A DNA stretch of 62,986 nt, filler included, from Ministeria vibrans ATCC 50519 (GCA_943704425.1; 7 parts of 7 records of this genome joined end to end with filler, not necessarily neighbours in it), one strand, 5' to 3'; positions 1-62,986 are shown, numbered from the whole stretch's first letter. A program made the numbers and translations. The notes: a model not told the origin generated them from the letters alone.

Positions 1-3000
1 GACGACGCACACTCGTCAACATTGGAGTCACACCGTGTGCCCGTGTAGCCGGGTCCACATGTACAACTGTATCCGTTCACGACATCCGCGCATGTTCCGC
101 CGTTGCCGCACGGCGACGACGCACACTCATCAGTGTTGGTGCTGCACGTGCTGCCAGTGTAACCTTGCACGCAAGCACACGAGAACCCAGAGACAGCATC
201 GTCACACGTTGCTCCGTTCTGGCACGGCGACGATGCACACTCGTCAATGTCAGAGGCACAGAGCGAGCCAAAAAACCCAAGCGCACACGTACAAGAGAAT
301 GAGCCAACCAAATTGCTGCATGTACCACCATTTCGACAGGGTGACGTGTCACACTCATTCATGTCGGAACCGCACAGCCCACCAGTGAACCCAGTGGTAC
401 AGTGACACACAAACTGATTTTCTCGGTCGACACAAAGCGCACCATTGAGGCAAGGCGATGACGCGCACTCATCAATACCCAACGCACACCCAACGCCAGT
501 GTAACCCTGGACGCATTCACAACTGTACCCGTACACTCCGTCGTGGCAAGTGGCGCCGTTGTGGCACGGCGATGACGAACACTCGTCAATGTTGGTGCTG
601 CAGGTGCTACCAGTGTAGCCAGCAACACACACACAAAAGTGGCTTGAGAGCGTGTCGGTGCATGTCCCACCGTTCTGACACGGCAATGAAGCGCACTCGT
701 CAATCTCCGACTCACACGACAAGCCAGTGTACCCAACATGACAGGCACACTCAAAGCTGTTCACCGCATTGATACAGGTACCATGTCGACAGGGTGACGA
801 TGCACACTCGTCCACATCCAACGTACACAACGTCCCAAAAAACCCTGACACACAGGCACACGAGAAAGACCCAAACAGATTCTTGCAAACGCCGCCATTC
901 TGACACGGTGACCCATCGCACTCGTTGACATCAACACCGCATTGAGCACCAGTAAAGTTGGAAGGGCACAAACAGCTAAAGTCGTCGTTGCCGTCGATGC
1001 ACACGGCATCGTTGAGGCAAGGAGAAGAGGCGCACTCGTCAAGATTAGACTCGCACAGCGCGCCGGTATAGCCCTCAACACATCCACAGTCGTATCCGTC
1101 AACAATGTCATCACACGACGCGCCATTCTGACACGGTGACGAGGAACACTCGTCGATGTCGGTGGCACACAATGAGCCAAAGTAACCATCTGCACACACA
1201 CACGAGAAGGACCCAGCAGTATCAATGCAGCTTGCTCCATTCTTGCATGGTGCGTCGAGGCAGAGAGATAGTGCTTGTTCACAATGAATACCAGTAAGTC
1301 CAGTCGGACAGACACACGCGTACCCGTCGTTGGAGTTTGGAGTACACACAGCCCCGTTCTGACAAGGAGAAGAGTCGCACTTGTTCAACGGTACATCGCA
1401 GTAGATTCCAGTGAAAGAGGATGCGCACACGCAACGTGGCTCGGTCAGATCGCCACTTGGCGCAACACACTTTCCCCCATTCGCACACGGCGACGAAGGA
1501 CAAGACAGAATGTCAACTGCACAGGTGTCACCAATGAATCCCGCAGTACAAGCACAAGTAAACGAAGAAACCATGTCAATGCAGGTTCCTCCATTCAGAC
1601 ACGGCGCGACAGAGCAGACAGAGACCATCGCATCGCAATGATCGCCCGTAAACCCGGTCTGGCAGGCACACGCGTACCCTGAGGTCCCATCTGGAGTGCA
1701 CACAGCCCCGTTTTGACAAGGAGAAGAGTCGCACTTGTTCAACGGTGCGCCGCAGTAGATTCCAGTAAAAGAGGATGGGCACACGCAAAATGGCTCGGTG
1801 AGTCCACCGCTAGGAGGGACGCACGTGCCGCCGTTGAGGCAGGGCGATGAAGGACAATTGAGAATGTCAAGGTCACACAAATCACCGACAAACCCTCCAA
1901 GACACGAACACGAGAAGGAAGAAACGCTATCGATGCATGTCGCACCGTTGGAGCATGGTTGAGAGCTACACGCAGAAAATGATTGGTCGCATACATCGCC
2001 CGTAAATCCAGCCGCGCATGTGCAAGCGAAAGTTTCGTTGGGCATCACACCACTGAGCGCACATGTGCCGCCATTCTTACACGGCAACGAGTCACAAGAG
2101 TCCAGCAGCGTGCCACAATAGGTGCCCGTGTACTCCGAGGGACAGGCACATGAGGCAATGGTAAATGCCGAGCCGGGAATGCATGTGCCACCGTTGAGGC
2201 ACGGTAGAAGTGGACACTTGTGGGCATCCACGGCACAGGAGGCACCGATGAACCCATCGACGCACGTACACGAGACCACGCCGCCGCCCAAGGACGTACA
2301 TGTGCCACCGTTGAAGCACGGCTGAGGATCGCAAAGATCCGTGTCAATCTCGCAAAGATCCCCCGAGTATCCCGAGTGACACTGACACGACTGCTCGTTG
2401 ACCGTCAGTGATAGAGACATATTGATGGTCGGAGGCTTGGAACACACGCCTGGGTCCACTGTCGACGAGAAGGACACCACAAGGTTGAGAGTGTTGTCGG
2501 CGCGTCGATTCGATTCAATCGTGTCAAGTAAAAGCGTAAACGATGCTGACCGGGGCTCACAGCGAGCGCCATTGCCCGCGAGTGCAACGGGCACCAGAAC
2601 TGTACGATGTTGGCCATCTTCAGAGACCGCCTCGACAGTCGCGAAATCGGATAGTACGTCAAAATCGGCGCCAGTCGTCGACAAGGTAAGCGTCCCGTTA
2701 CCAACAAAAGAGGCAGTAGGCAATTGAAACACTCCAAAGTGTTCAAGCGAGTAAAAGGCATGCGAAAAGGTCAACGATTGCTCTACAAGGGTGTCGGAAT
2801 GACATACACCCCTTAAGGGAGGGCAGGGATTCGAGAGGGCACAATGATCTATACGGTCACACAGCGCACCAGACACCGACTGTGAACAGGCACACTCAAA
2901 AGCGGCCTCACTCACAACCACGCAGGTGCTGCTGTGGTGGCATGGCGAGGAAAAGCACTACACAAACAAAACAAATTTTAGTGCAAACAAAAAAAATAAC

Positions 3001-5835
3001 AAATAACAAAAAAAAAAAAACAAAAGTTTGGTAAAATTATACTGGTGAAAGTGGACTCTCGCAGAGCGTTCCCGTGCGAGTTGCAGGGCATTCACAGGCA
3101 AACACAGTGGTGCCAAGTTGTGGGACGCACGTGGCGGAGTCGTGGCATGGGGCTTGAGAGCAAGGGTTGATGAGAAAGGCGCAGGTAGAACCGATATGAG
3201 ATGGAGGACAGGCACAGGTGAACAGGCTCGCGTCCAGTGACGTGCAAGTACCACCGTTGGCACATGGGGACGAGTCGCAGGCGGTGGTGGGCTGTGAGCA
3301 ATCGATGCCATGGAAGTTGGGCGGACACACACACGTGTAGGAGGCGTCAATGGGGTAGGAGACAGACATTTGCACGGTGGGGCTAGAGCACACAACGGCA
3401 TCAACAGCGGCCGACGAAGTGAGGACGACGCTAAGCGACGACGCATTGCCACGGATCAATTCAAAATGAGCGGCCGAAAGAAAGAGTGACTCGGGACGCG
3501 GAATACAATCAAGTCCGGTAGACGATGTGAACAGTACACGTGTCTCGGAGCCCGCAGTGAGTGTCATGAACTCAAGAGGATCCCGCAAATCGGCCGCTGC
3601 CACAGTAGTCACTTCCACAGTGCCATACTCGGCGCGAGGCAGAGTCTGACGATCCAGCACAAAGACAACAATGGGCGCCCAGCTTTTCGTTTCAGAGTGA
3701 ACTGCATATGGTGACCCCATCACACACGTGCCTTGACTGCCGCACGGTGAAGAAGCGCACTAATCAAACGTGAGAGTCAGCAAGTGTGTTTTCTGTTCCT
3801 TTTTTGTTTGTTTGTTTTCTCTACTAGATCAATGACTTCGCAGAAAGACCCTGAGCGATCGGAAGGGCAGGCACAGGAGAAAGGAAAAGCAGACCCAGGA
3901 AGAGGCACATTGGAGCAGGTGGCGGAAGGGTGACAGGGAAAGGTGGCGCAGGGATCGACCAGAACATCGCACAGAGAGCCGCTGTATGCAGCGACACAAG
4001 CGCATTGGGCGGTATCATTGCCCGCGGCGTCGGAGGAGCATGTGCCGCCATTAAGACAGGTGATAGCATCACAGGGGTCTGGAATGAGAGACTCGCAGGT
4101 GGTGCCGGTGATACCTGGTGCGCAGGTGCAGGTGAAGGCGTCGTTGGCGGGCGTGGGTGTGCAGGTGCCTGCGTGGGCACATGGAAAGGAATCACAGACG
4201 CCCACAGGTTGCTCGCAGAAGGGACCGATGAAACCGATGGGACAGGAGCAGAGAGCGTCCGGAGAGATGTCGTAGGAGAGTGAGACGATGAGGGCGGAGA
4301 GGCCCGAGCGACAGAGGGGCGTCGAGAGCACAGACGACGAGGGCACAATGGTGAGGAAGACGGATGCGTCGGCGTTGTCGGCAAGACGCACAAGCTGTTC
4401 GTGCGAAAGCACAATGGTTTCGCTGAGCTGGGTACAGCGGGTGGTGGGGCTCTGGAAAAAAGTCGCCAAGAGAACGCTGGGGCCACCAGAGAGCAAAGGG
4501 TCAGCGTAAACTGTGACGAACTCGGAGGCAAGAGCAATGTTGCTGGAGAGCACCGTGAGTGAGAGAGTAGCCACCGACGCATTCGCATGAGGAAGATCCA
4601 TTTCAGCGAGGGGAAAGACCGTCTTGTAGACGATCGGGGCGTTGACCGGCGAGAACTGGCTCGTTTGCGTCTGTACCACGGAGCCCAGTGTGCAAGTGGC
4701 TCCATGTTGGCATGGCGACGACGCGCACACATCAGGTTGAGCACAAAGCGTGCCCGCATAGCCCGAGGGACACACGCACGTGTACACTCCCAGCAGTGCA
4801 TCGTTGTGACATGTGCCCACGCCACATGGTGATGATGCACACTACAAGAAATGAATAGATGAAAATGAGAATGGTTAGTTTAGTGTTTGATACCATGTCG
4901 GTTGAGATGTCACAGAGAGCGCCAGTGAAGTCGGCGGGACAAAGGCACTGAAAGGAGTTGGACGAGATGGAGACGCAAGTGCCATAGAAGCAGGGGGAGG
5001 AAAGACACGCGTCGACGGGCACGTCACAGAAGGTGCCTGTGAATTCGGCGGTACAGGTGCACACGGGGGAGGGCGAGCCGACTGGGAGAGAGCAAACTCC
5101 ACCGTTTGCACAAGGATTGGAAAGGCACTCCAAGGGTGTCTCGCACGATAGGCCTGTGGTACTGCTTGGACATGCGCATGCCGCAGTTGGAATGGTCGTT
5201 GATGTGCGAATGGTCAGATCGACATACGATGACGGACAAGTGCTCAGTAGTACATCTGCCGAATACGAAATGACGATTTCGAGCGTCTGACCGCCAACAA
5301 GCGTGCCGGCCTTGAGGACAGTTGAGCTGTTGAAGAGTTCGCTGCAGTCGCTGCCGGGCTGGTCAAATGCGACAAAGTCTGCTTCGGGGTGAGCGGGAAA
5401 GGCAACCATTGCAAATTCGCCGTCGCCCCCAAAATCCCCTTTTGCACTCAGCTGAACGGTCGCGGCGGCCAGCGAATCGACATCGCTGGGAACAACAAAC
5501 TCAAAGGTGTGCTTTGTGGAGCCATTGGGGCCTAAGGGAAGTGTTTTGAGTGACATGCGCGAGAAAAAATTTAACGATATCTCACCTAACTTTGAACCGA
5601 CAAGATTCGGTCCTGCGACGTCTAGGACGCATTCGGCGCCGTGATAACACGTTTGGTGCACGCATGGGTCCTGTATGTGGCAGGCGACGCCGCGAAACCC
5701 CGTAGGGCACTCACAGACGTCAGTCGCGACGAGACAAGTTCCGCCGTTCGCACACGGCGTATCGCACGCGGACGCCAGCTGCAGCCCGCCGCTCACGATA
5801 ACCAAGGCCGACAGCAAAGTGCCAAGGTGGAGCAT
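1..5835 (-). CDS. Large secreted/surface EGF-repeat protein (3' part runs off the window)
   Basis: Signal peptide MLHLGTLLSALVIVSGGLQLASA from ATG 5835. Exons ~5835-4894, 4841-3825, ~3760-3043 and 2957-<1, joined by phase-0 GT-AG introns. Many EGF/cbEGF units (DECASSPCxNGGTC...CxCxxGxxGxxC). The last frame is open to position 1, which is why it is absent from the ORF track. Confidence 0.85.
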
Positions 5836-6054
5836 GTCGCACAGGAATCTCAATAGGAGAAAAAATAGTTACAGAATTGAGAATTCTCTATTTATTTGAC
5901 TATTGTAGGACTGAGAAGTGTTGAAAATATTTTTTGTATATTTTTTTTTTTTTGCTTCCTTGCTTTTGTTCTGTTCAAGTTGTAGCACCTTCATCGCCAC
6001 TCGTTTGTCTATCTATCGCGCTTGTGTTGAGACTGTGTTTAAAAAAAAACCAAA

Positions 6055-7448
6055 ATGTTTGAAGAGTTGAGACGAATGTCAAAGCGGCAGGTAAGCAGCC
6101 AGCTGGGGTGTGTGTGGTGGGGTAGACCCCGCTTGGCGCCTCGTCTGACCGTCCTTTCCTTTTCTTTTCTTCTCTTCTCTCCTTTTTTTTTTTTTTTGTG
6201 TTATGGNNNNNNNNNNCGTAGGAGGGGGTGGTGCGGTTGCCCTGGTCGTTTGCGATGATGGTGACTTGGTTGTTTTCGTAGACACCTTTTTTGTGTTATG
6301 GGGTTCAGATTGCGCTTCAAATTCTCAATTTTGGAATGATTGTGAGCTCTGCGCTGATGATCTGGAAGGGTCTGATGGTTGTGACGGGCAGCGAGAGTCC
6401 GATTGTGGTGGTGCTGAGCGGCAGCATGGAGCCGGCCTTCTACCGTGGCGATCTTTTGTTCCTGACCAACTTTGAGCATGAGCCCATTGTGGCGGGTGAG
6501 GTGATTGTCTTTAAGATCCGCGGACGCGACATTCCCATTGTGCACCGCGTGTTGAAGGTGCACGACAAGTAAGTGGTGGTCCAGTGTTGGGTGGGCGTGG
6601 GAGTGGGAGTGCGAGGGACGGCACAGAGACACTCAGACACACACACACACTCTCTCTCTATCACTTTGACACTATCACTTGTTTTATCGCTTTGTACTTG
6701 TTTTATCGCTTGTTTCTATCACTTGTTTTATCACTTGTTTTCTGTCACTTGTTTCTCTCACTTGTTTCCATCACTTGTTCCTATCACTTGTTTCTACCAC
6801 TTGTTTCTATCACTTGTCTCTATCACTTGTTTCTGCCACTTGTGTTAATCACTGCATTTCTCTCTCTCTCTCAAAACTCTCTCTCTCTCTCAAACTCTCT
6901 CTCAAACTCTCTCTCAAACTCTCAAACTCTCAAACTCTCAAACTCTCAAACTCTCAAACTCTCTCTCTCTCTCAAACTCTCTCAAACTCTCAAACTCTCA
7001 AACTCTCAAACTCTCAAACTCTCAAACTCTCTGTCTCTCAGACTCTCAAACTCTCTCTCTCTCTCAAACTCTCAAACTCTCTCTCAAACTCTCAAACTCT
7101 CAAACTTTCTCAAACTCTCAAACTCTTTCTTTCTCTTTGTGTGTAGCAACGGCACATTGAATTTCCTGACCAAAGGCGATAACAACGCCGTGGATGATCG
7201 TGGTCTCTATGCTCGTGGTCAAATGTGGCTCACCAAAGAGGATGTGGTCGGCAGAGCGCGAGTGTAAGTTTTCTTGTTTTATTGTTTATTCTAACTCCTC
7301 TCTCACTCTTTGTCACTCTCTCTTTCTGTCTCCTCTCAGGTTTGTTCCGTACATTGGCGTCGTGACCATTCTCATGAATCTGTATCCTCAGCTTAAGTTT
7401 GTCCTTCTTGCGGGTCTCGGAGTATTCGTTCTGGTGAACAGAGAGTAA
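6055..7448 (+). CDS. SEC11: Signal peptidase complex catalytic subunit SEC11 (S26B)
   Basis: Four spliced exons: [12 protein letters not shown] / IALQILNFG...[25 protein letters not shown]...IPIVHRV / [16 protein letters not shown] / [13 protein letters not shown]. Catalytic Ser and His motifs are intact. Confidence 0.95.
6655..7125 (+). repeat. Intronic minisatellites: ~13-nt TATCACTTGTTTC array followed by 8-nt CTCAAACT array
   Basis: Directly visible tandem units inside SEC11 intron 2. Confidence 0.9.
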
Positions 7449-7648
7449 CGCCCAAATTCAAATCCGAGTTGTACAAAATACAAAAAAGAAACACTTATAT
7501 TCTTATAATTTTATTAAAATCTGATAAAGAGGAAGGCGATTCTCTGGACCTTTTTTGTGTGGATAAAATAAGAATAACAATAACAATAAAAATAATGATA
7601 TTATTAAATTATTCTGCACTCGTCTTATCACACATTCTTTGGTTGCGC

Positions 7649-9130
7649 TCAATCAAGGTCGGGCAACGTATTCGTTGTGGTCGTCGAGGAGACGTTGTGA
7701 GAGAAGTTCTCGGTGCGGGCGCGGAGGACGGGCACGGGAAGGAAGCCCAGGTCCGGATGGCGCTTGCAGTAGTGGTAGCGGAAGCCGTCCTCGGCACACT
7801 GAATTGCCGTCGTCAGCACCCGACGCACGTACTGCTCGATTTCAGGGTTTTTCTCAAACTCCTCGTGGTAGTTCATGAGCGGCACCACGTTGGACGGGCG
7901 GATTCCAGTGCGCTTGGCCACTTCAAGGCGCATTTTGTGGACGCGCGGGAGAGTCCACATCAGCGAAGGGGTCTATGAATCGTGGTTTGTCTCGTCAGTC
8001 TTGTCTCTCTCCTTCTTTCTCTTTTCGATTTGGTTTACCTTGCGGATTTCAGGGATTTCGAGATCCATGCGGCTCAGAACGAGCATAGTGGGAATGCCTG
8101 TGACACCGAAAAAAGAAGAAAAAAAAGATCAAAAAAGTGCGGGGAAAAAAATGACACAAAAATTGTTTTTTTTTTTTTCCTACGCAGTCTGCGCGCCTCG
8201 TTGATGAACGCATTGAGGCGCGTGTACTCCTCGGTGTTGTCAAAGGCGGTGGCGTTAAGAAAGAAAATGACCACATCAATCTTGTTCTCATCGCTCATTC
8301 CCGAGGTGATCTTCTCCATCGTCTCCGCCTCAGTATTTGTCCATCCGTCGGGTGCACGTCCCTTCAAGATGGTCGGGAACTCGCTTTTGACATAGTTGTT
8401 CAGGTGGTAGCCCCACGAGTCCCACAGGCGAAGAGCCGGAGCAATACTGTAGCTACAATCAATAAAAATAAGCATATAAATTATAATTATGTCTTCTATG
8501 TTGTTTCTTCTTCATCATTGAAATAATTATATAACTAATGATCTTACCTCTCAAGTGTTTTGGTAATGCCGTCATTGGACACTTGGCCTGAGACGTACGC
8601 AGACTGGCGCAGAAATTCTTCTTCGGGATGTACTGACGAGTCGAACGTGCTGACGCTCTCTGATTTCCCCGATCCGTACGATCCAAACAGCAAAGCGTTG
8701 ATCCGCGATCTTCCGTTGAGTTTTGCAAATATCGGTCGTGCGTTCATAACTTCGGCAGCTGTTGGCATTGACGGAATCTAACATATAATCATAAAGTCAA
8801 AAAAAAAAAAAAAAAAAAAAAAAAAACGAGAGTCGGAAGGACGAAAAAAATTATTATTATTATGAAAAATAATAATCAAAAAAGAACGAGTCGACGGTCG
8901 GAAGGACGAAAAGTAAAAGCTTACGGAATACACTTTGTCTGAGTCTTTGGCTGTGGATGAGGGTGGTGCAGTCGTAGAAGACTCGGCAGCAGAAGGCTTA
9001 GGAGAGTCCGGAAGCGTCTCGTCATCGGCCACGAATTCGGGCTGGCGGGTAAATGCTGGTCAGAGTGCTGCGCGTGCAATAGCGGCGCTATTTTATGGCG
9101 TACCACGTCGACTTCTTTGGTGTCAGACAT
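7649..9130 (-). CDS. IFI44/IFI44L-like P-loop GTPase, copy 1
   Basis: Six exons from ATG 9130. INALLFGSYGSGKS (Walker A), LRLWDSWG (G3), IDVVIFFLNA, IPTMLVLSRMD (G4-like) and C-terminal GIRPSNVVPLMNYHEE...AIQCAED, matching the motif order of IFI44-family GTPase domains. Confidence 0.7.
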
Positions 9131-10008
9131 TGTAGATGGCGTGTTTGAAATTTTGGTGCGAGTGATGAAAAAGAATAAAAAAAAAGTGAATTTGAATTTG
9201 AAAGACGTAAAAAAAATAGTGAATAGTCCTTGGGTCGAAGATCATTAATTTTTCACAGACAGTTGTTTTTTGCTTGACCAGCAATCGGTGACGCAATCAA
9301 AAGTCACCCTCAAAAAGCAACAGTTGGGTCTGTGCAGTGTGTTTGAATATAATGACTGATAGATACCTCGATGTTAGCTTCTAGCGTAGCCAACGGAACA
9401 GAACGTAAAGACTTGCGCGCGCGCCATCTTTTGAGTTGTGTACTTCTCGTTAATGCATTATTTCTTCTCTTTCAGAAGACTTTTTATTCCTATTAATATT
9501 ATATGGGCGATCCATCTTTTCGGGGTCACTTAGCGTATGGCGGAAGCATTAATAACTCCTTGAGTAAATGTAATAATAACTATTATTATTATCATATTTT
9601 ACGCCTAATCCAGTATTGTGTTGTATTCTTCTTCTTCTTAACAAATGTTGTGTTCTTTTATTCTCTGTGCGGCTATTGAACGGAGTTTGAGCATGATAAT
9701 AGACCAAGAAACAAAATGCTGTGAAGACTCGTGGGAACAGTACCAAGCAGAAGATACGTGCAGGTGATTGACAGAAATAATCTCCCGCTTGACGTGACTA
9801 ATTGATTGAAAAAAAGAGAAATGAAATAAAACAATGAAAAGCTTCTGCCATAGATATAGATGTAGACGACAGTGTTTTGCCAGTGCTATACTTCAATATT
9901 CTAATTGTACTAATAATAATAGTAATTAAAAGGAATAAATGAAGTGAAAAGTTTACTCAAATAATAATAATAACAATAATAATACGTCTTTTATCTTCAC
10001 TAAGAAAA

Positions 10009-10949
10009 CTAGTAGTCTTCATACTTGGGCGGTCCACCATGGTGCTTGCTGCGGCTCTTGGAAGGCGATGGAACCGCTGAGGAGGGTTCCATGTTGATGT
10101 CTTGGAGGTCAACCTCCCACAGCCTGTCTGCCGGCAGGTGAGCAATGTCGTCGTTGAGCTTGGCAAACTGGCGACGGAGACCTTCCTCTGCAGCTTGGAG
10201 TGCTCTCTGTGCCACCAGCAGTGTCTGTCCGTCAATGTGGTCGTTTCTTTGCGACTCCATGTAGTATGACATGTGCGGCAACACATAGTTGGGGTTCACG
10301 CCCGTCTTCGTCGAGACGTGCATACGTGCTTCTCGGATGGTCGGCGAGGTCCAAACGCTGGCAGGGTCCTAATTGAAAAGCAATCGTAATAAGAAGAATT
10401 GAATATTAATTATAATTATTAATAATAATAATTATAATAATTATTATTATAATAAGGATTATTATAATAACAAATAAAATATTATTGTAATATTATTCAG
10501 GGCTGTTCTTACCTCTCGAACGTTCTCGTCAATCTTGTCCACCTTGCTGAGAACAACAATGATGCCGGGCGGGAAGGCTGTCAAAAAAGAATGATCAAAG
10601 AAGAATGAGAAAACATCAACCTCTGTCGTTTGTTTTTTTTGTTTTTACGCAAGTTGCGGGTGCTCTTGATGAACTCATGCACGCGCTCGTACGACTTATC
10701 CTCCGTGTAATTTTCAGATGCGATGAAGAAAATGACGCAGTGCATGCGACTAAGGTGCAAAAACTGCGGCGGAGACAGGTCCTCGGAGCTGTCGTCTCCT
10801 TCGGCGCGCAAGCGCTTCCATCCGTCCGGCGCCAGCCCCTTGCACTTGGCCATAAATTCGGCCTTTTTGTAGTTGTCTTGGTTGTAGCCCCATGTGTCGT
10901 ACATACGCAGCGTGCTTGTCAGGCGGTAGCTAAGCAAATTATCAATCAA

Positions 10950-11002
<53 letters not shown>

Positions 11003-11381
11003 TTAATTTTTCCGTCCTCGTCTCGCTTTCTCTTTTTTTTCTGTACCTCTCAAACTCCGATGTAAACGGAACTGACGAGGGTGTCTCCGGAGTGCATGAG
11101 GAGGGTGCTGTGTTGCGGAGGTGATCCGTCTCTTCGGGATGAACGGCGGTGTCGACAGTCGACACAAACTCGCTCTTTCCTGCATTGACTTCGCCCATGA
11201 GCAGCACGTTGAGAACGCCCACACCGGTGAGGCGTCCATACAGCGGCTTAAAATCCATAATGGATGAGGCGGTGGGGAGCTGAGGATTCGTGGAAGGCTA
11301 CCGAGTGCGGGAGAAGAAAAAAGGGGGGAAACCCCACCAAGAGGTGAGACGAGTATGTGAAGCGAGAGCAAAGCATACCAT
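10009..11381 (-). CDS. IFI44/IFI44L-like P-loop GTPase, copy 2
   Basis: Paralog of copy 1 with matching intron positions: LNVLLMGEVNAGKS, LRMYDTWG, MHCVIFFIAS, IIVVLSKVD, GVNPNYVLPHMSY. The start is probably a lone ATG at 11381 followed by a GTATGC intron. Confidence 0.7.
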
Positions 11382-11762
11382 TGGGTGTAGATGATTGGTT
11401 CTGTTGAGATGTGCACTTGTGAAAGGTTTTAAAGAAAAAAAATGATTGAAATTGGTGAATAAAATGTGTGTAAAAAAGGAAATGAATTTTCGGCCAGGAA
11501 ATAATCACACGAGCCGACCCAAATTCGTCCCAAGAGGTTAAACACAGATAAATTGGATTTTAGTCTTATTTTTTCTTGCTTTGTGAATTTTCAGCTTATC
11601 GTCATACACCATGGTGACAGAGCCTGATCATACACAGGTCATTTCAGACGCCAAAGTCGCAATGGTTCGGAATACTGTTTTTCTTTTTTGTCGGACGGTT
11701 GAGCCGCTCGCACAACTCAATATTTCGACTCTGTTTGCGCGTAGAACAGCGTAATATTATTA

Positions 11763-13562
11763 ATGGACAAATTGGGGAAACTAGCTGAGGAGGGCGCACG
11801 GAGGGGCAACGTGGAGTTCGTGCAAGATGTTGAAGACAATCTCGCGACCATCTCAATGGTAACATTTCGCACTCGCAAAACAAGCATAAGGATAGTTGCA
11901 ATAGCTGCTCCACGTTAACGTACGTGCTGCACTGATGATGGCAGTTATCCGTTGAATCGCCTTCATTGTGCAGTAGTGTGTGTGTTTTTTGCAAAAAAAA
12001 CAAACAGAAGACAAAAAACAATCGACCACAATAAATTATTATTCTTTCGTTGTTCAAACGAAATATATTATAACGCTGGTCAAGCAGGTTCAGCACAAAT
12101 AAAAGCTGTCAAAAGTTTTTTTTGTATTATGACTGCTTACCCTTCTATTGTTATTTTGATTATTGATCTTCTTCACACATAATATTATTATAATGTTAAA
12201 AATATAGTTAGTACTATTATTACTCTTATTCCTATTATTATTATTATTATTATTATCATTATTATTGTTAATAATTATCATTATTATTACCATTATTACT
12301 ATCATCATTTTATTATTATTCTCTTCGCGCGGTGACTGTATCATTAATAAATAGGTTGTATTCTTCTTCTTCTTCTTCTTCTTATTCTTTCACAGCTGGT
12401 GAGCGAACGCAAAAAAAAAGTGTCCGAGCAAAAAGATCGTGCCTGGAGGAAGAGTATGGCGGATCTGAAAGAAAAAGTGAAGCAGCTCGAAGAGCATCGA
12501 CTCATCATGACCCACGAGAGCGAAACCCACGCCTTCCGGTTTCTCCCACAGAAGATAAAGGAGCTCTCCAGCCAAAACCTAAAGGAACTGGTTCTCTCCC
12601 GTGCATCGACTGCGACAGCATCACCAAAGACAATGAGTGCTGCGTCATCGACAACTGCACCTACAACCATAGCATCACTACCGACCATCACAACACAACC
12701 AACAAAATCAACTACATCACAAATAATCACAAACAACGTCGAGGCACAAGAACAACCGCCAAGCACCAGCGACAACACTCCCGAGTCCTCCTCTTCCTCC
12801 CCAGAGCTACTCGTGCCTCCCCCAGAGCCACTTGTGCCTCCCCCAGAGTCGCTCGTGCCTCCCCCAGAGTCGCTCGTGCCTCCCCCAGAGCCACTCGTGC
12901 CTCCCCCAGAGTCGCGAGCGCCTTCCTCAACGACCATAGCCAAACCGAGTGACGGGCGTATGTCGGCAACAGATGCCCCAATTGTCCCACTCCGCATCGC
13001 TATCGTCAACAAGCACAACACTCGCTCCGACGACTTCCTTCGTGCCTTTGCAGAAGCAATCATGGATCCACTGAAAAACCATGACATCTACTTCAGAATC
13101 GAGTTCAATGTCGACATTCTCAGGCACATTCCAACGGAGAAAAAAGCCTATTTTGCCGTCTTCTTTGTCCATCGGGCAGACGGTCGCTGCAGCATTGACC
13201 AATTTGCGGAAACAATGCGGGAGTGTTTAGCCGCAAGCACGACCCAAACGGCCATGTTTGTGGCGTCGTTCAAGACGGCGCCGACGCTCGACGAGAAAGG
13301 ATGCGCTGAAGACTTTCCCTCGGGCATTTTCTGCAGCAAACTCAACGAAAAGAGACACGAAAAATACCAGCGACAGTTCCTCTACACCACAATGTACCAG
13401 AAGAACTCGGAGCTGTCCTTCCAGATTGAGTATCTTGAGTCGGCGATCGATTTGCTTCGTATAGCCCTGCGCGCTCACTGTGACTTGAAAGGGCACCAGA
13501 TTGAGTGGGACAAACCCCGGCCCATTCAGTCGCAAGAAGATCAGCTAGATAATGAAAACTAA
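11763..13562 (+). CDS. Uncharacterised protein: coiled coil, Thr/Ser/Pro-rich linker, C-terminal alpha/beta domain
   Basis: Exon 11763-11858 (MDKLGKLAEEG...ISM|GTAACA) joins in phase 0 to CAG|12396, followed by an open 388-codon exon. Confidence 0.6.
12800..12915 (+). repeat. Coding 21-nt tandem repeat (~5 copies) encoding PPPE(S/P/L)LV
   Basis: CCCAGAG(T/C)C(G/A)CTCGTGCCTCC units are visible directly. Confidence 0.9.
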
Positions 13563-13680
13563 TGCATAATAATTATTATCACTAATCATAATAATAAAAA
13601 CAATAATAATTAGTATGTCATCGGGATACTTTTACTGTACACTCTCTAAAGTTACAACAGTCGTTCGTAGTTGCCCCGAG

Positions 13681-14782
13681 TCAAGTCAGAACCGCAACAA
13701 GTTCACAAACAAAGCCCACAAGTGCCCCTAACACATTTCCCCACACGACAATCCACGATAGCTCTTCGTGCACCAGTCGATCGACCATCTAAGAATAATA
13801 ATAGTGGCATATGAATAAATAAAATAACAAAAGAGACGCATCATGATCATAAGCGTTAAGAAAAGGACCTTTTCAACGCGATGAGGAGTCAGCAGTTGCA
13901 AGCGGTCGCGCATGAGACGATTGATGTGTACCCGCAACGCCCTTGTATTCACAATATCGCCCAATTCCACCGAGCCAATCACCTCCTGGGTCAATTCTTC
14001 ACACACGGCAAGTGTCAATGGCGTAAGGTTCTCGACAGCTGAACAAAAGAGCACCAGAACCCCGAGGCGATGCAGNNNNNNNNAAAAAAAAAAAAAAAAA
14101 AAAAAAAAAAGAGAGAGAGAGAGAGTCAGATGAACAATCAAATAGTGCGTCGTGATGTACTAGGGTCGCGTCGTTGCAACTGCGCCAGCTCTTCGTCGGC
14201 AATCGCCTTCACGGACGCGGCTGAGAGGCCCTCGTGAACATGCATTGGGGCATCCAGCCAGCCGCGCAGGTGCTCAAACCGGCTGTGGAGGTGGCGCTCA
14301 AGCGGACGCGCCCCAAAGACGCTCGTCATGACGACGCTCTTCATTGCGCGACGGATTTCGCGGAAATTCAAGATGAACACACCGCTGCCGGGGATGAAAA
14401 AGACCCGGTGGAACAGTAGCTTGATGGCAATGACGTTGGTGATGCCGTTGACAAAGCCAAACAGGCCGGTGGCGCGGACAACGCGAAAAGTGTTTATCCA
14501 AGTCAAACTCGCGTCGGTGTGCCACAAAACGGCCACAACTGCAATGCCAATGAGCATCACGGTAAAGGTGATGAAGTTGCTCAGCGTGCCGCGGTCCAGG
14601 CTGCGCAGGTAGCTGCACACATTGGCGCAGGGAGGACTGTTTGCGGATGCAGCCAATCGGGTGTGCGCCACATACACCACAGGCGCTTCCCGAGACTCCG
14701 CCTCTCGAGGAACGTAGTTTGAGAACGAAATGCCCGACGCTCGCGGCGCTGCCGAGGAGTAGTCGGGGTCGATCACGGCCAT
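13681..14782 (-). CDS. DUF445-family membrane protein
   Basis: N-terminal GLFGFVNGITNVIAIKLLFHRVFFIPGSGV and spliced C-terminal LTPHRVEK|MVDRLVHEELSWIVVWGNVLGALVG; stop TGA at 13683-13681. Confidence 0.7.
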
Positions 14783-15010
14783 ACAATGAAAATAGATTGA
14801 TTATTATTCAAAATAAATTACGAAAATACAATTAATAGAGACTGGACTCAATGTCAATCGAATAATAAGCATTAAGCAACAGCGAAACTGCTCTTTCGGG
14901 TGCCGACTGCCAAGTGTGCACGGAAACATCAAACAACGGAGTGAGGATTGTGATGGAGAAGGAGACGATGGATGTTGTGTGCTCAGCAGCCAATGATTTC
15001 CAGTGGCAGC

Positions 15011-15857
15011 GCACCGTTTCTCGGAGTGTTCCGTCCCGAGCAGCCACTGAGTGTGTACTACTGCAATGCGGATGCCAAAGGAGATTGGGCGGTGCTTGTG
15101 TGTGACTTGCAGACTTGGCGGCTCGCGATTCGGAGGAAGTAACGGAAGTGCGGAGGAAGTGCAGTGTGTGTGGGAGTTGGTGGCCAATGTGAATGCGACA
15201 GAATGTCTTGCGTGTGATGCAACTGAACCCTTTTTGGACTCGGGCGATTCTACCGGTCGCTCAAGTCTCCTCTCGCCCTCCGTGATTGCTTTTATTTCCA
15301 TTGTCTCACTGGTTGTGTTCTACTACGTCGTCAAGGCCTGTGCACGCTCAGAAGTACTGCGTGGCACCCATATGCATTGGCATCGCCAACGTATAACCCA
15401 AATGCATTTCAACTGAACGAGCTGGACTTGACGAATCCAACGAATACGAACAATAATATTAATAGCAACAACAACAACAACAACAATAATAATAATAATA
15501 ACCGTCTGTGTTTGATTGCAATAACATTCCTCCGCCCGCTCCAATGGGACTGGAGCATTTGCCGTACGGTGCTCCGCCCGCCTACACACGCACTCCTACT
15601 GTCACTGAGGGTGTGCCGCCGCCACAGATGAGCCCACCAACCGTGGTAGGGCACAGTACTGTGTTGTACTTGAGCTCACTGTGAACACTGAGACGTTCCT
15701 GGCGGAGCTGGTTGTGTGAAACACTGTTCCCACCGCTGAAGAAGCGCCACTCAACAATGCTAATGATGAGGATGAGTTGCCCGCCTACGACAACCTTTTC
15801 AGTGCAGCTGAAGCTCCCCAGCCAGCGCCGAATGAACAGGGCGAGAGCAATGCCTGA
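15011..15857 (+). pseudogene. Frame-disrupted single-pass membrane protein with PPxY/LPxY motifs
   Basis: TM segment VIAFISIVSLVVFYYVVK, poly-Asn, APPAY and ELPAYDNLF lie in successive different frames with no clear GT-AG introns between them. Confidence 0.3.
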
Positions 15858-16062
15858 GGGAACACATTAAGAGACAGAGAGTATCCTGTACCATATTATT
15901 AATAATAACTATTGCAGCTTATTCATGTGAACAATACAACCAAGTAAACCGGTGATGGAATCGGCCGTTATGAGAACATAGCGGGAGGTGGATTTTTCGA
16001 TTGTCGAATACCGCTTTTCGTTGATCCACTATGTTTTTTTTTTTTTTGGAAGTCCTAGCTAG

Positions 16063-16686
16063 GAGGTCAAGAGCTCCGGTACCACGCTCGCTGCCGTCAC
16101 GCTGACACGCACAAGCAAAGCGAGTACGTGTGTCGCCGAGGACAGCGTGTCTGCTTCCATTGTGAGTGCGACGGATATCACACTGGCGGGCTCTCCCAGT
16201 TGCTTTGTCATTTCATACAAGACGGAACACACTCCTGACGTGGTTCCGCAGGTTCTTTGCAGCTCCAACCCCTGCTCGAACGGTGGCACCTGCGTAGAGT
16301 GCGGTGCGTCGTATGTTTGCCAGTGCGATCCCGAATTCACTGGCAGTGAGTGCGATGACAGGCTCACGTGCTATTCGAGCCCGTGCATGAACGGCGGAAC
16401 ATGCAACGACGCAATTAACAATCACGTCTGCAATTGCCCCGACGGATTCGATGGTGATATGTGCGAGTCTGCAAGTGACCCTTGCTCGCCCAACCCATGC
16501 CAGAATGGCGGTACCTGTACCGACTCAGGCGGTAGCGCATCGTGCTCCTGTACGTCGCAGTGGGGTGGCAACACCTGCCTGACCCGACTTCCCGACCAGA
16601 ATTGTGGCGGAATTCCAGGCTTCCATTGCACAACAGCGCAGCCCATCTGCACGCCTACGCCGTTTGCTAGTTGCAACAACATCTAG
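16063..16686 (+). CDS. Small EGF-repeat protein exon (3 EGF units; upstream exon not identified)
   Basis: Polypyrimidine tract and AG at 16061-16062, then an open frame with CSSNPCSNGGTC, CYSSPCMNGGTC and CSPNPCQNGGTC. Confidence 0.6.
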   Translation, partial: EVKSSGTTLAAVTLTRTSKASTCVAEDSVSASIVSATDITLAGSPSCFVISYKTEHTPDVVPQVLCSSNPCSNGGTCVECGASYVCQCDPEFTGSECDDRLTCYSSPCMNGGTCNDAINNHVCNCPDGFDGDMCESASDPCSPNPCQNGGTCTDSGGSASCSCTSQWGGNTCLTRLPDQNCGGIPGFHCTTAQPICTPTPFASCNNI

Positions 16687-17663
16687 TACATCAGAAACAA
16701 AGAAAAGTAAAGGAGCTCATTGTTCATCTTTGTTTTTCTATCGTCTCGGAACTCAATGCACACAAAAAAAAAATGTCGAATGACGAATGGGGTCGGTTAT
16801 AGGGCGCGTTTTTAGGCCCGTTTGCTGATCGGCAGGCGTTTTTGCTCATATTCGCAGTTTGGGCCACGGCTGGAACCTTTCTAGGAACCACACGCTGCCA
16901 ATGCCCAATATATAACTAATAACTCTTTTCCAATCTGCATAACAATATGAGGAGTAATATATTTCTAGCCATGGCTTCAACAGCGAATTCTAAGTTCTTT
17001 TTTCCTTAGGCTAGGGGGCCCTAGCTAGGGCAATAACTTCATTGTACAAGACAATTTAGCCATCCGAAGCGGTTGCTTCACCCTCGCAGGAGCCGAAGCA
17101 GACGTTCCCAGAGACTTGCATACAGAACCATTCACCCCAGACAAGTGAACAGCTCCGCAGCTAAAAACGCCGTCAGATTTTAAACTGAAAATCTTTCACA
17201 CGAAAAAGGAAGAAGAAAAAGGAGGAAGGGAAATGCAAAAAGGGAAATGGGAAAGAAAGGGAGGAAAGAAACAAATGATATATAACAGGAAATTCATCAG
17301 GAGCGGGTAGCAGCCATCACTCAACAGGGACCCTGTGGGTTGGTGCCGCTGACACTCTCTGTACGGAGTATTTGAAATTAGAAATGTCTTCTTCTTCTTC
17401 CTTATATTATTTGAATCATGAGTTCTTCTTCTTCTTAGAGTAATAAATGGGTTGTATTCTTCTTCTTCTTCTTCTTAGAGTAAGCGTACTTTTGTGATCA
17501 GTGAGTGATTACTTCACTGGATAGCGATTGCGCTTGTGCTTTTGTTGTAGATCTGGTGAGTGCACCCATGAAGAAATGAGTTGTATGAAGGTTGGAAGAA
17601 GGTTGTATTCATACTGTTCTTCTTAATTGTTTGAATATTGATCATTTTGTCTTTTGCCATTTT

Positions 17664-18843
17664 ATGATTCGAACAGCACTGCGAAGCATGACCACAAGCG
17701 CCGCCCGAGCGGGTCTCAATCGAACCATAATGGTTGAGAAGCTGACGCCCGACTTTGCGGCTGCGACCAAGATTGTATCGCAGCCCATCCCCGAGCTGGG
17801 GCCCGGCCAGGTGCTTGTCAAGACATCGTACCTTGGTATCAACGCAAGCGACGTCAATTTTACAGCGGGTATGACAGTGGATTCGTCCGATGCTTTCACG
17901 CGACTCAAACGCGTTTCGCACAGGACGCTATTCTCCTGGAAGCAAGCCGCCTTTTCCGGCTGGATTCGAGGCAATCGGCGAGGTTGTGGATGCCGGACAG
18001 ACTACGCGGCTTGCCCCGGGAACGCCTGTGGCGCTGATGGGCGACGGAGCCTTCTCCGAGTTCCTCGTCGTCAACGAGAAGACGTGTTTCCCTCTCCCTC
18101 GCGCTGATCCTCATTTTCTGCCGCTCCTGGTCAGCGGCCTGACTGCTTCAATCTCTCTGGAGCGTGTTGGTGAGATCAAAGAAGGCGAAACGGTCCTTGT
18201 GACGGCGGTACGAATACTTTCGAAACGAACTCCACTCATTTCTTCCGACTATTTGTGATCATTTTAGGCTGCTGGTGGCACTGGCCAGTTTGCAACGCAG
18301 ATTGCCAAGCAAAAGGGCTGCAAAGTGATTGCAACGTGCGGCTCGGACGACAAGGTGGCGTTTCTCAAAGGCTTGGGGGCAGACCGCGTCGTCAACTACA
18401 AGAAGGAGAAGCTGGGCGATGTGCTGAAGAAGGAGTATCCGAGCGGAGTGAATGCTGTCTATGAGTCTGTAGGCGGTGAGATGTTTGAGGCGAGCGTGCG
18501 CGGCCTGGCCAAGCACGGGCGTCTCGTTGTTATTGGGTTTATTACCGGCTACCAGAGCCAAAAGGGATTCAGTGATGACACTCGTCACTCAGTCCCTTTG
18601 CCGGCCCGCCTCCTCACCAAAAGTGCATCAGTACGCGGCTTCTTTCTGTTTGATTACCCACGCGACTTTGCGCGTCATTTTGCGTCGCTCGTGAGTGCAC
18701 TCGAATCGGGCAAAATGGTTTCACGGATTGATCTGACAGCGCAGACGGGACTCGAGGCAGTGAGTGACGCAGTGGCTTATTTGCACTCGGGAAAAAGTGT
18801 TGGAAAGGTCATTGTACCAATGAGCCCTCAGTCCAAGCTCTGA
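17664..18843 (+). CDS. MDR-superfamily NADPH oxidoreductase, PTGR3/ZADH2-like, with probable mitochondrial presequence
   Basis: Three exons: GINASDVNFTAG|RYSPG...AGFEAIGEV...LLVSGLTASISLERVG...VLVTA|AAGGTGQFA...YPSGVNAVYESVGG...LLTKSASVRGFFL. Arg/Ser-rich N-terminus. Confidence 0.85.
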
Positions 18844-18890
18844 TAAAACTTTTTCTCACTCCGAGATTTATGATATAATGTTATGTTGTT

Positions 18891-19085
18891 TTACAATCGA
18901 ATTGAGAGTGACTCTAAGAACTGATTGAGAGAGAGTTCCGAAGTAGGAGCGAGTTTGGCGATGAGCTGATCCAACACAATGGGTTCCAAATGACGCAAAG
19001 GGGGGAAGTCGGTGAGCATTTGGGTGCGCGAGTCGCGATGCGATGGGATCAGACGGCACTCCATGAAACGGGTCATGGACGTGTT
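18891..19085 (-). CDS. Terminal exon of a divergent Sec23-like protein (rest lost in gap)
   Basis: NTSMTRFMECRLIPSHRDSRTQMLTDFPPLRHL...LSLNQFLESL resembles the RLIPxHxD...FPxLRxL C-terminus of divergent Sec23 paralogs (from recollection only). Confidence 0.45.
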   Translation of the reverse strand, partial: NTSMTRFMECRLIPSHRDSRTQMLTDFPPLRHLEPIVLDQLIAKLAPTSELSLNQFLESLSIRL

Positions 19086-19095
19086 CTGGGGGGGG

Positions 19096-19195
19096 NNNNN
19101 NNNNNNNNNNNNNNNNNNNNNNNNNNNNNNNNNNNNNNNTTAATTAATTAANNNNNNNNNNNNNNNNNNNNNNNNNNNNNNNNNNNNNNNNNNNN
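19096..19195. other. Artificial contig linker N44-TTAATTAATTAA-N44 (also 26973-27072, 37764-37863, 57478-57577, 59554-59653, 61755-61854)
   Basis: An identical 100-nt pad with stops in all six frames occurs six times, and genes are truncated on both sides of several copies. Confidence 0.95.
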
Positions 19196-19488
19196 TTTTT
19201 TTTTTTTTTTTTTTTTTTTTTGCACTACCGTAAACGACCGCCACCCAAAGAGCCAGTAGAATAATACGCATGGAACCTTATAAGACTGATGCCACTTTGA
19301 TCGTTACAAATTGTGTGTGAGTGAAATCTAATAAAAAGTTTACTGTGTAACTATTAGGTCTGTCTATTACTCAACACCCAACAGTCCCAACACAAAAAAG
19401 TCTCATTCACCCTCAGGCAGACTACCCGCGCTACCCCAAGATTGAATCGGTGCACGTCAACGAGAGCGACTCGGACTTTGTCATTGAC

Positions 19489-20082
19489 CTACGACCCTAC
19501 CTGAATGCAGCCGGCACAGAGTTTCTCGACTGCTGTGTGCGGTGATTGAGTGCACTGTTTCTGTCGTTCGAGGATCTCGAGGGGTAGTGAAGTGTGCGTG
19601 GCGTCGCAAGAAGGAGGTGATTTTGTATACTTGCATGAACCAATCGAATAGCGCGACTGCGGCTTGCCATCCTGCACAAGTGACAAGAAAATGTCCTTTT
19701 GAGTTGGTCACGGAATCACACGGGAGAGTATCATGGATAACCTTGAGAGTACCAGGGACTTTCCAGACGAGGGGTTGGAAAGGCGTTCCGACATGCGAAC
19801 CTGTGTAAAGAAAGGCGTTCAAGTCATCCCCGAAAGAGTATTTTTCTCTTACTATCACACCAAGGCTGGCTCTTGCTAAGTCCACAGGTACACCATAATT
19901 TCACTTGGCCAACAGAGAGTCCAGTTATGGACGAGGGAGAAAACTTCGAGAAATCAGTCCACAAAGAACAAAAGTCTCAAGGTCTGTAAGAGTTGTCGCC
20001 CCCCTCCCTCCCTTACCGCAGAAACAGCAGGAAATATCGGTGGAGAATCTAACTTGGGCTCCTTATCAGTACTTGATGACAT
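19489..20082 (-). CDS. Two-CDGSH iron-sulfur domain protein (CISD3/MiNT-like)
   Basis: Four short exons not seen as one ORF: MSSSTDKEPK...AVSA / FSPSSITGLSVGQVKLWCTCGLSKSQPWCD / SSHVGTPFQPLVWKVPGTLK / DGKPQSRYSIGSCKYTKSPPSCDATH...KLCAGC. Confidence 0.75.
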
Positions 20083-20199
20083 TTTGACAGGTGTACGTGG
20101 CAGTCTGAAAAGTGGAGTTGATAAAAGAAACAAATAGTTGTCGCAGTCTGTTGACTTTCTTTCAATCTTAAATCACAACATTTCACTAACTCTTCCTCA

Positions 20200-23002
20200 A
20201 TGACTGACATTGTGGCCCCCGAGTTGTACGCCGTGTTGGCTTATATGGGCATTTTCTTTCATGTGATGCCGGCCTTGCAACGCGCCGCCGACATTGCTGC
20301 GGCAAAGCTCGAGGATCTTCTTGGCCCGACGCCAAACGCCAAAGCCGTTGCCGAACTCCACCTCAAGTTTCCCAAGCAGCCTACCAAAGGCCCCCACCTT
20401 GACTTTATGTCGAGACTGTCTCTTGGTGTCGCCATCTTGCCTTCTAATATCCCGTTTCAAAAACTCGAGACTGCTGTTGTGCATCTTGCCTCCACGCCTG
20501 CGCGCTTGCTCATGCTTGTAAAAAACTTCCGTCTTCGTGTAGAGAACGGCGACAAGCTCTCATACTACGACTTTTCCGCGCTTGCTTCACTTTTTATCTA
20601 CACGCGCATTGGCGGCGACACTTTTCCCCGCGATGAGCTCAAAAAACTTTTACAATTTCGCTCTTCTTTCGTCTGCCACCTGAAGAACCCGAATCAAATT
20701 TCGGAGGAAGACCACCGGAAGTTGTTTTCTCTCATGAAGACGGTTGTCCGTGCTTTGCATCCCGACGAGGAGGAGCTCGTCACCAAGTTGGAAGACTTGT
20801 CACGCGTCAAATCTCTCCCCCTGAGTGCCCGAGTCAAACTGATCGGCGCATTGACACCCAACGCCAGCGATCTTGATCCTACCTTTGAGAGCCAATACAC
20901 CATCACGCTACCGTGGTCCAACGAACAGCAACACGAGCCCAAAGTCGGCGACATTGTCTGTGAAATGCGTCATGAACTGCACAATTACATTTGCTGCTCG
21001 TACTCCCTGATCCCCGACAATCCCACGTACTTTGTGACGGACGTCACAAAACGCGAAGATCCAAATGGGCGCCTTTGTACCCACTGCACCTGCCTCGTCT
21101 TCGGCTACATCCACCTCAGCACCGACCGGTTCCACTCGGACGCAGACATCCTACCAGTCGATCAACCTCTTCGAGCTGTAGGCTATGCTGACAACAGTGG
21201 CAGCCTTGTAGGTTACGCGACATCTGACGCTGCACACAGCCGCTCCTATGCCTGGTTCATCGCGGGCTCATCCAACGACGACAGTGGCAAGATCATTGTT
21301 CGTGTGACATGCCCCAATCTCGTTCCGCCGTTGTTCTGGTCTGCTCCCACCACCACGAACCCCACCAACAGCTCGCATCAATGGAAGCTCAAAGCAGCCA
21401 AGAGGCTGAGTTCATGCACGGCCAGACGCCCGACAACAAGATCCCCTTTCCAGATCTACGTCCCTACCAACAAGACTGCTACGACAAACTGGAACGAACC
21501 CAACGAACCCTATCCGTGCGCGCCCACGTTCTCTACCTGCCTACCGGCGCCGGAAAGACAGTCGTAGCCCTCCACTGGGCTCGTAGAGCTCTACAGAAGC
21601 ATCAAAACAAAAGAGTGGTCTTTCTGGCGCCGACCAACTTACTTGGTATGCCACTGTCTCTCACACACAACTCATTTGGTGTTTTTGTTGGTTTTCAGTG
21701 CTACAGCAGGCGCATTACTTCACGTCGCACCTCAGGCAGCCCCATTCGACGCTGACGATGGAAGAGGAGGTGGATGAGACGCCCATTCCTGCAGAGGCCC
21801 TCTTGCTCTTTAGCACTCCCGGTTGCTTCAAGAATGCCCTTGAGAAGGGCGACAGTCCCTCTCCGGCTGGGCCCGCCCTCTCTCTTGACGACGTCTCGCT
21901 GGTGATCTTTGACGAGGCGCATGCCACTCGCAAGGTGTGACGGAACAACCAAAAAACTCCCCCGAAGTGCAGCAACTGACCATTTCGTCTTCCCATTCCT
22001 TTTCCGTGATAGAACTCGGATTACAACGTCATTGCGGAGAGAATTCGCAAGTGTGTCGCAGCATCCAACAATCAGTCTGCGCTACGCGTGCTAGGTCTCA
22101 CAGCGACACCCTGTGCCCATGAAAAGTACGATTCAGAGCAGTCGTTTGTCAGTGGGCACGACCTTCTCTTGGAGAACATTCGGATCGATCCAATTCACCC
22201 TGCGACCTTTGTGTGTCCCAATCGCGCACACATGCTGGAACTGCAAGAGTATGTGAGCAAGGTGGAGTCAGCTGTTTGGAAGTGGACGCGCGACGAACAA
22301 GAACATGACCTGTTCGAGCTGCTCAACGCTGCTATTCCTCAGCTGAGCCACATTGCACGCATTGCACTGTGTGTGCTCAAGGTCCTTGGAGCTCGCGCTG
22401 CTGCCGTCTACCTGACAGACTGTTTTCAGTTTGCCGAGTACCAGATGCCCCTGTCGGTTGGCCAAGTGAAGCAAGTGAGAATGGCACGTCAAAGTACTTG
22501 CTCGAGTTCGCTGGCGGACGAGTTGTTGTCGCAACTGAGCGACTCTCCTGCCGACAGCATCCTTGTGTTGACGCAGGAGAAACTCTCAGCGCGTCTCTTT
22601 GATTGGGCACTGCGCCATGGACAGCACAAACGTTCTTCCGACTTCATCACGGGCCAATCGGATTCACTGTACATGAAGGGGATGTCGCGGATTGTGCTGA
22701 AGGAGAAGCTCCAAGCTTTCAGTCAGGCGACCGACAACACCAACATTCTTGTGGCCACAGACGTGGTGGAGGAGGGCCTCGACGTGGGTCGCTGTCGGAT
22801 GGTCGTGCGCACTGAACCGAGTCAGACAGTGCGCAAGTGTGTACAGGCACGCGGTCGTCTTCGCGAGGTCGAGTACGACTACGCGAAGTATGCTGTCTTG
22901 ACGGAGAATCGCGATGAGCGGAAGAAAGCGGAGAAGAACACCCTTGGCAATCGACTTGTCTTTCAATGGATCTATTCGACCATTGTGAGGGAGGAAGTTT
23001 GA
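20200..23002 (+). CDS. RIG-I/Dicer-type SF2 DExD/H helicase with unknown N-terminal region, copy 1 (frame discontinuity near 21340-21375)
   Basis: LRPYQ (Q motif), LPTGAGKT (I), VFLAPT (Ia), IFDEAH (II), VLGLTATP (III), LVATDVVEEGLDVGRC (V), VQARGRLR (VI). Introns at 21646-21698 and 21935-22012. Confidence 0.8.
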
Positions 23003-23339
23003 AAAGAAATAAACTCTGTGATGTTTGTTGTTTAGAATCATTATAATTATATATATAATTGGGGTAGTGAGTGATTAGTTTGTGACAGAAGAGAACGTGA
23101 TTGTATCCAATCCTTCTTCTGGTACATAGTACCGATTGCACTTGTATTTTTAGTTGTCGAATGTTGATCTGATGGTGTAACGAGTATATGGGTTGTATTC
23201 TTCTTCTTTAATCTTGAGTTTGCAAGGGGCGATCTATCTACGCGTGGTGACCGTGTCATTAATACCACATTAATACACGGTTTGCCACTCAGACACTGAC
23301 AGACTCACTACTTCATTTAATACGTTCTCTGCTCACTCG

Positions 23340-26300
23340 ATGACTGACATTGTTGGCCCTGAGTTGTACGCCTTGTTGGCTTATAAGGCCATTTTCTTTC
23401 ACGTGACGCCTGCATTGCAAGAAGCTGGTGACAGAAAGGTGATGCGTCTTATCGACGAACTTGGATCGACCCCCACAGCCCTCAGGGTTGCCCAACTCCA
23501 CAAAGAGTTTCCCGAGGAGGACCCTACCGAAGGCCCTGGCTTCATGACGACACTATCGCTTGGTGTCGCCCTCAATGTGAAAAAGAAAAAAAAGAAACAC
23601 AAAAAAGTTATCCAATTCGAGACCTTGGGAGAGCACATCGTTCACCTTCAAGAAGCCCCGGCGCGCCTCCTCATGCTCGTAAAAGACTGTCCTCACCGTC
23701 CGAAGAAAGGCAACAAGCTGTCGTACTACGATTTTTCTGCACTTGGCGCACTTTTTGCCTTCACAAAGATTGGAGGCGAGGAGTTTCCTCATGAAGACAT
23801 GAAGAAACTCCTTAAGCTTCGCAGCAAAAACCTGTGTCATCTCAATAGCCCCACGCAGATTGACAAGGACAAGCACGAAGACTTCTTTGATCTCATGGAG
23901 CGTGTAGTCAAAGCCCTGCACCTGCCTAAAGACCGGGAGGATGAACTTGTTGGAGACCTTACCGAACTATCACAACGCCAAGGACTCTCATTCAGCGAAG
24001 CCAAGACCGTCCGTGCACTCACATGTGACCCCAGTGACCTCGATCCCAACTTTGAGGGCCAGTACACCATCACTCTCCCCTGGTACGACGACCAGCAACG
24101 CAAACCCAGTTTCGGCGACATTGTCGGCGAGATGCGCCATTCGCAACCCTTCATCTGTTGCTCGCACAACGTTCAGCACGATAACCCCGCCCAGCCAGTG
24201 TACTTTGTGACAGAAGTCACCGAACGCAAAGATCCAAATGGGCGCCTTTGTACCCACTGCACCTGCCTCGTCTTTGGCTACATCCACCTCCCCGCCAAGC
24301 GCTTCGTCTCAGATGCTGCTGGGCTTCGTATTGGACAACCCGTCAAGCAAGTCGACTCCGAGGTCGATGGCAGCTTCTCTTCCTTTGTTGGCTATGCTTC
24401 CTCCGGCTCCGACTCCGGTCGCGCCTATGCCTGGTACTTTGCCGGCCGCTCCAACCCCAACACTGTCATCCTCCGTGTCACCGCCCCCAACATGCTGCCC
24501 ACCGTGTCATGGGAGCCCTTCGAGCCCATTTCCGAGGACGCTAGAAGCACAGACGAACAAAGTGGTTGCAAGAGCGAGATGCTGAGAGTCGAACTGATGC
24601 TCAACGCACAGGCGGAAGAAGAGCGAGACAAAGAGATTAGGAGCGAGTCCGACACAGACAGTACCAAACCCAAGACATTGCCCGCGCTCGACGATTTCCA
24701 GGATCACTGCTATAAGCAACTGTTTCCAGATTCTTCCGTGCGCGCTCATCTGCTCTATCTGCCCACCGGGGCAGGCAAGACGGTCGTCGCTCTCCACTGC
24801 GCCCACAAAGCCCTTCACCCTACAAAGAAGATTGTTTTCCTGGCCCCGACCAACCAACTCGGTATACATAAAGGATTCCGTTTCACATTATACCTATGCT
24901 TTATTAAACTTGTGTTTTGTTCCAGTGTTCCAGCAGAAGCGTTTCTTCGATGCGCATCTAGAGGCGCGCTCCACCACCATCACCGATTCCAACATGCGTA
25001 AAAGACTCCCCAAGGTCTCATACGACATCTTCTTCGCCACACCCACCTGCTTCCGCGAGACCATTGCGCCCACACTGCCCACTGCCACCACAACGACCAG
25101 CATTACCACCACCACCACCACCACCACTACCACCACCACCACTACTACTACTACAACGACGACGACTACGTCATCTGATTCAGCTGATCCCTCTGTCGAT
25201 CCGGAACCCGCTCTCTCCCTTGACGATGTCTCGCTGATCATTTTTGACGAAGCCCATCACGCACGGAAGGTACAATTATAATGCTCACCCAAAACATAGC
25301 ACACTGTGGCCCACTCAGCTCAATGTCATGTAACGTGACGTTGCTTATGTAGAATGCGGAGTACTGTACCATCATGAGACTGATTCGAGATGCCGATTCC
25401 AACAGTGAGCCTTTGCTGCGTGTGCTCGCCTTGTCTGCCACCCCAACTGCTGATGAGCGGTGGGCTCAGCAGGAGACGTTTGAAGATGGCCTCCATACAC
25501 TCCTGAGCAATCTCGCGGTGCGACCAGCAACTTCAGCCACGTTTGTCTGCCCGTCGTCTGAGTTTCAAGATGAATTGCGAAAGTATGTGATTGACTTGCC
25601 GTGGGCGGAATGGACGTGGAACAGCGACCCGCATGAGAGCAATCTGCACGAGATGCTCAGCAAAGGCCCGACCAAGGATGGCGCGACCAGGATACCGTTG
25701 GGACGCGTTGGGCGTTTGGCGCTCTGTGTGCTCAAAATCCTTGGTGCCCGAGCCGCCGCTGTCTACCTGACAGACTGTCTTCAGCGGGTGGACTATGCGA
25801 AGACGCCGCTTACGCTGGGTCAGGTGGAGCAAGTGAAGCAGGCCCGCATCAAAGGCAAAGAGACCAGTTCACTTGTGGACGCGTTACGGAAGCAACTCGG
25901 CAAGTCCGTTGCCAAGCGTATCCTCGTTTTGACGCAGGAGAAACTCGCGACGCGTCTCCTCGTGTGGGTTCTGCGCCATCAACAGCACGAGTTGTCTACT
26001 GACTTTATCACTGGTCAGTCTGGCGCACCTCACATAAAGGGAATGTCACGCGCAGTCCTGCAAAAGAGACTGGACGAGTTCGAGAAAAGCGGGAAAAGGA
26101 AAATTCTTGTTGCCACGGACGTGGTGGAGGAGGGCCTCGACGTGAGCAGTTGTCAGTTGGTGGTACGCACCGAACCGAGTCAGACGGTGCGCAAATGTGT
26201 GCAGGCGCGCGGTCGCGTGCGTAAGCGAGATGATAAAGAAGCCCAATACGCCGTCTTGACTGCAAGTGACGGAGAGCACGAGAAAGCGGAGAAGAATAAG

Positions 26301-26363
26301 GACGGCAATTTGCGTATCTTCGATTGGCTCTTTGAATACCAAAAAAGACAAGCAAGAGAGTGA
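23340..26363 (+). CDS. RIG-I/Dicer-type SF2 DExD/H helicase with unknown N-terminal region, copy 2
   Basis: Tandem paralog with the same start (MTDIV) and the same two intron positions: LPTGAGKT, IFDEAHH, LALSATP, LVATDVVEEGLDVSSC, VQARGRVR. The N-terminal region is continuous with the helicase in one frame. Confidence 0.85.
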
Positions 26364-26517
26364 AGTGAGAGAGCGAAGAGTAAAATAATGAGTAATTCAC
26401 ATTTCACGATCACTCGATCTGCGATCACTCTCTAGACTCTCTGCACTCTCATCACTTTCTTTTTCTTTCCTCACTAACATCTCCCATATTGATACACGGT
26501 GTTTCCTTTGTTGCCCA

Positions 26518-26807
26518 ATGAGAATCACCGTCCTTGATCGAACTCAAAATGTCTTTCCTGTCGACATTGCACCCACAGCCAAAGTTCGTCCTTTCCCTTC
26601 TCTGACATTCTCAGCCTCCTCTAATTCTACTCCCCTCCTTTATTTTATGTCCAGGTCGACGAACTGAAAACAATGCTCACCAATTTGGTGAGTTGAAGAA
26701 ACTAGAAAACAAAATTAACAAATTCGCTCTAGACAGGCATCCCGGCCGCGTCTCAACAACTCTCACTGTTTGGCGGTTCTGAAATTACCAATAATAATGA
26801 ATTAGAC
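26518..26807 (+). CDS. Ubiquitin-like domain protein, 5' part (truncated by gap)
   Basis: Three phase-0 spliced exons give MRITVLDRTQNVFPVDIAPTAK|VDELKTMLTNL|TGIPAASQQLSLFGG, a typical UBL pattern. Confidence 0.6.
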
Positions 26808-27167
26808 GTATACTACAAATATAATACATTTCCAATATTTATTGGTCAGAAACACGACTATATTTACACAACGACGCGATCGAAGAAGAGCAGGTAAGCC
26901 TCGGAGAGGGACACACGCGCCCACTCGATAGGAGTGATGATTTCGTCAGAGCAGCAAAACCAGTCACCCTTTNNNNNNNNNNNNNNNNNNNNNNNNNNNN
27001 NNNNNNNNNNNNNNNNTTAATTAATTAANNNNNNNNNNNNNNNNNNNNNNNNNNNNNNNNNNNNNNNNNNNNTTGCTCTCTCACTCACTCACTCTCTCTC
27101 ACACTCACTCACACACACACACACTCTCTCTCTCTCTCTCTCAATCACACACACACACACACACACA

Positions 27168-27258
<91 letters not shown>

Positions 27259-27307
27259 CCATATACTCTCCATGCTCTCCTCCTCCTTATAACACCATCT
27301 GGTATAG

Positions 27308-29911
27308 CTTATGGTTCCTGCTTTTCCAATCGCCGACGAGCTGGACGACATTGAAGATTGGGGTCAGGCGCAAATGGCTCAGCCTTGATGTGATCTGCAG
27401 ATTAACATGACTGTGTGTGTTTCCGTAGTTGAAGCAATGACACCGCGGCGTGAGGACGAAGCGCCCCCTATGCTTCCTATGGACGTCGTCCTCTTGTATG
27501 AGGCAGACGAAATCATCGCAGGGGTTGCCATGGAGTACTACTGTGCGTCGCGCATTGGGCTAATTTCATACTTTGTTGTGCGCCCTTCGCATCGTCGCAA
27601 GGGACTGCTACGCGTGCTTGTGGAACGCGGTGTGGTGCGTCTCGATAGCATGGCAATAGATCGTCATGGAGAGCCATGTCGCCTGGTGATTGCCGAGACG
27701 AACAAGTTGGGCGTGTACGATGGGGTGGTGCGCAGTGCCGTGCGCCACCGAGTGTTTCGTAGCGTTGGCTTTGCCATGGTCGACTGCCCCTACCTCCAGC
27801 CTCCACTTGCCACAAGCGGCCGAGGTGCCTGTCACGACGTGGTTTTGTGCGTCTACACCGGCGCACCGCCGCGCGAGCACCTCGCATCCGTGCCCAGTGC
27901 TTGGATTGCATCGTTTCTCGACGAATTCTGCGAGACTGTCTGGGGCACCGACACATCTGCCAAAGGAAACTACCAGCACCTTGACTGGTATATTAATGTG
28001 ATGCGATGGCTCAACGTAAGTTTCCTCCCAAAGACACGCCAAGTGATCATGTTGACAAAACCGTGCATTGCTGTAGAGCACGCCAAGCGTCGAGGTGATT
28101 CGCGACAAGGACGTTCCCTGGGTAACGACAGAGTGTAGCTGCGACAGCGCCACCCACTGTCTCTGTTACGAGACGGTCCTCTCCGCATCTCTTACGCAAT
28201 CTATCACGCGTGTGCCCAGCGCCCCGGCAAATCGCCGTCTCGTGGTAGTGGGTGCAGGCATAGCGGGTCTCGAAGCTGCCCGGTCTCTCGCCCTACGACA
28301 TCCCAGTGCCCATGTTACGCTTTTTGAGGCCAGCTCGACTGTGGGTGGTCGTGTCCGACAGGTATCAGTGACACCCTAATCTACCTATTATTCCTTTTTA
28401 AATAAAATTTCAACTATTTTCTTTTTTTGCAGCTTCTCAACTTCCTACCTGGTGGCGGACATCTTGAACTTGGTGCGGAGTTTATCCACGGACAGCGTTC
28501 TCTGCTGGCTGATCTGGTGCGCGAACAAGGGTGGGTGGTGGATGCAAAGTGGCGTGGAGACGACGAAGCAGAGGAGGAGGAGGAGGGGGAGGAGGAGGAG
28601 GAAGAGAAATGTGATCCATTGCTTCCTGCAAGTGTACCCTTTGGATCATATGTGTACCACACGGGAGTCGAGAGTTGCAGTACGTCGTCCGTGTCTCAAG
28701 CAGCGTATCGCGTGTGGGGTGCATTGGAGGCGCGTGACACTGACGATGCATCTCTGCGTGGCATGTCACTGGCCGAGGCAGTGACTGTATGCCATGCCGC
28801 CCTTGGTGATGAAGCCCCCTCGCCCCTTGCGGCTGTACTTCGTGTGATCGATGCTGAAATGGCACAGTCGCTATGTGCGCCCATAGACCACATTGGATGG
28901 GCAGAGGCAGTGCGTGACTTGCGCGACTATCCTAATGGCTGTGACAACTACGCCCTCAGCGGTTCCTACCGACTTCTCGTGAACTACTACCGCGCTCAGC
29001 TGCGCTCGCTTAACGTCACGGTTTGCACGCGCTCATCGGTTCGCCATGTGGTGTACCACGATGACATTGATGACACAAGCCAACGCGTAGTGCTGCACGT
29101 GAAGAGCTGTGGCGACGATATCGGCAATCACGACAATCACGACGACATTTCCGACGACGCAAATTTGTTTTGCGTGCCGTGCAGTGCATGTGTACTTGCA
29201 ATTCCATTGGGTGTGCTCAAGAGCGGCGATGTGTCGTTTGATCCGCCCCTCTCCGCGCCATTTTACACTGCTCTCGACGCCACAATGATGTGCAGTGGTA
29301 TCAAGGTCACCGCGTGCTTCTCCGAGCCTCTCTGGCGCAACAAAGGGTACTCCGTCGAGTCCATAGTGTTTTGCTGCGACGATCCCGCCGACGAGTCGAC
29401 TCCCTCTTTCTCCCAACTGTGGTTCACGCCAGTCTGGCACGATCGACGTGGTGCCAGCGAGACAACACCCTGCTACTGCGTCGACTGTGGTGGACACGAT
29501 CGGGCAACAGGCGGTGCCGTGACTGCTTTTGCCACGGGAGCGCTCGCTGATCGCCTGATTGAGCTGACACATCATTCTCACGACTGTGCGCCGCTGACAA
29601 CGGATGCCTCCACGCCGCTTGTCGCGCACCTGCTTGCACAACTCGAGCGAGTATTTGACACGACGCGCGTGTACTCTACATTTGTGCGGGCCTACCATGC
29701 GCAATGGACACACGACAGCCCCGCGAGCGTCCGCGGTGCCTACAGCGCCCCCGCGACCACCGCTACCGTCGAGACCCGCGCCCAACTCCTCGCACCCGAC
29801 GCACCTGCGTATGTTCAATTTGCAGGCGAACACACCCAATTGTTTGCGGCCAGTGTCCACGCCGCCATGGAGAGCGGTCGGTCCGCCGCTGAGCGAATGG
29901 TTGTTTTGTAG
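27308..29911 (+). CDS. GNAT acetyltransferase + FAD-dependent amine oxidase fusion (5' end probably lost in gap)
   Basis: The GNAT motif A exon (ISYFVVRPSHRRKGL) splices in frame via 28016-28076 to LVVVGAGIAGLEAA...FEASSTVGGRV, then via 28362-28432 to LELGAEFIHG...IPLGVLK...FAGEHT...SVHAAMESGRSAA. Confidence 0.75.
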
Positions 29912-30014
29912 AATTTATCGTCGATGGTTTCAAATTTAATAAAGGTGTAGTTTATCTTGGTTGGTTCAAATTTAAATCTTGTGCATTTCGTAATAAGAGT
30001 GTTTAGATAAAGGC

Positions 30015-31935
30015 TCAGTCACCCTTCCATTTTGCGGCTTCGGTCAGACGATTCAGCTTGAGCATCTCAACGAGACCCGCTCGCTTGGAGTACCACAGAT
30101 GAGAGCGACCTTTGGTGTCGATACGCGCAAAGTACGTCACCTGAGCAACACAGAGAGAACAGTCAGAGGAATGGAGAGAGAGGAGAAAGAAACAAAGTGA
30201 TAGAGAGGAGAAAGAAACAAAGTGATAGAGAAAGAAAGAAACAAAGTGATAGAGAGAGAAAGAAACAAAGTGAGAAAGAGAGAAAGAAACAAAGTGATAG
30301 AGAGACAGGATGTGCCGCTCAAAATACATTGGTTAAAAAGATACAAAAAATTTAACAAAAAAACAAAAAACAGTACAGTACCTTGGACTTTTTGGAGCCG
30401 TCTGGTTCGACAATGAAGACTGAGTTGAGAGCGTGTGCAGTGCGAGAAGAGGCAGGTGCAGGTACGCCAGGGAAGTCGACTGAGTGGGAGGCCATGTACC
30501 AGCGAGGGGACTTGCCACCCTCAGTGCGGTAGGAGCGGAAGACCACAAAATGTCGTGCACGCACAGCGGGAAGGTAGCCACGCCAGCAGTATTGGTACAC
30601 ATCCGCGTCTTGGCTTAGCTCCTCAACGACCTTGTCTGAGCCAGGCACACAGTGTTGGTCCCATAGAATCCTATTTAAAAAGTAAGTTGCTCTCTTCGGT
30701 TGCTGTCGTTGTTGCTGTTGTTGTGATACCGTCTGTCGCGAATGGCCACAATGGTTTCGTCGTACGTAGCCATCACAGTCGTTGATGCACGCCACATGTA
30801 GATAGGATCTGAGTCAGACATGCGCTTGTACGACGCCTTGATGCCCTTGCGTGCGGTAAACGAGCTCCATTCCTGCAGATGTAAGAAATTGAAACACAAT
30901 ACAATACAATCATGCCTCAGCTCCACACCACGCAAACAGAAAATAATAACTCAAACCCATACAACTAACTATGCATACCTTGGCCTTGTCAATGGTCGCA
31001 GTGAGAGCATCCTCAAAGCCAAGACGGGCGCGTTGGTGATGGTCAGCAAGATTGCCGGTAACGAGCACAAGTGGACTGAAAGGCATTCCGTCCGAGCTGG
31101 TACCTTCGCCCGACAGGTCTGTTCCACCAATGCCCACAAATGTCGCCGAGGTGAACATATTGTTGGGAATCTACGCAATGGATAACAACAACAGCAACAA
31201 CAACAACAATAACAACAACACCAACAAAAATGGTTTAATCGAGATGACGTGATCTATTCTATCCGTCGTTGCGTACGGAAAACAACTCGCCATGGCGTTG
31301 AATCATCACTTCAAGGAGCTGCTGCATTGACTTTTGAGCGTCCATCAAGCCCATCGAGTCTTCTTTAGTCTTGCCCTCAAACGCCTAAAGAATGACGAGC
31401 AACAACAACAATGACAACAACAACAAATGACAAAACGACAGATGAGTGGCAGTGAAATAAGAAAAAAAGAAAAGAAACAAAAAAAAACTAGTATTGAATG
31501 GACCTTGTAGCAGAAGAGGTTGGGAGCAAAGACAACGGCGAGGTTCTTCGGGTTCATTTGGTTGCCGCGGCTGTTGGTGCTGTCACCGCTGGCAGACGAG
31601 ATGTGGAAGAGGGTGTCGAGGAGAATGGCAAGGACTTCACGGGACTCATCAGGGAGTAGTATACACGTCAGTCGCAGAGCGTCGAACTGACTTTTCGCGT
31701 GAGAGATTTCTATACAATATCTCGTATGAGAAAACACATGATTGTAGCGGACGCAATTTCAACAGATGATCGTACTTGCAATAGCATAAAAGGTGTCGGA
31801 GAGCTTTGTGGTGAGAAGAGGTTCGGGGAGCTCGCGGAAGAACTGCTTGACAATGTCAGCAACATCGTGAGGCGAAAAGTCGGAGAGATTAGGCGGTTTG
31901 TGGGTGGTCATGGTGTCTTCAAAAATGGTCTATGC

Positions 31936-31968
<33 letters not shown>

Positions 31969-33860
31969 GAATGAATATGCAAGTGAGTCTATATACATGT
32001 CTTGAGTACTCTGAGCTTTTTTATGCGTGAGGTGGAGCCGGCCTTTCTAAAGATGCCTTCGAGGTAGATGCCCTCTTTCTTAAGGTACTCGAGGGAGTTG
32101 TAGATGACTAGGGGCATGGGAAAGCCTGTCTGGAGGTGCAGGTCGCGCAGTGTGGTTCCAAAGAGCGGATGGTCCACCCCGTCGTCTGTTGCTCTGCGTT
32201 TCAGTCGAAGGAAGCTGAAAAAAAAACAAAAAAAACAAGTCAAAGCATTGTGAGAAAAGAAAAGAATCAGCCTGTCCGTATTGCAGTAGGTGAGAAATAA
32301 AGTTGAGTCGGTTTACCTGACGATACTTCGCCGCCGCTTCTTGTGGTCAGCCGGAGCCCCAATACTGTCGACGTGTGTTTCGAGTAGCCCTATTTCATTT
32401 TTATATAATGTAAGTGAGTCTAGCCACATGAAAATTGGTGTACCTGTGAGTTCGACAAGAGAGAGACGCTGGACAATGACCATTTCGCGACAGGAGAGCA
32501 TGTCAATGGGTTTGTCGACTTCCGCGCCGCCAAAGCGCACTGTTGCCTGTCGATGTTGTTCCCACTTGAGAGTGTTTGCGCGCTGCACTGCCTTGTAGTC
32601 ACCACGAATAGACCTTTGCCACTGACGCGAGTCACCCTCAAACTGCCAATGATTGCTAAGTGCAATTTCACCCTGAAAAAAAAAGAGACAAAAAGTTGTG
32701 CGTGTGTGAGCGTGTGTGAGATGGAGTACTATTATAAATAAAAATGTGTGACACTATATGTTTAGCTTACGCCAATGCTGCTGACTTCACTGCGTTGAGA
32801 CGGATTTCGGGAGGGAGGTTCGCGATTGCTCTTTTTGCGCGAGACCTTCTTAGAGGACGACGAGGGGGAGCTGCTGTCATCGTCGTCCTGGTTCTCTTCC
32901 TCAAAGGCACCCGTCACAATGGAGTCCACCGTCTCCGTGGTCTCCTCTTCCTTTTCGAGAATGGGATCGACGACGGGTGTCGGCGTGGGTGCTGCACTCT
33001 TTGCCGACGCTCGCTTCTCGGCGGCCAGTTGCAAGACACGCATCCGCTTCTTGATAATGGCGACTTGGCCCTCGCTCAGAAACGGGTGGTCGAGAATAAT
33101 CTGTGATGGATCCAAGGGAATGTTGGCTGCGAGCGCGGCAAACGAAAGAATTAGCGAGAGAGAGAGAGAGAGTGAGAGAGAAGACAAGACGTATAAAAAG
33201 AGTCGGTATGAGCGCGCGCGCAAACGAAAACAATGGGGAAAAAACGGCCATAGACGCGACGTATAAGGAAGCGCTCCGCAGCAAGCGCACGTGTAGAAAG
33301 ATGCCCTTCGACCGGCGGGCGGAGGGATGGTAAGAGACAGGGCGCACTGCTGTTTTCTCTATCTCCTTTTTTTCCTTTGGTTTTTTTTTGTCGGTCTTTT
33401 TTGAAATGTCTCTGTCGTAGTAGCTGTTGGAGAGGGTGTTCAAAGCAGACACTCACCGTAAAACATCTGAGAGTACTGTGGAAACCCCGCCTGGTGAAGC
33501 CACACGATGGCGTCTTGAATGGCGTCTCCTACACCCCAAAGAAACCAAAAAAAAAATCAGCAAAACCGCTCCCGCCCCACACTCCCCTTTCGCCTTCACT
33601 GCGTACTGGTGTCTCCATCGAGGCCATCCATGGCGCATGGGTCGGTCATACGGGGCTCTGTGTGTTCGCTTCTCGTCCCCTGGCTGTTCTCTTTGAACTG
33701 CGGTGGTCAGCGATCAAAGAAAAAAATCTGAATATTGATCTCGTTTTTCTCTTTGTGTGTATGTGTGTGTGTGTGTGTCGGTATTGGCTCTCAAGTAAAG
33801 CAGTAGTAGGTAAACGTACGGTTGTGGGGAATGCCGTCGGTTGGGGACTTGGGGTGCGCT
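30015..33860 (-). CDS. SAM-RhoGAP-START protein, DLC1/STARD13/STARD8-like (start codon not located)
   Basis: SAM-like WLHQAGFPQYSQMF...IILDHPFL; IVQRLSLVELT; RhoGAP LFG...LEGIFRKAGS...DVADIVKQFFRELPEPL...NQMNPKNLAVVFAPNLF; START WSSFT...PIYMWRAST...RHFVVFRSY...VTYFARIDTKGRSHLWY. Confidence 0.8.
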
Positions 33861-35523
33861 GAGAGGACAAAAGCGAAAGAAAAAGCAAAAATATAATAAT
33901 AATAATTATTATTATTATTATTTTAATTATTCTAGACTTTAGTGTTAACTAATCAGTTTTAAGAATTAAGACGTATAAACTATAAGGTATTAACTGTTAA
34001 GTTGTCTGTTATTAGTGTGATAGTGTCTATTTAGTTATAACTTGTAAGGGGTTTTGGTTGATCGCGTTAAACGCCTTTTGTTAAATCTTATTGTCTTGAC
34101 TTTCTTGAATATTCATATTTTTGTACAATATTCATATTGGAATGCCTTCTTCTTCTTCGATAATCAATAACCAATGCCTTTATTGCATTACACAACTCCG
34201 GAGTGCGTAATCCATTATAATATATAATAAATATATATCCGCATCTCAATATTTACAAAACCCACAAGACCGCCACTCTCACTGTTGATCTGCCAGCCAA
34301 ACGATCCGCTTGCTAGGGATTTTCCTAACACTGAACAGTGAGAACTGAACACTCTGCATCACTTTTAAGTCTTCAACGCCCAAAGGGGGGGGGGGGGGGG
34401 GGGGGTAGAGGAAAAGACAATCGTGATCAGTTGAAGAAACAGACAGAGGGACGTTGTCCAGTGCGGCATGCGATCGCCAACTCCGTCTCTCGTCCATCTA
34501 TTACTAGTGATTTGCAGCTCCAATGCTACACTCTGAGCCCTCTAAATTGTGTGAAATGAAAACAATTCTTGGGGTCTTCACTGCTTATTTATTGACTTTC
34601 ATCTCAGTTCTCTAAGACTCTAACTTTTTTTTTTCTCTCTACACCAACGGGCCAAAACCCCTTCCGGTTGTCCTTCGTTTCCAGATTTGGTTGCGTCTAG
34701 CGGTTGCTGTCGAATTCTTCGCCCGTTTTTTTTTTTTGGTCCGTTTTGCTTTTTCGTGTGTCGGTGACGTCGCCAAAAAGGTACGCCGCACTGCCGCCAA
34801 GGGGCGAGGCGCCGCCGCTTCGCACGCGCACCCTCCCGTGGGCATCCCCCGCCCTGCTCCCCTCCTCTCCCGTCGCCCGTCTTGCCCTCCCTTGCCATCC
34901 CCTCCTTTTTTTTTTNNNNNNNNNNNNNNNNNNNNNNNNNNNNNNNNNNNNNNNNNNNNNNNNNNNNNNNNNNNNNNNNNNNNNNNNNNNNNNNNNNNNN
35001 NNNNNNNNNNNNNNNNNNNNNNNNNNNNNNNNNNNNNNNNNNNNNNNNNNNNNNNNNNNNNNNNNNNNNNNNNNNNNNNNNNNNNNNNNNNNNNNNNNNN
35101 NNNNNNNNNNNNNNNNNNNNNNNNNNNNNNNNNNNNNNNNNNNNNNNNNNNNNNNNNNNNNNNNNNNNNNNNNNNNNNNNNNNNNNNNNNNNNNNNNNNN
35201 NNNNNNNNNNNNNNNNNNNNNNNNNNNNNNNNNNNNNNNNNNNNNNNNNNNNNNNNNNNNNNNNNNNNNNNNNNNNNNNNNNNNNNNNNNNNNNNNNNNN
35301 NNNNNNNNNNNNNNNNNNNNNNNNNNNNNNNNNNNNNNNNNNNNNNNNNNNNNNNNNNNNNNNNNNNNNNNNNNNNNNNNNNNNNNNNNNNNNNNNNNNN
35401 NNNNNNNNNNNNNNNNNNCTTTTTTTTTTTTTTTCTTCCTGTTTCTTCACTTCTCTCCACTGTAATCGCGACTGACCCTATCTGCTTCTTCTTTCTCTCT
35501 TTCTCTCTATTACGCAGTTCAGC

Positions 35524-37113
35524 ATGAATCCGCAATGCATTCTGTGCCAAAAACCTGTATACGCTGTTGAAGCTGTGAAAGTCAACGAGGCGGTGTGGCA
35601 CAAGGGATGCTTCCGATGTACGTCGCTTTTTGTTACCATGAGTTTTTTTTTGTTTCTTTCTTTTAAATCTCTCTCCTCTCTCTCTCTCTCCTCTCGGTTT
35701 CTTTTCATTTCTTGTGCGTACAGGCAAAGAGTGCAATGTCAAGCTGACGCTGCAAAATTACAAAAAAGTCGACAAGAAGAGCACAGACATTTACTGTCAC
35801 AAGTGCGTACCGGTACACCGACCGACCATCACGGCGGATTCGGTCGATCAAATGCGAATCAAGAATCGTCCCAGGGTGGGTCTTGTCAACGACCAGGTAA
35901 ATGCAGATAGAAAACAAGCAAGACGCCTGTTTGTCCGTTGATGTTTTTTTTTTTTTTGAACTAGGTCCGAGGAGAGTTAGCTGGTCAAAAATCCGGAGAG
36001 ACTACAGACAGTGTCGGCCTTGGTGGTCGTCTGCGAGCGCCGAGACAAGGTGTCATCAACGAACAGGTACGATGAAGACTGTGTGAACAACAACAACAAA
36101 AAATATATCAATTATAATTATAATAATATTATAATTATTATAATTATTTTTAACATTTTTTATTGTAGATTCGAGGCGAACTCGCAGGACAAAAGACAGC
36201 ATTGACGGCCGAATCGGCGTCGATGAAGCTGGCAATGAACGCCCCGAAAGTTAGTTTGGTCAACGACCAGTTGCGAGGCGAACTGGTTGGCTCCAAGTCA
36301 TCGGCGGACGCGGCGTCACTGGAGATGCAGAACAGGATTAATGCGCCACGACAAGGGACGGTTAACGAGCAGGTGCGTGGTGAGTATGCGGGCTCGAGGA
36401 CAGCAGTAGATTCGGACAGTGTGGGCTTCGTGACGGCGGCCAACTCGCAAAGGGCAGCGTCGGCCATTCGCGTCGAAAAGGGCCAAGGCGTCGTCGATGA
36501 CACGCCCGCAGCCTCACCGGGCGATGCGATGCGCGTCATGAGAGAGAAAGAAAAGCAGGCGCAGCAACAGCAAGGGTCGTCGGTAGTAGGCAGGGAGCGC
36601 GACAAGTACGCAACCATGTCGCCCCAGGAGGCGTTCCTGTTGCGCAAGCAGGACCGTGCAGGCAACGGCACCGCCAGTCCCTCAGAGAAACCGTCGGCGC
36701 GCAGCCTTTTCCCCGCACCCGCACAGAACCCCAATGCCGACCCCGGCACGCCACAGTACGCCGACCCGCACATGGCCGCGCTGGCCGCACAGCAGGCCCT
36801 CGAGCTTGCCGCTGCCAAGGAGGCGGCCATTGCCGCCCAGCGCGCCGCTTCCATTGCCAAATTCAGCGCCAGTGGCAATGGCCCTCCTCCCGTGCCCGCC
36901 TCGTCCCGTCCCCCGGCCGACGATCTTTATGTCAACCCCGAGGATGTCAAAGCAGGAGGAAAAGATGGAGATAATCTCTACGAGGTAACCACTCTTTTAT
37001 TTTGTAATCAACTCGATTGAGTCTGACCTTTTGTGTGGCACCCTCTTTAGGACATTTCCGGCTACGACCAAGACAAGAAGAACGGAGATGATCTGTACAT
37101 GCCGCTTTACTGA
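35524..37113 (+). CDS. Single LIM-domain protein with ~32-aa internal repeats and Tyr-motif tail
   Basis: LIM CILCQKPVY...WHKGCFRC|KECNVKL...YCHKC, four xPx(V/Q)xxVN(D/E)Q(V/I/L)RGE repeats, five exons, stop TGA 37111-37113. Confidence 0.8.
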
Positions 37114-37487
37114 GCATCCCCGTGACAATTTTCAGCAAGGCAAAGAGCGTGAGAGTGTGACTGAGCGAGCAAAGGAGAGAATTCAAAAGAGTGGTGCGAG
37201 AGAATATTTTGAAAGCCATCTTCATAAAAAATATTTCCTTTTTTCTATGATTATTTTTTGAATTGAACACAATGAATGAATCCCTCTTCAACCTCTTGAG
37301 CCAATGAGCCTCTTGACTCTTTCCCTTTTTTTCCAGGATCCGTCGTGGATCAGTCTTTGTTGACTGATCACTGATCTGCAGGAAGGTGAAATTAAACACA
37401 CCTCCTGACTTCTTAGTTGATAGTAGTAAGATGGTTCTTCAATCTTCGATCATCGATATGACGATTCATATTTTGTTTCACATTGCA

Positions 37488-37676
37488 ATGCCTCGATACT
37501 TTTGTCACTACTGTGACACATACTTAACACACGACTCGGTAGGACAGTGTGGGATCGGCAGAGCGAAACGTCGCGATTTGTCCCTTTCCTAAACTCTCTT
37601 CCCTTCTCCTCACTCTCACAAAGGCATCCGTCAGGAAAACGCACAACAGTGGTCGTCGTCACAAGGATGCTGTGAG
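37488..37676 (+). CDS. SNRPC: U1 snRNP protein C, 5' exons (truncated by gap)
   Basis: MPRYFCHYCDTYLTHDS|ASVRKTHNSGRRHKDAVR, the U1-type zinc finger. Confidence 0.9.
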
Positions 37677-37725
37677 GTAGGCAACACCGTTGGACCACCG
37701 AGAGATCTTCTCTCGTCGTCTGACT

Positions 37726-37759
<34 letters not shown>

Positions 37760-37863
37760 CTTTNNNNNNNNNNNNNNNNNNNNNNNNNNNNNNNNNNNNN
37801 NNNNNNNTTAATTAATTAANNNNNNNNNNNNNNNNNNNNNNNNNNNNNNNNNNNNNNNNNNNN

Positions 37864-40800
37864 GTGTTGGTGTAGAGACCCTCGGCACAAATGGTGCGAG
37901 CGCCACCAGTGCACGAGTAAAACATGGGGCAAATGTCACAGTCAGAACGGGCAGTCTCCTCGTTGTACTCACCATCGACGCACACCTTCATAGTCTCGCC
38001 ACTTACGCAGTACGAGCCAATGCTGCAGTCAACACAGCTAGCCTGGCCCTGTTGGGGCTGGTGCTTGCCGTTGGGGCACACAGTCTCGATGCCACCGTTG
38101 CACGAATGCTGAGTGTTGCAACTCTTGCACTCGCTCAACTGGGCGACGTCAGAGTAGCCGCCGGGAGCACACACCGTTTGGAATCCTCCGACACAGAAGT
38201 GTTTTGCGGTGCAGGTCAGGCAGGCGTTCTGATTGCCGGCCGGCTGATGGAAACCAGCGGGACACTGGGTCTTGATGCCACCAGTGCACTTGTGACCAGC
38301 CTCGCACGTCGCGCAGTCAGACTGCCCGGTCGAGTCGGTGTACTCTCCCTCGATACACTGACTGATGTCGCCGCTGGTACACTCGGATCCAATAGGACAC
38401 GTGATACACACAGATTGACCTGTCACCAGATTGTACTGTCCTGGCACGCAAGTGGTACACACGCTGAGGCCGGTGGTGGCGGCAATCTCGTGGGCACCAC
38501 ACGCGGTCATGATTCCAGCAACACACTTGCTGCCAGCGTCACAAGAAAGACAGTCCGCATTGCCAGCAACTGGCTGGTGTGTTCCCGCAGCGCATGTGCC
38601 ACACACGGTCTGACCGGTTGTGGGGGCATGCGTGGTAGCAGCGCAGTCGGTGCGGTGGCCGCCGACACAGTACGATCCTTTGGGACAGATGGTGCAGGTG
38701 CTGGCGCCCGCGAGTGAGTAGTGACCCGTGGCGCACGGCGTCTTGATGCCGGCGGCGCAGGCGTGGCCAGCTTCGCACGTGGTGCAGGCAGTGTTAGCGG
38801 TGTTGAGGGAGTACGAGCCGGCGGTGCAAGTGGGGCACGTCGAAGCGCTGGGGCTGGCCTGCGACGTTGCGGCAGGGCATGCAGTCTGAATGCCTCCGTT
38901 GCAGCTGTGGCCCGGAGCACAAGCGTCGCAGCTGTCCTTGCCAGTGCCGGGCTGGTGAGATCCGCCCGGACATACGGTGCGCACACCGGCGTTGCACGAG
39001 AAGGTAGCGGGGCAGGTCACGCACGAACTTTGACCAGTGGACTCCTGGTAGGAACCAGCAGCGCACTGTGTCTTGACGCCGCCCGAGCAGGAGTTGGTCG
39101 CTTCACAGGTGATACACACCGACTGAGAGGCGGTGGATGTGTACTTGCCTTCAGCACACACAGTCTCGACACCGCCGACGCAGAAGTAGTTGGCTCGGCA
39201 CGCAATGCACGCCGCCTGACGCTCGTTAGGCTGGTGTGTGCCAGCAGCGCAAGGGATTTGGTTGCCACCCGTACAGTAGTTCGTGGGTGCACATCCGTCG
39301 CATGTGCTCTTCTTTGTTGCGTCAGTGTACAAACCCGGACCACACTTGTTGCGGCCGCCCTGGACACAGTAGTAGGTGATGGGGCACGGGTCGCACGTGT
39401 CGCGTTGCACAAAGTCGTTGTACTCGCCAGCAGGGCAAGGAATGAGCTCACCATCGATACACTTGTTGCCGATAGGACACTCAAGTTGCTCGCCACCGGT
39501 ACAGTAGTGACCAAAAAGGCACGTCTTACAGACCGACTGAGCCGGTGCGTCCTGGTATGTTCCGTCGATGCATGGGACCAGCTTCCCGTTGGCACACTTG
39601 TTCTTGGTGGGGCACGCCGTGCACACGCTGAGTCCTGCGGTCGCGGAGTAGTAGCCTGGGTCGCAAACCTTCTGGATACCTGCGACGCAGTAATGACTCT
39701 CGGTACAGGTGAGACACACACTGGCGCCCTCGTTGGTGTAGTCACCGGCGTCACAAACGACAGGACCCGCGCCCACAAGACAGTAGCTGCCCTCGGGGCA
39801 CGGAGAGCACGTGGACTTGCCGGTGGCAGGCTGGTACTGGGCGTTGGGGCACGGCGACTTGTTTCCGGCGTTACACATGTGGTGCAGCGGGCACGTGGTA
39901 CAGACAGATTGTCCCTTGGTGTCGGTGTACGATCCGCTGGCGCAGATGCTGATCTGACCGGCGCTGCATGAGCTGCTGATTTCGCACGAGAGACAAGCTG
40001 TCTTGCCAGTCGCAGGCTGGTACTGACCTGCGGCACACACGACGGCCGTTCCCGACGATCCGGCACAGTAGTTGTACTGGGGGCAGGTGACGCACACGCT
40101 CGCACCGGTGCTGGCAGTATGGGTTCCAGCGGCGCACGACTGAATGGCTCCCGATGTGCAAAACTTGTGAACGGGGCACGGAGCGCACGTGGAGCTTCCG
40201 ACAGCGTTGTTGTACTCGCCAGCAGTGCAGAACACACAAGCGCTCATTCCGGGGGCAGACGTGTACTTGTGCGCAGCACATTGGGTAGCGACACCTCCGA
40301 CGCATTCACTTCCGGCCGGACAAGTGATACAGTTGGCCTGCGATGCGCTGGGCTGGTGAGAGCCAGCGGCGCACGCGACGCACACAGTCTTGCCAGTCTG
40401 GGGCTGTGACGTGGTTGCGGGACAGTCGGTGCGGTGGCCACCGACACAGTACGATCCCTTAGGGCAGATAGTGCAGGTGCTGGCACCTGCCAGTGAGTAG
40501 TAACCCGTGGCGCACGGCGTCTTGATGCCGGCGGCGCAGGCATGGCCAGCTTCGCATGTGGTGCAGGCAGTGTTGGCAGTGTTGACGGAGTAGGAGCCGG
40601 CGTCACAAGTGGGGCACGTCGAGGCGCTGGTACTCCCCTGCGATGTTGTGGCAGGGCATGCAGTCTGAATGCCTCCGTTGCAGCTGTGGCCCGAGGCACA
40701 AGGAAGACAGCTGTCCTTGCCTGCACCGGGCTGGTAAGTTCCGGCGGCGCAACGAGTGCGCACACCGGCGTTGCACGAGTAGGTGGCGGGGCAGGTCACG

Positions 40801-43800
40801 CACGAGCTCTGGCCGGTGGACTCCTGGTAGGAACCAGCAGCGCACTGCGTCTTGACGCCGCCCGAGCATGAATTGGTTGCTTCACAGGTGACGCACACCG
40901 ACTGAGAAGCAGTGGATGTGTACTTGCCTTCGGCACACACAGTCTCAACACCGCCGACGCAGAAGTAGTTGGCACGGCACGCAGTGCAAACAGAGCGGCC
41001 AGTGCTAGGCTGGTGTGTGCCAGCAGCGCAAGGTGTGAGCTTTCCAGCCTGGCAGTAGTTGAGAGCCTGGCACTGCTTGCAGATGCTTTGGCCGGCAGTT
41101 GCCGTGTAGGTTCCCGAAGCGCAGATGGTACGAACACCCTCAGCGCACGCGTAATTGACAGTACACGAAATGCATATCGACTGAGCAGCCTGCTCCTGGA
41201 ACAGACCAGCGCCGCAGGGGGTCTTGGCACCACCGGTACATGAGTGACCGGTGGGACATGGCTGCTGGACACCGCCAGTACAGTAGTGACCGGGATCGCA
41301 AGCGAGGCACGTTGCCTGGCCTGTGTTGGGCTGATGAAGGCCCTCTTCACAGGGTGACTTGGTGCCGGCAGTGCACGAGTGCTGGATAGGACAGAGGGTG
41401 CAAGCCGATTGACCGGTGGCGTCCTGGTAACGGCCATTGGGACAGACAGTCTTGATGCCACCAACACAGTAATTGGCGACGGGACAAGTGGTGCACGAAG
41501 TGGCGGACGCAGGCGAGAAGCTGCCGCCGGGACACACGACGGGCGCAGCACCTCCGGCGCAGGTTGAGCCGGCCGGACACGCAATGCAGGAGGTCTTGCC
41601 AGTGTCAGGCTGGTACTGGCCGCCTGGGCAGGGAGTACGCACGCCGCTGTTGCACTTGTGGTGGACAGGACAGGCTCCGCACACGGACTTGCCAGTGGTA
41701 TCAGTGTACTTGCCGGCGGCGCACGTGAGGCGGTTGCCGCCAACACAGTAGCTGTTGGTGGTACAGGTGGTACACGACGACTGGCCCGTTGCCAGCTGGT
41801 ACTGACCAGCGGCACACACGACAGCCTGGCCGCTGCTGCCGGCACAATAGTGGTAGATGGGACAGGAAGCGCAGACCGAGGCGCCCGTGCTGCTGGTATG
41901 CGTTCCAGCGGAGCAGCTCTTGATGCTGCCGCCTGTGCAATACTTGTTGATGGGACAAGCATCGCAGGTGGCGTCACCAGCGGTAGTAGTGGATGTGCCT
42001 GCAGCACAGGTGGTGCACGCACTGGCACCCGCCGAAGAGGACGTCGTGGCGGCGCAAGCGGTCTTGACACCGCCCACGCACGAGCTGCCAGCGGGGCACG
42101 AGATGCACGAGGACTGTGCTGTCTGTGTTTGGTACTGACCAGCAATGCAAGTCTTGCAGGCAGTCTGACCCACCGAGTTCTGGTACTGCGTGGCGGGGCA
42201 CGCGGTGCGTGCGCCATCGACACACTTGTAGCCGGCTTCGCACCTGACGCACGATGTGCCGGAAATGTAAAAGCCAGTGCTGCAGCCGGTCTTGACGCCA
42301 TCGACGCAGATCGAGCCAGAGGGGCATGCCAAGCAGCCAGTGTTGGCTGTGCCCTCTGAGTAAGTTCCCGAGGGGCATGTGGGGCATGTTGCCTGACCGG
42401 TTTGGCTTTGGTAGGTGGCAGCAGGACAAGCGGTTTGGGACGTGTGCGGTGAGGGGCACATGAAACCCTTGGAGCAAGTGGTGCACGCATAGGCGCCAGT
42501 GGACGCGGTGTAGGTACCATCAAGGCAGCCCGAGCGGAGACCGCTCACGCACTTGTAGCCCTGTTGGCAGAGAGTGCACGAACTGGCGCCAACACCAGAG
42601 TACGCCGAGACGCCGGGACCCGTCGGACACTGGATCTTCAGTCCCGAGGTGCTGGGACAGTAGAAGGTCGGAGGGCAAATGCTGCAGACGGACTTGGCGA
42701 CGGCATCGGTATGAACACCTGCGCCACACAGGCTCTGGACACCGGAAGTGCACATGTAGCCAATGGAGCAAGCGGAGCACGATGTCGTGCCAGTGTTGGG
42801 CTGGTGATAGCCAGCGGCGCATCCCTGGCGAATGCCACCGGTACAGTAGTACTTGGCCTCGCACGTGGTGCACACCGACTTGCCAGTCGAGCTGGTGTAC
42901 TTGCCGCCAGCGCATTGAGTCTTGAGACCGTTGATGCAGTACGATCCAATGGGGCACGCGGTACAGGCGCTGTTGAGAGCGTACGTGCCGGCGGCGCACG
43001 AGCCGAGGTTACCACCGACGCACACCTTGCCGGCGGGACACGGGTAAGCGACACCCTGAGTGCAGTAGTAGTTGGCGGGGCAAGTGTCGCACGACGACTG
43101 GCCCGTCTTCGGCTGGTGGAGACCCTCGGCGCAGATGGTGCGGATGCCCGAACTGCACGAGTGGGCCGTGGGACAGGTGTCGCAGGAGGTTTTGCCAGGG
43201 GAGGCCTGGTAAAAGCCAGCGGGGCAGATCTTGCGAGTGCCGTCGCCCGAGCACGAGTAGGCAATGGTGCAAGTGGCGCATACGGAGAGACCGGTGCTCT
43301 CGCCGTAGGTACCGGCGCCGCAGAGCTTGGGGTCCGCTCCGGCGGTGGGGCAGTAGTACTTGACGGGACAGACTGAGCAAGCGCTAGCCTTGGTTGAGGG
43401 AGTGTAATAGCGCACGGGGCAGATGGTTTGCTTGCCGCTGGTGCACATGTAGTTCTTGGGGCAATCAGCGCACGTCGATTGCTTGGTGGCGGCTGTGAAT
43501 CGACCCGCTCCACACACTTGGCTTTGACCGCCGCTGCAGTAGCTGCCAATGGCGCAGTTGTTGCAAGTCCACTGGCCGGTCGAGTGCTGGTAGGTGCCGG
43601 CGCTACAGACAGCGCGAGTGCCGGTCACACCTGTGCAGTAGTTGTAGATGGGGCACGTTTGACAGGAAGATTGTCCCCCTGCGTCGGTGTAAGTACCCTG
43701 GGCGCACAGGGTTTGAACACCGCCGGAGCAAGCGTAGCCAGTGCCGCAAGTTTTGCACGAGGTGCTGTATGCCACCGACGTGTACGTTCCGCTGGCGCAC

Positions 43801-45903
43801 GTGGTGCAGACGGTGCGACCGGCCAGGCTGTACTTGGACGCGGGGCAGGGGGTACGGCTGGCACCGTTGCAGTAGTAGCCGGCGGTACACGTGGTACACT
43901 TGGCCGAGCCTGTCGAAGGGGTGTAGCTGCCGCTGGTGCAACTGAGGCAGCCGCTCTGTCCCTCGCTACCCTGGTACTTGCCGAGAGGACAGACTGCCGT
44001 GTTGCCACTGGTGCAGTAGCTTCCAGCCGAGCATGTCTTGCAGACGGTCTGGCCGTACTGGTTGGTGTAGCGGCCGTTGGCGCAGAGGCTGCTCACGCCC
44101 GATGGACACTGGTAGCGAGGTTGGCATGGAGTGGTACACGAAGTAGCGCCGGCGCCGCTTGTGTAGTAACCCGTCGAGCAGAGAGTACACGCCTTCATGG
44201 CGTACTGTGATCCATAGCGACCGGTCGGACAACTGAGGCACCACGCCTGCCCTGTGGAGCTTTGGTACTGGCCGGTGGGGCAGTTGCGGCAGTAGTTGCG
44301 CGAGTAGGGGTTGTACTGACCGCCCGGACAGTTGGTGCAGAGGCCGCCGGCGGAGCTTGTCTTGCCCGAGGGACAGTTAGTGCAGGAGGTGGAGCCTGCA
44401 GGCGACGATGTGTACGAAGGACAGTTGAGGCAACTTGTGCTGGAAAGATACTGGCCAGCGGCGCAGCCGGCACACGAGGTGCGGGCACTGTTTGCGGTCT
44501 TTCCACTGGGACAAGCATCGCAGTATTTGCGGTCGGAACGCCCGATTGTGCCGGCAGGGCACAGAGGGCAGCTGGCGTAACCGGAGTAGGAGAACGTTCC
44601 AAGGGTTGGACAGGTGACGCAGTACTTGGAGCCCCAAAGGCCTGTGTACTGGCCGGCCGGGCAGTTGATGCACGAGGAACGGCCCTGCTGGTCCGCGTAC
44701 TTGCCCTGGGGGCAAGCAGTGCACGAGGTACTACCGGCGGACGGGTTGTACTTGCCATAGTCGCAGTAGGTGCACTGGTATGTGGCAGTTGTGGCCTTGT
44801 AGCGACCCGAGGGGCACGCCCAGCACGCGGTCGAGTAGTATGACGACTGCGAGACGGTTCCTCCTTGACACGCGCTGCACACCCACCAGCCGCTGCCGGA
44901 TGAGTAGTAACCTGGACCACAGGCAGCGCAGGAGCTTTGTGTGTAGTAGTTATTCGAACGACCAGCTGGGCAGCTAATACACGACGCCTGTTGCGTGCTA
45001 CCCTGGTACTGGCCTTGAGGGCATGCGATGCAGCCATAGCGCACCTGACTTTGGTAGTACGAGCTCGACGGCATGTAGTATCCACTGCCGCAGGTGCGAC
45101 AACCAGATGTGGGCGCGTCGTTGTAGTAGAAGTACCTACCACCGGGGCAGTAGGCGCATGAGCCTGCACCGGAGCTCAGCGTCGTCTGAGGCTTGGTGCA
45201 GGAGCGACATGCCTTGAGGCCACCGTAGGCGTACAGAGTGCGGTAGTAGTAGTAGGTGGTCGTTTCTCCCCACCACGAGTTGTAGCTGTAGCCGGTGGTG
45301 AGAACGGAAAAGGCATTGTTCACCCAAGCGTTGTTCGGCGTGTACTTGCCAATGGGGCACGTATGGGGACAGTTGGACGTGCGACCAAAGGTGTAGGGAG
45401 CGTTGCTGTAGTAGCGACCGGTCGAGCACGCGACGCAGGATGAATAACCCGCACCGGGGGTGTACGTGACGGGATTGCACGAGATACACGAAGTGGCAGA
45501 AGTACCGGCGTATCTTCCGGCAGCGCAGCCATAGCAGTACGTCTGGCATGTTGAAGCCTGGTAGTATCCTGGAAAATGTACAAAAGAAACAATACTTATT
45601 GTAAAAATCCAACAGGTATAATACCCGCTACGTTGTCGTACCATACGAACAGGCACGGCAGGAAGATTGACCGGACGACCCTTGGTATTGGCCGGCGGGG
45701 CAACAGCGGCACGCACCAGAGCCGCCCTGTCCGTAGTAGGGCTGGTAACGACCAGTGCCACAGCTGACACAGTAGCCCGGGTCGCCATTACGCCACTGCG
45801 GAAAGTATTATTAATTATATTATTACGATTGTTTTTTTTTTATCTTTTGTGTGTGTGTGTTTTTTTTTTTTTTACCATGCCGGGAGGGCAGACAATGAGA
45901 CGA

Positions 45904-45935
<32 letters not shown>

Positions 45936-46286
45936 ACGGCGGCGGCGGCGGCGACGACGGCGGCCCCAGCGCTTAACAATTTCCCCAGACTCGCTACTTT
46001 CGTCGGAGAGAGCGGCCTCCTCAAGAGACGCCTGCAGACCGGCCAAAATATCAAGCTCATTGGAAGTTTCGCTCTGGAGGTCGGCGCCACGCTTTTCAGG
46101 GCGAGCGTCCGACCACTCAAGGGCCGAGTCGGCGGCGGAGGGCTGTTCCGCCCGAGCCTCCGCAGTGATTTCGTTCAAGGGCGACACCGCCTCCTCCTTG
46201 GGAACGTGAGCCGCCACTACTGCAGAGAGTAGACTCAGTAGAGTAGCCAACACGACGAGTAGGAGTCGGTCGCGCGTAGTTGCCAT
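37864..46286 (-). CDS. Giant (>2700 aa) secreted Cys-rich repeat protein (GCC2/GCC3, ephrin-receptor-like CxxCPAGxYQ repeats); 3' end lost in gap
   Basis: Exons 46286-45876, 45795-45642 and 45568-37864 join in frame through GT-AG introns. Signal peptide, acidic segment, KR, W-G-R21, then dozens of CxxCPxGxY(Q/C) units. Confidence 0.85.
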
Positions 46287-47778
46287 CTGTCAGAAGCACA
46301 GCGAGTTTTAGTTTTTTTTTCTTTATTGCGACACGCACAGTTTTCTTTGCACAAGGACACAAAATCAATACACGCATAGTTCCCGCCCAACTGAGTGAAC
46401 TGACCCAAGCATTGGTGTCGTTTCAACAAAGCGCACAGAGACTCCAATACTTTAAATTTTTTTATGAGAATCATTAAGGTTTGTTGATACGTTAGCACAA
46501 ACCCACAGGCACCCAAAAAAAAAAAAGTGTCACCGCAAACATTTGTGTTTGGCGCTTGTACAGCCGCACGGCTTTACTTTCAGCGCGGAAGTCACTCATA
46601 ATGGACTTGTATGGTCACTAATTATTCTTCGGGGCAAAGATAGCGCAAGAAGCAGGTGTCGGTGGTGGCTGGGATGGGTTGGCAAAAAGATGCTCTGCGA
46701 ATGCTCTGCAGAAAAGGGCTCTGCCGTGTCTACTTGGCTGCTGCACCCGCCCCACGACACATACACACTGATTTCATGCATGGTACTCATGCATATGCTT
46801 GGATTTGCAAAGAAAAAGAGGGGTTGGGTCTTTTTCTTCTCATGGACTATCTTTGGTATGTTCCGCGAATGTCTCGCACGCACAAGGGAGGAGGAACGCA
46901 GACGCCCGTCATGCTGCATGTGCTCGGCACAGCCCGCATTTCGATATAATATGTAACCTTACCATTGAAATGATCTTTAGTGGGAACACGAAAAAAAAGA
47001 TGAATTAATTTTTGAGAATTTAGAGAAAAAATTAATCATAAGCGTACAGATTAATAATAATATTTTTTATGATAATAATGATTAGATTGGAAGAATTTGA
47101 AGCCATACTTTCAGCATTCAGCAACAAAAATCTCTTAAAAAGAACCTCTATAAATGCTCAATGCTTGACCAGAACGCTTTGCGGAGATGAATGGTCAATA
47201 AAATAATTTCTTCCGAGCGATTTCGTTGAAAAAGTGGGAGACGCCGTGAGCGTCTATTAAAAATGATTGTTATGAACAAAACAATAAATTATTATTATAA
47301 TTGCAGTAATAAAGATTGGCAAAGAATTGCTCCATGACATATTATTGGCAAGGAAAGAAGAAGATGAGTACTAGTGTGCATTGTCACTTGAACTCTACTT
47401 TGCCGTTGGTTCGCCGAACGTTCGCCCTCCGACGCGACTGCTTCACCCTCCCCCAAGTTTCAAGTAGACGTTGCGCGATCGGCCGTCGACTTGCGTGCAT
47501 GAGAGCCGGTTACCAGATCAAGACGTGAACCTTTCCGCCCGCGGGTCCTCCGGCACCGAAGTTCCTTCGCTGGCAAAGGAAAAATTTGAAGAAGTGATAT
47601 TGCTTTGTTTTGTATATAGTCTTGTTTTGACATTTAGTACGCTACTACAGCTCTCGATTATCCTAGGTATTTTTCTTATTTTGAATAATTATTATGTATT
47701 TTCCTGACGTTGGCTTTCGTTGTGTATTGCGACTGTACATGTGCAGAAGGGCCTTTCCGTCTCGCTTCTCCTTTCGCG

Positions 47779-50061
47779 CTACATTGCGGAGAAAAGTAGC
47801 CCTCCGTCATCATAATCGCCACCGCTGCTATCCACCTCCATGCTCCCTTGTATGTTGCCACCGTTCGCCGCGTGTGATGCCTCTGCGCCGGACTGTGTGT
47901 TTGTGCTGAGCATGGAGGGTGTCAGGGCAGTTGAGGGACGCCACAGGCGCACTATCGTGTCATCGCCAGCAGACGCTATCGTCTCCCACGCGTCGGTCGA
48001 GCTCCATGATACCATATTCACTGTGCTCTCGTGCCCACGAAGCGCCGACAAGAGTCGTCCGCTATCCCGGTGCCACACATATACCACTCCATCTAACGCG
48101 ATCAGAAAACTCAACGTCCTTACGCCGTATGCATTTTGCTCGACGCTACGTACCTTCGGAGCCACTGGAAACGTACTGCTCACGAGCACCGCCAAAACTT
48201 GCACGGATAATGTAGCGACCGAGCAGAAGACCCTCAAAGGAACGGACACGCGTGTGTGTCGTGAGGTCCCACAGGGTGATTTTCGACGAGACAAGATTGA
48301 GCAGGACAAAGCGCGAGTCGGCGGAAAGACACAACGACGTAATGGCGTTTGTCTCGCACAGCACAATGACAAAGTCGTCTTGGGGAGCATCGTCCGTGTC
48401 CATCCGCGAGCCAGTGCGACGCACATCACCCTCCTGGAGTGCATCAAACAGGCGCACATTGTGATCGTGATTGATTGTCACCAAGCGCGCTTCGTCATGC
48501 GTCACCACCACTTCCGTTACGGGTGACACCCACCGATGCACCAGCTCAAACGCACACGTCTCCTCACCATCCCGATCTTGCCCTTCCACTGCATCTGCCA
48601 CCGTCTCATCAATCCGCCACTGCTGCATCCGATGGCTTGCACTCGCCTCCAAAATCTCCCGCCCATTCGCCAGCCAGCAGCATGATGTCACTGCATGTGA
48701 CAGCCGAATGTTCGCCAACTCAATCCCAGTCTAAATTTATTATCATAATAATAATAATAATAATTATTATTATTATTATTGTTATTATTGTTATTATTAT
48801 TAATATTGTTATTCTTTTTGTTATTATTATTATTATTGCTATTATTATTATTATTGTTATTCTTTTTGTTATCATTATTATTATGAATCGTACTTGAACA
48901 TTCCACAGACGAATGTGATTGTCATTTCCACAGGTGAGCAGTCGAACGTCATCGGGACTCCACGCCAGGTATGACACTGCGCCCGTATGTCCTTCAATTC
49001 GACGCACTAACCTCCCACTCTATATACAAGACCAATATGAATAATAATAAAAAATATATTATTATTATCAAAATCATTTACACTTACATTTGCGTCCCAT
49101 ATAATTGCACTGTGGTCCTTCGAGGCACTCGCCAAAAACTGATTGTTGTGGCTGAACTTGACATACCACACTTCGTCGGAATGTCCCGTGAGTGACTTCC
49201 ACTCCTTTGTCGGGACAAGATCACTAAACAAACAACAACAAGGGCGTATTATGATGAAAATAATAAAAATAATAATAATAAAATTAATTATTATTATTTT
49301 TATAATAATTATTTTGTATCAAGTGGCATTGAAGTCTGTAAGTCAAACCTTTCACAGGAATGATCAGCGAGTAACGAACACCATTCGGGCGACGATGGGT
49401 CACCACACGTACACTCGGCCCGCTGGTGCACCATCGCCTGTGTCAGCAGTCCGTCCAATCGTCCCTCAGTCACTCGCAAGCCCATAGGAAGAACCTCTGC
49501 AAAGGGTAAAGAATACAATTGCACGACTGTAAAGCTATGTGTGGCTCCAGCATCCTTGGCTACCTTGCAGACGTCGCATGAGATTCAAGCGAGAACGTTC
49601 TCCTCCTCCCGACCAGTTGGCTCGCCCCCGCAAATCCTCCACCGACGAACACATCAACAAACTACAACAATACACGTTTTAACCCACACACGTTGAAGGG
49701 TTATTTTTTTTTTTGAATTCAAACTGCTCACGCGCTAAGCTGTTGAACAGACTTGGAGGCGTTTTGGTCGATAGGCGACAGGTCGTTTTGGAGACAGGCG
49801 AGTGCTTCGACGGTACGTCGTTGTTCGAGAAGTTCAAGAAACTTTTGTTCGTATACCAATGTCTTGGCTCTCTACGAATGTAACAGTTCACAGTATGATA
49901 TATTAAAGAGCCTACTGGTATCATCACATACCACCAGTGTCTCTTCTGGTACATTGGGCAGCTCCATCATTCGGGATATAGTCTGCATCACAAGACATGT
50001 CAGTGAAAGGGTAATAAAACAAATGGAACACAAAATGGCATATCACAAAGACAGACACACT

Positions 50062-50142
<81 letters not shown>

Positions 50143-50251
50143 CATACACTGTTCCAGTCGCCGCTTAGAATGCTCGTGCGCATGGTAACTGTTTCGGCAT
50201 TCTCTAATGGAATGCCTGACTCAGTCTCGAGCTCTGAGGCGGATCGTCTAC

Positions 50252-50290
<39 letters not shown>

Positions 50291-50564
50291 AACACCTCAA
50301 CCAATTCAGATTTCGCCATCGACGTCGCTGGTGCCTCGCCATTCACTCCGACACCATCAGGAGATGAGGCAAACGAGGGCAGAGCAGACAAGAGACATAC
50401 CTGTAGCCGAGTTCGCGCAACGATTGGACGAGCAGTCGGACAAGTTCACTGCGCTTCCAGCCGCCTGGAGTCGCTGCGTCGCGAGCCGGAGCGTGGTGCC
50501 CGTTGGTGAGAGGCATAGGAGTGCTGTTCGCTTGCAGGGTGGGGTGAGCGCGGTCGTGATCCAT
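47779..50564 (-). CDS. WDR26: WD40 protein WDR26/GID7 (CTLH complex subunit); start uncertain and may lie further upstream
   Basis: LisH RSELVRLLVQSLRELGY, CTLH ILSGDWN...YEQKFLELLE, VTEGRLDGLLTQA, WD40 repeats GHSDEVWYVKFSHNNQFLASASKD, RYIIRASFGG...SSGSEDG, GHESTVNMVSW. Confidence 0.85.
48740..48885. repeat. (ATT/AAT)n intronic microsatellite (similar tracts at 10400-10500, 10950-11000, 12180-12320)
   Basis: Visible trinucleotide tracts. Confidence 0.9.
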
Positions 50565-50914
50565 CGCAGAGAGAGCAATACGTTTCGTGGCACGCTCTTC
50601 GATGGAAGGACTCGATGAACGGCGACGTCGAGCACGATCACGGTCACCACTACTTGGTTCGTCTATGGGGTCTCTCGAAGCCGTCGTGAACGCTCGAAAG
50701 AAGAAATTTGTCTGAACTCTGCAGACTCTGCTGAAATAGTGAAATATGTGTGACTGAATAACTAAATCAGTCACCTGTCGTTTGTTTTATACACAGTTTC
50801 AGTTTCTCTCTGTCATCTTTTTTCTTCATATTGATGCCTTGACGTCGTCAGTGATCAGTATCATCAGTTACACTCCCATCCACACCACCACAGGCACCAC
50901 TGCCCTTCGCGCCA

Positions 50915-53900
50915 ATGGTGTCATTCGGCTTCCTTTCACTTCAGACATTGCTCCTCGCTCTGTCTGTGCCCTTCGCCCTGTCTTCTCCCGGCGGGTGCAC
51001 CGGCTCATGGGAGTCCGAGTACCCGATAGGCACCGGCACGCCCGACGGGAAGTTCAGCGCAACGCGCGCTGGCTCGAAACTCATCGTGGTAACCGAGGTA
51101 ACAAAATTTCTTTTTCTGCCCATTAGTTTCAGTTTGAATGGCTATTGAGCGTATTGCGAGCAATACCCGCTCCCCGACCCGGCGACCCCGCTACAAGTAC
51201 TGTGATCGAGCCCATCGTACCGATTACCGCGCCAACCCTTCACGTTATTTTCCGCTTTTTTTTCCGATGGTGTGACGTCAACGCCAAAGTTAACGACAAA
51301 ACTATCATTTAACTCATCTTGTCACATTGGCGAGCTGCGTTATGTTGCGGGGGATGCTTTCATGTTCATTCTTCGTGTATTCCGCGTACAGAGTTATATC
51401 CCGACTGCCGTTTATTTTCTTTTCTTTTTGTCTGTGACGTATGAAATCGGTTATTTACTCTGTGTGTCTCTCTCTGTTTCCAATAGTCGGCGAGCGCAAA
51501 CTCGCTGAATCTTCTGGATTGCCCCGGCGCGTACGGCTCCGGTCAGTGTGTCAAGCATGACCTGGACGCGCTGGCAAGTGCGACCGGCAGAACTCTCACC
51601 CGACCTGACGTCATCTTCCACGCTGCATCCAACACCATTCAGGTGTTTGCGATGGACGGCAGCAACAGCGACAAGCTGGCCGTGATCACGTGCAATGCGA
51701 CCTCCATCACCTGCGACCCTCTCCACGTCATGCCTTACCCCATCGCGAGCCTTACAGGACGTGCTCCCATTGGCTTTTTCGATGCGGCAGGAAACTCCAT
51801 GGTGATTACCGACAACCGCAATGCGGGAGGGAAGCGCAACCATTTGCTGCGCGTCAACCCCAACGGCACTGTCGAGCACGATGTTCTCATCAACACACTC
51901 ACAGACTTCTCAAAGCGCTCCAACGTTGCCGCCAACCCTCTTGGCGACTTTTACATTTCGGGAAATAATGGCGACGCCAACTTGTGGGTGGTGCATTGTC
52001 CCATGGGCATGACCGCCTCTGGTGATTGCGCTGCCGTCGTGGTCACGGCCAACGCCGACATGGGTGACTCAAGCCGCGTGGGCTACGACGAATCCAACGA
52101 CAAGCTGCTGGTGGCCGGCCTCAACGGCGCCATGCTCCAAGTCTACCTCTGCTCGCCCACCGTCACGGGTTGTGCCATGACAGATGTGAGTTTCGGCGTC
52201 GCTCAGACGCGTCCGCGCATGTTTGTCGACAATGCGAACGGGAACGTAGTGCTCGTGAGCAGACGTGTCAGCGACAATCACCTGCTCGTCACCAAGTGCA
52301 CTGTGGCGCTAACAGGCTGTACACAGACCGACATTAGCACCCCACTCACTGTCAACGACCCATGGCCCGTGTATGACGATATAGCGCAATCGCTCATTGT
52401 GCTTGCGCGTGAGATCGGCACGAACTATCTACTGCGCTTCTCTTGTGATGACGTCGATGAGTGCGCATCGAACCCGTGCGAGAACGGCGGCACCTGCACC
52501 GACCTCGTAGATGGCTACACGTGTGCGTGTGTGCCAGGCTACAACGGACTGACATGTGGGGTGAACATTGATGAGTGTGCATCGAACCCGTGCGAGAACG
52601 GCGGCACATGCACCGACCTCGTAGATGGCTACACGTGTGCGTGTGTGCCAGGCTACAACGGACTGACATGTGGAGTAAACGTTGACGAGTGCGCGTCTAG
52701 CCCGTGCGAGAACGGCGGTACATGCACCGACGCTGTCAATGGTCACCTGTGCACATGCCCCCCGGGCTTCGCCGGCATCACGTGCAATATCAACGTCGAC
52801 GTGGCCCTTAGCCATCTTCCCACCGCGACAATCGCAAATGGAACCTCTGCGAGTGCAGTGGTCTCGCAGCTCACCGCACTTCTTGCTAACGACACATGGC
52901 TTGCGGCAAGCAGCACTGCAGATGCCGTCGAGTCTGTCACTTCCTCGCTGAGTCTCCTTGCCAACTTTTCGCTCGCCACGTCCTTTTCGCTCGCCACCGC
53001 ACAGGCAAGCGGAAACACCACGCTTGTCGCCGAGCTGCAGACCGTCACCGCGCTCGGCATTGCCAATGCCACCATCGTGCTGGCTAACACTCTACTCGCC
53101 AGTAGTGCCTCACATCAGGAGCTCGTCGGCGCTAGCGTACCCGGTGGGCCGAGTGTGGCCACATCGGTCGAGGCAGCCGCACGTGCCCTTGCCCTCGGAC
53201 AGACGTGCGATGAAGTTCATAGCGACTCAGTTGGCGTCCTGCAATTGCTCACTGCTCGTGTGTCTACGTCTGCGAATCTCTCTGGAGTATATTCCAGCAC
53301 CGCCACCGATGCCACCATCACCGTACCCACCGACTTCTCTAGTGAGCTCGCGAGCGACCCGTCTGTAACCGAGACTCACTGTTCGATTACTATCGAGATG
53401 GTCGTCTTCGCGCCCTCAGGAAGCCCGTTCCCCGATCGCAAGACGGCCGCTGAGCAACTAGCATCAACCTACAACACGAGCGATGCGACTCTAATCCTTG
53501 ACTCGGCGGTTATGTCGTTCGTGGCGGGTGTCGCTTCCGTTGCCAACCTGAGCGAGTCTGCCTCGGTGATCATCGAGCTCGCGAAAAGTGGGACAGTTTT
53601 GTCGACAATGGAGCGCCGCTGCTTCTACTGGTCGTACGTCCATGGTGGCTGGGCGAGCGATGGCTGCGAAAAAATTGCCGAGACGCCCACAACGGTGACA
53701 TGCCGCTGTAACCATCTCACCAGCTTTGCCGTCCTCTTTGACGCGGGAAACACAGCGCCTCCACCTCCACCACCAACGGTAGACGAGTGCGAGTCGAATC
53801 CGTGCCTCAATGGAGCCTCCTGCCTCGATGGTGTGGACTCGTTTGTCTGCGTGTGCGCCTCGGGATTCTCTGGCGTCCTCTGTTCAATCAACGTTAACGA

Positions 53901-56757
53901 GTGTACAAGCGCGCCGTGTCAGAATGGTGGCGCGTGCACCGACGGCGTCGACAGCTTCATGTGTACCTGTGCCAATGGATGGACCGGCACAACGTGCACT
54001 GGTCAAGTCAACGAGTGCTCGAGCACCCCCTGCCACAATGGCGCAACGTGTGTCGACTCGGTGGATGGCTTCACATGTACTTGTACGGCCGGGTATTCGG
54101 GCGCTCTCTGTTCGATAAACGACAACGAGTGCGCCAGCACGCCATGCAACAATGGCGGCGTCTGCGTGGACTCTGTTGACGGCTTCACGTGCACATGTGC
54201 CAGTGGCTGGACGGGCACGACGTGCACTCTGGGCATTGACGAGTGTGTCTCGTCCCCGTGTGGCAACGGTGGCACTTGTGAAGACGCTGTGGACGGATTT
54301 ACATGCGTTTGCGCTGCTGGTTTCTCAGGGTCTCACTGCTTCAACTCGACCATTTGCGACTCGTCGCCGTGCGACAATGGAGGTTCGTGCGTGACAACTG
54401 GGCCTGCTGCATTCACGTGCTCATGCGCTGTCGGGTGGACCGGCGCACAATGTCAGACGGTCATCAACCACTGTGATTCAACACCGTGCCATAACGCTGG
54501 TCTCTGTACAAATTCCGCCTCCGGATTTTCCTGTACATGCACGGCCGGCTTTTCAGGCACCGACTGCTCCTTGGACGTCGACGAGTGTGTGAGCATGCCA
54601 TGCCAAAACGGCGCTGTATGCGAGGACAACGTCAACGGGTTTGTGTGCACTTGTGCTAGTGGCTGGACGGGTGTACAATGCGATGTGAACATCAACGAGT
54701 GCGCGTCAGCGCCATGTGCCAACGGAGGCACCTGTGTCGAGACAGTCGATGCCTACACATGTAGTTGCGAGAGCGCATGGACTGGTCCCCGCTGTATTAC
54801 TTCGCTAAACGAGTGTGTGTCGTCGCCGTGCGCCAACGGCGGTGCGTGCATTGATGGCATTGGTAGCTTCACGTGTTCCTGCGTCGGCCTCTGGACTGGC
54901 AGTGCTTGCGAGATCGAGCTGGAAATTTTCGAGCTGATCTCCATGGCTCTCAACGACACTGTCGGTGGAGTGTTGACGACGACCAATGTCACGCTTGTCG
55001 TGCCTCCTGGTGCTTTGCCGCCGGGCGTGACAACGATCGTCATCGGACGTCCTGCGTCGCAAGGGCCACTCGACACAGAGCCGCACACACACCGCGGCTC
55101 GATTGTCTATGCGCTTCAGCCAGCGATCACGTTCAACGTCCCAGTGCGCATCACTGTGCCCACGGGAGCGTCATCGTCCGGCTATCACCTTGTGCTCTAC
55201 TACCGAGCCGCTGGACAGCCGTGGGAGCGTGCGGGCAACCAACACGCGGACAAGAATATGCGTACCATCAGCGGCGACCTATCGCACTTCAGTGACGTGG
55301 TTGTCTACTACGAGGCGGACAACAACCTACTGTCACGCATCACCGACTATGTTACGTGGATTAGCAGTGCCATGTCCATTGTTGGCTGTATCCTCGTCAT
55401 CGTGGTCTACGCTGTGTTGCGCGATATGCGCACGACACCAATTGTCTTCCTTATGCAGCTCTGTGTGGCACTGATCATGGTCAACGTTGTCTTTCTCGTG
55501 GGTATTGACCGCACGAACAACCCATCGGTGTGCTCGTCCATGAAGCTGCTGCTCTACTACTTTATCTTAGTTCTGTTTTCCTGGATGTTTGCATGTGCGC
55601 TGCATCTGTGGCGTGCCATCGCGTTTAACGTCCGCTCAACCTCACTGGCCACCGTGCTCATCAGGTCGTGTCTTGTGTGGGCGTTGCCTGCCATTCCCAC
55701 AGTCATTGTGGCTGTCATTGATACCCTTGATGGCAACACCACGTCGCAGGTCGTTTGCTGGTTTGCTCGAGGGCCCGCACTCACATGGGCCTTCCTCGTA
55801 CCACTCAGCGTCCTGTTGGTGGCGTCTGTTTTCGTCCAGATTGCTTGCTTTCGATTTTTCTATCTCTCATACCGGAGAGCTCGCTCACTGGGCAAGGCAG
55901 GTGTCGACGAACGCGTGCGCTACCTGCGTGCCTCAGTCGTCTTTACTTTGACCACTGGAAGCACGTGGCTGTTCGCGTACATCGCGCTCGCTCTCGATGT
56001 CGACGTCATGTGGCTTGTCTTTGCCCTGCTCAACGGCTTTCAAGGGGTTTGGTTGTTCATCGCCTACTGCATGCCCAGCCGAGTGCGTCATGCGTTTGCT
56101 GCGTGGTACCGCAAGCGCTTTGGGGATCGAAGCACTCGTACCACGGGCCGCACACAGCCAACAGGCAGCGCTGGGACCAAATCGACGAGTGAAAATCTCG
56201 CTGAAGGGACTGCAAGTCCCTCTTCCTCCCACGTGCGAGCGATACCGCTCTCTCGCTCGCGCAACACAACAGAGACATCGAGCTCGAGTGACAACAGCAT
56301 GCGTCTTCGCGATATACTCAACGGTCGCCTCGAGTCGTTCTACGAGCGCGACGAGGAGGTTATTGCAGAGATGCGCAGTCACTATCGCATCGATAGAAAA
56401 CCAAGCAATTCTACCGCAACTATGTCCATGTGGGTCAACAGCGACGCCGCTGCCAGTGACGATGTTCAAGCGTTGCTTGTGGACAGCGTGTCGTCTTCCC
56501 CGCAACTTACACCTTTATGCTCACCCACGAGCCCACGGTATTTGGTAGCGCATTCATCGTCACACAACTACAGCTTGGACTCCCTCCAGCTCAACTCATC
56601 AAGCACGTTTGCCTCCAGTGGGGAGCTCAACGTCAATGCGAGTCGCGACTATATGTGTCTCCGTCCAACCGACGGTGCTACCATTGAACGGATCAGCGGA
56701 GGGAAGGCGACTGGCGTTTCCGTCGACTCCGAGACGTTTTTTCAAGCTCAATTTTGA
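50915..56757 (+). CDS. Adhesion-GPCR-like receptor (~1817 aa): SP - Cys-pair repeat region - 3 EGF - GAIN/GPS - 10 EGF - ZU5(HFS) - family B-like 7TM - Ser-rich tail
   Basis: Exon 50915-51097 (signal peptide) splices in phase 0 to 51487-56757. GPS CFYW...WASDGC...TCRCNHLTSFAVL at ~53619-53740. ZU5 GGVL...LVVPPGAL...FNVPVRITVP...LSHFS. 7TM motifs YYFILVLFSWM, CLVWALP, VCW, LNGFQGVWLF. Confidence 0.9.
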
Positions 56758-56945
56758 ACACGACTGTACAATAATACATAAATTTATTGATTATCGCTAT
56801 TTTAATCTAGTAGAGTCGTTCGACGTATGGATGATGAACATCGGATAGTTGAAAATTGAGTGAAAATTGGCGAAAATGACGGGATCTTATATAGAAGGGG
56901 AAAAAACTAACATTAAAACAAATTAATAATAATTGTCACTATTGT

Positions 56946-57110
56946 TCAATCAGTGCTCTCAGCTCGCCAAATGAAAACACTCGTGTCGAGCCCACCAGTA
57001 GACACAAGATAGCGACCATCGGCCGTCCAAACGACACGCGATACTTCATCAGAGTGACCCACATAGGTTCCGATAAGAGCAGTCGCGTCACTTGCCGGGA
57101 AGCGATACAG
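56946..57110 (-). CDS. Terminal exon of EML/EMAP-like WD40 protein (rest lost in gap)
   Basis: LYRFPA...YVGHSDEVSRVVWTADGRYLVSTGGLDTSVFIW matches the EML C-terminal WD repeat. Confidence 0.7.
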   Translation of the reverse strand: MYRFPASDATALIGTYVGHSDEVSRVVWTADGRYLVSTGGLDTSVFIWRAESTD

Positions 57111-57432
57111 CTGTATAAACGAACAAAAACAGTACACAAAAGATTCAGCAAGCTCGTCGCATTCGCAATATCACTTTGTTTCTGTCTCCCTCATTTCTCT
57201 TTCTCTCTCTATCACTTAGTTTTTTTATTCCCCCCTCTCTCTCTATCACTTTGTTTTTTTCTCCCCTCTCTCGTTTCTTTCCCCCTCCTTTCTTTCTCTC
57301 TATCACTATGTTTCTCTCTCTCTCTATCACTATGTTTCTCTTTCTCTCTATCACTATGTTTCTCTCTCTCTCTATCACTATGTTTCTCTCTCTCTATCAC
57401 TATGTTTCTCTCTCTCTATCACTATGTTTCTT

Positions 57433-57477
<45 letters not shown>

Positions 57478-57595
57478 NNNNNNNNNNNNNNNNNNNNNNN
57501 NNNNNNNNNNNNNNNNNNNNNTTAATTAATTAANNNNNNNNNNNNNNNNNNNNNNNNNNNNNNNNNNNNNNNNNNNNGGGGGGGGCGTAACGTAC

Positions 57596-58258
57596 CACAA
57601 TGTGATCGTCAAATTCTTCGAGGGTGTCTTCGTCGCGATTGAATATGGCATGGCGAGCGACAGGAATGTTTGCGTCTTGCAGCTTCTTGTACACCTGTTG
57701 GGAGGAAAGCACTGGAGTTGGCGCGGGAACACCGTCGGGCGTGTTAGATATGTACCTGGCGACGATCGTGGAGCTCTAGTTGTATGTCGAGATCATTCAA
57801 GAGAAACGGAGAGCGCAATCTGACGTACTCCTAAAGGTGCACAAGCAGTGAGGGAAAGGGACAAGAAGGGTCGATGCACTGCACACACGTACAATGGCCT
57901 TGGCGAGGGGAAAGCCCCGGCTGTAGAAGGAGATGAGGCAGTCGACGATGGGCCAGGACGCAACAGGGTCGTTGAGAATCACTCTGAGGTATTGTGTTGA
58001 GTGGTACGATGAATAGCGAAAAAATGATAATAATCAATATGAGTATTCTAATGAGCTCTCTTTGGGTTACTTGTCTGTAAAATAGATGATGTCAAACTCG
58101 TCGTTGCCATTGAGAATGGCCAGGATCGCCTGCATGGGCTTGGACATGATCTAGAGGGCGCAAGAGGGTCAGCGGGCGAGTCAAGCCGTCCCCTGCCTTG
58201 TTTGTGCCTTTTTCGACATGGCGCAGAGCCCCAGGCGCACCCGTTCGCCCGACGACAT
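57596..58258 (-). CDS. VIP1: PPIP5K/Vip1 inositol pyrophosphate kinase, 5' exons (truncated by gap)
   Basis: Spliced [10 protein letters not shown]|[10 protein letters not shown]...[30 protein letters not shown]|[14 protein letters not shown]...DRRQ|VYKKL. Confidence 0.9.
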
Positions 58259-58402
58259 AACAAGTATTGAATAAGCGCAAAAAAAAAGAAAAAAAGATTA
58301 AAGAATGGTTATTTTTAATGAGGAAGATCAATTCTTAGTTATGAATAATAAGACGTCATATTAATTTAGTTTTCTTTGTTACAGATTATTATTATTTTTA
58401 TT

Positions 58403-59340
58403 TCAAAATTGGGGATGGTAGTCTTCATCGTCGTCATCGTCGTCACCAGTGTCCATCTATAGTTAGAAATAAATAAATAAGACTCATAATAATAATAATA
58501 ATAATTATTATTATTTCGAAAGAATGTTTTGTAGAGTACGTTCTTCTTGCGCTGTGCGGGAGTTGTTCTGAGTCGCGAGGGACGAGCACGGGGCGCAACG
58601 GGAGCCCTGGATTCCTCAAAGTAGTCGTCATCATCATCATCGTACATGGGATTCTTGCGTGAGGCAGAGGCACGCGGACGAGCACGGGCGCGCGACGCAG
58701 ACGCAGCGGGACGCGAGCGGGGTGCATTGCGAGCAGCTGCGGCCGCTGCCAGAGACCGCTCGCGCTTCTTCTGCTGTGCAATAAGTCTCTTCTGCTCTGC
58801 AATGACGCGTCGTGCCTCGTCAACCTTGGCGGCCTCGGCACGCTTCTGCTCCTCAATCAACGTCTGCGCATTCTCAAACAGCAATCGGCTGAATTTGAGG
58901 GTAACCATCTGCGGGTTGTGTACCACCGGCTAAAACAACAACAACACACATGTAAGTAAGCCAAAACATATCAAGTCAACATCAAATAGAGGAGGAAGAG
59001 AAAGAGGTAGAGGATAAGGGAGAAAAAAAACCAAGGTGATAGAGAGAGAGTAAAACAAAAAACATTAGATCAACATCTAAGAAAAGAGGGAAAGAAAGAG
59101 GTATAGGAGAGGGAGAAACCCTTCCTTCCCCACGATGAAAGAGAGAGAGAGAAATAAAGTGATAGAAAGAGAAAGAACGATGACATACTTGCGAAGCAGC
59201 GCCGTCAAAGTACGTGCGGTTTTCGTCGTCGGCAAGAAGATCCTCACTGGGCTTGGCCGCATTAAGACGGTCGCCAATGACCGTGTAGACGGCCTGAGCG
59301 AGACACCAACGCAGGGAGGGATAGAACGCAGTTGCAGGGC
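58403..59340 (-). CDS. 3' exons of an uncharacterised protein with coiled coil and basic/acidic tail
   Basis: GC-rich exons with GT-AG boundaries: ...FDGAASQ / PVVHNPQMVTLKFSRLLFENAQTLIEEQKR...RKKN / MDTGDDDDDEDYHPQF*. Confidence 0.5.
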
Positions 59341-59364
59341 CACTGGGTGGAGAGATGCACATTC

Positions 59365-59553
<189 letters not shown>

Positions 59554-59725
59554 NNNNNNNNNNNNNNNNNNNNNNNNNNNNNNNNNNNNNNNNNNNNTTA
59601 ATTAATTAANNNNNNNNNNNNNNNNNNNNNNNNNNNNNNNNNNNNNNNNNNNNTTATTATTAATTGTTATTATTTTAGCGTGTTTTCGTATGTCATCTTT
59701 GATCCCTACTATTCTCACTGCAGCT

Positions 59726-60969
59726 ATGATTACGTCGCAAGAGACCATGCACGCCGTTGTTATCGACCAAGTAAGTACTGCGCAAGACACAAATAATTGT
59801 ATTAAACTTGTTGTGGTAGACGACCAGAGAGGTTGCCTATGTTGATGGAGTGACCATGCCTACGCTGCGCGAGGGAGAGATCATGATTGTACGGCCCACC
59901 AGCAAAAAAGGATGTCAAACGTACGAGAGAACCGCTCACTCGCTCTCTCCTCCACAGCGCGTCCACGCAGCCGGCGTCAACCGACTGGACCTGCTGCAGC
60001 GAGCTGGAAAGTACCCTCCTCCTGCTGGCGACAGCGACATCCTTGGTGTTGAAGGTGAGGCGCAGAGAGAGAGAAGAGAGAAGCGCGGCAGTCAGTCAGA
60101 CGATCACATCCGGTGGTGGGTTTGTAGTCGCGGGGGAAATCGCAGCTCACGGGCCGAGCGTGGATGCTGGCGCGTATCCCATTGGTGCGCGTGTGATGTC
60201 CCTGGTTGGAGGCGGAGGCTACGCCGAGGTACTTTGACCCTTCTGTCTTTCTGTTTGTTCACTCTGATTGTCCACTGTAGTATTGCGCTGCTCCCGCAAC
60301 CGTCACCATGTTCATTCCAGACAACGTTACATTTGCGCAAGCTGCTGCTATTCCTGAAGGCTTTATGGTGCGTCGTACTTACAATGCCCACAAGGGGTAT
60401 TAATCTATATTTTGGTACAGACTGCCTACTCTGCACTGTACTGGACCTGTCAAATGGACCCAAACGATGATGTGTTGATCCACGCAGGAGCAAGTGGCAT
60501 CGGAACCATCTCTACTCAGGTACAGCATTATATTTATTTACTTATTTATGGAACGTAACGTGTTTTTGCACTCGCAGATTTGTCGTCTTCAGAGCACATT
60601 GGCCAAGACACAGCGAAAGGTCTTCGTAACGGCGAGTAGCGCGGAAAAGCTCGCAGTGTGTGGTATGCCCAATAGGTAAATAATTTGAGTGTCTCTTTAC
60701 GACAAGCTTTTTTTAGCGAAGTATGGCGCTACCGATCTGATCAACTACAAAGAAGAAAAGTTTGATGAGGTTAATTCTGCGACTCTTATGGTTTGAGTTG
60801 TATATGACCAGCGATGTTTTTTTCGATAGGTTGTACTGCGCTCCACAAACAACAAAGGCGTCTCCGGTACCTTAGCACGCACACACACTAATCGCTAAGC
60901 ACACCACACTTACACACCACGCTTACACACCACGCACACCATGCTTACACACACACACACACAAATTCA

Positions 60970-61041
<72 letters not shown>

Positions 61042-61622
61042 GACACACACACACACACACACACACACGTTTTGATTGATTCTTTTTTCATTTTTCATAG
61101 TGATCGTTGATTTCATTGGTGCTCCGTATTTGACCCCCAACTTTGCCAGTGCTGCACTCGATTGTACGGAGATCATTCACTCAGTTAGCACACGTCCTTT
61201 TCACTCTCTCTTTCGTGCCACTCAATCTCACTTACTGGTTTTTTTTCTTTGTACGATTAGCTCGCATTGCTCTTCTTGCCTTTCTTGGCGGTCCCATTTC
61301 TGAAGAAAAGCTCAAGTCAGTATTATTTTGTTTTTGTCGTGTCTTCACTCTGCTGCTCGTGTCGCACATTTTGCCTTGACTTTGTCTTACAACAACTCAT
61401 TCTTTTGCAATCGCATTCTTAATTTTCTCTATTAGCATTGTGGCTCTTTTGAAAAAGCGCATTTCTTGTAAGCAACACACCCAAATACTATAATTCATCT
61501 CTCTCTCAACTCCATTGTCACTTGCCTGATTCATTCTCTTCTTCTCAACTCGCTCTTTCTCTCTCTCTATCACTTTGTTTCTCTCTCTCCCTCTATCACT
61601 GTTTCTCTCTCCCCCTCTATCA

Positions 61623-61716
<94 letters not shown>

Positions 61717-61754
61717 CTCTTTTCTCCAGTGACAGGCACTACTCTCCGATCGCG
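59726..61754 (+). CDS. NAD(P)H-quinone oxidoreductase, PIG3/TP53I3-like (truncated by gap)
   Basis: Many tiny exons: [35 protein letters not shown]...[10 protein letters not shown]...[12 protein letters not shown]...[12 protein letters not shown]...LLKKRISLTGTTLRS. Confidence 0.85.
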
Positions 61755-62060
61755 NNNNNNNNNNNNNNNNNNNNNNNNNNNNNNNNNNNNNNNNNNNNTT
61801 AATTAATTAANNNNNNNNNNNNNNNNNNNNNNNNNNNNNNNNNNNNNNNNNNNNTTTATATTCAGGATGTAAAGCGAATTAAAATGGAAAATGAACTGTA
61901 AATATGATGCTACTCGCTGGTGTGTGTGTGCGTGAGAGAGAGGCAAACAGAGAGAGAGAGAGGGAGAGAGAGTCCAGTGTGATTGTGCGTCCGAAATACA
62001 ATCACTATCATATCACTCGATCAAGAATTGTTCTACAACTATACAACATGAAAAGGGGAA

Positions 62061-62602
62061 ATTAGGCGTTTACTAACGAAACTAAAGTAGCCACCACATC
62101 TCCGTTGTGCTCTCTCAGAGCTTTGTCGGCGGCGCTTTGAGAAATTTCCATCTCTGACACCTAAAAAAGAAGAAGAGAGAGACAAAAATCAAAAAAACAT
62201 CAGTCGAAGCAACTTGCAGCGTACCACAGCTTCAACATCGGCCGGGTCTACGTTCACAGCGGCCAGCTTCTCCTTTCTACAAAAGCGAGCATCGTGCACG
62301 AGTGAGCGGGGCGACAGCAGCAGCAAAAGCCTCTTACAATGCGTCTTGAGCACTTGCGTCCTTGCCGTCCTGCAGAGCCGCCATCGCCTACCACAGCAGC
62401 CACAAGGGGAAGCCCCGTTAGCGTTCTCTCGTGTGCACCCGCCCCCCCATGCCTGCCCTGCCCTTACCTGCGTCAACGACGCTGCGTCCATTTCTTCGTC
62501 CTCTTGGAAATCCGTCATTTTCTCCAAATCCTCAGCACCGCTACTGTGCTGCTTGCGCTCAGGCTGGCGCTCTTCCTCTGTGTGTTCGTCCCCGTCCGCC
62601 AT
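62061..62602 (-). CDS. HYPK: Huntingtin-interacting protein K (NatA-associated, UBA-like C-terminus)
   Basis: Four exons: HSSGAEDLEKMTDFQEDEEM...KEKLAAVNVDPADVEAV|VSEMEISQSAADKALREHNGDVVATLVSLVN. Confidence 0.85.
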
Positions 62603-62986
62603 AATAAACAGAGAGAAATAATTAAAGAAAAGAGTGATCGTCATCCACTCACTCATCACGAGTCAACCCTCAGTGAGTAACTCAGTCTCTACTCACTCAT
62701 TATTACGGTCGCAACACTTTTCTTTCGTACCAAACTACACGATGAGCTACGACAAGCCCCCGTCATACACACAGGCCGGCTACGCACCGCAGCAAGGTAC
62801 CCCCGAGCAATCAAGCAACTCCTGTCGCAGTTCGCTGTGGCGCCAGCGCTTCCGCACGCACTGGAGCACACCCCCTTGGAGAAGCGAGAGACCAGCGTGC
62901 GTCTGGGCCGTGCGTGCATGCGCTCTATTCCCTCTTCGTTCTGGGGAAGAGCCCAAACGGAAAAAAAAAAAAAAAAAAAAAAACCC

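Follow-up and report, generated by a model that had tools for sequence, protein, structure and literature searches.

Several adhesion GPCRs (aGPCRs) have a second cleavage module beside the GAIN domain: a SEA domain in ADGRF1/GPR110 and ADGRF5/GPR116, and a furin site in ADGRG6. Many ZU5 domains, such as those of ankyrin, UNC5 and ZO-1, do not cleave. In PIDD, HF/S cleavage occurs after each ZU5 domain (PMC3210808). Bacterial HFS 'MAIN' domains are cleaved between F and S, as determined by Edman, an S-to-A substitution abolishes the cleavage, and the fragments remain associated; according to the preprint, the anchored fragment has no known signalling function (bioRxiv 10.64898/2026.05.12.724683). 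Liao et al. (2014) treat prokaryotic 'ZU5-like' HFS domains, and GAIN-B is considered a homologue of ZU5 (Liao et al. 2014).

Here we describe a gene of Ministeria vibrans ATCC 50519 (GCA_943704425.1), located in a window of 62,986 nucleotides that consists of seven parts of the genome joined end to end with filler. All features given below are on the + strand. The gene is intact and encodes an adhesion-class GPCR, and two self-cleaving-type modules of one fold superfamily stand in series in its ectodomain.

Gene model and domain order

A single open frame (51643-56757) encodes 1704 amino acids and contains no N and no internal stop. The exon probably begins upstream of this, at 51487, because the in-frame stop TAG at 51484-51486 coincides with an acceptor AG and the frame of exon 2 opens directly behind it. 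Judged from sequence only, candidate exon 1 (50915-51097) has an ATG followed by a signal-peptide-like start (MVSFGFLSLQTLLLALSVPFALS...) and a phase-0 donor, GAG|GTAACA, at 51098, with 51089 as an alternative phase-0 donor position. The candidate intron (51098-51486) has a pyrimidine-rich 3' end (...TCTCTCTCTGTTTCCAATAG). Third-codon-position GC is 0.61-0.76 throughout the whole ORF, and the region between the GPS and TM1 is therefore as coding-like as the remainder.

The encoded domains follow the order N-terminal region, three EGF repeats, GAIN/GPS, poly-Pro, ten EGF repeats, ZU5-like domain with HFS, 7TM and tail. Pfam detects 13 EGF repeats in the whole protein (E 5e-92), and the motif H[FL][ST] occurs only twice, as HLT at residues 691-693 and as HFS at 1215-1217. 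An earlier, sequence-only reading of this locus had placed the GPS and TM1 in one uninterrupted exon; the ORF agrees with this, and translation of the frame together with a Pfam match for each module bears out all of its coordinates and motifs.

The N-terminal ectodomain (51487-52443) contains cysteine-containing repeats with a weak beta-propeller-like signal and has no assigned fold: Pfam returned DUF5122 alone, at 17 bits and under its cutoff, and an Atlas search returned no informative family. EGF repeats 1-3 follow (52444-52794; Pfam EGF/hEGF), of which the first two form a near-identical tandem duplication (52456-52731, period 114 nt, 93% matches). At the other end of the protein, the Ser/Thr-rich cytoplasmic tail, which runs to the stop codon (56077-56757), matches no Pfam family.

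The distal GAIN domain and the EGF stalk

The GAIN domain (52795-53739; Pfam GPS, phmmer) is complete, with a helical subdomain A and a beta subdomain B. Scanned alone, the region matches GPS (PF01825) with E 1.7e-14, and the GPS motif has all four Cys, both Trp and HLT. In a phmmer search of the PDB, 190 residues align to the ADGRL3 GAIN (E 2e-6), and every match with E <= 0.001 is an aGPCR. The predicted cleavage motif H691-L692|T693 (53713-53721) opens onto a Stachel-type last beta-strand, TSFAVLF (53719-53739). The intact GPS recognized earlier from the sequence is supported by both searches.

In canonical aGPCRs the GAIN/GPS lies ~20-30 residues N-terminal to TM1. Here it is the ZU5-like domain that adjoins TM1, and T693 is 544 residues from TM1 (~540 had been estimated) and 524 from S1217. 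The intervening sequence begins with a linker (53740-53778) in which TSFAVLF is followed by DAGNTA-PPPPPP. It continues with EGF repeats 4-13 (53779-54912, residues 713-1090; Pfam EGF, EGF_CA in 12 stretches, and EGF_TEN), the poly-Pro and ten repeats that had been placed between the GPS and the ZU5-like domain. Most of these ten repeats have the D/N-x-D/N-E-C calcium-binding signature, which probably makes the stalk a rigid rod.

The juxtamembrane ZU5-like domain

Between the stalk and the membrane is an autoproteolytic-type beta-sandwich of ~125 residues (54931-55317, residues ~1097-1225; Pfam, AF2, Foldseek, VIA) that is ZU5-like, or GAIN-B/MAIN-like. It has no helical subdomain A, and only ~15 residues separate EGF13 from its first strand. 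There is no Cys in residues 1091-1248. The match to ZU5 (PF00791) reaches 22.0 bits when the domain is scanned alone (cutoff 21), versus 16.9 bits in the whole protein.

The AF2 model of the domain (pLDDT 77.5, pTM 0.73) gave the ZU5 domains of ankyrin and UNC5b as top Foldseek matches (E 2e-6 to 1e-5), followed by GAIN domains (E 1e-4 to 1e-2) and then NLRP1. With VIA, the model superimposes on ankyrin ZU5 with Z scores of 13.3, 13.2 and 12.9 (rmsd 2.2-3.4 A over 118-135 residues), and on the CD97 GAIN, BAI3 GAIN, CARD8 and UNC5b with Z scores of 10.1, 9.3, 8.6 and 8.4. As modelled, the domain has the ZU5 beta-sandwich fold, which upholds the earlier description of the region before TM1 as ZU5-like. 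ZU5-like/HFS domains and GAIN subdomain B share one fold superfamily; therefore, one member occupies the usual place of another, as had been suggested, with the ZU5-like domain standing ~20 residues before the 7TM.

An exhaustive phmmer search of 1.84 billion representative sequences found relatives only among prokaryote-type secreted or lipoproteins and bacterial surface proteins, and no GAIN. These align end to end with E 4e-6 to 7e-4 and 30-38% identity, and include bacterial lipoproteins and T9SS proteins. One genomic example of a relative is a Labilithrix ORF, a lipoprotein of this Myxococcota genus. The bacterial domains end in SHFS, THFS or KHFS. HFS is kept in four of the five aligned prokaryote-type relatives (five of six rows with the query), and in every repeat of relative P0008 and in the Labilithrix ORF; the repeats of one prokaryote-type relative terminate ...SHFSDVVMTS. 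In this alignment HFS is a family feature and not chance. By sequence comparison, the domain differs from the classical cytoplasmic ZU5 and is nearest to extracellular prokaryote-type HFS domains. Based on its motif, fold and bacterial relatives, it may be one of the 'MAIN' domains that Brogan & Rudner (2026) describe.

The predicted HFS site and the 7TM domain

The predicted autoproteolysis motif H1215-F1216|S1217 (55285-55293, context LSHFSDVVVYY) is identified from the relatives and from structural alignments. It lies at the kink that leads into the last strand, as in the autoproteolytic ZU5 subset (PIDD, UNC5CL, Nup98). VIA alignments to seven cleaved N-terminal fragment chains (5kvm_A, 8vti_A, 8hc0_A, 7qu8_A, 6v55_A, 7crv_C and 6x6c_E), from GPR56, ADGRL3, GPR110, GPR97, Gpr126 and NLRP1, all run as far as F1216 (residue 127 of the model); chain 6x6c_E itself terminates at NLRP1 F1212. 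The modelled H-F|S thus sits at the structural position of the GAIN/FIIND scissile bond. S1217 lies 20 residues before TM1, the spacing read earlier from the sequence. Counted from the H of HxS/T, the [LMI]SI motif of TM1 is exactly as far off as in two of five metazoan aGPCRs; in the other three the interval is 4-6 residues longer.

The strand behind the site, SDVVVYY (55291-55311), is the candidate tethered agonist, and the corresponding peptide would be SDVVVYYEADNN. Its positions +3, +6 and +7 are hydrophobic, as they are in TxFAVLM, but it lacks the Phe at +3 typical of aGPCR agonists. In the AF2 model of the domain it forms part of the sandwich (strand 119-136, pLDDT ~90).

The seven-transmembrane domain (55345-56076; Pfam, phmmer, AF2/Foldseek) begins with TM1 at about residue 1237 (nt ~55351). 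It is of the adhesion class, and the 7tm_2 domain anticipated for it is found by Pfam (PF00002, E 2.2e-24). All 22 phmmer matches in the PDB are aGPCRs (best ADGRL3, E 7e-25), and the homology to ADGRL3 includes the pre-TM1 linker (ITDYVTW). The conserved motifs GIDRT, ECL2 C-W, TM6 G-x-T-W and TM7 N-x-x-Q-G are present. For the fragment S1217-1500, the AF2 model (pLDDT 80.7) has aGPCR structures as top Foldseek matches. The docking of the post-HFS peptide in the 7TM pocket that the sequence-only reading had looked to AlphaFold for does not appear in this model, which was built on an alignment of seven sequences only: the first eight residues have pLDDT < 50 and extend TM1 as a straight helix.

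A proposed serial receptor and its alternatives

We lean, by a modest degree, towards a serial GAIN and ZU5-HFS adhesion GPCR in which both modules would cleave themselves and the post-HFS strand would serve as the tethered agonist. The juxtamembrane domain could instead be an extremely diverged GAIN subdomain B in a receptor with two GAINs, its HLT having drifted or reverted to HFS. It has the same position and an aGPCR-like spacing to TM1, GAIN domains are strong structural matches (VIA Z 9-10), and the best local hhalign alignment to a metazoan aGPCR profile sets W...HFS on W...C-x-C-x-HLT; the homology of GAIN-B and ZU5 (Liao et al. 2014) also fits. However, the hhalign match to aGPCR GAIN-B is not significant (E 0.89), and Pfam finds ZU5 but no GPS in the domain even at E <= 10. 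None of the four GPS cysteines and only one Trp are there, and the short space behind EGF13 holds no helical subdomain A. ZU5 also outscores GAIN with both Foldseek and VIA, and the sequence relatives are all HFS-type bacterial domains with no GAIN among them. We regard a second GAIN as quite improbable.

A ZU5-like domain that does not cleave, with an inert HFS, could act as a structural or ligand-binding spacer, and regulation would then be allosteric or by the distal GAIN only. Animal ZU5 domains mostly serve in binding and stay uncleaved, several aGPCRs are generally known to signal without GPS cleavage, and the undocked peptide in the AF2 model is in line with such a role. Against this, the exact H-F-S triad falls on the fold's scissile position and is kept in nearly all of the closest relatives, a class that cleaves in experiments (bioRxiv 10.64898/2026.05.12.724683), and between the distal Stachel and the 7TM pocket lie 544 residues, with a stiff stalk of ten EGF repeats. 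An inert spacer is unlikely. Least credible, and very unlikely indeed, is that the layout is an artefact, either an assembly chimera or a transcript from which the EGF-ZU5 part is spliced out so that the GPS abuts TM1. EGF repeats are repetitive DNA prone to assembly error, and the gene has at least one candidate intron upstream. Yet 1704 codons are read without a stop or N and with uniform third-position GC, each of the ten EGF repeats is intact, as is the ZU5 fold, and the ZU5-TM1 junction is continuous, with a pre-TM1 linker homologous to that of ADGRL3. An intron would not keep 520 codons of folded domains.

Proposed mechanism

In the serial receptor that we favour, the GAIN and ZU5-like modules would each cut themselves while the protein folds, through an N-to-O acyl shift at T693 in the one and at S1217 in the other. 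The three fragments left by double cleavage would stay joined without covalent bonds, each via the beta-strand behind its own cut. A force applied to the ectodomain could then extract the SDVVVYY strand from the ZU5-like sandwich, and the new N-terminus, S1217..., would serve as a tethered agonist of the 7TM, the part played by TxFAVLM in ordinary aGPCRs. For the outer propeller-like/EGF/GAIN fragment, the distal GAIN would provide a second, independent release point, as a shedding site or a mechanical fuse. Whether the one module or the other gives way would be decided by the place at which a ligand grips the stalk and by the relative strength of the two interfaces. The sequence-only reading had suggested a two-step or two-threshold mechanosensor; two fuses in series need not give two thresholds, because under one load the weaker one alone breaks. 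Such a receptor could have originated if an EGF-ZU5 cassette entered the linker between Stachel and TM1 of a canonical receptor, or if a module with a GAIN was fused to a receptor of the ZU5-7TM type.

Comparison with known systems

In the databases and literature searched we found no other ZU5-7TM protein and no receptor of comparable layout, and sequence and database searches returned neither an orthologue nor a paralogue that shares this layout. The architecture search agrees with the earlier remark that no described receptor with a displaced GAIN and a juxtamembrane ZU5-HFS is known.

Canonical aGPCRs, such as ADGRL3/latrophilin-3 and ADGRE5/CD97, share with the Ministeria protein an adhesion-class 7TM, a large EGF-rich ectodomain, a genuine GAIN/GPS with HL|T and a TSFAVLF-type strand, and an HxS/T at about the canonical distance before TM1. 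In these receptors the GAIN adjoins the membrane and the agonist is TxFAVLM, whereas here the juxtamembrane module is ZU5-like, with HFS and without GPS cysteines or subdomain A, and SDVVVYY is the candidate agonist. The aGPCRs with SEA or furin sites are also processed at more than one place in the ectodomain and are a precedent for multi-fragment receptors; the GPR110 ECR structure (8hc0) is among both the PDB matches to the distal GAIN and the structural matches to the ZU5-like model. In ADGRF1, ADGRF5 and ADGRG6, however, the juxtamembrane GAIN supplies the agonist and the extra SEA or protease site is distal; here the roles would be reversed.

Prokaryotic ZU5-like/MAIN domains resemble the juxtamembrane domain as extracellular beta-sandwiches without a helical subdomain that end in (S/T)HFS and a hydrophobic strand, and that follow adhesion domains directly before a cell-surface anchor. 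The Ministeria domain is likewise a GAIN-B-like sandwich without GAIN-A, with HFS, between adhesion domains and a surface anchor. MAIN domains are bacterial or archaeal and are anchored to the wall or envelope, in contrast to this eukaryotic gene (EGF, GAIN, 7tm_2 and an intron), in which the anchor is a signalling 7TM. PIDD1, UNC5CL and Nup98 also undergo autoproteolysis at HF|S at the end of a ZU5-type domain, with SF|S in the FIIND of NLRP1/CARD8, and PIDD1 has two self-cleavage sites in series that give three fragments with different outputs, comparable to the two sites predicted here. These proteins are cytoplasmic or nuclear and lack a membrane receptor domain, and the fragment they release acts via death-fold assembly, whereas for this 7TM receptor we propose a tethered GPCR agonist.

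Modular layout of the receptor

The juxtamembrane slot of the Ministeria vibrans receptor is occupied by a prokaryote-type HFS member of the fold superfamily of GAIN, and a complete GAIN is kept farther out. The open frame spans 51643-56757 (+) and has 1704 codons, residue n beginning at 51643+3(n-1). Inspection of its translation placed every element described in the sequence-only reading where that reading had put it; the layout exists, with the anatomy given there. After the GPS motif H691-L692-T693 (53713-53721, +) come, in order, TSFAVLF, DAGNTA and PPPPPP. Between the poly-Pro and the juxtamembrane domain lie ten EGF repeats (residues 713-1090, +), and the HFS motif H1215-F1216-S1217 (55285-55293, +) closes a non-EGF segment in the context LSHFSDVVVYY, ahead of the first transmembrane helix (TM1, + strand, from ~residue 1237). 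HLT at 691-693 and HFS at 1215-1217 are the only two H[FL][ST] sites in the protein.

Of the modules that had been proposed, Pfam recognizes the GPS and 7tm_2, and scores ZU5 close to its cutoff. The whole receptor gives 13 EGF repeats (E 5e-92; EGF_CA in 12 stretches) and 7tm_2 (E 2.2e-24), with ZU5 staying below threshold at 16.9 bits. Searched alone, residues 390-710 match GPS (PF01825, E 1.7e-14), and residues 1090-1235 match ZU5 (PF00791, 22.0 bits against a cutoff of 21) and no other family, GPS being absent from this segment even at E <= 10. Against PDB sequences, ~190 residues of the 390-710 segment align to the GAIN of ADGRL3 (E 2e-6), and all matches at E <= 0.001 are adhesion GPCRs. 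The distal GPS pattern is complete, with four Cys and two Trp. Based on this alignment and on the full Cys/Trp pattern, the distal module is a complete GAIN domain, more than a bare motif. The fragment from S1217 to residue 1500 has 22 matches among PDB sequences, all of them adhesion GPCRs (ADGRL3 best, E 7e-25, with the alignment starting within the pre-TM1 linker), and its 7TM domain has the adhesion-class landmarks GIDRT, the ECL2 C-W, the TM6 G-x-T-W and the TM7 N-x-x-Q-G.

Gene model and neighbouring DNA

The piece that holds the receptor (37864-57477) has 55.6% GC and zero N. The large exon is uninterrupted over ~5 kb. Third-codon-position GC is uniform at 0.61-0.76 along the entire ORF, and thus the 520 codons between the GPS and TM1 are as coding-like as the remainder. 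The frame of exon 2 starts at 51487, directly after a TAG that ends a pyrimidine-rich tract (...CCAATAG, followed by TCG). A candidate exon 1, a signal-peptide-like ORF that begins with an ATG at 50915 (+), ends at phase-0 GT donors ~390 nt before the exon 2 start and would be followed by an intron of ~390 nt (region 50915-51486). Together, the TAG-closed tract and this upstream ORF with its donors indicate that a short first exon probably encodes a signal peptide, in which case the true 5' end of the gene would lie upstream of the reported ORF. All searches and folds were run on the exon 2 protein. In the word-indexed search of protein clusters, the best 7TM identities were 26-28%, to invertebrate adhesion GPCRs, and no close homologue of the receptor was found. 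A look-up of the exact protein likewise gave no existing record.

The N-terminal ~320 residues (51487-52443) have no recognizable family in Pfam beyond a DUF5122 beta-propeller at 17 bits. Their look-alikes in the Atlas are unnamed clusters, bacterial or viral, for which the recognition score is low, and the region may be a novel adhesion domain. EGF repeats 1 and 2 (52456-52731) form a 114-nt tandem duplication (93% matches, 2.4 copies), indicating a recent expansion of the EGF array. Divergent to the receptor, a neighbouring gene (37866-45788, -) encodes a giant Cys-rich surface-type protein in a single unbroken frame of more than 2640 codons, which the edge of the piece cuts off; Pfam finds at least 14 Ephrin_rec_like repeats in it (PF07699, E 1e-93) and no further family. 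The lower-GC stretch (42-50%) between the two large genes contains a partial ORF (47779-48459, -) encoding a WD40 repeat that weakly matches THOC3/Prp19/WDR3-type propellers; it is probably a single exon from a gene with several. Microsatellites flank the receptor gene at 48737-48884, 50051-50139 and 50254-50288, being (TTA)49, (AC)44 and A35, respectively, and a CT-rich array of 22-24-nt repeats occupies the 3' edge of the piece (57202-57465).

Fold of the juxtamembrane domain and register of the HFS motif

AF2 prediction for residues 1090-1240, based on a six-sequence alignment, gave an all-beta model (pLDDT 77.5, pTM 0.73) with a pLDDT of ~90 in the HFS region, in which the post-HFS strand belongs to the sandwich. 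Foldseek against the PDB ranks the ZU5 domains of ankyrin and UNC5b at the top (E 2e-6 to 1e-5, TM ~0.6), followed by GAIN domains (CD97, 1.8e-4; BAI3, 1e-3; BAI2; CELSR1) and then NLRP1. VIA, which is independent of Foldseek, likewise places ankyrin ZU5 closest (Z 13.3, 13.2 and 12.9; rmsd 2.2 A over 118 residues), with lower values for the GAIN domains of CD97 (Z 10.1) and BAI3 (Z 9.3) and for CARD8 (8.6), UNC5b (8.4), NLRP1 (7.7) and Nup98 (4.5). The predicted model agrees with the ZU5-like character suggested for the region ~54960-55300. The domain has zero cysteines, and the ~15 residues between EGF13 and its first strand leave no space for a helical subdomain A.

Seven self-cleaved N-terminal product chains align in VIA up to, and stop at, model residue 127, which is F1216. 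Five are GAIN chains, GPR56 (5kvm_A, end 382), ADGRL3 (8vti_A), GPR110 (8hc0_A), GPR97 (7qu8_A) and Gpr126 (6v55_A), and two are NLRP1 chains, rat 7crv_C and human 6x6c_E (end 1212), the NLRP1 nucleophile being S1213 (PMC3210808). This common end point and the position of the NLRP1 nucleophile place HFS, in the predicted model, where the fold has its scissile bond. We consider it reasonably probable that the receptor is cleaved between F1216 and S1217.

Bacterial relatives of the juxtamembrane domain

With the ZU5 piece as query, an exhaustive phmmer search of 1.84 billion representatives (E <= 1e-3) returned 8 proteins only, none of which (0/8) has a 7TM domain. Two of them (P0006 and P0007) were rejected as relatives since their Pfam results resemble noise from repeats or low complexity. 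The remaining six, P0008-P0013, are secreted proteins of prokaryote type, with lipoprotein-like signal peptides, a T9SS sorting tail and CarboxypepD_reg repeats, and align to the ZU5-like domain from the first strand through the domain end. The motif (S/T/K)HFS and the hydrophobic strand are kept in 5/6 (P0008-P0012). P0008, a Bacteroidota-type T9SS protein of 921 aa, carries the HFS domain several times in tandem, and every copy closes with ...AEVSHFSDVVMTS; the repeats end in ...SHFSDVVMTS, against ...SHFSDVVVYY in the receptor. If every copy cleaves, this protein would be a chain of modules linked non-covalently. A scan of bacterial genomes with a three-sequence alignment added a single lipoprotein, from Labilithrix (Myxococcota), whose copy of this domain ends in THFS; with a single-protein query the same scan gave zero matches.

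We take the class of this domain to be the one that Liao and colleagues named prokaryotic ZU5-like in 2014. It may also be the same as the MAIN domains that Brogan and Rudner found on bacterial surfaces, autoproteolytic GAIN-B-like sandwiches without subdomain A, for which Edman degradation located the cut between F and S of HFS (bioRxiv 10.64898/2026.05.12.724683). In MAIN, an S-to-A change abolishes cleavage and the fragments remain associated; the domain always separates the cell-surface anchor from adhesion or enzyme domains, and the anchored fragment has no known signalling role (bioRxiv 10.64898/2026.05.12.724683).

Search for the same layout elsewhere

No second protein combining ZU5 and 7TM was found in any database searched. 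Word-indexed searches of 5.8 billion clusters, with the ZU5+7TM region, the ZU5 region alone (long proteins) and residues 1090-1704 (shorter proteins) as queries, returned within their length windows only canonical metazoan adhesion GPCRs that match in the 7TM. A metagenome scan gave zero loci with a single-protein query and 15 loci encoding 7TM relatives with an alignment-based query; the pre-TM1 region is canonical (C-x-C-x-HLT + FA(V/A/S)L) in all seven loci examined. Two of these metagenome loci (L006, Ga0105055_10115852, and L010, Ga0105053_10139619, both JGI) are near-identical contigs of a microbial eukaryote (55-56% GC), encoding a canonical adhesion GPCR (C-T-C-N-HLT-SFAVL), related in the 7TM, in which an intron separates the Stachel linker from TM1. 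The language-model look-alikes of the receptor in the ESM Atlas are all GPS+7tm_2 clusters.

In the literature searched, including papers on GPCR domain architecture, we found no description of a ZU5-bearing adhesion GPCR or 7tm_2 receptor, and papers naming both ZU5 and adhesion GPCRs did so only via the Liao reference or UNC5 biology. ZU5 is unmentioned in the main text of a choanoflagellate GPCR catalogue (PMC12716839) and of a 2026 adhesion GPCR review (PMC13197933). The earlier statement that no described receptor with such a layout was known agrees with the protein, metagenome and literature searches.

Proposed mechanism

Both modules would self-cleave while folding, giving three fragments, with each fragment pair kept together by the strand following its cut. 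Force on the ectodomain would then extract SDVVVYY from the ZU5-like sandwich, and the new N-terminus would switch on the 7TM domain. The candidate agonist peptide is SDVVVYYEADNN, and SDVVVYY is hydrophobic at +3, +6 and +7, like TxFAVLM. In the AF2 model of S1217-1500 the 7TM is folded well (pLDDT 80.7, pTM 0.80; best structural matches adhesion GPCRs), and the first eight residues (pLDDT < 50) form a straight extension of TM1. We hold the full tethered-agonist reading tentatively, leaning slightly against it.

Delivery of TSFAVLF by the distal GAIN to its own 7TM is not plausible because 544 residues and an EGF rod separate the two; the calcium-binding EGF stalk is probably a rigid rod. The distal GAIN would be better viewed as a site at which the outer fragment is released. 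Since the GAIN and ZU5-like modules are mechanically in series, one load breaks the weaker one only, and true two-input behaviour would require that ligands take hold of the stalk at different heights. On a bolder reading, which we regard as less likely than not, this would be a natural adhesion GPCR of three fragments: the tethered agonist would be masked and then released by an autoproteolytic HFS domain of prokaryote type (not by GAIN), and the displaced but intact GAIN would form a second, distal point of release.

If the three-fragment reading is true, the tethered-agonist mechanism could be carried from one member of the GAIN/ZU5/Nup98 superfamily to another. The receptor would then either be an intermediate that has survived from the first coupling of an HFS domain to a 7TM or re-enact that step, and a MAIN-like domain would have its first signalling partner. 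The receptor makes testable the masking and delivery of a tethered agonist by a non-GAIN superfamily member, the constraint on agonist sequence from the 7TM pocket versus the masking sandwich, and the role of GAIN once uncoupled from the 7TM. As a compact, disulfide-free module, the ZU5-like domain is also a naturally validated substitute for engineered force-gated receptors.

Comparison with canonical adhesion GPCRs

In a MAFFT alignment with five metazoan adhesion GPCRs, the ZU5-like domain falls on their GAIN-B, the HFS His on the HLT His, and W1194 on the GAIN Trp. The distance from the HFS His to the TM1 [LMI]SI equals the corresponding distance in 2/5 of these receptors; in the other three the distance is 4-6 residues longer. 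The proposal that the ZU5-like domain stands in the place of GAIN agrees with both the alignment and the spacing. An hhalign comparison of the ZU5-like profile with a metazoan adhesion GPCR profile finds the same register at E 0.89, which is not significant; kinship with GAIN-B thus holds at the level of the fold, below detectable sequence similarity. An HFS-type ancestor common with ZU5 and Nup98 was reportedly proposed for GAIN by Liao and colleagues in 2014.

To our knowledge, the GAIN-7TM junction is regarded as a defining, invariant feature of adhesion GPCRs. The choanoflagellate catalogue treats GAIN-7TM as a conserved holozoan module (PMC12716839). The M. vibrans receptor is a variant adhesion GPCR that departs from the kind in one defining feature, as its GAIN is not juxtamembrane: in canonical adhesion GPCRs GAIN adjoins the 7TM, whereas here the ZU5-like HFS domain adjoins it and GAIN is distal.
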